Shown piece after piece: positions 1 through 64,000 of a stretch of DNA of 64,000 nucleotides. The position numbers and the translations under genes are program-made. The stretch is from the NCBI GenBank assembly GCA_950097015.1, contig CATNEN010000030.1:1674001-1738000 (forward strand), written 5' to 3'. Numbering within the stretch: position 1 is the first letter of the stretch; the number at the start of each line of letters is the position of its first letter. Under the pieces are notes generated by a model, which searched no databases, was not told where the DNA came from, and was given only the letters and a program-made list of their open reading frames with translations. Origin of the DNA: Macrostomum hystrix. Taxonomy: Eukaryota > Animalia > Platyhelminthes.

Positions 1-208
1 GCTTCACTACATTCATGCACGGTTGACTCAGCCGTAGAATTCTGTAGCTCAGCCGCAGACTATATGCCTGTATTGGCTTCACTACATTCATGCACGGTTG
101 ACTCAGCCGTAGAATTCTGTAGCTCAGCCGCAGACTATATGCCTGTATTGGCTTCACTACATTCATGCACGGTTGACTCAGCCGTAGAATTCTGTAGCTC
201 AGCCGCAG
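1..208. repeat. 75-bp tandem repeat, ~2.8 copies, truncated by window start
   Basis: Unit gcttcactacattc...gcctgtattg restarts at 1, 76 and 151. Confidence 0.95.
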
Positions 209-686
209 CAGAGTAGCTTGACTCTCAACCTGTTGTCCCTGTTCAATAGAAACTTCATAGCTTATAGACTTAGTCATCGCTTGTAGACAAAAGAATATTC
301 TCTACTTCCACTGGGGAAAGCTATAGACCTTTTCTGTGGCCCTTGTGAATGCCTTGAGTATGGTATTCAGCGTGAGTCAAGTGAGGCATGACGCGTAAGG
401 CAGCCTCTTGTCATGGCCGTGTTTTCCCCTCCAAGCAACTGCACAGAGTAACTCATAATTCAGCGACGAAGCATGTTTAAGAGGCTGATCTGAAGTTTCC
501 TCCAGCAGGGTTGGTCTTCGCATAAAAGTACGGCCGGAGGAAAACACGACTGCAAGACCTGCTAAAAGAATTGTCGCTCGTTGCCAAGTCAATTACCGAG
601 TCAATACGCTCGTATAACCAGTATCGCACGACGTTGCATCAGAGCAGCAGTGCTTGATTCATCTGATAGCCCCATTAAAGCAACAG

Positions 687-2852
687 ATGATGCGACTGCT
701 GTGTACTGCGTGTCCGTGCCTTGTCGGCACTCTGACACTGTTAGCAAGGCTGACAGCAGCCCAGGTCATCAACTCGATGCTGCTGTGCAAAGCGCAGCAG
801 TGCTACAACATCAGCGTACTCGGCAGAGCGTCCTACTCGGCTGACTATTGTGCGAACGCGGGGATGCAGTGGTTTGATCAGACCTCATTCGAACTGTTCG
901 CTGCTAACCTAGCAACACTGACCAGGTGAGGTTAGCTAATACATTGGGGAACAGGTGAGGTTAACTATTACATCGGAGAACAGGTGAGGTGAACTAATAC
1001 ATTGGGGAACAGGTGAGGTTAACTAATACATTGGGGAACAGGTGAGGTTATCTAATACATTGGGGAACAGGTGAGGTTAACTAATACATTGGGGAACAGG
1101 TGAGGTGAACTAATACATTGGGGAACAGGTGAGGTTAACTAATACATTGGGGAACAGGTGAGGTTAACTAATGCATTGGGGAACAGGTGAGGTTAACTAA
1201 TACATTGGGGAACAGGTGAGGTTATCTAATACATTGGGGAACAGGTGAGGTTAACTAATACATTGGGGAACAGGTGAGGTGAACTAATACATTGGGGAAC
1301 AGGTGAGGTGAACTAATACATTGGGGAACAGGTGAGGTTAACTAATACATTGGGGAACAGGTGAGGTTAACTATTACATCGGAGAACAGGTGAGGTTATC
1401 TAATACATTGGGGAACAGGTGAGGTTATCTAATACATTGGGGAACAGGTGAGGTTAACTAATACATTGGGGAACAGGTGAGGTGAACTAATACATTGGGG
1501 AACAGGTGAGGTTATCTAATACATTGGGGAACAGGTGAGGTTAACTAATACATTGGGGAACAGGTGAGGTGAACTAATACATTGGGGAACAGGTGAGGTT
1601 AACTAAAACTAAGCAAGAGTTGAGTCGGCACATTGGGGGTGAAATTGGAATAAAAGTATATAAAAACTCTGGTATTTAACCATTCTTGAGACGCAATGAG
1701 CTCGTATTGATTAGGATTCTCGTCCTCAACAACCGCCGCGTTCCGTTGGCAGTGGAATCGGCGAGAACACGTACTGGACTGGCGTCCGTATGGCCGCTAG
1801 GACCAGTCCGGCCGAGCGAGTGTTCGCTTGGCGCAACCAGAGCAGCCAGCTGTACGTGACAAGCGTCGCTGTGCGCCAATCTAGCCAGGTATTTACCAGC
1901 ACGGAGTCCAATCCAACTGTCGGCGTCATCTCGGATACAAGTGACAACGAGACCAACTGGCTGGAGAAGAAAGTGACAGACGGAGGGCGCGCCATCTGCA
2001 TGTGCGCTTGTCCCAACAACCTGACCTGCTGCACTTCGGTAGTCAGTAGCAGCTGCGCGAACTCTAATGACGGTCGCTTGTTCTGCTTCAGGATAGCTGG
2101 CTCCAAGCGGGCATTTCGCGATGCGGACCTGAGCTGCACGGTCGAGGGCGAGACTCTGATTGATCTGAGCGCAGGTGCGGCGCAATTGGCTTTCAACAGG
2201 TGGGCGTTGAACTGTCTGACTCACTGGTGACAGGGACTGTTAAATTTCTAATGCCTTCTCGTTTTATAGTGTGTTCAACGGGCTAAAAGTTGGATGTCAC
2301 GACACCTGCCTGATGGCATTCGAGGAACCTCCCTACCGCTTCAATGACAGCAAAGGCGCGAAGCTGCATGTTGAAGGATTCACCCTGTTGGATGGCTACC
2401 TGAAGCAGAAGACAGACGAGTCCAAATGGGGGATAATCATCGAGAGGGACTCTGGCAGCGGTGGAACCAAAGGCATCAAAGAGCAGGACGGAGGCTCGGC
2501 CCAGTTCGCGTGCATGATTCCAAAGAGCTTTTCAACAACGGCCGCCACGACTGTTGCGCCGACAACTTCAAGCAGCAGCAGCATTGCCACTACTCAAGCT
2601 GCTAGCACAGCTGCTTCAGCACCAACTACCCCAGTCACTACTACTCAACCAACTTCCATGTCGCCGGCAAAGCCAGCCGCGACTGCGGCTGCTACACCGC
2701 GATCCGAAGAGGAAATCATCGCCATCAATATTCTTAACTATGAGACTTCCAAGCAGAAGGCAATTTTTTATTTGGTTCCAATTTTATTTGTGATTGTAGC
2801 CCTACTCGTTACTTACTACTTTGGTAGGTTGGCATTCCGTTTGGGAATGTGA
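687..2852 (+). CDS. Type I membrane protein: signal peptide, two divergent C-type-lectin-like domains, Ser/Thr/Pro stalk, TM, short tail (422 aa, paralog A1)
   Basis: Exons 687-925, 1753-2199, 2270-2852 with GT-AG phase-2 introns; total 1269 nt, in frame. CTLD-like motifs CYNIS..ADYC, YWTGVR..FAW..AICMC and CFRI..ADLSC..LIDL..KWG..FACM. TM AIFYLVPILFVIVALLVTYYF. Domain call is by pattern recognition only. Confidence 0.85.
923..1606 (+). repeat. 29-bp intronic minisatellite whose unit contains the splice donor CAG|GTGAG (24 donor copies)
   Basis: Unit caggtgaggttaactaatacattggggaa; first copy at 923 overlaps the exon 1 end, last copy at 1590. Confidence 0.95.
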
Positions 2853-2980
2853 AACAGGATTCATAAATGAGTAAATTAAAGAACAACTTGACCTAGAAGT
2901 GTTCGGCGTTTGGTTAGTGAGTTTTGCCGACTCTCTGCTGAAAAGTCAATTGATGCTCATATTGTTTTAAAAGTATCGCT

Positions 2981-5900
2981 TTGTTTTCATGAGAAACTTG
3001 GAGGCTATGAGTTGGTCATTGACAAGCTCATTTCTTCTAATCTGAGATTTGTTTTCATGAGAAACTTGGAGGCTATGAGTTGGTCATTGACAAGCTCATT
3101 TCTTCTAATCTGAGATTTGTTTTCATGAGAAACTTGGAGGCTATGAGTTGGTCATTGACAAGCTCATTTCTTCTAATCTGAGATTTGTTTTCATGAGAAA
3201 CTTGGAGGCTATGAGTTGGTCATTGACAAGCTCATTTCTTCTAATCTGAGATTTGTTTTCATGAGAAACTAGGAGGCTATGAGTTGGTCATTGACAAGCT
3301 CATTTCTTCTAATCTGAGATTTGTTTTCATGAGAAACTAGGAGGCTATGAGTTGGTCATTGACAAGCTCATTTCTTCTAATCTGAGATTTGTTTTCATGA
3401 GAAACTAGGAGGCTATGAGTTGGTCATTGACAAGCTCATTTCTTCTAATCTGAGATTTGTTTTCATGAGAAACTTGGAGGCTATGAGTTGGTCATTGACA
3501 AGCTCATTTCTTCTAATCTGAAATTTGTTTTCATGAGAAACTAGGAGGCTATGAGTTGGTCATTGACAAGCTCATTTATTCTAATCTGAGATTTGTTTTC
3601 ATGAGAAACTAGGAGGCTATGAGTTGGTCATTGACAAGCTCATTTCTTCTAATCTGAGATTTGTTTTCATGAGAAACTAGGAGGCTATGAGTTGGTCATT
3701 GACAAGCTCATTTCTTCTAATCTGAGATTTGTTTTCATGAGAAACTTGGAGGCTATGAGTTGGTCATTGACAAGCTCATTTCTTCTAATCTGAGATTTGT
3801 TTTCATGAGAAACTAGGAGGCTATGAGTTGGTCATTGACAAGCTCATTTCTTCTAATCTGAGATTTGTTTTCATGAGAAACTAGGAGGCTATGAGTTGGT
3901 CATTGACAAGCTCATTTCTTCTAATCTGAGATTTGTTTTCATGAGAAACTTGGAGGCTATGAGTTGGTCATTGACAAGCTCATTTCTTCTAATCTGAGAT
4001 TTGTTTTCATGAGAAACTAGGAGGCTATGAGTTGGTCATTGACAAGCTCATTTCTTCTAATCTGAGATTTGTTTTCATGAGAAACTAGGAGGCTATGAGT
4101 TGGTCATTGACAAGCTCATTTCTTCTAATCTGAGATTTGTTTTCATGAGAAACTAGGAGGCTATGAGTTGGTCATTGACAAGCTCATTTCTTCTAATCTG
4201 AGATTTGTTTTCATGAGAAACTAGGAGGCTATGAGTTGGTCATTGACAAGCTCATTTCTTCTAATCTGAGATTTGTTTTCATGAGAAACTAGGAGGCTAT
4301 GAGTTGGTCATTGACAAGCTCATTTCTTCTAATCTGAGATTTGTTTTCATGAGAAACTTGGAGGCTATGAGTTGGTCATTGACAAGCTCATTTCTTCTAA
4401 TCTGAGATTTGTTTTCATGAGAAACTTGGAGGCTATGAGTTGGTCATTGACAAGCTCATTTCTTCTAATCTGAGATTTGTTTTCATGAGAAACTAGGAGG
4501 CTATGAGTTGGTCATTGACAAGCTCATTTCTTCTAATCTGAGATTTGTTTTCATGAGAAACTTGGAGGCTATGAGTTGGTCATTGACAAGCTCATTTCTT
4601 CTAATCTGAGATTTGTTTTCATGAGAAACTAGGAGGCTATGAGTTGGTCATTGACAAGCTCATTTCTTCTAATCTGAGATTTGTTTTCATGAGAAACTAG
4701 GAGGCTATGAGTTGGTCATTGACAAGCTCATTTCTTCTAATCTGAAATTTGTTTTCATGAGAAACTAGGAGGCTATGAGTTGGTCATTGACAAGCTCATT
4801 TCTTCTAATGTGAGATTTGTTTTCATGAGAAACTAGGAGGCTATGAGTTGGTCATTGACAAGCTCATTTCTTCTAATCTGAGATTTGTTTTCATGAGAAA
4901 CTAGGAGGCTATGAGTTGGTCATTGACAAGCTCATTTCTTCTAATCTGAGATTTGTTTTCATGAGAAACTAGGAGGCTATGAGTTGGTCATTGACAAGCT
5001 CATTTCTTCTAACCTGAGATTTGTTTTCATGAGAAACTAGGAGGCTATGAGTTGGTCATTGACAAGCTCATTTCTTCTAATCTGAAATTTGTTTTCATGA
5101 GAAACTAGGAGGCTATGAGTTGGTCATTGACAAGCTCATTTCTTCTAATGTGAGATTTGTTTTCATGAGAAACTAGGAGGCTATGAGTTGGTCATTGACA
5201 AGCTCATTTCTTCTAATCTGAGATTTGTTTTCATGAGAAACTTGGAGGCTATGAGTTGGTCATTGACAAGCTCATTTCTTCTAATCTGAGATTTGTTTTC
5301 ATGAGAAACTAGGAGGCTATGAGTTGGTCATTGACAAGCTCATTTCTTCTAATCTGAGATTTGTTTTCATGAGAAACTAGGAGGCTATGAGTTGGTCATT
5401 GACAAGCTCATTTCTTCTAATCTGAAATTTGTTTTCATGAGAAACTAGGAGGCTATGAGTTGGTCATTGACAAGCTCATTTCTTCTAATCTGAGATTTGT
5501 TTTCATGAGAAACTAGGAGGCTATGAGTTGGTCATTGACAAGCTCATTTCTTCTAATCTGAGATTTGTTTTCATGAGAAACTAGGAGGCTATGAGTTGGT
5601 CATTGACAAGCTCATTTCTTCTAATCTGAGATTTGTTTTCATGAGAAACTAGGAGGCTATGAGTTGGTCATTGACAAGCTCATTTCTTCTAATCTGAGAT
5701 TTGTTTTCATGAGAAACTTGGAGGCTATGAGTTGGTCATTGACAAGCTCATTTCTTCTAATCTGAAATTTGTTTTCATGAGAAACTAGGAGGCTATGAGT
5801 TGGTCATTGACAAGCTCATTTCTTCTAATCTGAGATTTGTTTTCATGAGAAACTAGGAGGCTATGAGTTGGTCATTGACAAGCTCATTTCTTCTAATCTG

Positions 5901-8690
5901 AGATTTGTTTTCATGAGAAACTAGGAGGCTATGAGTTGGTCATTGACAAGCTCATTTCTTCTAATCGTGAGATTTGTTTTCATGAGAAACTAGGAGGCTA
6001 TGAGTTGGTCATTGACAAGCTCATTTCTTCTAATCTGAGATTTGTTTTCATGAGAAACTAGGAGGCTATGAGTTGGTCATTGACAAGCTCATTTCTTCTA
6101 ATCTGAGATTTGTTTTCATGAGAAACTTGGAGGCTATGAGTTGGTCATTGACAAGCTCATTTCTTCTAATCTGAGATTTGTTTTCATGAGAAACTAGGAG
6201 GCTATGAGTTGGTCATTGACAAGCTCATTTCTTCTAATCTGAGATTTGTTTTCATGAGAAACTAGGAGGCTATGAGTTGGTCATTGACAAGCTCATTTCT
6301 TCTAATCTGAGATTTGTTTTCATGAGAAACTAGGAGGCTATGAGTTGGTCATTGACAAGCTCATTTCTTCTAATCTGAGATTTGTTTTCATGAGAAACTA
6401 GGAGGCTATGAGTTGGTCATTGACAAGCTCATTTCTTCTAATCTGAAATTTGTTTTCATGAGAAACTAGGAGGCTATGAGTTGGTCATTGACAAGCTCAT
6501 TTCTTCTAATCTGAGATTTGTTTTCATGAGAAACTAGGAGGCTATGAGTTGGTCATTGACAAGCTCATTTCTTCTAATCTGAGATTTGTTTTCATGAGAA
6601 ACTAGGAGGCTATGAGTTGGTCATTGACAAGCTCATTTCTTCTAATCTGAGATTTGTTTTCATGAGAAACTAGGAGGCTATGAGTTGGTCATTGACAAGC
6701 TCATTTCTTCTAATCTGAGATTGTTTTCATGAGAAACTAGGAGGCTATGAGTTGGTCATTGACAAGCTCATTTCTTCTAATCTGAGATTTGTTTTCATGA
6801 GAAACTAGGAGGCTATGAGTTGGTCATTGACAAGCTCATTTCTTCTAATCTGAGATTTGTTTTCATGAGAAACTAGGAGGCTATGAGTTGGTCATTGACA
6901 AGCTCATTTCTTCTAATCTGAGATTTGTTTTCATGAGAAACTAGGAGGCTATGAGTTGGTCATTGACAAGCTCATTTCTTCTAATCTGAGATTTGTTTTC
7001 ATGAGAAACTAGGAGGCTATGAGTTGGTCATTGACAAGCTCATTTCTTCTAATCTGAAATTTGTTTTCATGAGAAACTAGGAGGCTATGAGTTGGTCATT
7101 GACAAGCTCATTTCTTCTAATCTGAGATTTGTTTTCATGAGAAACTAGGAGGCTATGAGTTGGTCATTGACAAGCTCATTTCTTCTAATCTGAGATTTGT
7201 TTTCATGAGAAACTAGGAGGCTATGAGTTGGTCATTGACAAGCTCATTTCTTCTAATCTGAAATTTGTTTTCATGAGAAACTAGGAGGCTATGAGTTGGT
7301 CATTGACAAGCTCATTTCTTCTAATCTGAGATTTGTTTTCATGAGAAACTTGGAGGCTATGAGTTGGTCATTGACAAGCTCATTTCTTCTAATCTGAAAT
7401 TTGTTTCATGAGAAACTAGGAGGCTATGAGTTGGTCATTGACAAGCCTCATTTCTTCTAATGTGAGATTTGTTTTCATGAGAAACTAGGAGGCTATGAGT
7501 TGGTCATTGACAAGCTCATTTCTTCTAATCTGAGATTTGTTTTCATGAGAAACTAGGAGGCTATGAGTTGGTCATTGACAAGCTCATTTCTTCTAATCTG
7601 AGATTTGTTTTCATGAGAAACTAGGAGGCTATGAGTTGGTCATTGACAAGCTCATTTCTTCTAATCTGAGATTTGTTTTCATGAGAAACTAGGAGGCTAT
7701 GAGTTGGTCATTGACAAGCTCATTTCTTCTAATCTGAGATTTGTTTTCATGAGAAACTAGGAGGCTATGAGTTGGTCATTGACAAGCTCATTTCTTCTAA
7801 TCTGAAATTTGTTTTCATGAGAAACTAGGAGGCTATGAGTTGGTCATTGACAAGCTCATTTCTTCTAATCTGAGATTTGTTTTCATGAGAAACTAGGAGG
7901 CTATGAGTTGGTCATTGACAAGCTCATTTCTTCTAATCTGAGATTTGTTTTCATGAGAAACTAGGAGGCTATGAGTTGGTCATTGACAAGCTCATTTCTT
8001 CTAATCTGAGATTTGTTTTCATGAGAAACTAGGAGGCTATGAGTTGGTCATTGACAAGCTCATTTCTTCTAATCTGAGATTTGTTTTCATGAGAAACTTG
8101 GAGGCTATGAGTTGGTCATTGACAAGCTCATTTCTTCTAATCTGAGATTTGTTTTCATGAGAAACTAGGAGGCTATGAGTTGGTCATTGACAAGCTCATT
8201 TCTTCTAATCTGAGATTTGTTTTCATGAGAAACTTGGAGGCTATGAGTTGGTCATTGACAAGCTCATTTCTTCTAATCTGAGATTTGTTTTCATGAGAAA
8301 CTAGGAGGCTATGAGTTGGTCATTGACAAGCTCATTTCTTCTAATCTGAGATTTGTTTTCATGAGAAACTTGGAGGCTATGAGTTGGTCATTGACAAGCT
8401 CATTTCTTCTAATCTGAGATTTGTTTTCATGAGAAACTTGGAGGCTATGAGTTGGTCATTGACAAGCTCATTTCTTCTAATCTGAGATTTGTTTCATGAG
8501 AAACTAGGAGGCTATGAGTTGGTCATTGACAAGCTCATTTCTTCTAATCTGAGATTTGTTTTCATGAGAAACTTGGAGGCTATGAGTTGGTCATTGACAA
8601 GCTCATTTCTTCTAATCTGAGATTTGTTTTCATGAGAAACTTGGAGGCTATGAGTTGGTCATTGACAAGCTCATTTCTTCTAATCTGAGA
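2981..8690. repeat. 68-bp satellite, ~84 near-identical copies
   Basis: Unit gagaaactaggaggctatgagttggtcattgacaagctcatttcttctaatctgagatttgttttcat, period 68 (3001 to 3069). Confidence 0.97.
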
Positions 8691-9152
8691 GGCCACACAG
8701 ACTTTGTCAAAAAGTACTCATATTCTAATGATTCTAATGGCCTAAAGATTGGTCATAGCAATTGTTGTGTAGTGACGCTTGCTAAAACGGCCCTTCTTAG
8801 GTACACCGTTTAGAATGCCGTTAGTCTCAATGTAATGTATTTTCTATGCTGGCTACTGATAGTAGACGGGTTCGATTGTGTTGTTAGTACTTATTTTTCG
8901 TTGTTTGCAATTTTTTAGGAAATAACAAATATATTAGCACATGCTGCTGAGGCAGCAAAATAACTTTCTTACATAGTTCTACAAGGAAATAAACCGCCTT
9001 AACGTTGTACGTGGTCTTAACGTACAACAGCAATTTCATTTCTTGAACATCTGAGGTGCCACATAGACTTTTGCAACAAGTGATTGAATGTTACAGAGTT
9101 AGTCGCAAAATTCCTAATTCTTTGAGCAGAGTAAATGCTTCCCTTCCTGGAT
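8650..9152 (+). repeat. ~500-bp non-coding segment X, copy 1 (copy 2 at 22776-23252)
   Basis: Near-identical, colinear direct repeat from atgagttggtcattgacaagctca to gcttcccttcctggat. Confidence 0.9.
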
Positions 9153-9159
9153 CAATTTC

Positions 9160-10215
9160 TATGATCAACCCGACGATCAATCCTGATGATCAATCCCTAT
9201 GATCAACCCGACGATCAATCCTGATGATCAATCCCTATGATCAACCCGACGGTCAATCCTGATGATCAATCTCAATGATCAACGCGACGATCAATCCTGA
9301 TGATCAATCTCAATGATCAACCTGATGATCAATCTCAATGATCAACCTGATGATCAATCTCAATGATCAACCTGATGATCAATCTCAATGATCAACCTGA
9401 TGATCAATCTCAATGATCAACCTGATGATCAATCTCAATGATCAACCTGATGATCAATCTCAATGATCAACCTGATGATCAATCTCAATGATCAACCTGA
9501 TGATCAATCTCAATGATCAACCTGATGATCAATCTCAATGATCAACCTGATGATCAATCTCAATGATCAACCTGATGATCAATCTCAATGATCAACCTGA
9601 TTGTAAGCGATTGAAAAGCGCTTACATCGGTTCTCCTTTCAATCAGCGACCTTCATCTGCATTTCGACCCACCCAGCGCTCAAAATAGACCTGAGCGGGC
9701 CAGACCGGCTGACCTGACGGCCTGGAAAGCAATGACGCAGAGACCGAGAACCTAGGCACCCTATCAGCCTGCGAACTCGTGCCTAGAATGCTCGCGGCTG
9801 GTGTGTTGGGTTGGGGACCATGGCAACGCGGGGCAGAGAGATAACTGCTTGTGTGTTATCTGTTATATCTCTCTCTCTGACCCCCCCCCCTACTGCTAAA
9901 CACTGTGCCTTATCGCTTGAATATAAAATACACTGCTTCGTAGATATGCTCCTGCACTGAAGCTTTGAGATGTGAGTCTCACACTCATAATTGTTGGCCT
10001 CTGTGGTCAGTACGAGTTCAAGTCTTTCGGTTAGTGTCGGCAGAAGGTAGCAGGCAGCAAGAAAACCTGCTATACTGATGATCAATCTCAATGATCAACC
10101 CGACGATCAATCCTGATGATCAATCTCAATGATCAACCTGATGATCAATCTCAATGATCAACCTGATGATCAATCTCAATGATCAACCTGATGATCAATC
10201 TCAATGACCAACCTC
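9160..10215. repeat. 25-bp tandem repeat interrupted by an insertion
   Basis: Unit atcaacctgatgatcaatctcaatg at 9160-9601 and 10075-10215. Confidence 0.92.
9602..10074. mobile_element. Solo-LTR-like insertion (473 bp) with 5-bp target-site duplication CTGAT
   Basis: CTGAT at 9597-9601 and 10075-10079; removing the insert restores an exact repeat unit. Ends TGTAAGC...GCTATA (TG..TA, one base from TG..CA). No coding signature. Confidence 0.7.
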
Positions 10216-10440
10216 TCGACAATCATTTCGATGGTTAATCTTGACGATCGATGCGAGATTAATCCCGATGATCAATTCGGAATATTTGCATCCTGATTCC
10301 CAATCAGTGCCGGAGACTCTTTTAAGATGTTTGTTAAACTAGCGCAGCGAAAATTCTCCCGACCTGAATGCGCCGAGCCCGTAGTCTATTAAAATCTACC
10401 GGAAACTCTCTAACCAGCGAGACCCCCCACTAAAATCGCA

Positions 10441-10630
10441 GTGCCGTCCTGTCCGGAACTTCGGTGCGAGCAGCGGAACTGCTCAACTGGGACCATGACC
10501 GACATTCGCCTGACAGCCTCCTTCGCTGATCCCGAACAGGCCCTCTTAGCCAGGATGTGCAAGTGGAAAATCCCTGCTGACGCTGCGATGCGCCTGTCCT
10601 TGGCCAGTCAAGTCCTCCGAAGCCTGGGTA
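10441..10630 (+). pseudogene. Orphan exon fragment paralogous to exon 10 of the CUB gene
   Basis: Acceptor atcgcag at 10440, then (V)PSCPELRC..NC..LTA..CKWKIP..MR..A.Q versus VPSCPELRC..NC..LTA..CKWNIP..MR..A.Q at 20714. No continuation downstream. Confidence 0.65.
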
Positions 10631-10645
10631 GTCAGCTTGCAAGTG

Positions 10646-10750
10646 TCCGCACCTGTTGAGCCAGTGTACTAGTTTCACCTGTTCGCAGAATCCGCACCTG
10701 TTGAGCCAGTGTACTAGTTTCACCTGTTCGCAGTGTCCGCACCTGTTGAG
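10646..10750. repeat. 45-bp tandem repeat, ~2.3 copies
   Basis: acctgttgag at 10651, 10696 and 10741. Confidence 0.85.
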
Positions 10751-11313
10751 GATATTATTGACACTTTTGTTGTGATTATACTTTAAATTAGTATATTTTA
10801 TTTTATTTTATTTAAGTGTGTTGATCCTTCATTAATGTACTCGGCGCAATTCAAGAAAGTTTAGTCAGCATGACCAATGTTTAAAGTGAAGGTAAATTTC
10901 AAACCAGATAACCATTGAGTGTCCAATGCTGCTTAGACAATGGTTATTAACTTTATTAACTTTATTAACTTACGATTTTCTTGTGCCAGAGCGATGGAAC
11001 CTCCGGCCATTTGAAATCTCATATCGGATTCTGGCATCTGTTCAACGTAAGCCAACTCCGCAGAAACCGTGGCCGCACCGCAGCAGCAGCAGTGTTTGGT
11101 TAGATCACCTGATACAGTACGTGACTAGGCAGAGTTTTAGACGCACGCACACACTCCATCTATCTTCAAATTTACGCAATTCGAGATTGTTTATATAAAT
11201 GGAGCAACATAAAAGACACCTGCTAGGTGAGCGCGATGAATGTCAACCATTAACATTCGCAGTTGCTTGGCAAAAACGCTCAGCCAAGTTTGACCAACAG
11301 TCACCGCAGCACA

Positions 11314-14300
11314 ATGCTCCGTGTCAACTCCTGGTTCTGGCTAGTCCTGCTGGCTTTGCTGCGGCCCAGCTTCGCTTGTCCTGCCATCGCGCAGAGTCAG
11401 ACCAGCAGCGGCCAGCAGAGCCTGACCACCAGGTACTCAATCACCTCACACTACGGCTATGAGACTGGTGATTCATACTCAAGTCAAACCGGCTGCAACT
11501 GGGAGGTCGGCGCGCCGGAACCCGGCAAGTCCTGGCGAGTCACATTTGATCGAATCGAACTCGAGGTCTCCAGCTCTGCGCAGAGATGCAAATACGACAA
11601 TCTGACGGTGAAGTACGTGTTTAACAATCAAAGCCTGACTCGAGTGCTGTGCGGAATACACAACGGCCTAGTCCTGGTCACTGATAGAGGGTTCAGCTTG
11701 ATGTTCCAGACTAACTCCAGCGTCAACATGCGCGGCTTTATGATCCACTTTGAAGCCATCAGCCGCAGCGAGGGCAACAGAATGATTGCAGCGAGCCAGA
11801 TTAGCCCCATCTTCCTAAATAATGGTTTGTACTTTTGTAGTGCATGATTAGTGCACTACACTGCACTTTCTGTGGGGACTTTTTGTATTTTCTGTTAGAA
11901 ATAGTCATTAATTTCGGTTGGAGCTAGCACAAAGCCTCTAATGAAATTTACTTGCTTCTTTGCAATTATTAATTAAGTTTGATAAGATAGAGATACCCAC
12001 ACCCACATCTCATCCTGTGTTGATGAGACTTCTCTCGTCAGGATATGCCTTTGACAAGTATGTATACTTGACCAGTAATTTTTGGAGCTTGGTAGACCGG
12101 GTGTGATTAAATACACACCAACTGGGCCTATTCAAACTCAGACAGGACCTATTTAAACACCAACTGGACCTATTTAAACACCAACTGGACCTATTCAAAC
12201 ACCAACTGGACCTATTTGAACACCAACTGGACCTATTCATACACCAACTGGACCTATTCAAACACCAACTGGACCTATCCAAACACCAACTGGACCTATC
12301 CAAACACCAACTGGACCTATCCAAACACCAACTGGACCTATCCAAACACCAACTGGACCTATTCAAACTCAGACAGGACCTATCCAAACACCAACTGGAC
12401 CTCTTCAAACTCAGACAGGACCTATCCAAACACCAACTGGACCTATTCATACACCAACTGGACCTATTCATACACCAACTGGACCTATTCATACACCAAC
12501 TGGACCTATTCATACACCAACTGGACCTATTCAAACACCAACTGGACCTATTCCAACACCAACTGGACCGGCCATTGGTCACTTCCAATCAGGCCGATTC
12601 CAGCCTGCTAAAATTTTCCCTAAAAACTTAATTTCCCCTCCAGCAAAGTAAAATTTTCGTTAAACCTTAAGTGTCCCTCGTGAACACTCAAAAACTTCAG
12701 GAAATGCGAACTCCTGTGACAGGCGTAAAATCAGCGGCACGCCAAAGCTATTCCTTGGCCGTTGGTACAACACAAGCATCATTTACATGTCTACTATAGA
12801 CGGGACCTACATACACAATGCCGACTGCAGTTGGACATTACCAGCCCAAAATCAGCCTCTATCGCCGGGAATGGGTCTCTACGTGAAATTTGAGCAGGTG
12901 CAGTTAGAAGGCCGACAGGGAGCTTGTGTACTGGGCAATCTCACCGTCACTTATCAGATGCATCACTCTACAGCAAAGCGAGTATTTTGCCAGCTCAACG
13001 ACAGTGTCACTTTGGTTACCAGGCACAACGTCCTCCTGGAGTTGCGAACTGATTCAACAATTGGCACCGGCCTCAATGTCACGTGGTTCGTGGCGCCATA
13101 CACTAGCACCATTAGCGGACCAATAACAACCAGGCAGGAGTTCCTGCAAGGTTGGAAGGCATCTCATTCTCACCGTGAGTGCTGCCATCGATTATATACT
13201 CCTTTGTTCGAGTGTCATTCCCATTGCTCGAGTGTCATTCCCAGTGCTCGAGTGTCATTCCCATTGCTCGAGTGTCATTCCCAGTGCTCGAGTGTCATTC
13301 CCATTGCTCGAGTGTCATTCCTAGTGCTCGAGTGTCATTCCCAGTGCTCGAGTGTCATTCCCAGTGTTCGAGTGTCATTCCCAGTGCTCGAGTGTCATTC
13401 CCAGTGCTCGAGTGTCATTCCCAGTGCTCGAGTGTCATTCCCAGTGCTCGAGTGTCATTCCCAGTGCTCGAGTGTCATTCCCAGTGCTCGAGTGTCATTC
13501 CCAGTGCTCGAGTGTCATTCCCAGTGATGTCATGTCATTTCCTGATCCCACTGTCCGCAGAGCAGTGCCTGCCATTTATACCGACGTCTTCCGGTGGTAC
13601 AATCCCACTGTACATTTACACGCCTCTGTTCATCGAACCTGGTATGATTTGCACCTGGAACATTGAAATTCCGCCGGGCAAGCTAGCCGAGTTTCGCTTT
13701 CGTCATTTCGGGCGTGGTCGAAGTCGATACAGAACATCACAAGACTTCACTCAAAGCATCCGTGAGTTGTGGGGTTCGAGTTGTTTTCTCAGTTCCTAAT
13801 CCACAGCTTAGATTAGTGAGTCAGTTCTTAATCCACAGCTTAGATTAGTGTGACAGTTCCTAATCCACAGCTTAGTTTAGTGAGTCAGTGTTCCTAATCC
13901 ACAGCTTAGATTAGTGTGTCAGTTCCTAATCCACAGCTTAGATTAGTGAGTCAGTTCCTAATCCCCAGCTTAGATTAGTGAGTCAGTGTTCCTAATCAAC
14001 AGCTTAGATTAGTGTGTCAGTTCCTAATCCACTGCTTAGATTAGTGAGTCAGTGTTCCTAATCCACTGCTTAGATTAGTGAGTCGGTTCCTAATCCACTG
14101 CCTAGATTAGTGAGTCAGCTCCAAATGGCATTTGTCTCACATTGCCAGGCTGCTCACCAATCGACGACATGGTGGTAATTAATTTTCGTCTGTTTTCTGC
14201 TTCCAGCAGACAGGAGTTGCTGAGGCTGTGTACCATGTCAGTGGTCGGGAACGGTGATGTGATTGCGACCGCTGTTGGCTCGGCAACCGTCACGTTCGTT

Positions 14301-17300
14301 TCCCGTCTATTGCAAATTCCATATCTGCGATCGCTTCGATTGGAACTCGATATAGTTTTCAAGAACATTAGACCTACAGGTGATAATTTCCTTACTCAAA
14401 ACAAATCACTCTGACCCCATCCTGAATCACTCTGACCCCATCCTGAATCACTGACCCCATCCTGAATCACTCTGACCCCATCCTGAATCACTGACCCCAT
14501 CCTGAATCACTCTGACCCCATCCTGAATCACTGACCCCATCCTGAATCACTCTGACCCCATCCTGAATCACTGACCCCATCCTGAATCACTCTGACCCCA
14601 TCCTGAATCACTCTGACCTCATCCTGAATCACTGATCCCATTCTGAATCACTCTGACCCCATCCTGAATCACTGACCCCATCCTGAACTTCACTTCTCCC
14701 AACCTTATTGCATCCGCCCTCGCACAGTTCCCAGCACCTGTCCGAAGCTTCGTCGTCTTGACAACTACAGGAGAGTGGTCGCTCTGAGGCCCGGTGAGCA
14801 ACCATTTCTATATCGGATCACTGAATGCTCGTGGAGTCTCGCGCCACGCGACCAGCAGCACCTCATGGCCCTGAAACTCTACATGGATTATCAAAATAGT
14901 TATGGACGCTATCCCAGCAGACTAACGAACCCGAATTGGTTTGGTCCAGACTATGGCCAGTGAGTTGAAATACGAACTTTGGTGATGGGATAAACTTGCA
15001 TCCCAACAACTCAGTTAGTCTACTAAATTAGCGATCCCCCCTCAGTTAGTCTACTAGATAAGCAATCCCCCTCAGTTAGTCTACTTGATAAGCAATCCCC
15101 CTCAGTTAGTCTACTAGATTAGCAATCCCCCCTCAGTTAGTCTACTAGATTACCAGTCCCCCTCAGTTAGTCTACTAGATTAGCAATCCCCCTCAGTTAG
15201 TCTACTAGATTAGCAGTCCCCCTCAGTTAGTCTACTAGATAAGCAATCCCCCTCAGTTAGTCTACTAAATTAGCGATCCCCCCTCAGTTAGTCCACTAGA
15301 TAAGCAATCCCCCTCAGTTAGTCTACTAGATTAGCAATCCCCCTCAGTTAGTCTACTAGATTAGCAATCCCCCTCAGTCAGTCTACTAGATTAGCAAAAA
15401 CCCTCAGTTAGTCTACTAGATTAGCAATCCCCCTCAGTTAGTCTACTAGATTAGCAATCCCCCCTCAGTTAGTCTACTAGATTAGCAATCCCCCTCAGTT
15501 AGTCTACTAGATTACCAGTCCCCCTCAGTTAGTCTACTAGATTACCAGTCCCCCTCAGTTAGTCTACTAGATTAGCAATCCCCCTCAGTTAGTCTACTAG
15601 ATTAGCAATCCCCCTCAGTTAGTCTACTAGATTAGCAATCCCCCCTCAGTTAGTCTACTAGATTACCAGTCCCCCTCAGTTAGTCTACTAGATTAGCAAT
15701 CCCCCTCAGTTAGTCTACTAGATTAGCAATCCCCCTCAGTTAGTCTACTAGATTACCAGTCCCCCTCAGTTAGTCTACTAGATTAGCAATCCCCCTCAGT
15801 TAGTCTACTAGATTAGCAGTCCCCCTCAGTTAGTCTACTAGATTAGCAATCCCCCTCAGTTAGTCTACTAGATTAGCAGTCCCCCTCAGTCAGTCTACTA
15901 GATTAGCAAAAACCCTCAGTTAGTCTACTAGATTAGCAATCCCCCCTCAGTTAGTCTACTAGATTAGCAATCCCCCCTCAGTTAGTCTACTAGATTAGCA
16001 ATCCCCCTCAGTTAGTCTACTAGATTAGCAATCCCCCCTCAGTTAGTCTACTAGATTAGCGATCCCCCTCAGTTAGTCTACTAGATTAGCAATCCCCCCT
16101 CAGTCAGTAGAATAGATTAGCAATCCACACCTCAGTCAGTAGAATAGATTAGCAATCCACACCTCAGTCAGTAGAATAGATTAGCAATCCACACCTCAGT
16201 CAGTAGAATAGATTAGCAATCCCCACTTCAGTCAGTAGAATAGATTAGCAATCCACAACTCAGTCAGTAGAATAGATTAGCAATCCACAACTCAGTCAGT
16301 AGAATAGATTAGCAATCCACACCTCAGTCAGTAGAATAGATTAGCAATCCACACCTCAGTCAGTAGAATAGATTAGCAATCCACACCTCAGTCAGTAGAA
16401 TAGATTAGCAATCCACACCTCAGTTAGTCTACTAGATTAGCAATCCACACCTCAGTCAGTAGAATAGATTAGTAATCCACACCTCAGTCAGTAGAATAGA
16501 TTAGCAATCCACAGCTCAGTCAGTCGAATAGATTAGCAATCCACACCTCAGTCAGTCGAATAGATTAGCAATCCACACCTCAGTCAGTAGAATAGATTAG
16601 CAATCCACACCTCAGTCAGTAGAATAGATTAGCAATCCACACCTCAGTCAGTAGAATAGATTAGGAATCCACAACTCAGTCAGTAGAAAAGATTAGCAAT
16701 CCACACCTCAGTCAGTAGAATAGATTAGCAATCCACACCTCAGTCAGTAGAATAGATTAGCAATCCACACCTCTAAAATGTCTCATGTCTTCTGTCTGAT
16801 CCTTTCATTTTAATTTTCCAATGCAGAAGGTCTATCGCGTATCCAGAGTGCCAGAGGAAAGCAATAATTGCCTCCTACAGCAAGGTGGATCTAACTGATC
16901 TCTTTGAGTCGGTCTCAACCAGCGTATCTCACTTCAGGAGAACTTTCTGCTCTTCTCCCAGCGAAATTGATTCCCTGCTGTTTAGCGGCAACGCAAACCT
17001 CACACTCCAGACCAGTTTGTCAGACCTCATTCTCTCAGGATTCAATCTGACTGTGCTGGACCTGCCAAAGCCGCGGCAAGGTTGACAATCATTTATTTTT
17101 TACTTACTATTGAATTCATACTCGAGTGCAGACTCAATGACTGGTTCTCATTCCTGATGCACTCACATTCAGTGTCTCATTCCTGATGCACTCTCATTCA
17201 GTGTCTCATTCCTGATGCACTCACATTCAGTGTCTCATTCCTGATGCACTCACATTCAGTGTCTCATTCCTGATGCACTCTCATTCAGTGTCTCATTCCT

Positions 17301-20300
17301 GATGCACTCTCATTCAGTGTCTCATTCCTGATGCACTCTCATTCAGTGTCTCATTCCTGATGCACTCTCATTCAGTTTCTCATTCCTGATGCACTCTCAT
17401 TCAGTGTCTCATTCCTGATGCACTCACATTCAGTGTCTCATTCCTGATGCACTCTCATTCAGTTTCTCATTCCTGATGCACTCACATTCAGTGTCTCATT
17501 CCTGATGCACTCACATTTAGTGTCTCATTCCTGATGCACTCACATTCAGTGTCTCATTCCTGATGCACTCATATTCAGTGTCTCATTCCTAATGCTCCCA
17601 TTGACCCGCCGAATTAAACCGCAGGCTGCTCAACTGTTAATATCAGCACAAAGTACTCAATTGATAAGGCTTTTAAGATCTTTCACATCAAAGCGAAGGC
17701 TGGCTGTGTTGTGGCAGAGTCGATCCAGATGAAAGGCTTCTACAATGCGTTGTCAGTGAGTTATGGATTTTGTCTAATGATCTACGCTATTCATTTACAA
17801 AAAATTGCATCTGTAAGACAGCAAGCCACCTGTTAGACTGGAAGCTACCTGTTAGACATGAAGCCACCTGTTAGACATTAAGCCACTTGTTAGACTGGAA
17901 GCCACCTGTTAGACATGAAGCCACCTGTTAGACTGGAAGCCACCTGTTAGACAGCAAGCCACCTGCTAGACATGAAGCCACCTGTTAGACTGGAAGCCAC
18001 CTGTTAGACAGGAAGCTACCTGTTAGACATGTAGCTACCTGTTAGACATTTAGCCACCTGTTAGACATGAAGCCACCTGTTAGACATGAAGCCACCTGTT
18101 AGACATGAAGCCACCTGTTAGACATGAAGCCACCTGTTAGAAATGAAGCCACCTGTTAGACTGGAAGCCACCTGTTAGACATGAAGCCACCTGATAGAAA
18201 TGAAGCCACCTGTTAGACATGAAGCCACCTGTTAGACTGGAAGCCACCGCAGTATTAATCGCAGAATTCCGTGTTTCCAGAGCACATTGCTGAAAGCGAC
18301 GTTCTACCTGAGCTGCAAAAATCAGCGGAACACGTCACTGGAAATTATCAGCCAGCAGATTATTGACTCAGTGCCCTGCGGCGGGACAAAAGTAATTTAC
18401 GGCTCCTGGAATTATCCCTTGTTGTTAAAGTTTCCAGAGGAAACGGATGCTCAGCTTATCAGCAATGTGACCTACAATTTTCCTGGTGAGTGAGAATATC
18501 CAGTCTCTTCAACATCCTTGGTGCGTTGTGCATGAGGCGATCAAAGCAAAATGCCGCGTTTTCCCGTCACGCAGTGTTTCAAGCCCTGTGCCAAGAGTTG
18601 AACAGCAGAAACAATCTGAGCGACAACAGCGTCGGCTACCTCAATCTGCCCCTGTTCATCTCGCCCGGCCGTCTTCCAATCACGCGCAGCCACTATTTGC
18701 AGCTAGCCTGCCAGTTTGAGCTACCATACCGGCCCGGGTTCAGTCTGCTGCTGCGAATCAGCCACAATCTCAATTACGAAGACATCGACTTCTATTGCCA
18801 CTCAAAGCTGTCTTCTAGGGGCATCAGTCCGCACATTGTGCTCACAGCCAAGCAGCGCGATCCGGACAGTTCGGAAGCCTGGATTGAGCAGCAGCTTGAG
18901 ATGTGCCACGGCTACTCGGTGGGCACTTTGAGCACTAAATCTGAGCTGCTAGTAGACGGTTCGGTGACAGTCAGTCTGCTGTCAGTGCAGCAGAGCTGGA
19001 ACGGCCTCAACAACTCGGGCAGTCTGCAAATGTTCAACCAGACTCGAACAAACGACTTGAGCTTCATGATCAGCTACGAGTACGGTGAGAACCTTTGAGC
19101 GTATGGACGGTGAGCGTATGGACAGATGCTCGATACTCGATGCTCAATGCTCGATACTCGATGCTCGATACTCGATGCTCGATACTCGATACTCGATACT
19201 CGATACTCGATGCTCGATGCTCGATGCTCGATACTCAATGCTCGATGCTCAATGCTCGATGCTCGATACTCGATGCTCGATGCTCGATGCTCGATGCTCG
19301 ATACTCGATACTCGATGCTCGATGCTCGATACTCGATACTCGATGCTCAATACTCGATGCTCGATGCTCGATGCTCGATACTCGTTACTCGATACTCGAT
19401 GCTCGATGCTCGATGCTCGATGCTCGATACTCGATACTCGATACTCGATGCTCGATGCTCGATGCTCGATGCTCGATACTCGATACTCGATACTCGATGC
19501 TCGATGCTCAATGCTCGATACTCGATGCTCGATGCTCGATGCTCGATACTCGATACTCGATACTCGATGCTCAATGCTCGATACTCGATGCTCGATACTC
19601 GATGCTCAATGCTCGATGCTCGATACTCGATGCTCGATGCTCGATGCTCGATACTCAATGCTCGATACTCGATGCTCGATACTCGATGCTCGATACTCGA
19701 TACTCGATACTCGATGCTCGATACTCGATGCTCGATACTCGATGCTCGATACTCGATGCTCGATGCTCGATGCTCGATACTCGATACTCGATGCTCGATG
19801 CTCGATACTCGATACTCGATGCTCGATACTCGATGCTCGATGCTCGATGCTCGATACTCGATACTCGATACTCGATGCTCGATGCTCGATGCTCGATGCT
19901 CGATACTCAATGCTCGATACTCGATGCTCGATAATCGATGCTCGATACTCGATGCTCGATACTCGATACTCGATGCTCGATGCTCGATGCTCGATGCTCG
20001 ATACTCAATGCTCGATACTCGATGCTCGATACTCGATGCTCGATACTCGATACTCGATACTCGATACTCGATGCTCGATGCTCGATACTCGATGCTCGAT
20101 ACTCGATGCTCGATACTCGATGCTCAATGCTCGATGCTCGATACTCGATGCTCGATACTCGATGCTCGATACTCGATGCTCGATGCTCGATGCTCGATAC
20201 TCAATGCTCGATACTCGATGCTCGATACTCGATGCTCGATACTCGATACTCGATACTCGATGCTCGATACTCGATGCTCGATACTCGATGCTCGATGCTC

Positions 20301-21961
20301 GATGCTCGATACTCGATACTCGATGCTCGATGCTCGATGCTCGATACTCGATGCTCGATACTCGATGCTCGATGCTCGATGCTCGATACTCGATACTCGA
20401 TGCTCGATGCTCGATGCTCGATACTCAATGCTCGATACTCGATGCTCGATACTCGATGCTCGATACTCGATACTCGATACTCGATGCTCGATGCTCGATG
20501 CTCGATACTCAATGCTCGATAATCGATGCTCGATACTCGATGCTCAATGCTCGACGTTTTAAGCTCGATTCTCGACGTTTCATGCTGGTTACTTGATGCA
20601 CGATTCTCATTAACTCGATTCCTGATATTCAAAGATTTATGCTTGATGCTCGATGCTATATAAATTGCATAACATCTGATGAGCGATACCTTTACACCCG
20701 ATTCGACCTCCAGTTCCAAGCTGCCCCGAGCTGCGGTGCCGCTCGTTGGACCCGGCCCAATCCAACTGTGGCAAGGCCTCTCCGAGTAACCTGCAGCTAA
20801 CGGCTGAGCTGGCGAAAACGCCGACTTCCGATTGCAAATGGAACATCCCGATCAACTCGGAGATGCGAGACGCCATGGCTAGGCAGTCTGATCACTGGCT
20901 GGCTCGAGTCGAACTGTCCAACTTCGCATTCGGCTGCCCGTGCCACGACTGTCGCACGGAGTTGCAGCACATGACGATCGCGCACAAGCCGGCGGATGAT
21001 AGCCCAAGCTCCGACAGGACTGATCATCTGCGGCGACTACCGCACGGAAAGCAAGGTGGTGCACCTGGCTCTCACACCCAGCCAGCCAGACATCCAGATT
21101 TCCTTCTCAGCTCTGGAGACTGGCATCAATGTTAGCGTGACATTCATCGACTGCAGACGGAATTCCAGCCTGCGACAGTGCCAGGTGGCCAGCAGCCAAT
21201 TCTGGGGAATAAAACAGGTTCCGCTATCCGGCAGAACGCCAGGTGAGAGCAGTTGTTTGGCCTGCAGGTTAGGCAACTGTCTAACACCTGGTCTGTAGGT
21301 TGGGCAACTGTCTAACACCTGGTCTGTAGGTTGGGCAACTGTCTAACACCTGGTCTGTAGGTTGGGCAACTGTCTAACACCTGGTCTGTAGGTTGGGCAA
21401 CTGTCTAACACCTGGTCTGTAGGTTGGGCAACTGTCTAACACCTGGTCTGTAGGTTGGGAAACTGTCTAACAGGTGACAGCAGCTGGTCTGTAGGTTGGG
21501 AAACTGTCTAACAGGTGACAACAACTGGTCTGTAGGTTGGGAAACTGTCTAACAGGTGACAGCAGCTGGTCTGTAGGTTGGGAAACTGTCTAACAGGTGA
21601 CAACAGCTGGTCTGTAGGTTGGGAAACTGTCTAACAGGTGACAGCAGCTGGTCTGTAGGTTGGGAAACTGTCTAACAGGTGACAGCAGCTGGTCTGTAGG
21701 TCTAGGAGGCCAGTCTTCTGCACTGAGTACTAAATAAGCCTTCACTAATTTCTAAGCGCATTTTCACATGCTCCAATGCTGTCACTGTCACTGTCAGGTG
21801 GTCTTGTGTTCCTGGCTGTTCTGCTGTCCCTCATGCTCATTGGCTGCCTGTTGTACATCAATCGAGCTATCGTATCGAGTCGTCTTCAAGCCGCTCTTGA
21901 ACATCAGCGACTAACGAGAAACGATGACACACTGCAGCTCACGCTCGACTCTGCTGAATAG
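11314..21961 (+). CDS. Single-pass membrane protein with about seven CUB-like domains (~1146 aa); one +1 frameshift in exon 10
   Basis: Exons 11314-11824, 12701-13174, 13561-13761, 14149-14379, 14728-14959, 16827-17080, 17625-17755, 18281-18485, 18575-19084, 20714-21242, 21798-21961; all GT-AG and phase consistent; total 3442 nt (3n+1). Signal MLRVNSWFWLVLLALL. CUB motifs CNWEV..RVTFDRIELE..CKYDNLTV..LCG..GFMIHF, CSWTL, CTWNIEIPPG, CSWSL, CKWNIP. TM GLVFLAVLLSLMLIGCLLYI. Confidence 0.85.
12115..12570. repeat. 21-bp intronic minisatellite (CUB intron 1)
   Basis: Unit acaccaactggacctattcaa. Confidence 0.93.
13208..13525. repeat. 20-bp intronic minisatellite (CUB intron 2)
   Basis: Unit gagtgtcattcccagtgctc. 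Confidence 0.93.
13790..14118. repeat. 31-33-bp intronic minisatellite (CUB intron 3)
   Basis: Unit gttcctaatccacagcttagattagtgagtca; contains donor-like gtgagt. Confidence 0.92.
14405..14688. repeat. 19/21-bp intronic minisatellite (CUB intron 4)
   Basis: Alternating cactctgaccccatcctgaat and cactgaccccatcctgaat. Confidence 0.92.
15020..16773. repeat. 30-32-bp intronic minisatellite with two sequential unit types (CUB intron 5)
   Basis: ctcagttagtctactagattagcaatcccc up to ~16100, then ctcagtcagtagaatagattagcaatccacac. Confidence 0.95.
17146..17592. repeat. 29-bp intronic minisatellite (CUB intron 6)
   Basis: Unit ctcattcctgatgcactcacattcagtgt. Confidence 0.93.
17815..18248. repeat. 19-bp intronic minisatellite (CUB intron 7)
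   Basis: Unit gccacctgttagacatgaa. Confidence 0.93.
19125..20560. repeat. 7-bp CpG-rich tandem repeat, ~200 copies (CUB intron 9)
   Basis: Units tcgatgc and tcgatac, rarely tcaatgc. Confidence 0.96.
21240..21700. repeat. 31-bp then 41-bp intronic minisatellite derived from the exon 10 donor region (CUB intron 10)
   Basis: ctggtctgtaggttgggcaactgtctaacac, then caggtgacagcagctggtctgtaggttgggaaactgtctaa (6 copies from 21471). Confidence 0.9.
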
Positions 21962-22427
21962 ACTATCCGTCTCTCATTGCTTGCTTTTGTTGAGTGTTTG
22001 ATTGATTAATTGACGTATTGGTTGATCGATCGATCGATCGATTGATTGATGGATTGATTGTTGATTGATTGAATTTGTGCCGCTGCAGTGCTTAGCTTAG
22101 GACAAATTATTTTGTTCAATCGCTTTAAGCGCTTGATAACCACTACTAGATAATCAGCTAGCATGTTACCCTGTTACTCTATCAGTTCAATAGAAATCTA
22201 TTGTTATTTGGCAATGCCTGTTTTGCCTTTGTTTTAATCTCAAACACATTGATAATTACATCACTTTGGATATCTCCTTGGTACAATAATTGTTCTCGAC
22301 AATTTTTGATTAAACAACAGAATTATTAAACCTTGGAAATATTTGAACTGCAATTGTATTACAAGTGATTTTATAACTGCTCAGATTGAGCGGCTGGTGG
22401 TTTGAAGAGTGAGCTGTGGCTCGTCGC

Positions 22428-22504
22428 TGGCAGAATGTCAGAATTGCCTCCTCGCTGGCTGCGGATCTAGTGTCACCAAATGATGTGCCATTGCGCGCAG
22501 CCCT
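22428..22504 (+). other. ~77-bp dispersed hairpin element, copy 1 (copy 2 on minus strand at 53876-53952)
   Basis: Shared tggcagaa...gctggctgc...tgtcaccaaatgatgtgccattgc...gcagccct, with stem ggctgc/gcagcc. Confidence 0.7.
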
Positions 22505-22775
22505 CCTGTAATTGTTTTTATTAAGGCAACAATAATATTGTTTACTATAGTTTTGGTAGCAATTCTACCCATTCCGCTGACTCATAAGCACACACGCACA
22601 CAGATACAGTAGGCACACGCAGGCACACGCTCACACAGGTGTGTACATCTGCCCTGACTTTCTCACCGTCAGGCTCATCATCTCATTATCGTCTCGTTCT
22701 CATCATGTACACTCTCACTGTGCCTTGGAGGTTGTCCCTCAAGGACTTAAATTGAATGACAAGCCCAATGACAAG

Positions 22776-23252
22776 ATGAGTTGGTCATTGACAAGCTCAT
22801 TTTTTCTAATCTGAGAGGCCACCACAGACTTTGTCAAAAAAGTAGTCATATTCTAATGATTCTAATGGCCTAAAGATTGGTCGTAAAACGGCCCTTCTTA
22901 GGTACACCGTTTAGAATGCTGTTAGTCTCAATGTAATGTATTTCTATGCTGACTACTGATAGTAGACGGGTTCGATTGTGTTGTTATTACTTATTGCTCG
23001 TTGTCTGCAATATTTTAGGAAATAACAGATATCTAAGACCATGGTGCTGAGGCAGCAAAATAACATTCTTACATAGTTCTACAAGGAAATAAACCGCCTT
23101 AACGTTGTACGTTGTCTTAACGTACAACAGCAATTTCATTTCTTGAACATCTGAGGTGCCACATAGACTTTTGCAACAAGTGATTGAATGATACAGAGTT
23201 AGTCGCAAAATTCCTAATTCTTTGAGCAGAGTAAATGCTTCCCTTCCTGGAT
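22776..23252 (+). repeat. Non-coding segment X, copy 2, carrying one unamplified ~40-bp part of the 68-bp satellite unit
   Basis: atgagttggtcattgacaagctcattttttctaatctgag, followed by the same sequence as 8690-9152 apart from a ~27-bp indel. Confidence 0.9.
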
Positions 23253-23673
23253 AGCATCAGTCTTAGAGGTTCCGTCGCGCACACAGCAGATGCATGTGGT
23301 GCAACTGTAACTTGCTAACTTGTCACTGGGCACACAATTGTTAACAGTTGTTGTTAACAATTAGTTTCTGGAAAGCTGCGCTCTGGCAGCAGCAGATGCT
23401 GACACAAAAGGCGATGATACAAAAGAACCTGCAGAAGTCGCGGACGGCAAATGAATCAATTCAAATTGTTCAGCGACTAGCTTTGTTTGGCTTCTTCGCT
23501 CTTCAGAAACTGAAAGACACAAGCATGAATTGCAGAAAACTTCTTCATGCCTTCAAGAAAAAACTGCCTGCTTGTCGAAGCAATTCTATTTAAAATCTAC
23601 CGGTTGAAGGCGACTAGAGGAGCAAGTAGTGGTGTGGAATGTGGTACGCTGCTGTCGCTTTCATTGATGCGAG

Positions 23674-26484
23674 ATGCTAGTGCAGATTAGGGCTATTCTC
23701 ATCTGGTTCTCATTTCGTAGTTTAGCTGCTGGACAGGTCATCAACTCGACGCTGCTATGCAAGGCGAACCAGTGCTACAACATCAGCGTACTTGGCAGAG
23801 GCCCATACTTGGCCAGCTACTGCAGCAGTGCGGGAATGCAGTGGTTCGATCAGACATCCTTGGAACTGTTCGCATCAAACTTGCCGGCGATGACAAGGTT
23901 AGACACGCAACTAATGATGTTGAGCACAAAATCCGGCAGCATAGCAACAATCAGTAAAATGTCACATTTATTATTGCAGTGGAATCAATGAGACAACCTA
24001 CTGGACGGGTGTACGCATGGCTCCTCGCAGCAGTCCAGCCGACCGTGTGCTCACTTGGCGCAGCCAGACCAGCCAGCTGTACGTGAGCAGCGCTGCCGTG
24101 AGCAACTACAGCGAGCTGTTCACAAACACAGAGCAGTACCCCGCAGTCGGCATCATCTACAATACAACTGACAGCGGAATAAATTGGAGCTTTCAAAGAA
24201 TCAACAGCACCGGCTGGGCCATTTGCATGTGCACGTGTCCGGCAAACTCAACTTGCTGCTCAACGGCTTCAAACTACTCGTGTGCCAATTCCAGCGACGG
24301 AAATAACTACTGCTTTCGCCTCGGTGAATCCAGGCAGTATTTCTACGAATTGGAAGCTACTTGCAGTGCTGGTGAGACGCTGATTGATCTCAGCCTAAAT
24401 ACTGCTCGGGTAGCATTTGAAAGGTGAGCTCGAAGATTTCAAGATCAAAATCTTGTCCTTGAAAGCAGCAAAATAAATTAGTTGCTCATTTCTCTCACTC
24501 TAGTGTGTTCAACAATTTGAAAATGAGCTGTCAATACCCCTGCCTGGTAGCATTCGAAGAACTCGGCTACAGATTCAACGATAGCGGTGGCGCGAAACTC
24601 AATATGCAAGGATTCACACTGCTCAACGGCTTTCTCAGAGAGAGTTCAACTGAATCTAAATGGGGAATCGTAGTGCAAAAGGATTCTGGTACAAATGCTT
24701 TAAGAGGAATTCGAGAGCAGGATACAAACTCTGGGTTCGCCCGATTCGTGTGCGTACTGCCTATCGCTCCTACTACAGCCGCTCTTACTACAGCTGCTCC
24801 TACTACAGCTGCTCCTACTACAGCCGCTCCTACTACAGCCGCTCCTACTACAGTGGCTCCTACTACAGCCGCTCCTACTACAGCCGCTCCTACTACAGCT
24901 GCTCCTACTACAGCTGCTCCTACTACAGCCGCTCCTACTACAGCTGCTCCTACTACAGCCGCTCCTACTACAGCCGCTCCTACTACAGCTGCTCCTACTA
25001 CAGCCGCTCCTACTACAGTGGCTCCTACTACAGCCGCTCCTACTACAGCCGCTCCTACTACAGCTGCTCCTACTACAGCTGCTCCTACTACAGCCGCTCC
25101 TACTACAGCTGCTCCTACTACAGCCGCTCCTACTACAGCTGCTCCTACTACAGCCGCTCCTACTACAGCTGCTCCTACTACAGCCGCTCCTACTACAGCC
25201 GCTCCTACTACAGCTGCACCTACTACAGCCGCTCCTACTACAGTGGCTCCTACTACAGCCGCTCCTACTACAGCTGCACCTACTACAGCTGCACCTACTA
25301 CAGCCGCTCCTACTACAGCCGCTCCTACTACAGCCGCTCCTACTACAGCTGCTCCTACTACAGCTGCTCCTACTACAGCCGCTCCTACTACAGCTGCTCC
25401 TACTACAGCCGCTCCTACTACAGTGGCTCCTACTACAGCCGCTCCTACTACAGCTGCACCTACTACAGCTGCACCTACTACAGCCGCTCCTACTACAGCC
25501 GCTCCTACTACAGTGGCTCCTACTACAGTGGCTCCTACTACAGCCGCTCCTACTACAGCCGCTCCTACTACAGCCGCTCCTACTACAGTGGCTCCTACTA
25601 CAGCCGCTCCTACTACAGCCGCACCTACTACAGCTGCTCCTACTACAGCCGCTCCTACTACAGCCGCTCCTACTACAGCCGCTCCTACTGCAGCCGCTCC
25701 TACTACAGCTGCACCTACTACAGCTGCTCCTACTACAGCTGCTCCGACTACAGCCGCTCCTACTACAGCCGCTCCTACTACAGCCGCTCCTACTACAGCC
25801 GCACCTACTACAGCTGCTCCTACTACAGCCGCTCCTACTACAGCCGCTCCTACTACAGCCGCTCCTACTGCAGCCGCTCCTACTACAGCTGCACCTACTA
25901 CAGCCGGTCCTACTACAGTGGCTCCTACTACAGCCGCTCCTACTACAGCCGCTCCTACTACAGCCGCTCCTACTACAGCCGGTCCTACTACAGCCGCTCC
26001 TACTACAGCCGGTCCTACTACAGCCGCACCTACTACAGCTGCTCCTACTACAGCCGGTCCTACTACAGCCGCTCCTACTACAGCCGCTCCTACTACAGCC
26101 GCACCTACTACAGCCGCTCCTACTACAGCCGCTCCTACTACAGCCGCTCCTACTACAGCCGGTCCTACTACAGCCGCTCCTACTACAGCCGGTCCTACTA
26201 CAGCCGCACCTACTACAGCCGCTCCTACTACAGCCGCTCCTACTACAGCCGCTCCTACTACAGCCGGTCCTACTACAGCCGCACCTACTACAGCGACACC
26301 TCAGCCAGCCCAGCTAGGCATTGTAACTCCGCTGTCAGAGGAGCAAATTATAGCCATCAACATTCAGAACTATGAATTATCGAAGCAGAAGGCGATTTAT
26401 TATTTGGTCCCTTTGGCGTTTGTAACTATGGCTATGCTAGTTACTTACTATTTCGGCAGACTAGCCTATAGATTAGGTGTCTAA
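23674..26484 (+). CDS. Type I membrane protein: two CTLD-like domains, ~100 x PTTAA mucin stalk, TM (882 aa, paralog A2)
   Basis: Exons 23674-23897, 23980-24423, 24504-26484; total 2649 nt, in frame. Same intron positions and phases as A1, with clearly similar protein (QVINSTLLCKANQCYNISVLGR; YLVPLAFVTMAMLVTYYFGRLAYRLGV). Confidence 0.9.
24768..26295 (+). repeat. 15-bp coding VNTR (PTTAA, variants PTTVA, PTTAG, PTAAA), ~100 units
   Basis: Unit cctactacagccgct with no frame-breaking indel. Confidence 0.97.
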
Positions 26485-26978
26485 TTTAACGGTTTCGTAA
26501 AATTTTAATTTATCTTGTCAGCTTATAAAACTATGAAGCGTAGGCTCATTGCTGTGATTTCACGATTGTTTCAAGGTACAATCTTTTAAAAGCGCAATTT
26601 TAAAGCAATAAAGCCTGCCTTCACTATTCAAAAAAGGTTATATTTAGTATAAATATTTATTTAAAAGCTTTCATATGTAATTTATATTTATTCTTATTTA
26701 TACATACAGTATATATCCTGCACATATATTTTTCTTTCTACATTAATAGCAAAAACATCGCATTATTTTATCCTGTAGTCTATGGCCAAGACCATCTTTC
26801 GTGACAATGGATGAAATATATATATTATAATAATTCTTTTTAAACAGTTTTTACCATAGAACATCAAGCGAATCGTCGCTAGCCAATCAGCGAGAGCGGG
26901 GGTCTCGAGAAGGGAATTGTACCCCCAAGTTTTAGGCAGATGAGCAATCCATGTTATTATTCACCCATGGCGTATAGC

Positions 26979-28024
26979 CCAAGGACCACTAGAAAAAAAG
27001 GATGGGACACTTCGTTTTTGGAAAATTTATTAAAGGCAGATTTTCACGAAAAATTCACTAGCCAGATAGGAACTTTTCACGTTTTTCACATTAAAATGTT
27101 GATCAAATTGTGACGAAGCTGGTCCGGGCCTCGCACACAAAATGATCCGCAACTGGTTCTTCGCAGTCAGAGACGGACTTCCAAAAGACGAGCAATGAGG
27201 CTAGCAATATTGAACTTGTCAGAATCAGCCGTCGTTTATTTCCTTTATTTTGACCGAATGGTCCACAATCAATCAGCAAAGTATTCTAGAAGTCAGTCAG
27301 TTTATGGCTACGTTATACAACAATTGTTTAGGCGGTCCCAGCAAGGTACGGTAAAAACAGAGGCTTTGGCGCAATGACTTTAAATAAGCCAGACAGAGAA
27401 GGGAAGGCCGCCAGTGTCACATGACACCGAGGCAAGCGAAGTGGGGGGCAAGGCCTTAGCCGACTTAAGGGGCGCGAGCGCGCGCGATTGGCTGAGGGGG
27501 CGAAGCGTACAGCGCATGGGGAAGGGCTGGAACGCAGGGGCGGCCAACCCCCACGTCCTGAGCGGGGAAAGCAACGACCTTGTGAAATGGGGCGAGCACA
27601 GAGCGGCCTTGAGAGGCGATAGCAAAAAATGGAAAAGGGCAGATGGGCTTAGATGAAACTGGTAAACAAGCTCACAGAGACAGCGCCAGAAGGTGAGAGT
27701 CCATCAAAGGCCAAGGGGAGCGGACAAGTGACAACGTCACAACATGCTATAATTAGTTGCTTCATGATAACTAAACGAAAATAAAATGAAAATCGACTAT
27801 TTATGAATAAAGCTTTCTAAAAATTCGGTGCAGCAATGTGTTTTGCAAGATATATTAAGAGATCAGCTTCGGATCTGCTTAAAATCTGCAAAAAAAGTTA
27901 TTGACTTTTTAATGTGAAAAACGTGTAAAGTTCCTATCTCGCTATAGTGCATTTGCGTGAAAATCTGTTTTTAACTAATTTTCTTAGAAACCAAGTGTCC
28001 CGTTCTTCCTCTAGTTGTCCTTGG
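26979..28024. mobile_element. Non-autonomous DNA transposon (MITE-like, ~1.05 kb) with ~115-bp imperfect TIRs
   Basis: 26979-27096 (ccaaggaccactag...gataggaacttttcacgtttttcacattaaaa) is the imperfect reverse complement of 27907-28024. Flanks tatagc / tattgc are a possible 6-bp TSD with one mismatch. No transposase. Confidence 0.75.
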
Positions 28025-28558
28025 TATTGCCTCGTAGCCTTCTCTCACTAATTATATTTTGAGATAGAAAGAATTCTTTCAATCATTTTTGTCTATTTTT
28101 ACGTGTGTATATTTGGAACTCTTATTCAGATGCTAATACATGTACAGATGTATTACCGCTGGCTATATGGCCTAAAAATGCTGCATTTAGTGAGAGTTTT
28201 AAAACTTTGCCTTTCTTGACTTGGTAAGACACAAGCGCTTGCATGGCGTCCCTGGCAACGGTTGTAGGGCTAATAGAAAAATGTGAAACAGAATGGCGTT
28301 GCGAGACTATAGGAAACCGAGGATGTTGTTTGTAGATCTGTGGATGGAAATGGCTCATCCTAGTAGTTGGACAATAATGAGTAATGAGTAATGACTAATC
28401 CTTGGAAAATCTGAGTATTTTTAAAGACCGTAGTTGTCAAAAGCTGCCAACAGAATTGGCAAGTAGTATCTCAGATACGCTAAAGTAATCCTCAAGTGTC
28501 TAGCAAACTAACCGACTGTAACAGCTACCGACAGTCGGCAGCGTTAGTGCAGACTTCA

Positions 28559-31500
28559 TCAGTTCGAGTCGGCGCGGCCTGGCTCCTCCGTCCTAAGGTC
28601 GAGCGCAGCCCGGAGCTCTTCCAGACGTCTAAGCAGAGCGACGCCCTCCGGACTGAACGCATCCTCGTCGAGGTGGAGCCCGGAGTAGGCCAGGCGGCCG
28701 CGCAGTTTCCTCAGCGTCACTGATTGGTAATACAAATAGAACAGGTGCACGAAGTTGCGCGTGTTCTGAGCCAGCACGTCTAGCAGGGAGCGGCTCGGGG
28801 GCGCGCGCCCGATGAGACGCCGGCGAAGAGTGCCGAGCAGCCATGCCAGGAGGTTGCGGCCCTCCAGCAGAAGGTTGAGCGGCGCGGGCAGAGGCGAGCG
28901 CTTCGAGAACTCCCGGCTGAGGTCGTAACGCTCGAACAGCCACAAGGACTTGGACTCGGAGTCCACCATGTCTATTGTCTTGCTGAACATGGCCACGATG
29001 ACGTTAAGCAGTAGCACCTGCACTATGACTATGTAGATCACCATGAGCACATAGGGAACCAGCACATTGCCTGGAAAGCCTACGCACTTGTCAGCGACGA
29101 CAGCCTCTGTAGCCAGCTGCGTGGACACATTTCCGCCCGATGGCGCGTCGCATTCCTTTTTGAGATCGTCCAGGCCGTACTCACCTATTGGAGTAAGGTG
29201 CTAAGTAGCCAACTATGTGTCTTTGCCCATCTACCTCAGCTCCCAAAGTCAGTGTCCCTACTCCAGCTCCCTAAGTCAGTGTCCCTACTCCAGCTCCCTA
29301 AGTCAGTGTCCCTACTCCAGCTCCCTAAGTCAGTATCCCTACTCCAGCTCCCTAAATCAGTGTCCCTACTCCAGCTCACTAAGTCTGTGTCCCTTGTTAA
29401 GTTCAGTTGTTCGTTAATCTAGATGCTAATCTGTAAATCAGTTTTTTTCTGGTGAGTCAACTAGATCTGAGCCAGATCTGAATTCAGTGAGCAGAATCAA
29501 GGACTGCTCACCAACAATGGTATAGAATGTCCTGTGAAACATCTCCACCATGATCTCGCTAGTTGGAATCTCATTGATACGGCCCTGGCTGTAGAACTTG
29601 GCGTTTGGCCATAGAAGAGCGTGGAAGGTTGTGCCGAAGCCCACCATGATGACAACGAGGAATGTACAGGAATGGTATGAAGTCCTTCCTGATCATCAGT
29701 GACAGCATCTTCAGCTTGACGCCAACTGATTCCAGCACCACGGAGATGTATAGAATGCGGATCCAGAAGATCAGAGTGGTGATGACGATCAGCACGTAGC
29801 TGACGTCTCCCCAGCTTTTGCCGTGCTCACTCAGCAGGCCGCCCAGCATCAGTAAGTGTTGCGCCTCCATCTGCCTGGCGGCGAATGCCAAGAAGCCGCA
29901 GGCGATCGCCACGAGATCGATGGCGTTCCAGCCGTCGCTGAGATAAACAGCCAGTGTCTCATGTCGACGGGCGGACACAATTTCGCGAAGCTCTTCGACC
30001 AGGACGCCGAGCAGCGTCAGGTAGCAAAACACCTCCGTCGGGCTGGCGTCGCCCTGTAGATTCGAGAACAGAATTGAGGATAGAAAGCATTTTTAGTAGA
30101 AGAAATTGTTATTAGTTGTTTTTATTGTTATTATTAGAGCTTATTAGTTGTAAGGCCACAAAAATCGGCAACACATCACACACTCGTAATTTGGAATTGA
30201 GCATTTCAGCCTCCTTGCTCCTAAATTTGTTGGGAGCTGAGTCCTTGTCTCTATAAAAAAAATCCACCAGCCACTAACCTGGAAGTCGTGCAGAATCATG
30301 TACGACAACAGGCCGATGAACAGAAAACTGGCGACCGCATGTAGGCGAAACTTGACGCACGGCGTGTTGTAGAAGAGCAGCAGCTCGCTGCCGAACTCGT
30401 TCACTCGCTGAAACAGACGGCGCCGGCGCGCCTCTAGGCCGTAGTCGTGTCGTTGACGTCCACGTCCTGCCACCTGGCTGTCCGAAGACAGCAGACGAAG
30501 CGCCTCCGGACAGCTACCCGGATGCTCCGTGGGCCCAGAGTCATTGAGCACAGACTCAAGGAAGACTCGCGCTCCCGGTCCTCGAAAGCGACGCAGCAGA
30601 ACCGGAAGGCAGAGCATCAGTGGTGGCAGGAAGCCCGCTAGGATCACCAGCTCGCGCAGGACAGCGCTCTGGAAGTTGAAGAAGTCGCCGTACCAGTTCT
30701 TCTCCGTTGCTAGCTCAACAATGTCCAGCTTGATGAAAGTTCCCGCGCCGCCGCGCGCTGATAAGTCCAGGATGGTGTAATTTGCATAGTGCGGCAGCGG
30801 CATGCTTACGTAGCTGATTGTGAGGCAATTTCCCGGCGAGTTATCCACCTCTTTCACCTGCTTAATCACCTTGACGGCCATCGCCTCACAGTCTTCGGCG
30901 ATGCGGCCTGCCTTGTCAGCAAAGACATCTTCAATGTCGCGACGTCTCGCCAAGGAGCGTAGTAGAGTGGCAGACAAGATAGCCAGCGGCACCAGGTCGA
31001 ACTCTTCCTGCTGCAGCAGGATGGGAGCCAGGCGGGGCCGGCCGCTCAGAATCGACCACAGCACCAGCGACTGGGCCGGATCTCTCAGTGGTCTCTTGAG
31101 GCACCAGTTGTCACCGCCGCGACGTTCGCCAAAATCAAAAAGCAGCGGTCCTGCTCGCAAACTTCCAGTAGGTTGTCAGCTCAGCCAGCAGCTTGTTCAG
31201 CCTCGCGAACGATATCGACCCGCCGCCATCGCTGCAGCACTGCTTTACGAGCAGCTCGCGGACGCCAGCCTTCTGTTTGCGCAGCGTCTTAGCGTAGAGT
31301 TTATCGATTGCCACCTCCAACTGGCGAGACAGAGCCGTCCACAGGTGCCGGTGCTTAACTAAGCGTCGCAGAAGCGGCAAGTCTTCGGTGAAGAGCACGA
31401 GCTGGCACAGGTGCCAAGCGATGCGACCGAGCAGGCCGCTGGACTCGAGATTGCAGGCTAGTCCGGCTTCGAAGGCATCGATCAGGCCGTCAATAAGCTG

Positions 31501-32387
31501 GTCGGCGTCAACCTTCCGTCGTGAGGCGGCCAGTTCCAGACGAGAGAGCTTCAGTTGCCGCTGTTTCTTCGCCTCCTCCTTTTCTTGAGCCAGCGACTCG
31601 GCTTCATCAATTGCCTCAGATGTTACGGCAGAGCCTCCGATGCCGCCGTCGATAAGCAGTAGCTGACGAACAAACTCGCGTCCTTCAATGGATGTCACCA
31701 TCCCGAGTGTGTCCTGACCGCTGTTGAAGTGGCGAAGCCGTCTCATGAGGTGCCGACCGAGGCAGTCGATGCCGGATGTGTCGGGGCCTTGGAGCAGCAG
31801 GTCGACCGGAGTTTGGCCATGGAAGTCGGCCAGTGAGAAGTCCGCACCGTGGCACAGCAGCTGGCCGAAAAGATCGTGGTTCTCGCAGGAGACAGCGATG
31901 TGCAAGCAGGTGCTGCCGTTGCTGTTGCGGCTGTTAACCAAGGACGTTTTGGCCCGCATTAGCAGGTCGGCAACGCGGCCGCACTCCGTGTAGCAGGCGA
32001 TGTGCAGCGCGTTGTCACCGCTGGCATCGCAGAGCGCAGGATCGGCGCCACATCGAAGCAGCTCTCGCGTCACACCTGCGCCCCGCTCCGACGCCGCCGC
32101 TGCCAGGTGAAGCGGCCGATCTCCGAAGGCATTCTGTTGGTCCGGATCAGGCGCCGAAGTCCAGCAGAAGCTCGGCGCACTCGGTCAAACCGGCTGCGGC
32201 ACACTGCATGCAGAGCCGAATCGCCGTATGCGTTCGGTGCGTCAACAGCACCTGGGCGGACAGCGCCAGCAAGCAGGAGCAGCGCTTGACGCAGTCGATC
32301 CGGTGAATTTTCGCTCACGGCGGCGTGTAACTGGGCCACTGGTGTGGCATTGGTTTCAGTGCTGTCTGCAATGGAGGACTCCGGCAT
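28559..32387 (-). CDS. TRPM-type cation channel with ~5 N-terminal ankyrin repeats (1090 aa after removing four single-base insertions)
   Basis: Exons 32387-30279, 30053-29512, 29184-28559; total 3277 nt, minus 4 = 3273 in frame. ANK motifs DSALH, DRPLHLAA, DNALHIAC, STCLHIAV. MHR4-like LVLWSILSGR..LAILSATLLRSLA..NWYG. Pre-S1 FYNTPCVKF; S2-S3 GWNAIDL; S6/TRP helix LLNVIVAMF..LWLFERYDL..PLPAPLNLL. Could be a pseudogene if the indels are real. Confidence 0.85.
29235..29392. repeat. 27-bp intronic minisatellite (TRP intron 2)
   Basis: Unit cctactccagctccctaagtcagtgtc. Confidence 0.9.
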
Positions 32388-35300
32388 TGCTGAGCTGACA
32401 AGAGATCACGAGATTTTCTGGCTCTCCGGGCCAAACTGGATTTCTTTACTATATTTAACTGGCCGCTTCTGTGAGTACCGCTTCTGACTGGCCGGAGCTG
32501 CTGTTGACTCTGCCACCCGTGGTGCGCTAAGCCAGCTTTAGCTGGTTAGGCTTCAGAATTTAGAGAAATAGCATGAGAACTGACTGAACAGGTGGCGCTG
32601 TGAACCCACGGAACCTGTTTCGCCTATCACACATGCGCACTCAGTTTATCAAGCTGTTTAGGGGCTTACTCAGCCCAGAACTTAGGTGAAAATTATGGAA
32701 AATTGTGTGCGAGTCTGACGCAGTGGTGAATCAGCCACTTCCGTAATAGCCACAATAGTCTAAAAGACAATCAGTTAAGCTACGGTAGAAAGCTTGTCAG
32801 GAATATATGATATGAAACTAACCTACTTTAAAGCCTCAATTCCTATGAGTAGTATCACCAGCGCTTTTCGTTATTCTATAACTTGATGGTTGACAATACA
32901 GGTACCAAAGCTGGAAGGTGTCTTTCTATTAAAATATGTCATTATCTTACTGTAAGTAGAGCACTGAGCATATCTACGGCTTGCAATATCTTGGCCTTCA
33001 TAACTTTGACGCAGCATCCAGAAATAAGGACAAAGCAAGCCCGGAAGCTGCTGACTAAGCGCGTGAATTTTTTCGCTTGACTTGGCACGCTTTCATTTTC
33101 TTTCTTCCTGTATCCCTATTCCGCTGGGCCGCGATGATGACACCAAGCGTAAATCACTGGCCTGACTGGGCAGTCGTCAGTAAGTTTATATATATAGCGA
33201 GGCCTACAGTCATCGCCCGTACGGCAATGGCAAGTCAGAAGTGAGTCATTGCGCAGTACCGCTTGAGTCAGGCTTCTAAATTTAGACATGATCGATCTGG
33301 TCCGCATCCCAACATCTTATCTGACATTATTATAATCAAGGTGTACAGCTAAAGAGCAATTGCCAAAGAGTCAATATCTACATCGAAATAAAAACGTAAG
33401 TCTTATAGGCAAATTGTCTTGCACTCCTCTCACACCTGAGAGTTTTTTATAGAATTCAGCGGAAAAAGGAAATTGGTCTGTGTATTGTGTTCAGTTCGAT
33501 TTGGCTTGCATTTCTGCCCTCAGTACCGCTTTTCTCAGCTATTTTCAATTCCTAATAGATACGCCCGTAGCACGCCGCAGGTGAGGGCATAGGCACTGCG
33601 TGGGCGGACTGACTCGCAAATCTACTTAGCACTAGATTACAATTGCATTTTTGTTGCTAGGCCGGCTGACTTTACAATTTCAACCTTTTATAAGTACCTG
33701 TGTTTCTGCATTTCTCTGAATTTCTGCATTTGTTTAAGAATATTCCGATATTCACCCTAAACGCTGTGTTCGTATTGAGAATTCTACTAAAATTCCAGAT
33801 TCTAAGATTTGTGTATATTTTTACTGTTTACATTGCTTGTCAAATATAGTGCGCAGTTATCTCTGCCAAGTCTGGCCCACAGCAGTTCTGTAAATAATTA
33901 ATTACTCAAATTTATAAAACGGACAATCTTGTTGCACCGACACACACACACTGCGCAATTTAACCCACAGGAAATTCTCCTGTCTTTAGTATTTATTTCG
34001 CATTTCGACAGTGTGATATGAAGAGGTGAGAATAATAAGACTGGCGCAGGGTGACTCAGACTATCGGATAGAAAGACCACCCATTCTAGGCTGCAGTTTA
34101 GCATTTACTATACAATAAATCTTCTCTAAGCAATTCTCGGTGCAAAAGCAGTTCGGGTTAGGTGTGGGGGAAGGCTGAATAAGAGTTAGAACAGCCTAAA
34201 ATGCATGACCAATGGGCACGACGGCGCGTCAGTGGAATGTTCGCGAAAGGTTCCAAAATAGGCATTGGGTGATTCACGGGCGTCACCCGCGACAGCCACC
34301 CCGCCTCCGCAGCCGCCTTCACAGACCGGGGGTTGCACGGGGTTTGACCTCAAGGCTATCGTGTTGCTATTTTTAGCAACAGATTCACCCCTTTCTAATT
34401 CGGGGCTTCCTCCGTTTTCCGCCACGGCCTGACTTAAAGGGACAATTCCCGGGCAAACTAAATCGCTTCCCCTCACCAGATCAGATCCAGTGCAGAGCCA
34501 TATCGATCATGCACCCACTACCTCCCCAGATGAGCAAACCGAGTGACTCACTGGAGTTGGCCACGTTACAAACAAAATGGCCCTGAAGAAATGCGGAAAA
34601 GTCTGGAAATTGGTGGCTCAGTGCAAATCAGTAAAAAGCAAAACGAAATCCATTTACTTCTCTATTTATTGAAGCTTTATTAAAAAACTCATATCAAAAT
34701 ATCGCCAGTAAGGTGCATGGTGCCTAGATAAACAGCGAACTGTACAGAAAGGCTTCTAAAAAAACACTGGTTAAAAGCAGGAGCAACATTAGTTTCGGAT
34801 GGATAAAGTATAAAATGAAAAGCAACAAAAATTATGATTTGCAAGGACAGGCGCTTGAGTAATACTCGTAAAAACAGAGTTGATTCGGATTATGAAAAAT
34901 CATAAAAAACAGTTGAAAACACATAAGTGGCAAATTATGCTAATATGTGCAGTTTCTGCATCACTCTCATGTTTTTAGCGAAATAGATAAAATACAGATC
35001 AGAGTAAGGGCTTGGACAATTCGCAGAAAATCTATTTATTTGCCAGAATTTCTTATTGCATTTTTGTCAGTAAGTAAAAAACACATCTGACCAGCCAAGT
35101 TGTCCTATTTTTATAGCAATTTCTAAGAACAACGTGAACTGTTCTTCATTTTTAATAAAAAACATGATCAGATAAAATCGAAAAATAGCATATCAGCTCT
35201 TTCAATCTGCTCTGGTTAAGATTAAAAGAAAAGTAAAAAAATTAGATGAAAATGCTGTAAAAGCTACACTCTGTGAATCCTAGCCATTTTTTTAGTAAAA

Positions 35301-35730
35301 GAACTTTAACACAGAATCTGATGCAGAAAAAGCAGTAAACAGGAGCTGGAATCTAAAATAGGGCCTACTCAGTCTAACATACACATTAGCTGTACACAAT
35401 CAGATTTTAGAATACTAATGTAAGTGTAGGGACTATGCTACTGTAAAACAAAATATGCACATCAATTATAGAAATTAAAATACACAAGAGTGACACGGGG
35501 TTGTGATTGTGACACACAGCTACGGCATGTGCCAGACAATAATACAATTAATTATATAGTAATAGAAAGAGTTATACATTTATTAAAGCATATTTAATCA
35601 GCTCATGTTATATAGTACAGCACACAGGGTAGCGCCAGTAGGATTATGTACATTTGTGAAGCAGTAAAAGTACAAGACTCGGTCGCATCAATGTTAAAGA
35701 ATAGTTAAGTAACTGGCATAATACATAGAT

Positions 35731-37843
35731 CTACATCCAGCCACAGAAGGCGCTACCGTTGTTTGCCGCGGCCGATTCGCCGATGCGTTCGTCACTCTGA
35801 ACCTTCTTCAGAGAGGCCAGCTGGTCAGGCGTTGGCCAATAGGCGCCACCGTAGCCGGGAGTGATGGGGCTGACAGGAGTGTCGGCTGAGTAACGGCGCT
35901 GCTCAGCCAGGCCGCCAAAGAACAGCGCGCTGTTCCACAGGCGTCTGGGCCGCTCCGGCTCCGGCCAAAGACAGCGCGCGTCCTGCAGCTGCAGCTTCTG
36001 TGGCTGCGGTTGGTTCTGACTAGCCTGGCACTGATCCTCCAATGTCAGGGAGTCGCTGAGGGCGCCAGCTAGGTCATCAACACCGGCTGGTGTTACACTG
36101 ACAGTCGGAGGCAGATCTGTCTTCACCTGGCGCACCTGATGGAAATCGGCCACCAGTCTAAGCGCCTCAGCTGAGCGGGGAAGGCCGGGCTCCAGCCAAA
36201 GGCCCGGACACCGCATAGCAACATACTCGGAGATAAGCTGCTTGGCAAACTGCACCCTTTCGCGATTGCCGCTGATGGTGAAGCAGGTGCGCAGGCCAGG
36301 CTGTTTCTCCTGCTTACGTGGGGTGGCGATATGCGTGTCAGACAGCTGCTGCACCCAGCGAATGGTCTGGCCGGAGGCGCCAACAATCAGGCCGACCTTG
36401 TCCTGCTCCACCCAGAGTCGCTCCTCAACCCGGGTGGGCTCAGTGCGGGTCTGTCGCTCCTGCTGCACGCGGGTGAAATGCTCGCTCATCTGCTGCAGGA
36501 TGTGGATCGCCTGTGGGATTAGATTAAACACTCAATTTGATTTTCTGCTGCGAATTAGTTGATGAATCGAATTACAGTTATTTGATACAAATAGGTGACT
36601 CACCTCAGCAACTTTATCTGGCACTCCGGTGACCTCAAATACTGGAGGCTCATCTCTGGTGGGTGTCTTGACCCACACCTTTCAAGTGCTCACGGATTTG
36701 CTTGATTCGAAGACCTGCAAATGGAGAGTGAAGTATGAAAATGAGTTATTATGACTCAAGAAGCCTAGCTACGAGTAGATACATAAAAATAAAGCATTGT
36801 AGTGTTTAGCAGTTTATAACCCAGGGAGAACTATTAATAAAAACACTGCACCATAACATTTTTTTGTAAATAATTAATTACCTTAAACATAGGTGTATGC
36901 ATAGTAGTTTTGTCTTTTAACTAAGATTTTATACAAATAAGTTAAAAAAATATGTATGCTATTTATTTGCATAATTGTTACCACTGATTCATAAATACAC
37001 ATTTTGTTACAAAGTAGACGTAAAAAATGTATATATTTAAAATAATTGCTACTAAAATTTTGATTACGAATTGGACCTACATTATAATTATAACTAAATA
37101 TCTAACCAAGTTCTATTATAAAACTAAAGTTTTGAATAGTATTTAAACATTATTATCTAAGAAGTATCAGGAGTTGGCTAACTGCAAAGTTAAAAGAAAA
37201 CATAAAAAGAAAAATGTAAATTAAATTAAATATTAAATTTTATTAGGCAACATATCATATATATTTACTGAAATGAAAAAACTTACCATTCTTTCCAACA
37301 ATCTCTGCCACATGATCAGATGATGGAACTTGAATGCGCTCAGTAATGGTAGCATGCTTTTTGTTTTGGGAAACAGAAGCTTGCATCAGCCTTTGGAACA
37401 AATCCCTGGACCTGTTCTCAAAAGTAGCTAGTCGCAGGCGACTGTTTAAATCAGAGCTCATTGACATTTGTTCAATGGCTGATGGCGCACTTGCTGTAGA
37501 CTGTGAAGCAGATGTGTATTCAGAGAAGTGATCAAAGCTTTGAATATTGGCATCAGCAAAAGCTTCGGTGCCTTCTGTTCTTGTGGACAGTCCGCATCCA
37601 AGAATCGGCCGCCATGACATGGTGTCGCCAGTCTCGGACACCCGGCTGCTACTTGACTGCGTTGTTGATCTCTGGTTGGCTATCAAGCTTAGAAGTGACT
37701 CTGGATCCAACTTCTCCATCTTCGGTAAGTTGAGAGTGGGTAGAACGCGAAAAAGGTAGTCCGTTAGAGAAGTTCTCCGTTGTTTGATCCAAAAGACTTT
37801 CGCTCTTGAAGTCACGATGGTACTCCACGTCAACGTTCGACAT
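35731..37843 (-). CDS. MEX3: MEX-3-family tandem-KH RNA-binding protein without RING finger; start uncertain; one +1 frameshift in exon 2
   Basis: Exon 1 ends at 37287 (ITERIQVPSSDHVAEIVGKNG). Exon 2 36714-36604 (LRIKQIREHL/KVWVKTPTRDEPPVFEVTG) is 111 nt where 110 is expected. Exon 3 36510-35731 (AEH-like SEHF, KH2 VGLIVGASGQTIRWVQQLSDTHIATP). Start is either ATG 37843 (needing another +1 correction) or a downstream ATG such as MEKLD. Confidence 0.85.
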
Positions 37844-38639
37844 GCTAGGATCGAAAACCAGTAAGCAGTACACTCTTCGTTGTTTAGTTTGTCGCCCTCT
37901 ACATTCCACGTGGGTCAAGTTGCTTTGATATATATACGCGAATCCCAAGACTGATGTCACTGATAACGTTAAAACAAGCCTTTAATAATGAAAGAACAAG
38001 AAATCATTGCTACGTCGTTAAATATGCATATATTAGCAAATAAATATTATTTATTTTAAAATTTAGTTTTTTTCAGATCTAAAAACGTTTGTTGAAGACA
38101 TTTTTGTCTAAAAATAGAACATAAACCTAAAATGCCTTTTTTGGGGATTCCCTTACGCTACCAATGTACGTTATTAACCAATTTCTAAATAGGAAAAGGA
38201 AGACGTAAATCAGTAAATTAGTGTTCGCAATATTTCATTGTAACACTTTTTTGCTCCTTATAGCTCTAGAATTTTCATAATTACATAAAATGTCATACAA
38301 AAACATCTCTACAACTCACCGAATCACAATATCATATAAATGCTTCCAAAAATCAAAATACATTTGCTAATTAAAAGCGATAAACGTCAATTTGCTTCAG
38401 CGAACGAGAAAGAAACATTTCTGTCCGGAGGGAGCAATTTTAAATTCGGTATATTCGGGTTTATTCTCGTGATCTCGCAAGACAGACCCCCAAACAATCA
38501 AACCTCCCCAAATCTCCGACGGCACGCGGCCGGGCTCAAATCCCCAGTGACGGCGTCCAGAAAGCCCCTTAATAAAAAAAGTTCTGGCTAATCTTCTCTG
38601 GCTACAGCCTAAAATTGTCCAGAGCATTGCCTGGTTAAG

Positions 38640-39090
38640 GTGTCCGCGATAGCCACGCCGCCCTCAGGGCCGTCGAACGTACTTCCATCAACTCCAAAAC
38701 CACCCTCGACTGCAACCGCGGCAACTCAACGGGCTGGCGCAGTCCAATTCGGTGGTGCTGAAGTGGATTCCTGGCCATGCGGGCTTACCGGGATGGATCG
38801 AATCTAAACACCAGGAGAGGTGAACCAACACCCAGAACTGTCGCCAGTCCAGGGCCGCGGTCCCTTCTCCTTCGCGCAACCTGCGTAAAGCTCTCCTAAA
38901 GCTCAATCGCAGAGACCTCAGAGCGGCCAGTAGGCCCTTTCAGGGCACGGCTGTATTCTCCCGTCACCGCTTTCTTCATGGCCAGATACCAGGCGAGCAC
39001 TGCCCACTCTGCCAGTCCGCCAGCGAAAATGCGGAGCACTTATATCTGCCACTGCCCAGTCTTAACGAGGACACGGATAAAATAGCTAGG
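38640..39090 (+). mobile_element. Degenerate 3' fragment of an RNase-H-bearing non-LTR retrotransposon (I/R1/LOA-like)
   Basis: DSHAALRAV at 38648, VVLKWIPGHAGLPG at ~38752-38793, C-terminal CPLCQSASENAEHFICHCP at 39001; frames disrupted. Confidence 0.75.
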
Positions 39091-39138
39091 GTGAATTTCA
39101 GCAATCCAGTGCTAAAGGACACAATTTGTTCTAATTAA

Positions 39139-39200
39139 GTCCAGGAGTCGAACACCGGCCGTCTTCAAGTCGTGGGTCCGACGCTATTAACCACTAGGCT
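39139..39200 (-). pseudogene. tRNA-derived relic or SINE head
   Basis: Minus strand agcctagtggtta (A-box-like) ... gttcgactcc (B-box-like); no complete cloverleaf. Confidence 0.5.
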
Positions 39201-40045
39201 TCATTCAACCTGTTGAAACTCTCGACTAAATTAACTCCATCGTGATCCTTGAATTTTCTAAAACCGAACAATTTTCGTCATATTTCATCATGCACCAGTT
39301 TAGCATCGATGCAGCAGTGTTAAAACGTAAGCCTACTTTCGTTTTCTTGTTTCACATCTGTACAGCTGTTTCACAGCATTGGCAATGGAAAGAGTGCATA
39401 CATAAATATGGACTAGACTAACAGCGCAAGTGTGTTTCTTTAAATAGCCCTCTGCTGCTTGGAGCCGTCTATTTTTGTTTGTGGACAATTTTATGGATTG
39501 CTAAAATAGCACACTCAAAAATGAATGGCGGTTTTTAACAAGCCGTAAACCGAGATTTTACTGTAACCAGCGATGTGAATTTTTATGGCCATTTGTACTC
39601 GCACGTTGGTTCGTTTTTTTTAAATTGGAAAACGACACAATTGGAATATAATTTTTAGATAAAATTCGAAAAAGGAAGTACGCGCTCTTTTAATTTAGTG
39701 GGAAAAAACAATTCGTGTAAGTTTGCGGTAAGTAGGATTTTTCTGTGTCTCGCCTGTTGCCCAAAATGTATATAGGCTGCGTCTTTCACAAGCTCGTTAA
39801 CGAATTTCGCGCACCGGAATAGTGAATCGCCCACATTTTTTGTTTTGGAGTCACATTTTGCTTTGCATGCTACTGTCCGATATGTTTGGAAAAAGCGGTA
39901 AGATAAGAATATTTTTGATTAGTTAAACAAGTTCATAGGTTCCAGTAGACTCAGGAGCATTTTTTATACGAAATTCATTATTGAGAATCACATGCTTCCA
40001 GCAGCTGCAGTCAACCAAAACCCTCAACCAAAAAATTGCTAATGG

Positions 40046-40118
40046 TGTCCAAGATGGGATTCGAACCCACAATCTTCGGCTCCGGAAACCGACGCCTTAT
40101 CCATTAGGCCACTTGGAC
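40046..40118 (-). tRNA. trnR-CCG: tRNA-Arg (anticodon CCG)
   Basis: Full cloverleaf: GTCCAAG/CTTGGAC, GCCT/AGGC, TCGGT-TTCCGGA-GCCGA, GTGGG-TTCGAAT-CCCAT; T6 terminator ~10 nt downstream. Confidence 0.93.
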
Positions 40119-40660
40119 TGCGCCCAGTAGGTGTTTCTAATGACAATTTAAAACATAATAAAACTTGATTAATGTTTACGCGCCGCGTTAACTTATTTCT
40201 GAGAATGAATAACTCTTTAGATGTCATAAACATCTAATTTTGAGACATATTATGTCACGCATTTCTTATTCGCTGGGTTGAATCAAAATGTTTTCTTGAG
40301 TCAGCCACTTAGTCTGCTGTTACTAATACTTGCATTAATAGTAAAGGCGCATCAACACAGGCGGCAAAACTTGTTGACCAAAAATATTTTGGGTCAAAGT
40401 CAAAATTTAATGCTAGACAGGCTTGACTGAGACAACATGTATTTCCACTCGGAGCGAGCTAACTCTTCGGCTGACAGTAGCAACTGCTCTTACAGGTTCG
40501 TGTGCAAATTTATGCTTTACCACGAGTCTTCACATTTGCTACTACATGTAAGAAATGTTGTCAGTCAAGACACGGTCAGAACCAAAGGGGTGTCAGACAC
40601 AGAGGTAAGTCACAGGGAACTGTTAGTCATAGTGGTTTAGTCCTAGGTGTCCGTACCAGA

Positions 40661-42207
40661 GGGTTCAGTCCCAAAGGTTCAGTCCCAAAGGTTCAGTCCC
40701 AAAGGTTCAGTCCCAAAGGTTCAGTCCCAAAGGTTCAGTCCCATAGGTTCTGTCCACTCCAGGGGTCAGTCCACTACAGGGGTCAGTCCACTACAGGGGT
40801 CAGTCAACTACAGGGATCAGTCAACTACAGGGGTTAGTCAACTACAGGGGTCAGTCAACTACAGGGGTCAGTCAACTACAGGGGTCAGTCAACTACAGGG
40901 GTCAGTCAACTACAGGGGTCAGTCCACTACAGGGGTCAGTCAACTACAGGGGTCAGTCAACTACAGGGTTCAGTCAACTACAGGGGTCAGTCAACTACAG
41001 GGGTCAGTCAACTACAGGGGTCAGTCAACTACAGGGTTCAGTCAACTACAGGGGTCAGTCAACTACAGGGGTCAGTCAACTACAGGGGTCAGTCAACTAC
41101 AGGGGTCAGTCAACTACAGGGGTCAGTCAACTACAGGGTTCAGTCAACTACAGGGGTCAGTCAACTACAGGGGTCAGTCAACTACAGGGGTCAGTCAACT
41201 ACAGGGTTCAGTCAACTACAGGGGTCAGTCAACTACAGGGGTCAGTCAACTACAGGGGTCAGTCAACTACAGGGGTCAGTCAACTACAGGGGTCAGTCAA
41301 CTACAGGGATCAGTCAACTACAGGGGTTAGTCAACTACAGGGGTCAGTCAACTACAGGGGTCAGTCAACTACAGGGGTCAGTCAACTACAGGGGTCAGTC
41401 AACTACAGGGGTCAGTCCACTACAGGGGTCAGTCAACTACAGGGGTCAGTCAACTACAGGGGTCAGTCAACTACAGGGGTCAGTCAACTACAGGGTTCAG
41501 TCAACTACAGGGGTCAGTCAACTACAGGGGTCAGTCAACTACAGGGTTCAGTCAACTACAGGGGTCAGTCAACTACAGGGGTCAGTCAACTACAGGGGTC
41601 AGTCCACTCCAGGGGTCAGTCCACTACAGGGGTCAGTCCACTACAGGGGTCAGTCCACTACAGGGTTCAGTCAACTACAGGGTTCAGTCCACTACAGGGG
41701 TCAGTCAACTACAGGGTTCAGTCAACTACAGGGGTCAGTCAACTACAGGGGTCAGTCAACTACAGGGGTCAGTCAACTACAGGGGTCAGTCAACTACAGG
41801 GGTCAGTCAACTACAGGGGTCAGTCAACTACAGGGTTCAGTCAACTACAGGGGTCAGTCAACTACAGGGTTCAGTCAACTACAGGGGTCAGTCAACTACA
41901 GGGGTCAGTCAACTACAGGGATCAGTCAACTACAGGGGTCAGTCAACTACAGGGTTCAGTCAACTACAGGGGTCAGTCAACTACAGGGGTCAGTCAACTA
42001 CAGGGGTCAGTCAACTACAGGGGTCAGTCAACTACAGGGGTCAGTCCACTACAGGGGTCAGTCCACTACAGGGTTCAGTCCACTACAGGGGTCAGTCCAC
42101 TACAGCGTTCAGTCCACTACAGGGGTCAGTCAACTACAGGGGTCAGTCAACTACAGGGGTCAGTCAACTACAGGGGTCAGTCAACTACAGGGGTCAATCA
42201 ACTACAG
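40661..42207. repeat. 14-bp array (40661-40745) followed by 17-bp satellite (~85 copies), intergenic
   Basis: Units ggttcagtcccaaa and ggggtcagtcaactaca. Confidence 0.95.
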
Positions 42208-42907
42208 GGGAACTAGAGGGGCCAGAGGGTACAAACTTCTGGCGCAGATACCATCGAAAATTAACGCATTTGGTACTGTACTGCCGCCCTCTTGTGACGT
42301 TGGTGCACAGTTGAAAAGGACAAAGGTTGCATCGACAGTTGTGAGCCATTCTGTCTGTTCACAAACAGTAAAACAGCTTCGGCTTGTTTCACATAAATTG
42401 CTGCTTGAATCACTGTATTCTGCATTAGCATAAAAGGTAATTTCCGATTCGGGTAATGAATCTTTTCTAAGAAATGCGATTTGCTATTCAAAGCTAAAAG
42501 AAAATACGATAACAGGGATATGCAAATGTCGAATGCGTAGGAGGTTGTCAGGTTACAATGCGTCTGCGCTGTTAAGATCTACTAAAAGCAGTCAGCTGTT
42601 CAGTATTTAGTCGGCATCACCGCTGACCGATCGCGTACACTTCAAAAGGGCCTATATAGTGTGCGTGTGTGAGGGGGTGGAGGTGGCTGGCAGCCATACA
42701 GAACTCGCGACCTCGAGACCCGGGCTTTCACTCTTCCATTCCCAGTGCAGCTCGCAGAGTGTTTAATACTGCGACCGGCGCATGTGGCTAGAATTCAAGA
42801 TAGCATTGAAATAGGAAAAAAATCGCAGGCATCGCGTTCCCCTATACTAAAGAAGGCCGAGAATTCACCGAGCGGCGACTTCCTGACGATCATCGGCATC
42901 GGCAAGC

Positions 42908-50998
<8,091 letters not shown>

Positions 50999-51679
50999 CA
51001 GCAGCTTCCACCTTGAGGACTCCATCGTTGGCCTTGCAGTAGAGGCAAGCATCGAACGATTAGCAAGGAAGGGATATTGGTGGACAGCCACACTGTCCAC
51101 AGGACAAGACAGACAGAACTTTCTGGAATCGATTCTTCATAAAGCAGAAATCACCAAACCTTTCTCTTGTACTCCATGCAATGGAGAAGATCTTTAACGC
51201 GCCTGAATTAGTCACTGCTCCTGGAGTTTTTTGCAACATTTTTAAATGTTAATAAACACTTCTCAGGCATGAGTTTTCGAACATACTACTGTTAAATACT
51301 AACTAAGTAGTTTCGACAGCGAATGTGCGCTATAATGCTTATTAATCTTGCAAATAAGAAATGACTAATCGATTTAATCGATTATGTGTATATTTTAAGC
51401 ATCATCATTTTTCAATTTAAGTCTTTTGCAAGTTTTCAAACAAAAAAAATTTTTTTGAACAAAACTTAAGCCTAAATAATGATAAAAATTGGCTAATGCC
51501 CAAGCATTCCCTATCGAGTGTTTGCAGCAGGAGTTCCCACCTTTGATGAATTACTATATAGATATTTTTGCGAAGCGTTCAAGCATAAATAAGCATAAAT
51601 GTGAGTTGATAATAGTTTAAGAAAAAGTGAGGTATATGCTTTTTAAACAACAGGTTTTGAATTACATTATAGTTCTACT

Positions 51680-53127
51680 ACAATTGTTTCCTATTCTTCT
51701 TCTGTTTCCACTTCCTCTTCTGATTCCTCTTCCTCTTCTGTTTCCACTTCCTCTTCTGATTCCTCTTCCTCTTCTGTTTCCACTTCCTCTTCTGTTTCCA
51801 CTTCCTCTTCTGTTTCCACTTCCTCTTCTGCTTCCACTTCCTCTTCTGATTCCTCTTTCTCTTCTGTTTCCTCTTTCTCTTCTGTTTCCTCTTTCTCTTC
51901 TGTTTCCTCTTTCTCTTCTGTTTCCTCTTTCTCTTCTGTTTCCTCTTCCTCTTCTGTTTCCTCTTCCTCCTCTGTTTCCTCTTCCTCTTCTGTTTCCTCT
52001 TCCTCTTCTGTTTCCTCTTCCTCTTCTGATTCCTCGTCCTCTTCTGTTTCCACTTCCTCGTCTGTTTCCTCTTTCTCTTCTGTTTCCTCTTTCTCTTCTG
52101 TTTCCTCTTCCTCTTCTGTTTCCTCTTCCTCTTCTGTTTCCACTTCCTCTTCTGATTCCTCTTCCTCTTCTGATTCCACTCCCTCTTCTGTTTCCACTTC
52201 CTCTTCTGTTTCCTCTTCCTCTTCTGTTTCCTCTTCCTCTTCTGTTTCCACTCCCTCTTCTGTTTCCACTTCCTCTTCTGATTCCTCTTCCTCTTCTGAT
52301 TCCACTCCCTCTTCTGTTTCCACTTCCTCTTCTGTTTCCTCTTCCTCTTCTGTTTCCTCTTCCTCTTCTGTTTCCACTTCCTCTTCTGATTCCACTTCCT
52401 CTTCTGATTCCACTCCCTCTTCTGTTTCCACTTCCTCTTCTGTTTCCTCTTCCTCTTCTGATTCCACTTCCTCTTCTGATTCCACTCCCTCTTCTGCTTC
52501 CACTTCCTCTTCTGATTCCACTTCCTCTTCTGTTTCCACTTCCTCTTCTGTTTCCACTTCCTCTTCTGCTTCCACTTCCTCTTCTGATTCCTCTTTCTCT
52601 TCTGTTTCCTCTTTCTCTTCTGTTTCCTCTTCCTCTTCTGTTTCCTCTTTCTCTTCTGTTTCATCTTCCTCTTCTGTTTCCACTTCCTCTTCTGTTTCCA
52701 CTCCCTCTTCTGTTTCCTCTTCCTCTTCTGTTTCCACTCCCTCTTCTGTTTCCTCTTTCTCTTCTGTTTCCTCTTTCTCTTCTGTTTCCACTCCCTCTTC
52801 TGTTTCCTCTTTCTCTTCTGTTTCCACTCCCTCTTCTGATTCCTCTTTCTCTTCTGTTTCCTCTTTCTCTTCTGTTTCCTCTTCCTCTTCTGATTCCTCT
52901 TTCTCTTCTGTTTCCTCTTCCTCTTCTGTTTCCACTTCCTCTTCTGTTTCCACTCCCTCTTCTGTTTCCTCTTCATCTTCTGTTTCCACTTCCTCTTCTG
53001 TTTCCTCTTCCTCCTCTGTTTCCTCTTCCTCTTCTGTTTCCTCTTTCTCTTCTGTTTCCACTCCCTCTTCTGTTTCCTCTTTCTCTTCTGTTTCCTCTTT
53101 CTCTTCTGTTTCCTCTTCCTCTTCTGT
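51680..53127. repeat. 18-bp pyrimidine-rich tandem repeat between the convergent NLK and ITPR-like 3' ends
   Basis: Unit ctcttctgtttcctcttc with variants; strong strand asymmetry. Confidence 0.95.
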
Positions 53128-53342
53128 TTAAATCAAACAAGTTCAGCTGCAAAAGGGACATATCTTTAAGCGATAGAGGATGCGATATGAGAAGATTCAG
53201 TTTCTGAATAGATCCTGCAGTGCTTCGACTACAGTTCCCATTGCGAGTGTCTAAAAAAGTGAAAAGTGTAAAGAGGAAATATGAATATCCAGAGCGTCTT
53301 TGAAACTCCTTGCGAATCCGAGGTCCGGGCCGCTGCCTGGGT

Positions 53343-56300
53343 CTACTGCGCTGCCGGGTGCTGCCGTGGCTCGCCGTCCTCGTCGTAGGCGTCCAAGAAG
53401 CCCAGATGATGCTCAGCTGCGACCTCCTCAACCACGGCGGGCGCCCCCGAGGACGCGAGCTGGGCGGTGTGGTCGGCCATTGGGGAAGGTCGGGAACAAT
53501 GAGAATTCGAACCGCTCTGCCCCCTTCTCTCACCGGCAGTCTGTCCGTTCCCTCACCTTCCCTCACCGGCAGTCTGTCCGTTCCCTCACCTTCCCTCACC
53601 GGCAGTCTGTCCGTTCCCTCACCTTCCCTCACCGGCAGTCTGCCCGTTCCCTCACCTTCCCTCACCGGCAGTCTGTTCGTTCCCTCACCTTCCCTCACCG
53701 GCAGTCTGCCCGTTCCCTCACCTTCCCTCACCGGCAGTCTGTCCGTTCCCTCACCTTCCCTCACCGGCAGTCTGTCCGTTCCCTCACCTTCCCTCACCGG
53801 CAGTCTGTCCGTTCCCTCACCTTCCCTCACCGGCAGTCTGTCCGTTCCCTCAGGCTAAAGGCAATGGCACAGGCAAGGGCTGCAGGCAATGGCACATCAT
53901 TTGGTGACAGCAGACCTGCAGCCAGCCAGGTGGCAGCTCTGCCGTTCTGCCACGCCTGCGCCCCAAATGAATGTGGCCTCGCCGCGGAATCGAGCTCATG
54001 GATCTTGGCGCTAGAGGCAAACGCGTTAACCGCTCTGCCACTCACCCCCTTAGTCTGCCCCTTCCCCACCTTCCCTCACCGGCAGTCTGCCCCTTTTTGC
54101 CCTTGTTCCGCGGGCTCTTATCTCCCCCAATCGCCACTGACCTCCGGCTGGGACACAGTCAGTCGATAATCCTCCTCGCTGTTCACTGGGCTGGCCTCCC
54201 TATTCTGAGCCTCCAGATTCAGCTGACGAAAAGAGGCCACTCGAGGCATGGACAGAAAGTCGTCATCCTCTGTCAAGTTGTCATGGTGACCGTTTCCATT
54301 GCAGCCGCCGCCTCCGCCGCCACCGCCACCGCCACCGCTGCCACCGCCGCCGCCGCCGCCAAGAACTCTACGTTGCCATTTTCGCTGCCTGTTGAGCTCA
54401 GCCCAGCGCTTCCGCTCCGCCTCCTGTGAGTGGATTGACAGTTAAGTTGAGAAGTGTTCAAAAACAAAGTGATAAGAAAAGGAGGCCGATAAATCGTCTG
54501 ACCTCTTCCTTCTGGTGCTGCACAAGATTCTTCACGTGCTGCAGCAGTTCGTCAATCTTGGACTCCGTGGAATCTTCGTCCTTGGCCGTCAGGCAGAGGG
54601 CTCGGTTCATTGGGAAGAAGTCGTACTTCTCTTCTAAAAGCTGAACACAGCGAGAGAGCAATGCCTGTTAGACAGGACTGATACATGTTAGACAGGACTG
54701 ATACATGTTAGACAGGACTGAAACATGTTAGACAGGACTGAAACATGTTAGACAGGACTGATACATGTTAGACAGGACTGATACATGTTAGACAGGACTG
54801 ATACATGTTAGACAGGACTGATACATGTTAGACAGGACTGATACATGTTAGACAGGACTGATACATGTTAGACAGGACTGAAACATGTTAGACAGGACTG
54901 ATACATGTTAGACAGGACTGATACATGTTAGACAGGACTGATACATGTTAGACAGGACTGATACATGTTAGACAGGACTGATACATGTTAGACAGGACTG
55001 ATACATGTTAGACAGGACTGATACATGTTAGACAGGACTGATACATGTTAGACAGGACTGATACATGTTAGACAGGACTGATACATGTTAGACAGGACTG
55101 AAACATGTTAGACAGGACTGATACATGTTAGACAGGACTGATACATGTTAGACAGGACTGAAACATGTTAGACAGGACTGATACATGTTAGACAGGACTG
55201 ATACATGTTAGACAGGACTGATACACGTTAGACAGGACTGATACATGTTAGACAGGACTGATACATGTTAGACAGGACTGATACATGTTAGACAGCACTG
55301 ATACATTAGACAGGACTGATACATGTTAGACAGGCACTGATACATGTTAGACAGGACTGATACATGTTAGACAGGACTGATACATGTTAGACAGGACTGA
55401 TACATGTTAGACAGGACTGATACATGTTAGACAGGACTGAAACATGTTAGACATGTAAGCAAGCTATCTGCCAGTCTTCACCCACCAGCTTATAGACGTG
55501 CAACTCCAGCGAAGTGTAGTCATTCTTGGCCGTGTCCTGCAGGTGAATGAAGAAGAAGATGTAGGCCCACATGTTGTGCTCGTTGCGTACGTGATAGTCG
55601 AAGCCCTGGCCGTGGTGCTCGAAGTCGTAGTTGCTGCGCGAGCAGATGAAGCAGTTGTCTCGCATGTCCACCTCGGCTGTCCACTTCATGTTGCGCAGCT
55701 CGCTGAATGTGTCCACAATGATGCCGAAGATGATGTTCAGGCCCACGGTGGTGATGAGGATGAAGAACACGATGTGAAAGACAGCCATCCAGAAGTAGGA
55801 ATCGAAGGTTGGCGACTCCTCACGCGGCACCATGTTCTGCGAGGTGCGCGAACTTGGCTAGTTGATTCAATTTCTAAAAACTTCTCAGAGTGTCTAACAG
55901 ATTCTAATTGTGCCTAACGATTTCCTCATGGTCTCATGATTTCCTCATGATTTCCTCATTCCTCATTCTCTTGTAATTTCTTTATTGTCTAACAATATCC
56001 TCCTTTTCTAACAGTTTCCTACGGTGTCTAACAGTTTCCCACAGTGTCTAACAGTTTCCTACGGTGTCTAACAGTTTCCCACAGTGTCTAATAGTTTCCT
56101 GCGGTGTCTAACAGCTTCCTACAGTGTCTAACAGTTTCCTACAGTGTCTAACAGGTTCCTACAGTGTCTAACAGTTTCCTACAGTATCTAACAGTTTCCC
56201 ACAGTGTCTAACAGTTTCCTACAGTATCTAACAGTTTCCTACAGTGTCTAACAGCTTCCCACAGTGTCTAACAGTTTCCCACAGTGTCTAACAGCTTCCT

Positions 56301-59300
56301 ACAGTATCTAACAGCTTCCTACAGTATCTAACAGTTTCTCACAGTGTCTAACAGTTTCCCACAGTGTCTAATAGTTTCCCACAGTGTCTAACAGTTTCCC
56401 ACAGTGTCTAACAGCTTCCCACAGTGTCTAACAGTTTCCCACAGTGTCTAACAGCTTCCCACAGTGTCTAACAGTTTCCCACAGTGTCTAATAGTTTCCC
56501 ACAGTGTCTAACAGTTTCCTACAGTATCTAACAGTTTCCTACAGTGTCTAATAGTTTCCCAGTGTCTAACAGCTTTGCATAGTGTCTAACACTTTCTCAA
56601 TCGTCAAAGGTTTTTGCTAACAATCTGAAATCCAGTAATTATTGTAACGGCCATTGTGTTGCCTAACAGGCTCTGTGTATCTAACAGCAATCCGGCTGTC
56701 TAACGGGCCCCAACCTCGAACAAGTCGCCAATGAGGCCGAAGCGCAGCACGGTCACGAAGCACTGGCTCAGGTCCGAGCAGAACATGAGGCCGCCGAAGC
56801 CGCGGCGCAGTCTGGCGAAGGCCAGCACGGAGAACAGGTACATGATGGCGATGCCCAGCACCGACACCCAGATTAGTGAGAGTCCTGGAACAGTTTAGCA
56901 TGGAATTGACGAAATGAATGCCTTATATTCTACTATAAGTAGTAGTCTACTAGTAGCGTCTTATTTCGTGGAATGGGGAGTCTATCCTAATTTCTGTCCC
57001 ATGCTGCTGTTGGTACCAATTTTACAACTGGGTGAACTGAAGCACTTGGGTCTTGCTCAAGGAATCAAATTGCTTCTTCTGGGCTGAGATTCGAACTACC
57101 GTCCTCTTAGCCAGAAGATACTGAAGCTCTAGCCACTTGGCTACTAGCTCCCTTAATAGTCAGCAAAGACCATAGACCATGAGCAGAAAGAGGCCAAGAA
57201 TCCGGAAAGACTCGCTCACTCCCTAAATAGTCAGTTTAGACCATAGACTGTGAGTAGAGAGGCAAAATATCCGGAAAGACACGCTTACCGTTCATGGTGA
57301 CAGCCTGAATGACTCCCTGCAGCAGCTGGTTGTTGTTGACCATATTCAGCAGGTGGAAGGCGAAGAAGTAGGGACAGTAGAAGGTGCCAGCAAATGAGCA
57401 GGCGGCAAACACCAGGTAGTAAAGTGTGGCGATGGAGAAGAGGTTAACGGCCAGCTTGTTGCCACCGGCGCTGCCGCGGCCGTCGCGCGATTCAGCAGGG
57501 TCGTCCTCGTCGGCGGCCTTGACACGGCGGAGGCTGCGCAGACGGTCGCGAAGTCGACGCAAATTCGGCGGCTCCGGATGATTGGCGACGAAGAATGTGA
57601 GCAGGATGATGATAGACAGGATGTCCATTGTGTAGGCGAATGCGTCTTTCCACATCTCCAGGTTCGGGTACTGCGGCTTCCAGCGGGCTGTTTCGCTGGT
57701 AGGTTTTATAAATTAATTTAAATAATGACAGAAATTGCTGCTTCACAGTTTTCTTCTGATTCGATTTTGCTGGCTTCATTTTATCCACAATAGTTCACAT
57801 TCGATTTCGATTTGATCTAAACAAGATCATTTTTGATTGGTAAAAACTTTACCAGATTCGATTGAACTAAACTAGATCAATTTAATTGGTCAGGACTAAA
57901 TCAATTTGATTGGTCCTGACTAGATCGATTTAAATTGGTCCAGACTAGATCGGTTTTTATTGGTCCAGACTAGATCGATTTTAATTGGTCCAGACTAGAT
58001 CGGTTTTAATTGGTCTCAGCTAGACCGCTTATAATTGGTCCAAACTAGATAGATTTTAATTGGTCCAGAATAGATAGCTTTCTGTGGTCCAGACTAGACA
58101 AGTTTTAATTCGTTAGGCTCAAATCTTTCAAGCGCTCGAGCGTACTCACTTAGAAGGAACTGAGAACAGGCTGATGTCCGCCAGCATTGTGGGCTCATTG
58201 GTGGCCTCTAGGCCAATCAGCATGATCAGGTTGATGATGACAGCAGTCAGTGTGGCTGCGTGGTTCCAGATCAGCCACAGTCGAGTCAGCAGGATGGTGA
58301 ATGGATTCGACAACACCTTTTTCTGGTAGTGAATGTCCTTCAGGATGGCCTTAGTCCAGTCCATGAAGTCGCGAATTTTCGTACTAGGCGAAGATCTGTC
58401 CACATTCCATTTGAGCTTCTCCTTGAGCTCTTCGCGGAGCACATTCTGCGGGAGTTGGGAATTGACAGAATGTACTTGCGGCTTTCTTTTTAGCTCGCGA
58501 GTCTGTTACGCTTGCCTTATTCCTGACCCGGAAGTGGACCTTCTGCAGGTTGTCATTCTTCAGCATCTCGATTGTCATTGCGTTCTTTTTGAAGAATTTG
58601 AACGCCTTCTGCTGAGCCTCGCTGATCTGCAATTCTGGATTTGGGAGGGGCGGAGACAGCTCGAGTCACTCTCTGAAGAATTCCCGGTGGATGAAAGATG
58701 AGAAGAGGATGGAGGGGATTGAAGAGAAGAGGATGTGAAAGAAGATAGGCGAGAAGTGCATGGGAGAGAAGTGCACGGGAGAGAACTGCATGGGAGAGAA
58801 GTGCACGGGAGAGAACTGCATGGGAGAGAAGTGCATGGGAGAGAATTGCATGGGAGAGAAGTGCATGGGAGAGAAGTGCATGGGAGAGAAGTGCATGGGA
58901 GAGAAGTGCATGGGAGAGAAGTGCATGGGAGAGAAGTTCATGGGAGAGAAGTGCATGGGAGAGAAGTGCATGGGAGAGAAGTTCATGGGAGAGAACTGCA
59001 TGGGAGAGAAGTGCATGATGGGAAGATGATGCGCTTAAATTATTTTTAATGGAATTGAGACAAGTACGTCTTGAGTTGGCAGATAGGCCCAAGACAGTAT
59101 AGACCTATTTTGACATGTACGAGTTACCATAGCGAGGTAATGAAATATAATTAAAATTACTATTAAATTTTCTCATAATAAAACGACAGTGCAGTGTTTG
59201 AGGAATGCTGATTGATAATGTTTTATCAATGTCGCTACAGTTAACTTTATTCATTTTATTTTAACTTTGTCTTCTATTGCTGCCTAAAGCTACTCATTGG

Positions 59301-62300
59301 ATTTCTCATAACTCATATTATTTACTTCTTCTCTTAAGCACATTGTCTTATGCATAGCAGGATAGAATATAACCGTGAGAAAGTTAATTTAATACATTAG
59401 GCATAAAATAATTGTTAATACACATGTCACAGTAGAACAAAGAGTAACTGGGCAAGACTTAGTCAAAACGGAAAACTCCAACCATAATACTAAAGGCTAG
59501 GCGAGATTGACAAATTAAAATTACCTCGTCCGTACGGGTCTGAGTCTGCAACAACGGTGGGGCAGGAATGTTAAAATGGGGAGTCATAGGTGGGATTAGG
59601 TAAGGATGCACACAGAAGAGGTTAGAGGAGGCACAACAATGACGCAAGCTATGTACTTGAATTAGTCAGGTTTGAATTGGCTAGGTCGTGAATGCTGATC
59701 CATTATTTGTGTGGTCTACCTTTCTTTCCCATTGTCGGGTCGATGTCGTACAGGCGAGCGAGGATGACATAGAAGGAGAAGCCAACGTCGCACATGGCTT
59801 CTTTCAGCTCGCGGTCGTCCTCTTTTTTCTAAAATCAAATCAGATTAGCTATCCGTATAGCTCATCAAAGGACAGGTTGGATGTCTCATCAAAGGACAGG
59901 TTGGATGTCTCATCAAAGGACAGGTTGGGTGTCTCATCAAAGGACAGGTTGGATGTCTCATCAAAGGACAGGTTGGGTGTCTCATCAAAGGACAGGTTGG
60001 ATGTCTCATCAAAGGACAGGTTGGGTGTCTCATCAAAGGACAGGTTGGGTGTCTCATCAAAGGACAGGTTGGATGTCTCATCAAAGGACAGGTTGGATGT
60101 CCCATCAAAGGACAGGTTGGGTGTCTCATCAAAGGACAGGTTGGGTGTCTCATCAAAGGACAGGTTGGGATGTCTCATCAAAGGACAGGTTGGGTGTCTC
60201 ATCAAAGGACAGGTTGGGTGTCTCATCAAAGGACAGGTTGGATGTCTCATCAAAGGACAGGTTGGGTGTCTCATCAAAGGACAGGTTGGATGTCTCATCA
60301 AAGGACAGGTTGGGTGTCTCATCAAAGGACAGGTTGGATGTCTCATCAAAGGACAGGTTGGGATGTCTCATCAAAGGACAGGTTGGGTGTCTCATCAAAG
60401 GACAGGTTGGATGTCTCATCAAAGGACAGGTTGGGTGTCTCATCAAAGGACAGGTTGGGTGTCTCATCAAAGGACAGGTTGGATGTCTCATCAAAGGACA
60501 GGTTGGATGTCTCATCAAAGGACAGGTTGGGTGTCTCATCAAAGGACAGGTTGGGTGTCTCATCAAAGGACAGGTTGGGTGTCTCATCAAAGGACAGGTT
60601 GGAGGTTGGATGTCTCATCAAAGGACAGGTTGGGTGTCTCATCAAAGGACAGGTTGGGTGTTTCATCAAAGGACAGGTTGGTGTCTCATCAAAGGACAGG
60701 TTGGGATGTCTCATCAAAGGACAGGTTGGATGTCTCATCAAAGGACAGGTTGGGTGTCTCATCAAAGGACAGGTTGGGTGTCTCATCAAAGGACAGGTTG
60801 GGTGTCCCATCAAAGGACAGGTTGGATGTCTCATCAAAGGACAGGTTGGATGTCTCATCAAAGGACAGGTTGGGTGTCTCATCAAAGGACAGGTTGGGTG
60901 TCTCATCAAAGGACAGGTTGGATGTCTCATCAAAGGACAGGTTGGATGTCTCATCAAAGGACAGGTCGGGTGTCTCATCAAAGGACAGGTTGGATGTCTC
61001 ATCAAAGGACAGGTTGGATGTCTCATCAAAGGACAGGTTGGATGTCTCATCAAAGGACAGGTTGGATGTCTCATCAAAGGACAGGTTGGGTGTCTCATCA
61101 AAGGACAGGTTGGGTGTCTCATCAAAGGACAGGTTGGGTGTCTCATCAAAGGACAGGTTGGGTGTCTCATCAAAGGACAGGTTGGGTGTCTCATCAAAGG
61201 ACAGGTTGGGTGTCTCATCAAAGGACAGGTTGGGTGTCTCATCAAAGGACAGGTTGGGTGTCTCATCAAAGGACAGGTTGGGTGTCTCATCAAAGGACAG
61301 GTTGGGTGTCTCATCAAAGGACAGGTTGGATGTCTCATCAAAGGACAGGTTGGGTGTCTCATCAAAGGACAGGTTGGATGTCTCATCAAAGGACAGGTTG
61401 GGTGTCTCATCAAAGGACAGGTTGGATGTCTCATCAAAGGACAGGTTGGGTGTCTCATCAAAGGACAGGTTGGGTGTCTCATCAAAGGACAGGTTGGGTG
61501 TCCCATCAAAAGACAGGTGATTTCAGGTGAGGTCAATTGTCGATGACTTCAGCCAGACGCCCACGCTACAGTGCTAGGCAGTGGCTCACAAAAAGTCGCA
61601 CAAGGAAGCCGCCATCTTTGCTAGTCCGCTGCTGGGCCTCATAGCACTCGGACATTGCCCGGTAGAGCGCTCCCTTGTCCAGGGTGTCCTTCACCTCCCT
61701 GGCAATCACGAGCGCTTCGGGTGAGTTCTCCTCGATGAGCGATATCACCAGGTTGGCAATGGTCTGGCGCAGCTGAACCACCTGTTGAGGCTCGCAATTT
61801 TCAAAGTCCGAGCTGCGCAGAATGAAGTTAATGTAGTCAATGATTTTGTTGTCGTACACTGTGGCGCGATTCTCTTGGTTGCCCTGAAATGTTTTTTTTG
61901 GTATTTCCAGAGTTCTCAGTTTTGGCCTAGCAACAAATATACGAGCTAGAAAATGCGCTTTTACTCGCATTAACAGTAGAAAGACCACACCATTTCCCCT
62001 GGAGAAAGATTTCAAACACCCACTGCCTACTTCACCATAGCTTCCAAACCGAATGACCGATGACCGTGAAAGTCCACCATTTGGATAAAAAATCTTTCGC
62101 CTTCTATGAAAGGAAAACTTTGAAAGTCGTCCGACGTCGGCATCGCCGAGATATTCAGCAATTCTTGTCGAAGACCCCGGTGACAAGGACAACTATGCAG
62201 ATGTTTTGATTCTGGAGTCGTTTCATCGGATGGAGCGGAAAAGTTTAGCCTGCGTTCTGGATTTTCATGACGGTTGGTTGAATATTTTGGGAGATACAGA

Positions 62301-63717
62301 ACAAAGATAATGTGGGTGTTTGAAATCCCCCCTCTGGTCTTTGTTCTGATAAAAGGGCGTCGAAAAAGATAATCGAAATAGCTCTCGGGCTTGCTCTAGT
62401 AGTGTCTAAGACCGTAACAGGGTACAATTATACTTGTCGCGGTTGTTGTTTTTGTTGTCTTTGGACAATTTTTGCTGTTTTTGGACAATTTTTGCTGTCT
62501 TTGGCCAGTTTTCGGACTTGGCTCTAAAATAAGTTCTTGCTCTTCTGAAAGTTTAAAGTCAGCGGTGTACTTTTAAGAAGAGATTTTCGTTGAGCACGGC
62601 ACTCACAGCGCAGAACTCGTTGACCGTTGAGAACAGCTGGATGAGCAAGTCGATGGTGTCCCCGTTGATATTAGAGTAGGCAACATTGATAAACTGGGAT
62701 ACCTCGGCAACTATGTTGAACGACTTGATATTGTCCGGCTGTTCCCTGAGGTAGTTCTGCAGGCCAAAGTGTTGGCCGTCGCAGATGCTGGCTAGCACCT
62801 TCAGCACGAGGGCGATGTAGCCGTCGTCCTTCATGGAGATGGTCTCGTCATCTTCTTGTGCTTTGCCAGCTACATTGTTGTCCTATAGTTGAAGGCGCAT
62901 TGTTTGGATCATGGGGGCTCTGACCAGGCATAGGTGACAACTATGACAGAGAAGTTCTCGCCAATCTGCTCGTCTGAATTCCCACATTGATAATGATAGA
63001 TGAAGACCCATTTAAGACAGATTATCCAAAGAAATCAGCTCACAGGCTCAGCACCAGCCTCGGCTCCGGCCGAGTCGTCGTCGAGCAGACTCTGCGCCAT
63101 CGGCTCCTTTCCGAGCCCATTGGCGAATGCCACCTTCTTGGCGCCGCTTCCGCTGCTCTTCCTGCAGCCGCTGCCAGCCGCCTCCTTGCCCGGCGTGTGG
63201 CCTCCAGACTCCTTGTGCCGCTTGGTGAGGAGGGACTGCGACTGCATCTTAGTGAGGCTCACCCGCCTCTGTGGAGAACGCACATTTTCCCATATTTTTT
63301 TTGACTTGGGTCGCATAAAACTAATCTATATCGATAAATTTAAACTCACCGTCAGGTCATTGTTGGCCTGCTCGATTTTCATCTCAATGCGGTACTGCTT
63401 GATTTGCTGAGGGCAAAAAATCAACGGATGATTTTGATAGTCAATCAAGTCAGTTTAAAAACAGACACGACAGCTTAATCGGGTTGCCATCCCACCTGTA
63501 AGGCCTTCACCCCCAGAGTCATTGTGGCGCGCAGATTCTGAGCCTGCGACTTGGCCTCGGACTGGCGCGCCTTCTGCTGCGAGATCAGCAGCCGGCGCTC
63601 TTTTATGTTGGCGGTGGACATTTGCAGGCGATTGCGAACGGCGTAGAAAAACACTTCCTCCTTTGTGTGCAGGAAGTAGTTGAGCATGCTCTCCTGCGGA
63701 TGAGGTTCGTTGGTCAG
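53343..63717 (-). CDS. ITPR: Inositol 1,4,5-trisphosphate receptor-like Ca2+ release channel, divergent; C-terminal ~1020 aa only, 5' part outside window
   Basis: Exons 63717-63496, 63406-63350, 63268-63044, 62882-62607, 61883-61590, 59828-59720, 58634-58516, 58445-58150, 57695-57289, 56884-56715, 55836-55486, 54640-54503, 54423-54142, 53459-53343; total 3063 nt, in frame. RIH-associated motif LASICDGQHFGLQNYLREQPDNIKSFNIV; LNIIFGIIVDTFSELR; CFIC..H..EHNMWAY. The last two exons are least certain. Confidence 0.9.
53525..53852. repeat. 33-bp intronic minisatellite (ITPR last intron)
   Basis: Plus unit ccttccctcaccggcagtctgtccgttccctca; sense strand carries CG|GTGAGG and AG|GTGAGG; a further partial unit at 54068-54090. 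Confidence 0.92.
53876..53952 (-). other. ~77-bp dispersed hairpin element, copy 2
   Basis: Minus strand tggcagaacggcagagctgccacctggctggctgcaggtctgctgtcaccaaatgatgtgccattgcctgcagccct, similar to 22428-22504. Confidence 0.7.
54665..55452. repeat. 20-bp intronic minisatellite (ITPR), ~39 copies
   Basis: Plus unit tgttagacaggactgataca. Confidence 0.96.
56005..56590. repeat. 20-bp intronic minisatellite (ITPR)
   Basis: Plus unit acagtgtctaacagtttccc. Confidence 0.94.
56930..57152 (-). mobile_element. tRNA-derived SINE, possibly CORE-like, in an ITPR intron
   Basis: Minus strand A-box tagccaagtgg, B-box gttcgaatc, then ccttgagcaag and ttcacccagttgtaaaattgg, which resemble conserved SINE body motifs (recalled, not searched). 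Confidence 0.6.
57880..58100. repeat. Degenerate ~26-bp intronic repeat (ITPR)
   Basis: Recurring ttttaattggtccagactagatcg. Confidence 0.8.
58755..59020. repeat. 15-bp intronic minisatellite (ITPR)
   Basis: Unit gcatgggagagaagt. Confidence 0.93.
59865..61518. repeat. 24-bp intronic minisatellite (ITPR), ~68 copies
   Basis: Unit tctcatcaaaggacaggttgggtg with tggatg variant. Confidence 0.96.
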
Positions 63718-63769
63718 CTGCTTAGTGCAGAAGCAATTCAACGGACTCCACAGTATTGTTCAGCGTGTC

Positions 63770-63945
63770 ATGACACCTCAGTGTCTGTTCAGTGTGTCAT
63801 GACACCTCAGTGTCTTTTCAGTGTGTCGTGACACCTCAGTGTCTGTTCAGTGTGTCATGACACCTCAGTGTCTGTTCAGTGTGTCATGACACCTCAGTGT
63901 CTGTTCAGTGTGTCATGACACCTCAGTGTCTGTTCAGTGTGTTAT
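63770..63945. repeat. 29-bp intronic minisatellite (ITPR) with a 12-bp palindrome
   Basis: Unit cagtgtctgttcagtgtgtcatgacacct contains gtgtcatgacac. Confidence 0.9.
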
Positions 63946-64000
63946 GAGACCATAGTACTATAAAAGGACTGAAGCCCAGGTCAGAAAAATGGGCAAACAC

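What the first reader, a model, noticed from the sequence alone, without database searches (positions are those of the whole stretch)
28559..32387. Ankyrin-TRPM chimeric channel
Seen: about five ankyrin repeats, a ~200-aa linker, then an MHR4-like region and a transmembrane/TRP-helix core with TRPM character (WSIL..R..LA, NWYG, FYNTP.VKF, WLFERY..PLPAP). No MHR1-3/SLOG region and no Nudix or kinase tail. Established: TRPM channels lack ankyrin repeats, while TRPA/C/N/V have them. Inference: a domain-swapped or unrecognised TRP lineage with possibly novel gating.
Basis: partly seen in the sequence, partly recalled or inferred. Interest (0 to 1): 0.8.

Follow-up and report, generated by a model that had tools for sequence, protein, structure and literature searches.

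The report
Flatworm ankyrin-bearing TRPM-like channel (TRPM_MCLZ family)
This is a real, expressed flatworm ion-channel gene that joins ankyrin repeats to a TRPM-type body, but the layout is already known as the TRPM_MCLZ family (the schistosome target of the drug meclonazepam), so it is a new free-living member of a described family.

Summary
A minus-strand, three-exon gene at 32387-28559 encodes about five ankyrin repeats, a helical region, a TRPM-type MHR4, S1-S6 and a TRP helix. It has no SLOG, Nudix or kinase domain.

The window sequence breaks the frame four times. Contigs of public runs from two studies lack one base at each of those four places. Removing them gives an open 1090-codon frame. 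One spliced contig covers the ankyrin and channel parts together.

The genome is a Macrostomum flatworm. It holds at least 18 loci of this family, and five are intact, intronless single ORFs with the same layout.

A profile search of 1.84 billion proteins and two trees place the family as sister to the clade holding parasitic-flatworm TRPM_MCLZ. That channel is meclonazepam-activated and already published with "N-terminal ankyrin repeats, no SLOG". So the architecture is real but already described.

Fold comparison of a paralogue suggests the "linker" is MHR3-like, so ankyrin repeats replace only MHR1/2.

New here are the expansion in a free-living flatworm and the co-orthology to TRPM_MCLZ. 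The relation to TRPS could not be tested.

This scan had already flagged paralogues of this family elsewhere in the genome. One follow-up reached the same verdict.

The parts
28559..32387 (-). Whole coding span of the gene: three exons at 32387-30279, 30053-29512 and 29184-28559 (stop included). It encodes 1090 aa once four extra bases are disregarded.
   Evidence: ORFs and sequence. Segment-wise translation is open in one cumulative frame, 3273 nt. Spliced contig X2 record 5 covers 28400-32427.
31735..32345 (-). Ankyrin-repeat domain: five repeats plus a capping half-repeat.
   Evidence: Pfam Ank_2, Ank, Ank_3, Ank_4 and Ank_5. Repeat coordinates. The same domain in paralogue L018 folds as an ankyrin solenoid, Z about 25.
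31153..31686 (-). It is MHR3-like by predicted fold in the closest paralogue.
   Evidence: Model of L018 residues 228-668. Model residues about 46-345 align to residues about 393-747 of TRPM2/3/4/5/7 chains, Z 15-18. hhalign finds no sequence homology for this part.
30678..31085 (-). MHR4 (TRPM homology region 4).
   Evidence: PF25508 at 28.5 bits against a cut-off of 27. hhalign of the family profile against canonical TRPMs gives probability 99.0%, E 6.5e-18. PDB phmmer hits TRPM3 and TRPM2.
28976..30374 (-). Pre-S1 and transmembrane core. Coordinates: S1 30344-30282, S2 30035-29976, S3 29933-29871, S4 29804-29736, S5 29681-29606, pore helix 29557-29513, filter GEY...D 29184-29165, S6 29065-28976.
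   Evidence: PDB phmmer hits to TRPM4, TRPM2 and TRPM3. Pfam Ion_trans, weak. Coordinates. Conserved positions.
28874..28948 (-). TRP helix and the post-TRP 'PLPAP' segment.
   Evidence: Aligned to the TRPM4 TRP domain at E 6.8e-13. Coordinates.
30054..30278 (-). Intron 1: 225 nt, GT-AG, phase 0. It is absent from the closest paralogue L018.
   Evidence: Joint 30052/30278 in X2 record 5. The L018 ORF is continuous across this site.
29185..29511 (-). Intron 2: 327 nt, GT-AG, phase 1. It holds a 27-nt tandem repeat.
   Evidence: Joint 29179/29507 (cut +5) in X2 record 5. Sequence.
32204..32204 (-). Extra base 1 in the window. It breaks the frame inside ankyrin repeat 2.
   Evidence: 'Left out 1' in the X1 and X2 contigs.
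32149..32149 (-). Extra base 2 in the window. It breaks the frame inside ankyrin repeat 2.
   Evidence: 'Left out 1' in the X1 and X2 contigs.
31150..31150 (-). Extra base 3 in the window, between the MHR3-like region and MHR4.
   Evidence: 'Left out 1' in the X1 and X2 contigs.
29659..29659 (-). Extra base 4 in the window, inside S5.
   Evidence: 'Left out 1' in X1 and X3, which come from two studies. X2 shows the same event placed at 29661.

Best explanation
The gene encodes a subunit of a TRPM-like cation channel of the flatworm TRPM_MCLZ family, in a Macrostomum species.

Domain order: about five N-terminal ankyrin repeats stand in place of the SLOG/MHR1-2 domain. They are followed by an MHR3-like helical domain, MHR4, an S1-S4 voltage-sensor-like domain, the S5-pore-S6 module, a TRP helix and a short helical C-terminus.

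By analogy with the recorded schistosome channel and with solved TRPMs, four subunits should form a Ca2+-permeable, non-selective cation channel. Gating would run through the S1-S4/TRP-helix pocket, with the ankyrin/MHR ring as the cytosolic regulatory layer (inferred).

The gene is intact and transcribed. The four frame breaks in the window are 1-base insertions of the assembly, or of one haplotype.

It is one of at least 18 loci of an expansion specific to Macrostomum. These loci are collectively co-orthologous to the apparently single TRPM_MCLZ gene of parasitic flatworms. That suggests diversified sensory roles (chemical, thermal or osmotic) in the free-living worm (inferred).
For: Gene integrity and transcription:
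- At all four frame breaks, contigs of runs X1 and X2 lack one base; X3, from a second study, covers only the 29659 site and lacks the base there too.
- The segments are then open in one frame, 3273 nt.
- X2 record 5 is a 3768-nt contig spliced at two GT-AG introns. It spans 28400-32427, so ankyrin and channel parts lie on one molecule.
- The genome has no second near-identical locus that could be a retrocopy.

Architecture:
- Pfam finds Ank, PF25508 and Ion_trans, with no SLOG, Nudix or kinase.
- Five paralogues are intronless single ORFs of 1107-1189 aa with the same layout.
- PDB sequence hits for the core are TRPM channels almost throughout.
- MHR4 homology by hhalign: probability 99.0%, E 6.5e-18.
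- The MHR3+MHR4 fold matches solved TRPM chains at Z 15-18. The ankyrin fold matches at Z about 25.

Family assignment:
- A profile of the post-ankyrin part was searched against 1.84 billion proteins. It ranks M. lignano first. Next, among the proteins I could name, come Opisthorchis (639 bits), Dicrocoelium (359) and Schistocephalus (318).
- These rank above every SLOG-bearing TRPM, which score 289 bits or less.
- P0309 is a Schistosoma cluster that includes S. mansoni. It carries all eight published TRPM_MCLZ residues at the published numbering.
- P0310 is CAH8438365.1, an accession the JBC paper names as an orthologue.
- The trees show an ankyrin/no-SLOG clade at 99. It splits into the Macrostomum family (100) and the TRPM_MCLZ group (99). 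The window pieces sit with L018 and M. lignano P0123 at 100.
- E868, R943 and the pore Tyr are conserved in the window gene.

Function of the family: Sm.TRPM_MCLZ gave Ca2+ signals and single-channel currents in HEK293 cells (PMC10788528).
Against: - No functional data exist for any Macrostomum member.
- Only about half of the eight published pocket or pore positions are kept in the window gene (H831 to S, Y864 to V, H946 to Y, Y1117 to F). Meclonazepam sensitivity is therefore not expected, and the natural ligand is unknown.
- Expression evidence is one low-depth contig (depth about 4) in a run whose type is only guessed. There are also two short contigs in another run.
- The assembled haplotype could truly carry the four frameshifts, because contigs drop rare variants.
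- The trees use short searches, and long branches are involved.
Confidence: 0.85

Rival explanations
1. This locus is a young pseudogene. The four 1-base insertions are real in the sequenced genome, and only another allele or strain is intact.
For: The window sequence does carry four frame breaks in 3.3 kb of coding sequence, and none lies in a long homopolymer. Logan contigs drop rare variants, so they cannot exclude a second haplotype.
Against: X1 (depth about 79) and X2 lack the extra base at all four places, and X3, from another study, lacks it at 29659, the only one of the four it covers. There are no other lesions: no in-frame stop, and both splice sites are intact and used. Four indels that all fall in coding sequence with no accompanying stop fit assembly error better than decay.
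Confidence: 0.07
2. The ankyrin/MHR3-4 channels are an old, separate TRP family that split off before choanoflagellate and animal TRPMs diverged. They would not be a flatworm offshoot of TRPM.
For: With TRPC and NOMPC-like outgroups, the clade is sister to all SLOG-bearing TRPMs, including three choanoflagellate sequences (support 85-90).
Against: Every named member is a flatworm. The stem branch is long (0.98). The other flatworm TRPMs also fall basally, which is typical of long-branch attraction. A tree that holds the clade together with the 11 basal SLOG-bearing rows (four of them verified as flatworm) is not rejected (AU p 0.148). The shared MHR3/MHR4 implies descent from a channel that already had the melastatin region.
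Confidence: 0.08
3. The architecture is an artefact: an ankyrin-repeat gene and a channel gene lie side by side and are separate transcripts.
For: In the window, the ankyrin and channel parts fall in different reading frames.
Against: A single spliced contig spans both parts. Five paralogues and many M. lignano and parasite proteins carry both in one ORF or protein. There is no stop between the parts once the extra bases are set aside.
Confidence: 0.01
4. The core is really of TRPC, TRPN or TRPA type, and the TRPM resemblance is superficial.
For: Foldseek on the whole 904-residue paralogue model ranks Drosophila NOMPC first by E-value.
Against: That hit is driven by the ankyrin repeats. TRPM chains give the highest TM-scores. 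Every listed match of the post-ankyrin domain model is a TRPM chain. PDB sequence hits are TRPM almost throughout. MHR4 is TRPM-specific. TRPC5 and the NOMPC-like protein fall outside the ingroup.
Confidence: 0.01

Closest known systems
TRPM_MCLZ (Schistosoma mansoni Smp_333650 and its orthologues in trematodes, monogeneans and cestodes). It is the meclonazepam-activated TRPM-like channel (PMC10788528, PMC11731825, PMC12861061).
   Same: - N-terminal ankyrin repeats in place of SLOG/MHR1-2, with a TRPM-type MHR4, S1-S6 and TRP helix, and no Nudix or kinase.
- A three-exon gene.
- The S2 Glu, S4 Arg and pore Tyr are conserved, as is the Cys pair after the filter.
- The two groups are sisters in both trees.
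   Different: - About 21-25% identity over the full length.
- Shorter: 1090 aa against about 1380 aa.
- At least 18 loci in Macrostomum, against apparently one gene per parasite.
- The filter motif is 'VGEY..D' instead of 'FEVS..EE'.
- Pocket positions H831, Y864, H946 and Y1117 are replaced in the window gene.
- PF25508 (MHR4) is detectable in the Macrostomum proteins but not in the parasite ones by Pfam.
- Not tested functionally.
Canonical TRPM channels (TRPM1-8, nvTRPM2, the choanoflagellate TRPM2 chanzyme)
   Same: MHR3-like and MHR4 regions, the S1-S6 core, the TRP helix and the pore-loop cysteines. They are the best PDB matches by sequence and by fold.
   Different: There is no SLOG/MHR1-2 domain, no Cys-rich N-terminus, and no Nudix or kinase tail. 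Five or six canonical ankyrin repeats stand in their place.
TRPS (TRP soromelastatin, the ced-11 type)
   Same: TRPS is the sister family of TRPM, and its members are often annotated as TRPM-like.
   Different: TRPS is described as having the full melastatin region MHR1-4 plus NUDT9H, with no detectable ankyrin repeats (PMC7306681, PMC13143021). The window gene has neither SLOG nor Nudix. No TRPS sequence could be fetched, so the phylogenetic relation is untested.
Flatworm TRPMs with ankyrin repeats ahead of the SLOG domain (M. lignano PAA85706.1 = P0152; Clonorchis KAG5447154.1 = P0172)
   Same: Flatworm TRPM-type channels that carry N-terminal ankyrin repeats (Pfam Ank_2 at 32.9 bits).
   Different: They keep SLOG, MHR3/4 and the full PF25508 match. 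A tree that joins them exclusively with the no-SLOG clade is rejected (AU p 0.0145).

Membership tests
TRPM_MCLZ / flatworm 'TRPM-like' clade | N-terminal ankyrin repeats | tested here: met
   Pfam Ank families on window piece B. Five repeats plus a cap at 32345-31735.
TRPM_MCLZ / flatworm 'TRPM-like' clade | No MHR1/2 (SLOG) domain | tested here: met
   No LSDAT hit in the window pieces or in the paralogues. A jackhmmer SLOG profile finds none in the clade, while it finds SLOG in most of the longer canonical TRPM hits.
TRPM_MCLZ / flatworm 'TRPM-like' clade | Groups in a tree with experimentally studied TRPM_MCLZ sequences | tested here: met
   P0309 and P0310 were verified as TRPM_MCLZ. The clade containing them is sister to the Macrostomum family, with joint support 99.
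TRPM_MCLZ / flatworm 'TRPM-like' clade | Three-exon gene | tested here: inconclusive
   The window gene has three exons, as published for Smp_333650. Intron positions were not compared. The closest paralogue lacks intron 1 and five paralogues are intronless.
TRPM_MCLZ / flatworm 'TRPM-like' clade | Published S1-S4/TRP pocket and pore residues: H827, H831, Y864, E868, R943, H946, Y1038, Y1117 | tested here: inconclusive
   The window gene reads H, S, V, E, R, Y, Y, F. Four of the eight are identical; E868 and R943 are kept in nearly every family member (R943 is Lys in two paralogues).
TRPM_MCLZ / flatworm 'TRPM-like' clade | Ca2+-permeable cation channel activated by (S)-meclonazepam | not testable with these tools
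   This needs heterologous expression. A Tyr at the S4 position lowers sensitivity in published orthologues.
Canonical TRPM | Complete melastatin region, MHR1/2 (SLOG) + MHR3 + MHR4 | tested here: not met
   MHR4 is present and an MHR3-like fold is present in the paralogue. SLOG is absent.
Canonical TRPM | TRPM-type S1-S6 core and TRP helix | tested here: met
   PDB phmmer hits are TRPM almost throughout, with a best E of 6.8e-13 to TRPM4.
TRPS | SLOG plus a C-terminal NUDT9H domain, with no ankyrin repeats | tested here: not met
   No SLOG and no Nudix; ankyrin repeats are present. The family definition comes from PMC7306681 and PMC13143021.
TRPC / TRPN / TRPA / TRPV (ankyrin-bearing TRPs) | Transmembrane core closest to that family | tested here: not met
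   Apart from two TRPV3 rows at the bottom of the S6-TRP hit list, no such family appears among the PDB sequence hits of the core pieces. Lingula TRPC5 and a NOMPC-like protein fall outside the ingroup.

The most novel reading that the evidence does not exclude
The ankyrin-MHR3/4 channels (the Macrostomum family plus TRPM_MCLZ) may be a separate, ancient TRP family. It would have branched off before the split of choanoflagellate and animal TRPMs and survived only in flatworms. On this reading it is not a fast-evolving flatworm derivative of TRPM, and its large expansion in free-living Macrostomum would be a lineage-specific sensory receptor repertoire.
Probability: 0.08. Interest if true: 0.6.

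Novelty: new member of a known kind. Interest (0 to 1): 0.3.

Why it matters
TRPM_MCLZ is a validated anthelmintic target, but its natural stimulus and physiological role are unknown. The papers read here surveyed only parasitic flatworms.

The family is present, transcribed and expanded to at least 18 loci in a free-living Macrostomum. This genus includes a laboratory model with RNAi and transgenesis, which offers a tractable system for two questions:
- What do these channels sense?
- How did ankyrin repeats come to replace the SLOG domain?

There is also a practical point. This assembly carries 1-base insertions that mimic pseudogenes, so frame breaks elsewhere in it should be checked against reads before being interpreted.

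Tried and rejected
1. **Profile search with the ankyrin part included.** The full-length family profile was swamped by unrelated ankyrin proteins. Only one true homologue appeared. The search was repeated on the post-ankyrin part.

2. **P0147 as the TRPM_MCLZ orthologue.** P0147 (S. rodhaini, 1488 aa) was first taken for the orthologue. The published residues did not fit its numbering, and it groups with SLOG-type flatworm TRPMs.

3. **Single origin of the ankyrin repeats.** The idea was one origin shared with flatworm ANK+SLOG TRPMs, followed by loss of SLOG. An exclusive clade is rejected (AU p 0.0145).

4. **The 19 loose bases at the 5' end of the spliced contig.** They could have been a spliced leader or an upstream exon. 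No match was found in the genome with up to 1 mismatch, so this is unresolved.

5. **Supplementary tables of the two TRPM_MCLZ papers.** They are not held. Orthology was therefore verified through the published residue numbers and one published accession.

6. **hhalign on the 'linker'.** It found no sequence homology between the linker and MHR3. The MHR3 assignment rests on predicted fold only.

7. **Source organisms of four clade members.** These are P0144 (run DRR639838), P0321 (SRR33002330), P0149 and P0160 (UniParc only). Their organisms could not be learned.

8. **No TRPS sequence could be obtained.**

9. **No joined protein was built.** The window gene was analysed piece by piece, by reference, and through intact paralogues.
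Full report
**1. What is in the window**

On the minus strand between 32387 and 28559 lie six overlapping or abutting ORFs. Their translations are as follows.
- Ankyrin repeats: Pfam Ank_2 at E 1.7e-11 and Ank at 1.4e-10.
- A 'TRPM2-like domain': PF25508 at 28.5 bits against a cut-off of 27.
- Two weak Ion_trans matches.

Sequence searches of the three core pieces against all PDB chains return TRPM channels almost exclusively.
- MHR4/S1 piece: TRPM3 and TRPM2, E 7e-7.
- S2-S5 piece: TRPM4, E 1.4e-3.
- S6-TRP piece: TRPM4, E 6.8e-13, with TRPV3 only at the bottom of the list.

No SLOG/LSDAT, Nudix or alpha-kinase domain is found.

**2. Gene structure and integrity**

Reading the sequence shows two GT-AG introns. 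It also shows four places where the reading frame shifts by one base with no intron signal: two inside ankyrin repeat 2, one before MHR4 and one inside S5.

Contigs of four public runs were laid on 28400-32600.
- X1 and X2 lack exactly one base at 32204, 32149 and 31150.
- X1 and X3, which come from two studies, lack one base at 29659. X2 shows the same event placed at 29661.
- X2 record 5 is a 3768-nt contig that skips 225 nt and 327 nt at GT-AG borders. It runs from 28400 to 32427, so it is a spliced transcript covering the ankyrin part and the channel part together.

The genome holds no second near-identical locus that could be a retrocopy. The next best match is 69-77% identical.

With the four bases set aside, the segments are open in one cumulative frame. 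The exons are 32387-30279, 30053-29512 and 29184-28559. They sum to 3273 nt, which is 1090 codons plus the stop.

I translated the segments separately.

I conclude that the gene is intact and transcribed. The breaks are insertions of the assembly or, less likely, of one haplotype.

**3. Organism and paralogues**

Homology searches confirm it: the best hits are Macrostomum lignano proteins at 81-83% identity to a paralogue. The genome is therefore a Macrostomum species close to, but not identical with, M. lignano.

A search of the whole 220-Mb assembly finds at least 18 loci of the family. Five are intronless single ORFs of 1107-1189 aa, and each carries Ank, PF25508 and, in two of them, a clear Ion_trans match. 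These ORFs alone show that the ankyrin repeats and the TRPM-type channel belong to one protein.

The closest paralogue, L018 on contig 38, is 46-68% identical to the window gene and lacks intron 1.

**4. Relatives elsewhere**

A profile of the post-ankyrin part of six paralogues (A2) was scored against 1.84 billion representative proteins. M. lignano proteins come first (1107-781 bits). Proteins from three named sources follow.
- Opisthorchis viverrini: 639 bits.
- Dicrocoelium dendriticum: 359 bits.
- Schistocephalus solidus: 318 bits.
- Some unnamed sequence-read-archive assemblies score 416-469 bits, between Opisthorchis and Dicrocoelium.

In-session ankyrin and SLOG profiles separate two groups.
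- The top group has ankyrin repeats and no SLOG.
- Most other hits, at or below about 289 bits, carry SLOG; many shorter entries show neither domain.

Pfam confirms Ank plus Ion_trans for the parasite proteins.

**5. The architecture is already described**

Both large TRPM/TRPS phylogenies state that TRPM and TRPS carry the full melastatin region and no detectable ankyrin repeats. Neither sampled Platyhelminthes (PMC7306681, PMC13143021).

The anthelmintic literature, however, describes TRPM_MCLZ (Smp_333650).
- It is a schistosome channel activated by meclonazepam and encoded in three exons, with 'multiple ankyrin-like repeats' at the N-terminus (PMC10788528).
- It 'lacks the NH2-terminal MHR1/2 or SLOG domain' (PMC11731825).
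- It has 63 orthologues in trematodes, monogeneans and cestodes, in a clade the authors suggest calling 'TRPM-like' (PMC12861061).

None of these three papers mentions free-living flatworms.

I tied my hits to that channel in three ways.
- P0309 is a cluster of Schistosoma proteins that includes S. mansoni. It has H827, H831, Y864, E868, R943, H946, Y1038 and Y1117 at exactly the published numbers.
- P0310 is CAH8438365.1, an accession the JBC paper names as an orthologue.
- Dicrocoelium P0145 is 58% identical to these over the post-ankyrin part that was searched.

**6. Phylogeny**

Two trees were built: a FastTree of 155 rows, and an IQ-TREE (LG+C20 PMSF, short search) of 58 rows by 634 columns. 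Both were rooted on Lingula TRPC5 and a NOMPC-like protein, and they agree.
- All ankyrin/no-SLOG proteins form one clade (support 99).
- That clade splits into the Macrostomum family (100) and a group (99). The group holds TRPM_MCLZ of Neodermata plus four sequences of unknown source.
- The three window pieces, entered as separate rows, sit with L018 and M. lignano P0123 (100).
- Several own-genome/M. lignano pairs show that the expansion predates the split of the two species.

The whole clade comes out as sister to all SLOG-bearing TRPMs, choanoflagellate ones included. Its stem is long, and the other flatworm TRPMs are also basal.
- A tree holding the clade together with the 11 basal SLOG-bearing rows (four of them verified as flatworm) is not rejected (AU p 0.148).
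- An exclusive union with the ANK+SLOG flatworm TRPMs is rejected (p 0.0145).

The deep position is therefore unresolved. TRPS could not be included.

**7. The 'linker'**

hhalign of the family's post-ankyrin cytosolic region against canonical TRPMs finds only MHR4 (probability 99.0%, E 6.5e-18).

An AlphaFold model of L018 residues 228-668 was made (mean pLDDT 75.6).
- All 50 listed Foldseek matches (ordered by E-value) are TRPM chains.
- VIA-align places model residues about 46-345 on residues about 393-747 of TRPM4, TRPM3, TRPM2, TRPM5 and TRPM7. Z is 15-18, rmsd 3.3-5 Å, with 230-270 residues aligned.

From my knowledge of TRPM structures, that chain range is MHR3 plus MHR4.

The whole-ORF model gives a standard ankyrin solenoid for residues about 5-230, at Z about 25.

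The layout is thus ANK - MHR3-like - MHR4 - S1-S6 - TRP. The ankyrin repeats replace MHR1/2 only. This was shown on the paralogue and is inferred for the window gene, which is 46% identical there.

**8. How it most likely works**

Shown:
- the domain order;
- conservation of the S2 Glu and S4 Arg of the voltage-sensor-like pocket;
- conservation of the pore-helix Tyr;
- a Glu in the filter (GEY..D) and the two pore-loop cysteines.

Inferred from the recorded schistosome channel and from solved TRPMs: a tetrameric, Ca2+-permeable, non-selective cation channel. It would be opened by a ligand or physical cue acting on the S1-S4/TRP pocket, with the ankyrin/MHR ring as the regulatory or docking layer.

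The window gene has Ser, Val, Tyr and Phe at the positions of H831, Y864, H946 and Y1117. A Tyr at the S4 position lowers meclonazepam sensitivity in published orthologues. I therefore do not expect drug sensitivity.

The many paralogues in a free-living worm suggest diversified sensory roles. This is speculation.

**9. Verdict**

It needs two additions (frame breaks and introns) and one correction (MHR3-like, not a linker).
It is a real lineage with swapped N-terminal domains, but not an unrecognised one.
- Novelty: a new, free-living and expanded member set of a known kind.
- This scan had already flagged paralogues elsewhere in this genome, and one follow-up reached the same family assignment. 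I reached it independently from the literature and tested it here.

Noticed in passing
window 32204, 32149, 31150, 29659; also 28499-28526: The assembly differs from run contigs by four 1-base insertions inside this one coding sequence. It also differs by a cluster of small deletions (2, 3 and 11 bases) and two substitutions in the 3' UTR. Frame breaks elsewhere in this genome may likewise be assembly errors rather than pseudogenes.
   Followed up: partly
window 29198-29422 (inside intron 2): A 27-nt tandem repeat of about six to seven copies. Run X1 contigs break here and word depth rises from about 79 to about 185, so the unit is probably repeated elsewhere in the genome.
   Followed up: no
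window 32427 (5' end of spliced contig X2 record 5): Nineteen bases at the 5' end of the transcript contig do not match the window. They have no match in the genome with up to 1 mismatch. They could be an adapter, a chimera, a very short upstream exon junction or a leader.
   Followed up: partly
G000 contig 1, 38-159 kb, and contig 5, 5.96-6.07 Mb: Two tandem arrays of very long open frames (1242-3199 aa) match the S6-TRP piece at 28-29% identity. This is another expanded TRP-like family in this genome, possibly the many-ankyrin TRPM-like genes flagged by other first readers.
   Followed up: no
P0152 (M. lignano PAA85706.1) and P0172 (Clonorchis sinensis KAG5447154.1): Flatworm TRPMs that carry ankyrin repeats in front of an intact SLOG domain (Pfam Ank_2 at 32.9 bits plus LSDAT_euk, PF25508 and Ion_trans). 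I did not find this layout mentioned in the papers read. An exclusive common origin with the no-SLOG clade is rejected (AU p 0.0145).
   Followed up: partly
window 30054-30278 compared with L018: Intron 1 of the window gene is absent from the closest paralogue, and five other paralogues are intronless. Introns have therefore been gained or lost within this young family.
   Followed up: partly
window 19085-20596 (+) and 24505-26484 (+): Long ORFs of low-complexity, repeat-rich sequence lie upstream of the gene. Overlapping ORFs are open in several frames, and the matches are extensin-like and proline-rich. They are probably repeats rather than genes.
   Followed up: no
window 35731-36531 (-): An ORF with a KH RNA-binding domain (PF00013, E 1e-10). 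It is the nearest recognisable neighbour on the 5' side of the channel gene.
   Followed up: no

What the first reader, a model, noticed from the sequence alone, without database searches (positions are those of the whole stretch)
56715..56884. IP3R-like channel with a collapsed selectivity filter
Seen: the pore reads CSDLSQCFVTVLRFGLIGDLFE, fully inside one exon, and the luminal loop before it is very short (RLRRGFGGLMF). Established: IP3R has ..TVLSHGLRSGGGVGDVL.. and the GGGxGD motif is conserved in IP3R and RyR. The five residues RSGGG are missing here, while S6, the C2H2 zinc site and the reading frame are intact. Inference: a distinct IP3R-like class with altered selectivity or gating, or a non-conducting or modulatory subunit.
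Basis: partly seen in the sequence, partly recalled or inferred. Interest (0 to 1): 0.8.

Follow-up and report, generated by a model that had tools for sequence, protein, structure and literature searches.

The report
Flatworm IP3R-B channel, glycine-free pore
This exon encodes the pore of an intact flatworm gene from an old, almost unstudied invertebrate branch of the IP3-receptor/ryanodine-receptor family, in which the usual glycine-rich ion filter is replaced by a conserved acidic motif; it is the branch's normal signature, not a one-off.

Summary
A minus-strand exon at 56715-56884 encodes S5, a short luminal loop, the pore helix and ...RFGLIGDLFE, and splices in frame to the S6/zinc-finger exon.

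The reading "five residues RSGGG deleted" does not hold. The spacing from the pore helix to S6 is 52 residues, the modal value in canonical channels too. MAFFT, HMMER and two AlphaFold models all indicate a two-residue contraction. The core GG(V/I)GD becomes GD(L/M)F(E/D), and the filter acid is kept.

The gene is not a lineage oddity. R-[YF]-G-L-I-G-D-[LM]-F-[ED] is nearly invariant in 54 distinct proteins from molluscs, annelids, nemerteans, a brachiopod and Macrostomum. A 70-sequence tree puts the window gene (77% identical to a Macrostomum lignano protein) in a holozoan clade separate from canonical IP3R, which includes Schistosoma, and from RyR. In that clade sponges and choanoflagellates keep GGGLGE, while placozoans and bilaterians lack the glycines. 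The clade holds Capsaspora's non-A homologue, so it is most likely the "IP3R-B" of Alzayady et al. 2015.

The gene is under purifying selection (dN/dS 0.115) and I found no alternative pore exon. Function is untested. An earlier follow-up of this scan reached the same reading for a paralogue on another piece of this genome.

Verdict: a new member of a known but uncharacterised kind.

The parts
56715..56884 (-). Pore exon: S5, short luminal loop, pore helix (CSDLSQCFVTVLRFG) and the filter motif
   Evidence: Searches give the translation and splice sites; tblastn with M. lignano P0152, 75% identity; this is the only match in the window to any S5-pore query.
56715..56738 (-). Filter motif G-L-I-G-D-L-F-E, where canonical channels have G-L-R-S-G-G-G-V-G-D
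   Evidence: Read directly. Alignments. Motif conservation.
55486..55836 (-). S6 / C2H2 zinc finger / linker exon (NMVPREES...FGIIVDTF...CFIC...HVRNEH...YKL)
   Evidence: IP3R3 E 7.8e-21, RyR2 1.5e-17. Ion_trans; splice sites; dN/dS 0.09.
57289..57697 (-). Upstream transmembrane exon (S3-S4 and the S4-S5 linker), ending ...QAVTMN + G
   Evidence: The helices are seen in the model of the orthologue.
58182..58662 (-). Two exons (58516-58662 and 58182-58448) encoding the pre-S1 region and S1-S2
   Evidence: 71-83% identity to M. lignano P0152.
59721..59822 (-). Small exon of the ARM3/bridge region
61605..61883 (-). ARM3 exon downstream of RIH_assoc
   Evidence: 83% identity to P0152.
62607..62849 (-). 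RIH_assoc exon. It holds the counterparts of the cytosolic Ca2+-site residues: ICDGQH (D at hIP3R3 E1882) and VNEFCA (E at E1946).
   Evidence: PF08454, E 9e-17; alignment of the orthologue to IP3R3; 97.5% identity to P0152.
63496..63696 (-). Most upstream exon of the gene that lies in the window. The N-terminal two thirds of the gene lie beyond position 64000.
54503..54640 (-). C-terminal exon (LLEEKYDFFPMNRALCL... and the start of the coiled coil). Weaker matches to the tail at 54139-54426 and 53355-53543.

Best explanation
SHOWN. The window holds the C-terminal third of an intact, selectively constrained gene for an IP3R/RyR-superfamily channel of a macrostomid-like flatworm. The gene belongs to a holozoan clade separate from canonical IP3R (IP3R-A) and from RyR. 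Within that clade, Corallochytrium, choanoflagellates and sponges keep a GGGLGE filter, while placozoan and bilaterian members have none. The window gene sits in a spiralian subgroup (called G1 here) whose filter R-[YF]-G-L-I-G-D-[LM]-F-[ED] is almost invariant. Relative to canonical channels, two residues are lost and two glycines of the GG(V/I)GD core are replaced, G to D and G to F. The first Gly, the central hydrophobic residue and the terminal acid are kept.

INFERRED. (1) The clade is the 'IP3R-B' of Alzayady et al. 2015. (2) The protein still forms a tetrameric, Ca2+-sensitive intracellular cation channel. The channel fold, the S6 gate residues, the zinc finger and the acidic residues of the cytosolic Ca2+ site are all kept, and the filter motif itself is under strong constraint, which argues against a dead pore. 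(3) In place of a glycine backbone-carbonyl filter, the mouth of the pore would be lined by two rings of acidic side chains (the Asp of GD and the Glu/Asp of LFE) on a shorter, partly helical segment, giving a conductance and selectivity different from IP3R/RyR. (4) Gating by IP3 is doubtful. The whole clade has lost T266, T267, G268, R269 and Y567 of the IP3-binding core. Its Capsaspora member shares that pattern and is reported not to bind IP3.
For: Gene structure and frame.
Family: Pfam RIH_assoc and Ion_trans; IP3R3 and RyR2 hits.
Relatives and their filters.
Spacing of 52 residues.
Two-residue gap.
Motif invariance in 54 distinct sequences.
Careful ML tree (70 rows x 790 columns): non-A holozoan clade 100/100, glycine-free clade 100/99, G1 100/100, window + M. 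lignano 100/100, IP3R-A including Schistosoma 100/99; only 2 changes of filter state.
Capsaspora CAOG_04510 (XP_004347257.1) lies in the clade, whereas Capsaspora IP3R-A is XP_004347577.1.
Purifying selection against the M. lignano locus: dN/dS 0.115 overall, 0.27 for the pore exon; only exons align at the DNA level.
No alternative pore exon.
Intronless-length transcript contigs of other species encode the motif.
AlphaFold model of the orthologue's transmembrane domain, pLDDT 86.3, matching IP3R1, IP3R3 and RyR1 at E 1e-15; sponge control.
Ca2+-site residues D, E and N at hIP3R3 E1882, E1946 and T2581.
IP3-binding core pattern.
IP3R-B reported as unable to bind IP3: PMC9113742, citing Alzayady 2015.
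Against: There are no functional data for any metazoan member. I could not list any RNA-seq run for this genome, so splicing here rests on homology, on the M. lignano gene model and on an earlier scan note. The N-terminus lies outside the window, so ligand-binding statements come from orthologues. The AlphaFold models are monomers without tetramer context, and I could not read their coordinates, so which side chains face the pore is inferred from secondary structure only. R265, K508 and R511, the three residues classically essential for IP3 binding, are conserved, so IP3 binding is not excluded. In my tree RyR is not sister to this clade, unlike the published IP3R-B/RyR scheme, although the RyR branch is very long. 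The 2015 paper itself could not be read.
Confidence: 0.65

Rival explanations
1. Non-conducting or modulatory subunit. The glycine-free loop cannot pass ions, and the protein acts as a Ca2+/ligand sensor, a scaffold or a dominant-negative partner of other release channels.
For: Both glycines that give the canonical filter its extended backbone conformation are replaced by Asp and the bulky Phe. The Capsaspora member of the clade is reported to give no Ca2+ release (abstract of Alzayady 2015 as I recall it; secondary citation). The sister subgroups G2 and G3 carry quite different loop sequences.
Against: The ten-residue motif is nearly invariant across five phyla, while the residues just after it vary freely. 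That is hard to explain for a loop without a pore function. The S6 gate, the filter acid and the Ca2+-site acids are all retained. Species keep two or three paralogues, each with its own fixed motif.
Confidence: 0.2
2. One reading: a five-residue deletion (RSGGG) created a collapsed filter, and a distinct class is discovered in this genome.
For: LIGD can be laid on GVGD by eye. AlphaFold does show a shorter coil after the pore helix.
Against: The pore-helix-to-S6 spacing equals the canonical 52. Two aligners give a 2-residue gap with E aligned to the filter Asp. The graded series runs sponge GLLSGGGLGEAL, Trichoplax GFLSGFHEAL, hemichordate GLIDGLQEYL, G1 GLIGDLFE. The class is widespread and already annotated in many genomes.
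Confidence: 0.05
3. Artefact or decay: a pseudogene, or an exon that is swapped in the mRNA for one encoding GGGxGD.
For: No RNA run could be listed for this genome.
Against: There are 769 spliced codons without a stop. dN/dS is 0.115 with dS about 1.2 against M. lignano, and introns are unalignable. No second pore-like exon and no GGGxG[DE] occurs in any frame of the gene. Transcript-length contigs in other species encode the motif. An earlier follow-up reports the motif in the mRNA of the paralogue (not re-tested here).
Confidence: 0.03
4. It is simply the flatworm orthologue of canonical IP3R (IP3R-A) with a drifted filter.
For: NCBI names its relatives 'inositol 1,4,5-trisphosphate receptor type 1/2/3-like'. 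The N-terminal profile scores higher with IP3R1 (254 bits) than with RyR2 (119 bits).
Against: The canonical flatworm IP3R (Schistosoma japonicum, GGGIGD) groups with arthropod IP3Rs in another clade at 100/99 support. S. mansoni also has a GGGXGD IP3R (PMC3194816).
Confidence: 0.02

Closest known systems
IP3R-B (Alzayady et al. 2015, Mol Biol Evol 32:2236), with Capsaspora CO.IP3R-B as the tested member
   Same: The architecture is IP3R-like: orthologues carry Pfam PF08709, PF02815, PF01365, PF08454 and PF00520, are 2.5-2.9 thousand residues long, and have no SPRY or RyR repeats. The gene sits in the same clade as Capsaspora's non-A homologue and is absent from the vertebrate sequences seen here. 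It shares the same altered IP3-binding-core pattern.
   Different: The paper could not be read here, so equating the clades is an inference. The Capsaspora loop (GLENGLASVG) differs from the G1 motif and lost its glycines independently (2 changes). No metazoan member has been tested. RyR was not sister to the clade in my tree.
Canonical IP3 receptors (IP3R-A: ITPR1-3, insect and schistosome IP3R)
   Same: Shared features are the six-TM channel fold, the pore helix with CxxxxxC, the S6 sequence FGIIVDTF, the C2H2 zinc finger, RIH_assoc, the acidic residues of the cytosolic Ca2+ site, and R265/K508/R511 of the binding core.
   Different: The filter is GD(L/M)F(E/D) instead of GG(V/I)GD and two residues shorter. 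The luminal S5-P loop is very short. T266, T267, G268, R269 and Y567 are changed. It falls in a separate clade.
Ryanodine receptors
   Same: They share the short S5-P loop and the same pore-domain fold (Foldseek TMq 0.62). phmmer aligns the pore region end to end.
   Different: There are no SPRY domains, RyR repeats or EF-hand region, and the size is about half. The filter lacks the glycine run. It falls in a separate clade.
Side-chain 'GD' filters of TRPP/TRPML channels (PKD2 L-G-D, TRPML1 N-G-D-D-M-F). Recalled from memory: a lead, not a test.
   Same: A Gly-Asp directly follows the pore helix, followed by hydrophobic Met/Leu-Phe and a short second helical turn in the AlphaFold model. This suggests acid side chains rather than backbone carbonyls at the mouth of the pore.
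   Different: There is no homology beyond the general six-TM tetrameric cation-channel fold. The resemblance is a few residues long and was not tested structurally.

Membership tests
IP3R/RyR superfamily | RIH_assoc domain followed by a six-TM channel domain with a pore helix, an S6 '..FG.I.D.F' and a C-terminal C2H2 zinc finger | tested here: met
   Pfam PF08454 E 9e-17 and PF00520. PDB IP3R3 7.8e-21 and RyR2 1.5e-17. The model of the orthologue matches IP3R1, IP3R3 and RyR1 transmembrane domains at E 1e-15.
Canonical IP3R (IP3R-A) | Selectivity filter GGGxGD (GGVGD core) | tested here: not met
   The window reads GLIGDLFE. No GGGxG[DE] occurs in any frame of the gene.
Canonical IP3R (IP3R-A) | Groups with vertebrate, arthropod and schistosome IP3Rs in a phylogeny | tested here: not met
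   The IP3R-A clade (ants, copepod, Schistosoma) has 100/99 support. The window lies in another clade with 100/100 support. No vertebrate IP3R sequence was in the tree.
Canonical IP3R (IP3R-A) | The eleven IP3-coordinating residues of the binding core (R265, T266, T267, G268, R269, R504, K508, R511, Y567, R568, K569) | tested here: inconclusive
   The N-terminus is outside the window. In G1 orthologues six are kept (R265, K at 504, K508, R511, R568, K569) and five are changed. The M. lignano model shows the alpha-domain pattern only.
IP3R-B (Alzayady 2015) | Holozoan IP3R-like clade distinct from IP3R-A that contains Capsaspora's second homologue and is missing from vertebrates | tested here: met
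   Capsaspora CAOG_04510 lies in the clade. It is not the IP3R-A accession XP_004347577.1. No vertebrate sequence appeared among 270 relatives. Absence from vertebrates was not searched for exhaustively.
IP3R-B (Alzayady 2015) | Sister relation to RyR | tested here: inconclusive
   In the unrooted tree RyR (branch length 2.5) lies on the other side of a 98/89 split from fungi plus this clade. Only three fish RyRs were included.
IP3R-B (Alzayady 2015) | No IP3 binding and no IP3-evoked Ca2+ release (shown for the Capsaspora protein) | not testable with these tools
   Only a secondary citation is available (PMC9113742). This needs a binding and flux assay.
Ryanodine receptor | About 5000 residues with SPRY domains, RyR repeats and RR_TM4-6 | tested here: not met
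   Orthologues are 2.5-2.9 thousand residues long and lack PF00622, PF02026 and PF06459, which the fish RyRs carry.

The most novel reading that the evidence does not exclude
The glycine-free IP3R-B channels of placozoans and bilaterians, with the spiralian G-D-[LM]-F-[ED] type as the best-conserved form, would be a third functional class of animal intracellular channels. They would be Ca2+-sensing but not IP3-gated. Their side-chain (Asp/Glu ring) filter would have evolved from the glycine filter still present in sponges, and their ion selectivity or conductance would be unlike both IP3R and RyR.
Probability: 0.3. Interest if true: 0.75.

Novelty: new member of a known kind. Interest (0 to 1): 0.45.

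Why it matters
Textbooks and reviews state that invertebrates have one IP3R and one RyR (for example PMC9113742). The data here show that many invertebrate phyla also carry one to several paralogues of a third, IP3R-like channel lineage. Its pore signature differs from the GGGxGD motif held to define the superfamily (PMC3194816).

The motif is fixed over hundreds of millions of years, so it does something. Yet no metazoan member has been expressed or recorded, and the motif strings are absent from the eight million papers searched. Sponge members keep the glycine filter and Trichoplax and hemichordate members show intermediate forms, giving a natural series for asking how a backbone-carbonyl filter can be rebuilt.

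For this particular window the result is more modest. It is one more orthologue, a paralogue of one the scan had already examined.

Tried and rejected
1. RNA evidence. The look-up of sequencing runs (kind rna) listed no run, so read laying was not used and splicing in this species is not shown by reads.

2. Reading Alzayady et al. 2015. The paper is not held by DOI or PMC id. Only secondary citations were available.

3. phmmer of single exons against the PDB. The pore exon alone gave only E 0.8 and the RIH_assoc exon gave nothing. Longer pieces of the M. lignano orthologue were used instead.

4. A strict regular expression for the IP3-binding motifs failed on most proteins. It was replaced by a profile search and mafft --add. 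In one search the beta-domain columns are shifted by two for IP3R-A rows, so I rely on the HMMER alignment for R265-R269.

6. Model coordinates are not readable from scripts. No superposition or pore-radius calculation was therefore possible.

7. Considered and rejected: pseudogene, alternative pore exon, canonical IP3R orthologue, and five-residue deletion (see rivals).
Full report
**1. What is in the sequence.**
The finding lies on the minus strand. Translation of 56703-56894 gives TVPGLSLIWVSVLGIAIMYLFSVLAFARLRRGFGGLMFCSDLSQCFVTVLRFGLIGDLFEVGAR*.
- The acceptor is ttccag|GA. It completes a Gly codon whose first base ends the upstream exon (...ACC ATG AAC G|gtaagc, last base 57289).
- The donor is GAG|GTTGGG after the Glu of GDLFE.
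- The next exon starts after an AG at 55836 in phase 0. It reads NMVPREESPTFDSYFWMAVFHIVFFILITTVGLNIIFGIIVDTFSELRNMKW...NCFICSRSNYDFEHHGQGFDYHVRNEHNMW...YKL.
- This exon matches solved IP3R3 at E 7.8e-21 and RyR2 at 1.5e-17.
- Further upstream exons include a RIH_assoc domain (PF08454, E 9e-17).
- tblastn with Macrostomum lignano proteins shows twelve collinear exon matches from 63696 down to 53355. The annotated M. lignano protein joins the pore exon to the S6 exon at the same point.
- My spliced 769-residue product has no stop.

**2. Is the filter five residues short?**
No.
- I measured the distance from the second Cys of the pore-helix CxxxxxC to the Gly of the S6 motif in all relatives fetched. 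The window has 52 residues, and 52 is also the modal value of channels with a canonical GGGxGD/E.
- MAFFT L-INS-i and G-INS-i on 67 pore regions both place a two-residue gap. They align GLIGDLF--EN with GLRAGGGVGDL.
- phmmer of the M. lignano orthologue against RyR1 does the same: gli..gdlfdn against GVRagGGIGDE.
- In both, the Glu/Asp that ends the motif is the counterpart of the canonical filter Asp. The classical core GG(V/I)GD therefore corresponds to GD(L/M)F(E/D). The first Gly, the middle hydrophobic residue and the acid are kept, and two glycines become Asp and Phe.
- Relatives form a graded series: sponge GLLSGGGLGEAL, Trichoplax GFLSGFHEAL, hemichordates GLIDGLQEYL, this group GLIGDLFE.
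- An AlphaFold2 model of the M. lignano transmembrane domain (pLDDT 86.3) shows the pore helix running to G-L-I, a two-residue coil (G-D), a one-turn helix (L-F-D-N), a loop and then S6.
- A control model of the sponge orthologue (pLDDT 89.7) shows a five-residue coil (S-G-G-G-L) and a turn at G-E-A.

'Collapsed' is thus qualitatively fair, but the contraction is two residues before the acid. It is made up again in the variable loop that follows. These are monomer models, and I could not read their coordinates.

**3. Who else has it.**
- A search of 1.84 billion cluster representatives with the S6 exon gave 3878 hits. The best, at 85% identity, is M. lignano PAA56314.1.
- A word-indexed search with a nemertean relative returned named proteins from many phyla.
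- Their pore loops fall into groups.
  - G1, R-[YF]-G-L-I-G-D-[LM]-F-[ED], occurs in molluscs (two paralogues each), annelids, nemerteans, Lingula and Macrostomum.
  - G2, IHHGFVDSPYTTFE, occurs in molluscs.
  - G3, such as GLIDGLQE or GLIAGIYDYL, occurs in hemichordates, nemerteans, annelids, Lingula, Macrostomum, an acoel and Trichoplax.
  - Sponges, choanoflagellates and Corallochytrium keep GGGLGE.
- In 54 distinct G1 sequences, R, both G and nearly always L, I, D, F and the acid are invariant. The six residues after the motif vary freely.
- Several relatives come from Logan contigs barely longer than their coding sequence: 663 aa on 2154 nt, 2862 aa on 11172 nt, 2786 aa on 8933 nt. These must be transcripts, so the motif is in mRNA in those species.

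**4. Phylogeny.**
I added canonical IP3Rs (three ants, a copepod, Schistosoma japonicum), three fish RyRs, fungal and protist homologues. I then built a careful IQ-TREE tree with LG+C20+F+G4 PMSF on 70 rows and 790 columns.

| Clade | Support (UFboot/SH-aLRT) |
|---|---|
| RyR | 100/100 |
| Metazoan IP3R-A, including Schistosoma | 100/99 |
| Holozoan clade of Corallochytrium, choanoflagellates, Capsaspora CAOG_04510, sponges and all G1-G3 proteins | 100/100 |
| Sponges plus the glycine-free animals | 100/99 |
| Glycine-free clade (Trichoplax, acoel, hemichordates, spiralians) | 100/99 |
| G1 | 100/100 |
| Window plus M. lignano | 100/100 (77% identity over 714 columns) |

- The presence or absence of the glycine run needs only two changes on the tree: one in Capsaspora and one at the base of the placozoan-bilaterian clade.
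- Long branches (Schistosoma, RyR, some protists) make the deep order unsafe. In particular, I cannot say whether RyR is sister to this clade.

**5. Name of the clade.**
- Alzayady et al. 2015 divided the family into IP3R-A and IP3R-B/RyR, with IP3R-B lost in vertebrates. They reported that Capsaspora IP3R-B neither binds IP3 nor releases Ca2+. This is from my memory of the abstract; the paper is not held.
- Two held papers support parts of this. [quoted passage not shown] Arige et al. give XP_004347577.1 as Capsaspora IP3R-A.
- The Capsaspora protein in my clade is XP_004347257.1, which is a different gene.

I therefore call the clade IP3R-B, as an inference.

**6. Is the gene alive, and could splicing restore GGG?**
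- Against the M. lignano locus, only exons align at the DNA level, at 68-88% identity.
- Nei-Gojobori estimates give dN 0.138 and dS 1.195, ratio 0.115 overall. The ratio is 0.27 for the pore exon and 0.09 for the S6 exon.
- A six-frame motif scan and tblastn with nine S5-pore queries, canonical and not, found no second pore-like exon in the window and no GGGxG[DE] in the gene.
- No RNA run could be listed for this genome.
- An earlier follow-up of this scan (s1-363646) on a paralogue with LRYG-LIGD, on another piece of the same genome, reports the motif in mRNA. It reached the same overall reading. I did not re-test its RNA claim.

**7. What it probably does.**

*Retained features.*
- The channel fold is kept (Foldseek to IP3R1, IP3R3 and RyR1: E about 1e-15, TMq 0.6).
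- The S6 sequence, including the hydrophobic gate positions, and the zinc finger are kept.
- The acidic residues of the cytosolic Ca2+-activation site are kept. D stands at hIP3R3 E1882, E at E1946, and N at T2581, whose contact I recall being through the backbone.

*IP3-binding core.* A profile of 17 G1 N-termini aligned to IP3R1 keeps R265, K508, R511, R568 and K569, with K at R504. It has I/V, R/x, x, P and S at T266, T267, G268, R269 and Y567. The same pattern holds in G2, G3, sponges, choanoflagellates and Capsaspora.

*My best reading.* This is a Ca2+-sensitive intracellular cation channel whose pore mouth is lined by Asp and Glu side chains on a shorter, partly helical loop, probably not gated by IP3. 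I give the combined statement about 0.65. The identity part is near 0.9 and the mechanistic part near 0.4. The main rival is a non-conducting or modulatory subunit (0.2). The resemblance of G-D-[LM]-F to the TRPML/PKD2 'GD' filters is from memory and is only a lead.

**8. Known or new?**
- The GGGXGD motif is treated as the family's defining filter (PMC3194816).
- 'IP3R-B' as a whole word occurs in two held papers, both versions of one work.
- The strings RYGLIGD, YGLIGD, GLIGDLFE and GLIGDMF occur in none.
- The lineage is thus named but essentially uncharacterised, and its pore signature appears undescribed in the literature I could search.
- The window gene itself is an orthologue or paralogue of annotated hypothetical proteins of M. 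lignano, and the scan has already examined a paralogue in this genome.

I rate it a new member of a known kind, with interest 0.45.

**9. Limits.**
- The N-terminal two thirds of the gene are outside the window.
- The species is not identified beyond 'closest to Macrostomum lignano'. A dS of about 1.2 means another species or an old paralogue.
- There is no expression data for this locus.
It was left out and not sent elsewhere.

Noticed in passing
window 54666-55453 and 56007-56596: The introns on either side of the S6 exon hold 20-bp minisatellites (39.5 and 29.6 copies, 97% and 89% matches). They share the core CTGTCTAACA but in opposite orientation. Similar TGTTAG(A/G) words also stand just inside the intron after the pore exon's donor (56640-56712).
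   Followed up: partly
window 59861-61518, 58751-59017, 57871-58110: Further intronic tandem arrays lie in the same gene: 24 bp x 69 copies, 15 bp x 18 and 25 bp x 9.7. Much of the intron sequence of this gene is minisatellite DNA.
   Followed up: no
P0003 versus P0002 (M. lignano proteins): P0003 reads RFGFDWRLVRNLVPP where its close paralogue P0002 reads RFGLIGDLFENLVPP. This looks like a short frame slip in that gene model or assembly, right at the filter.
   Followed up: no
window 28559-32387 (-): Long open frames with ankyrin repeats are followed by a TRPM-like channel domain. Not examined here.
   Followed up: no
window about 43000-50500 (+) and 35734-36531 (-): Exons of a MAP-kinase/NLK-like protein kinase lie on the plus strand, interrupted by coding-looking minisatellites. 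A 266-aa KH-domain-like open frame lies on the minus strand.
   Followed up: no
relatives, (P0051, P0053, P0064, P0072, P0075, P0099, P0133): Another set of superfamily members, of unknown taxa, carries GLR[KNE]GD[IV]GE in place of GGGxGD, with a pore-helix-to-S6 spacing of 48-52. This is a second, apparently independent, glycine-poor filter type.
   Followed up: no
P0158, P0159, P0185, P0206: Some nemertean and chiton G1 proteins have 11-18 extra residues inserted directly after the GD[LM]FE motif. The loop just behind the motif therefore tolerates large insertions while the motif does not change.
   Followed up: no
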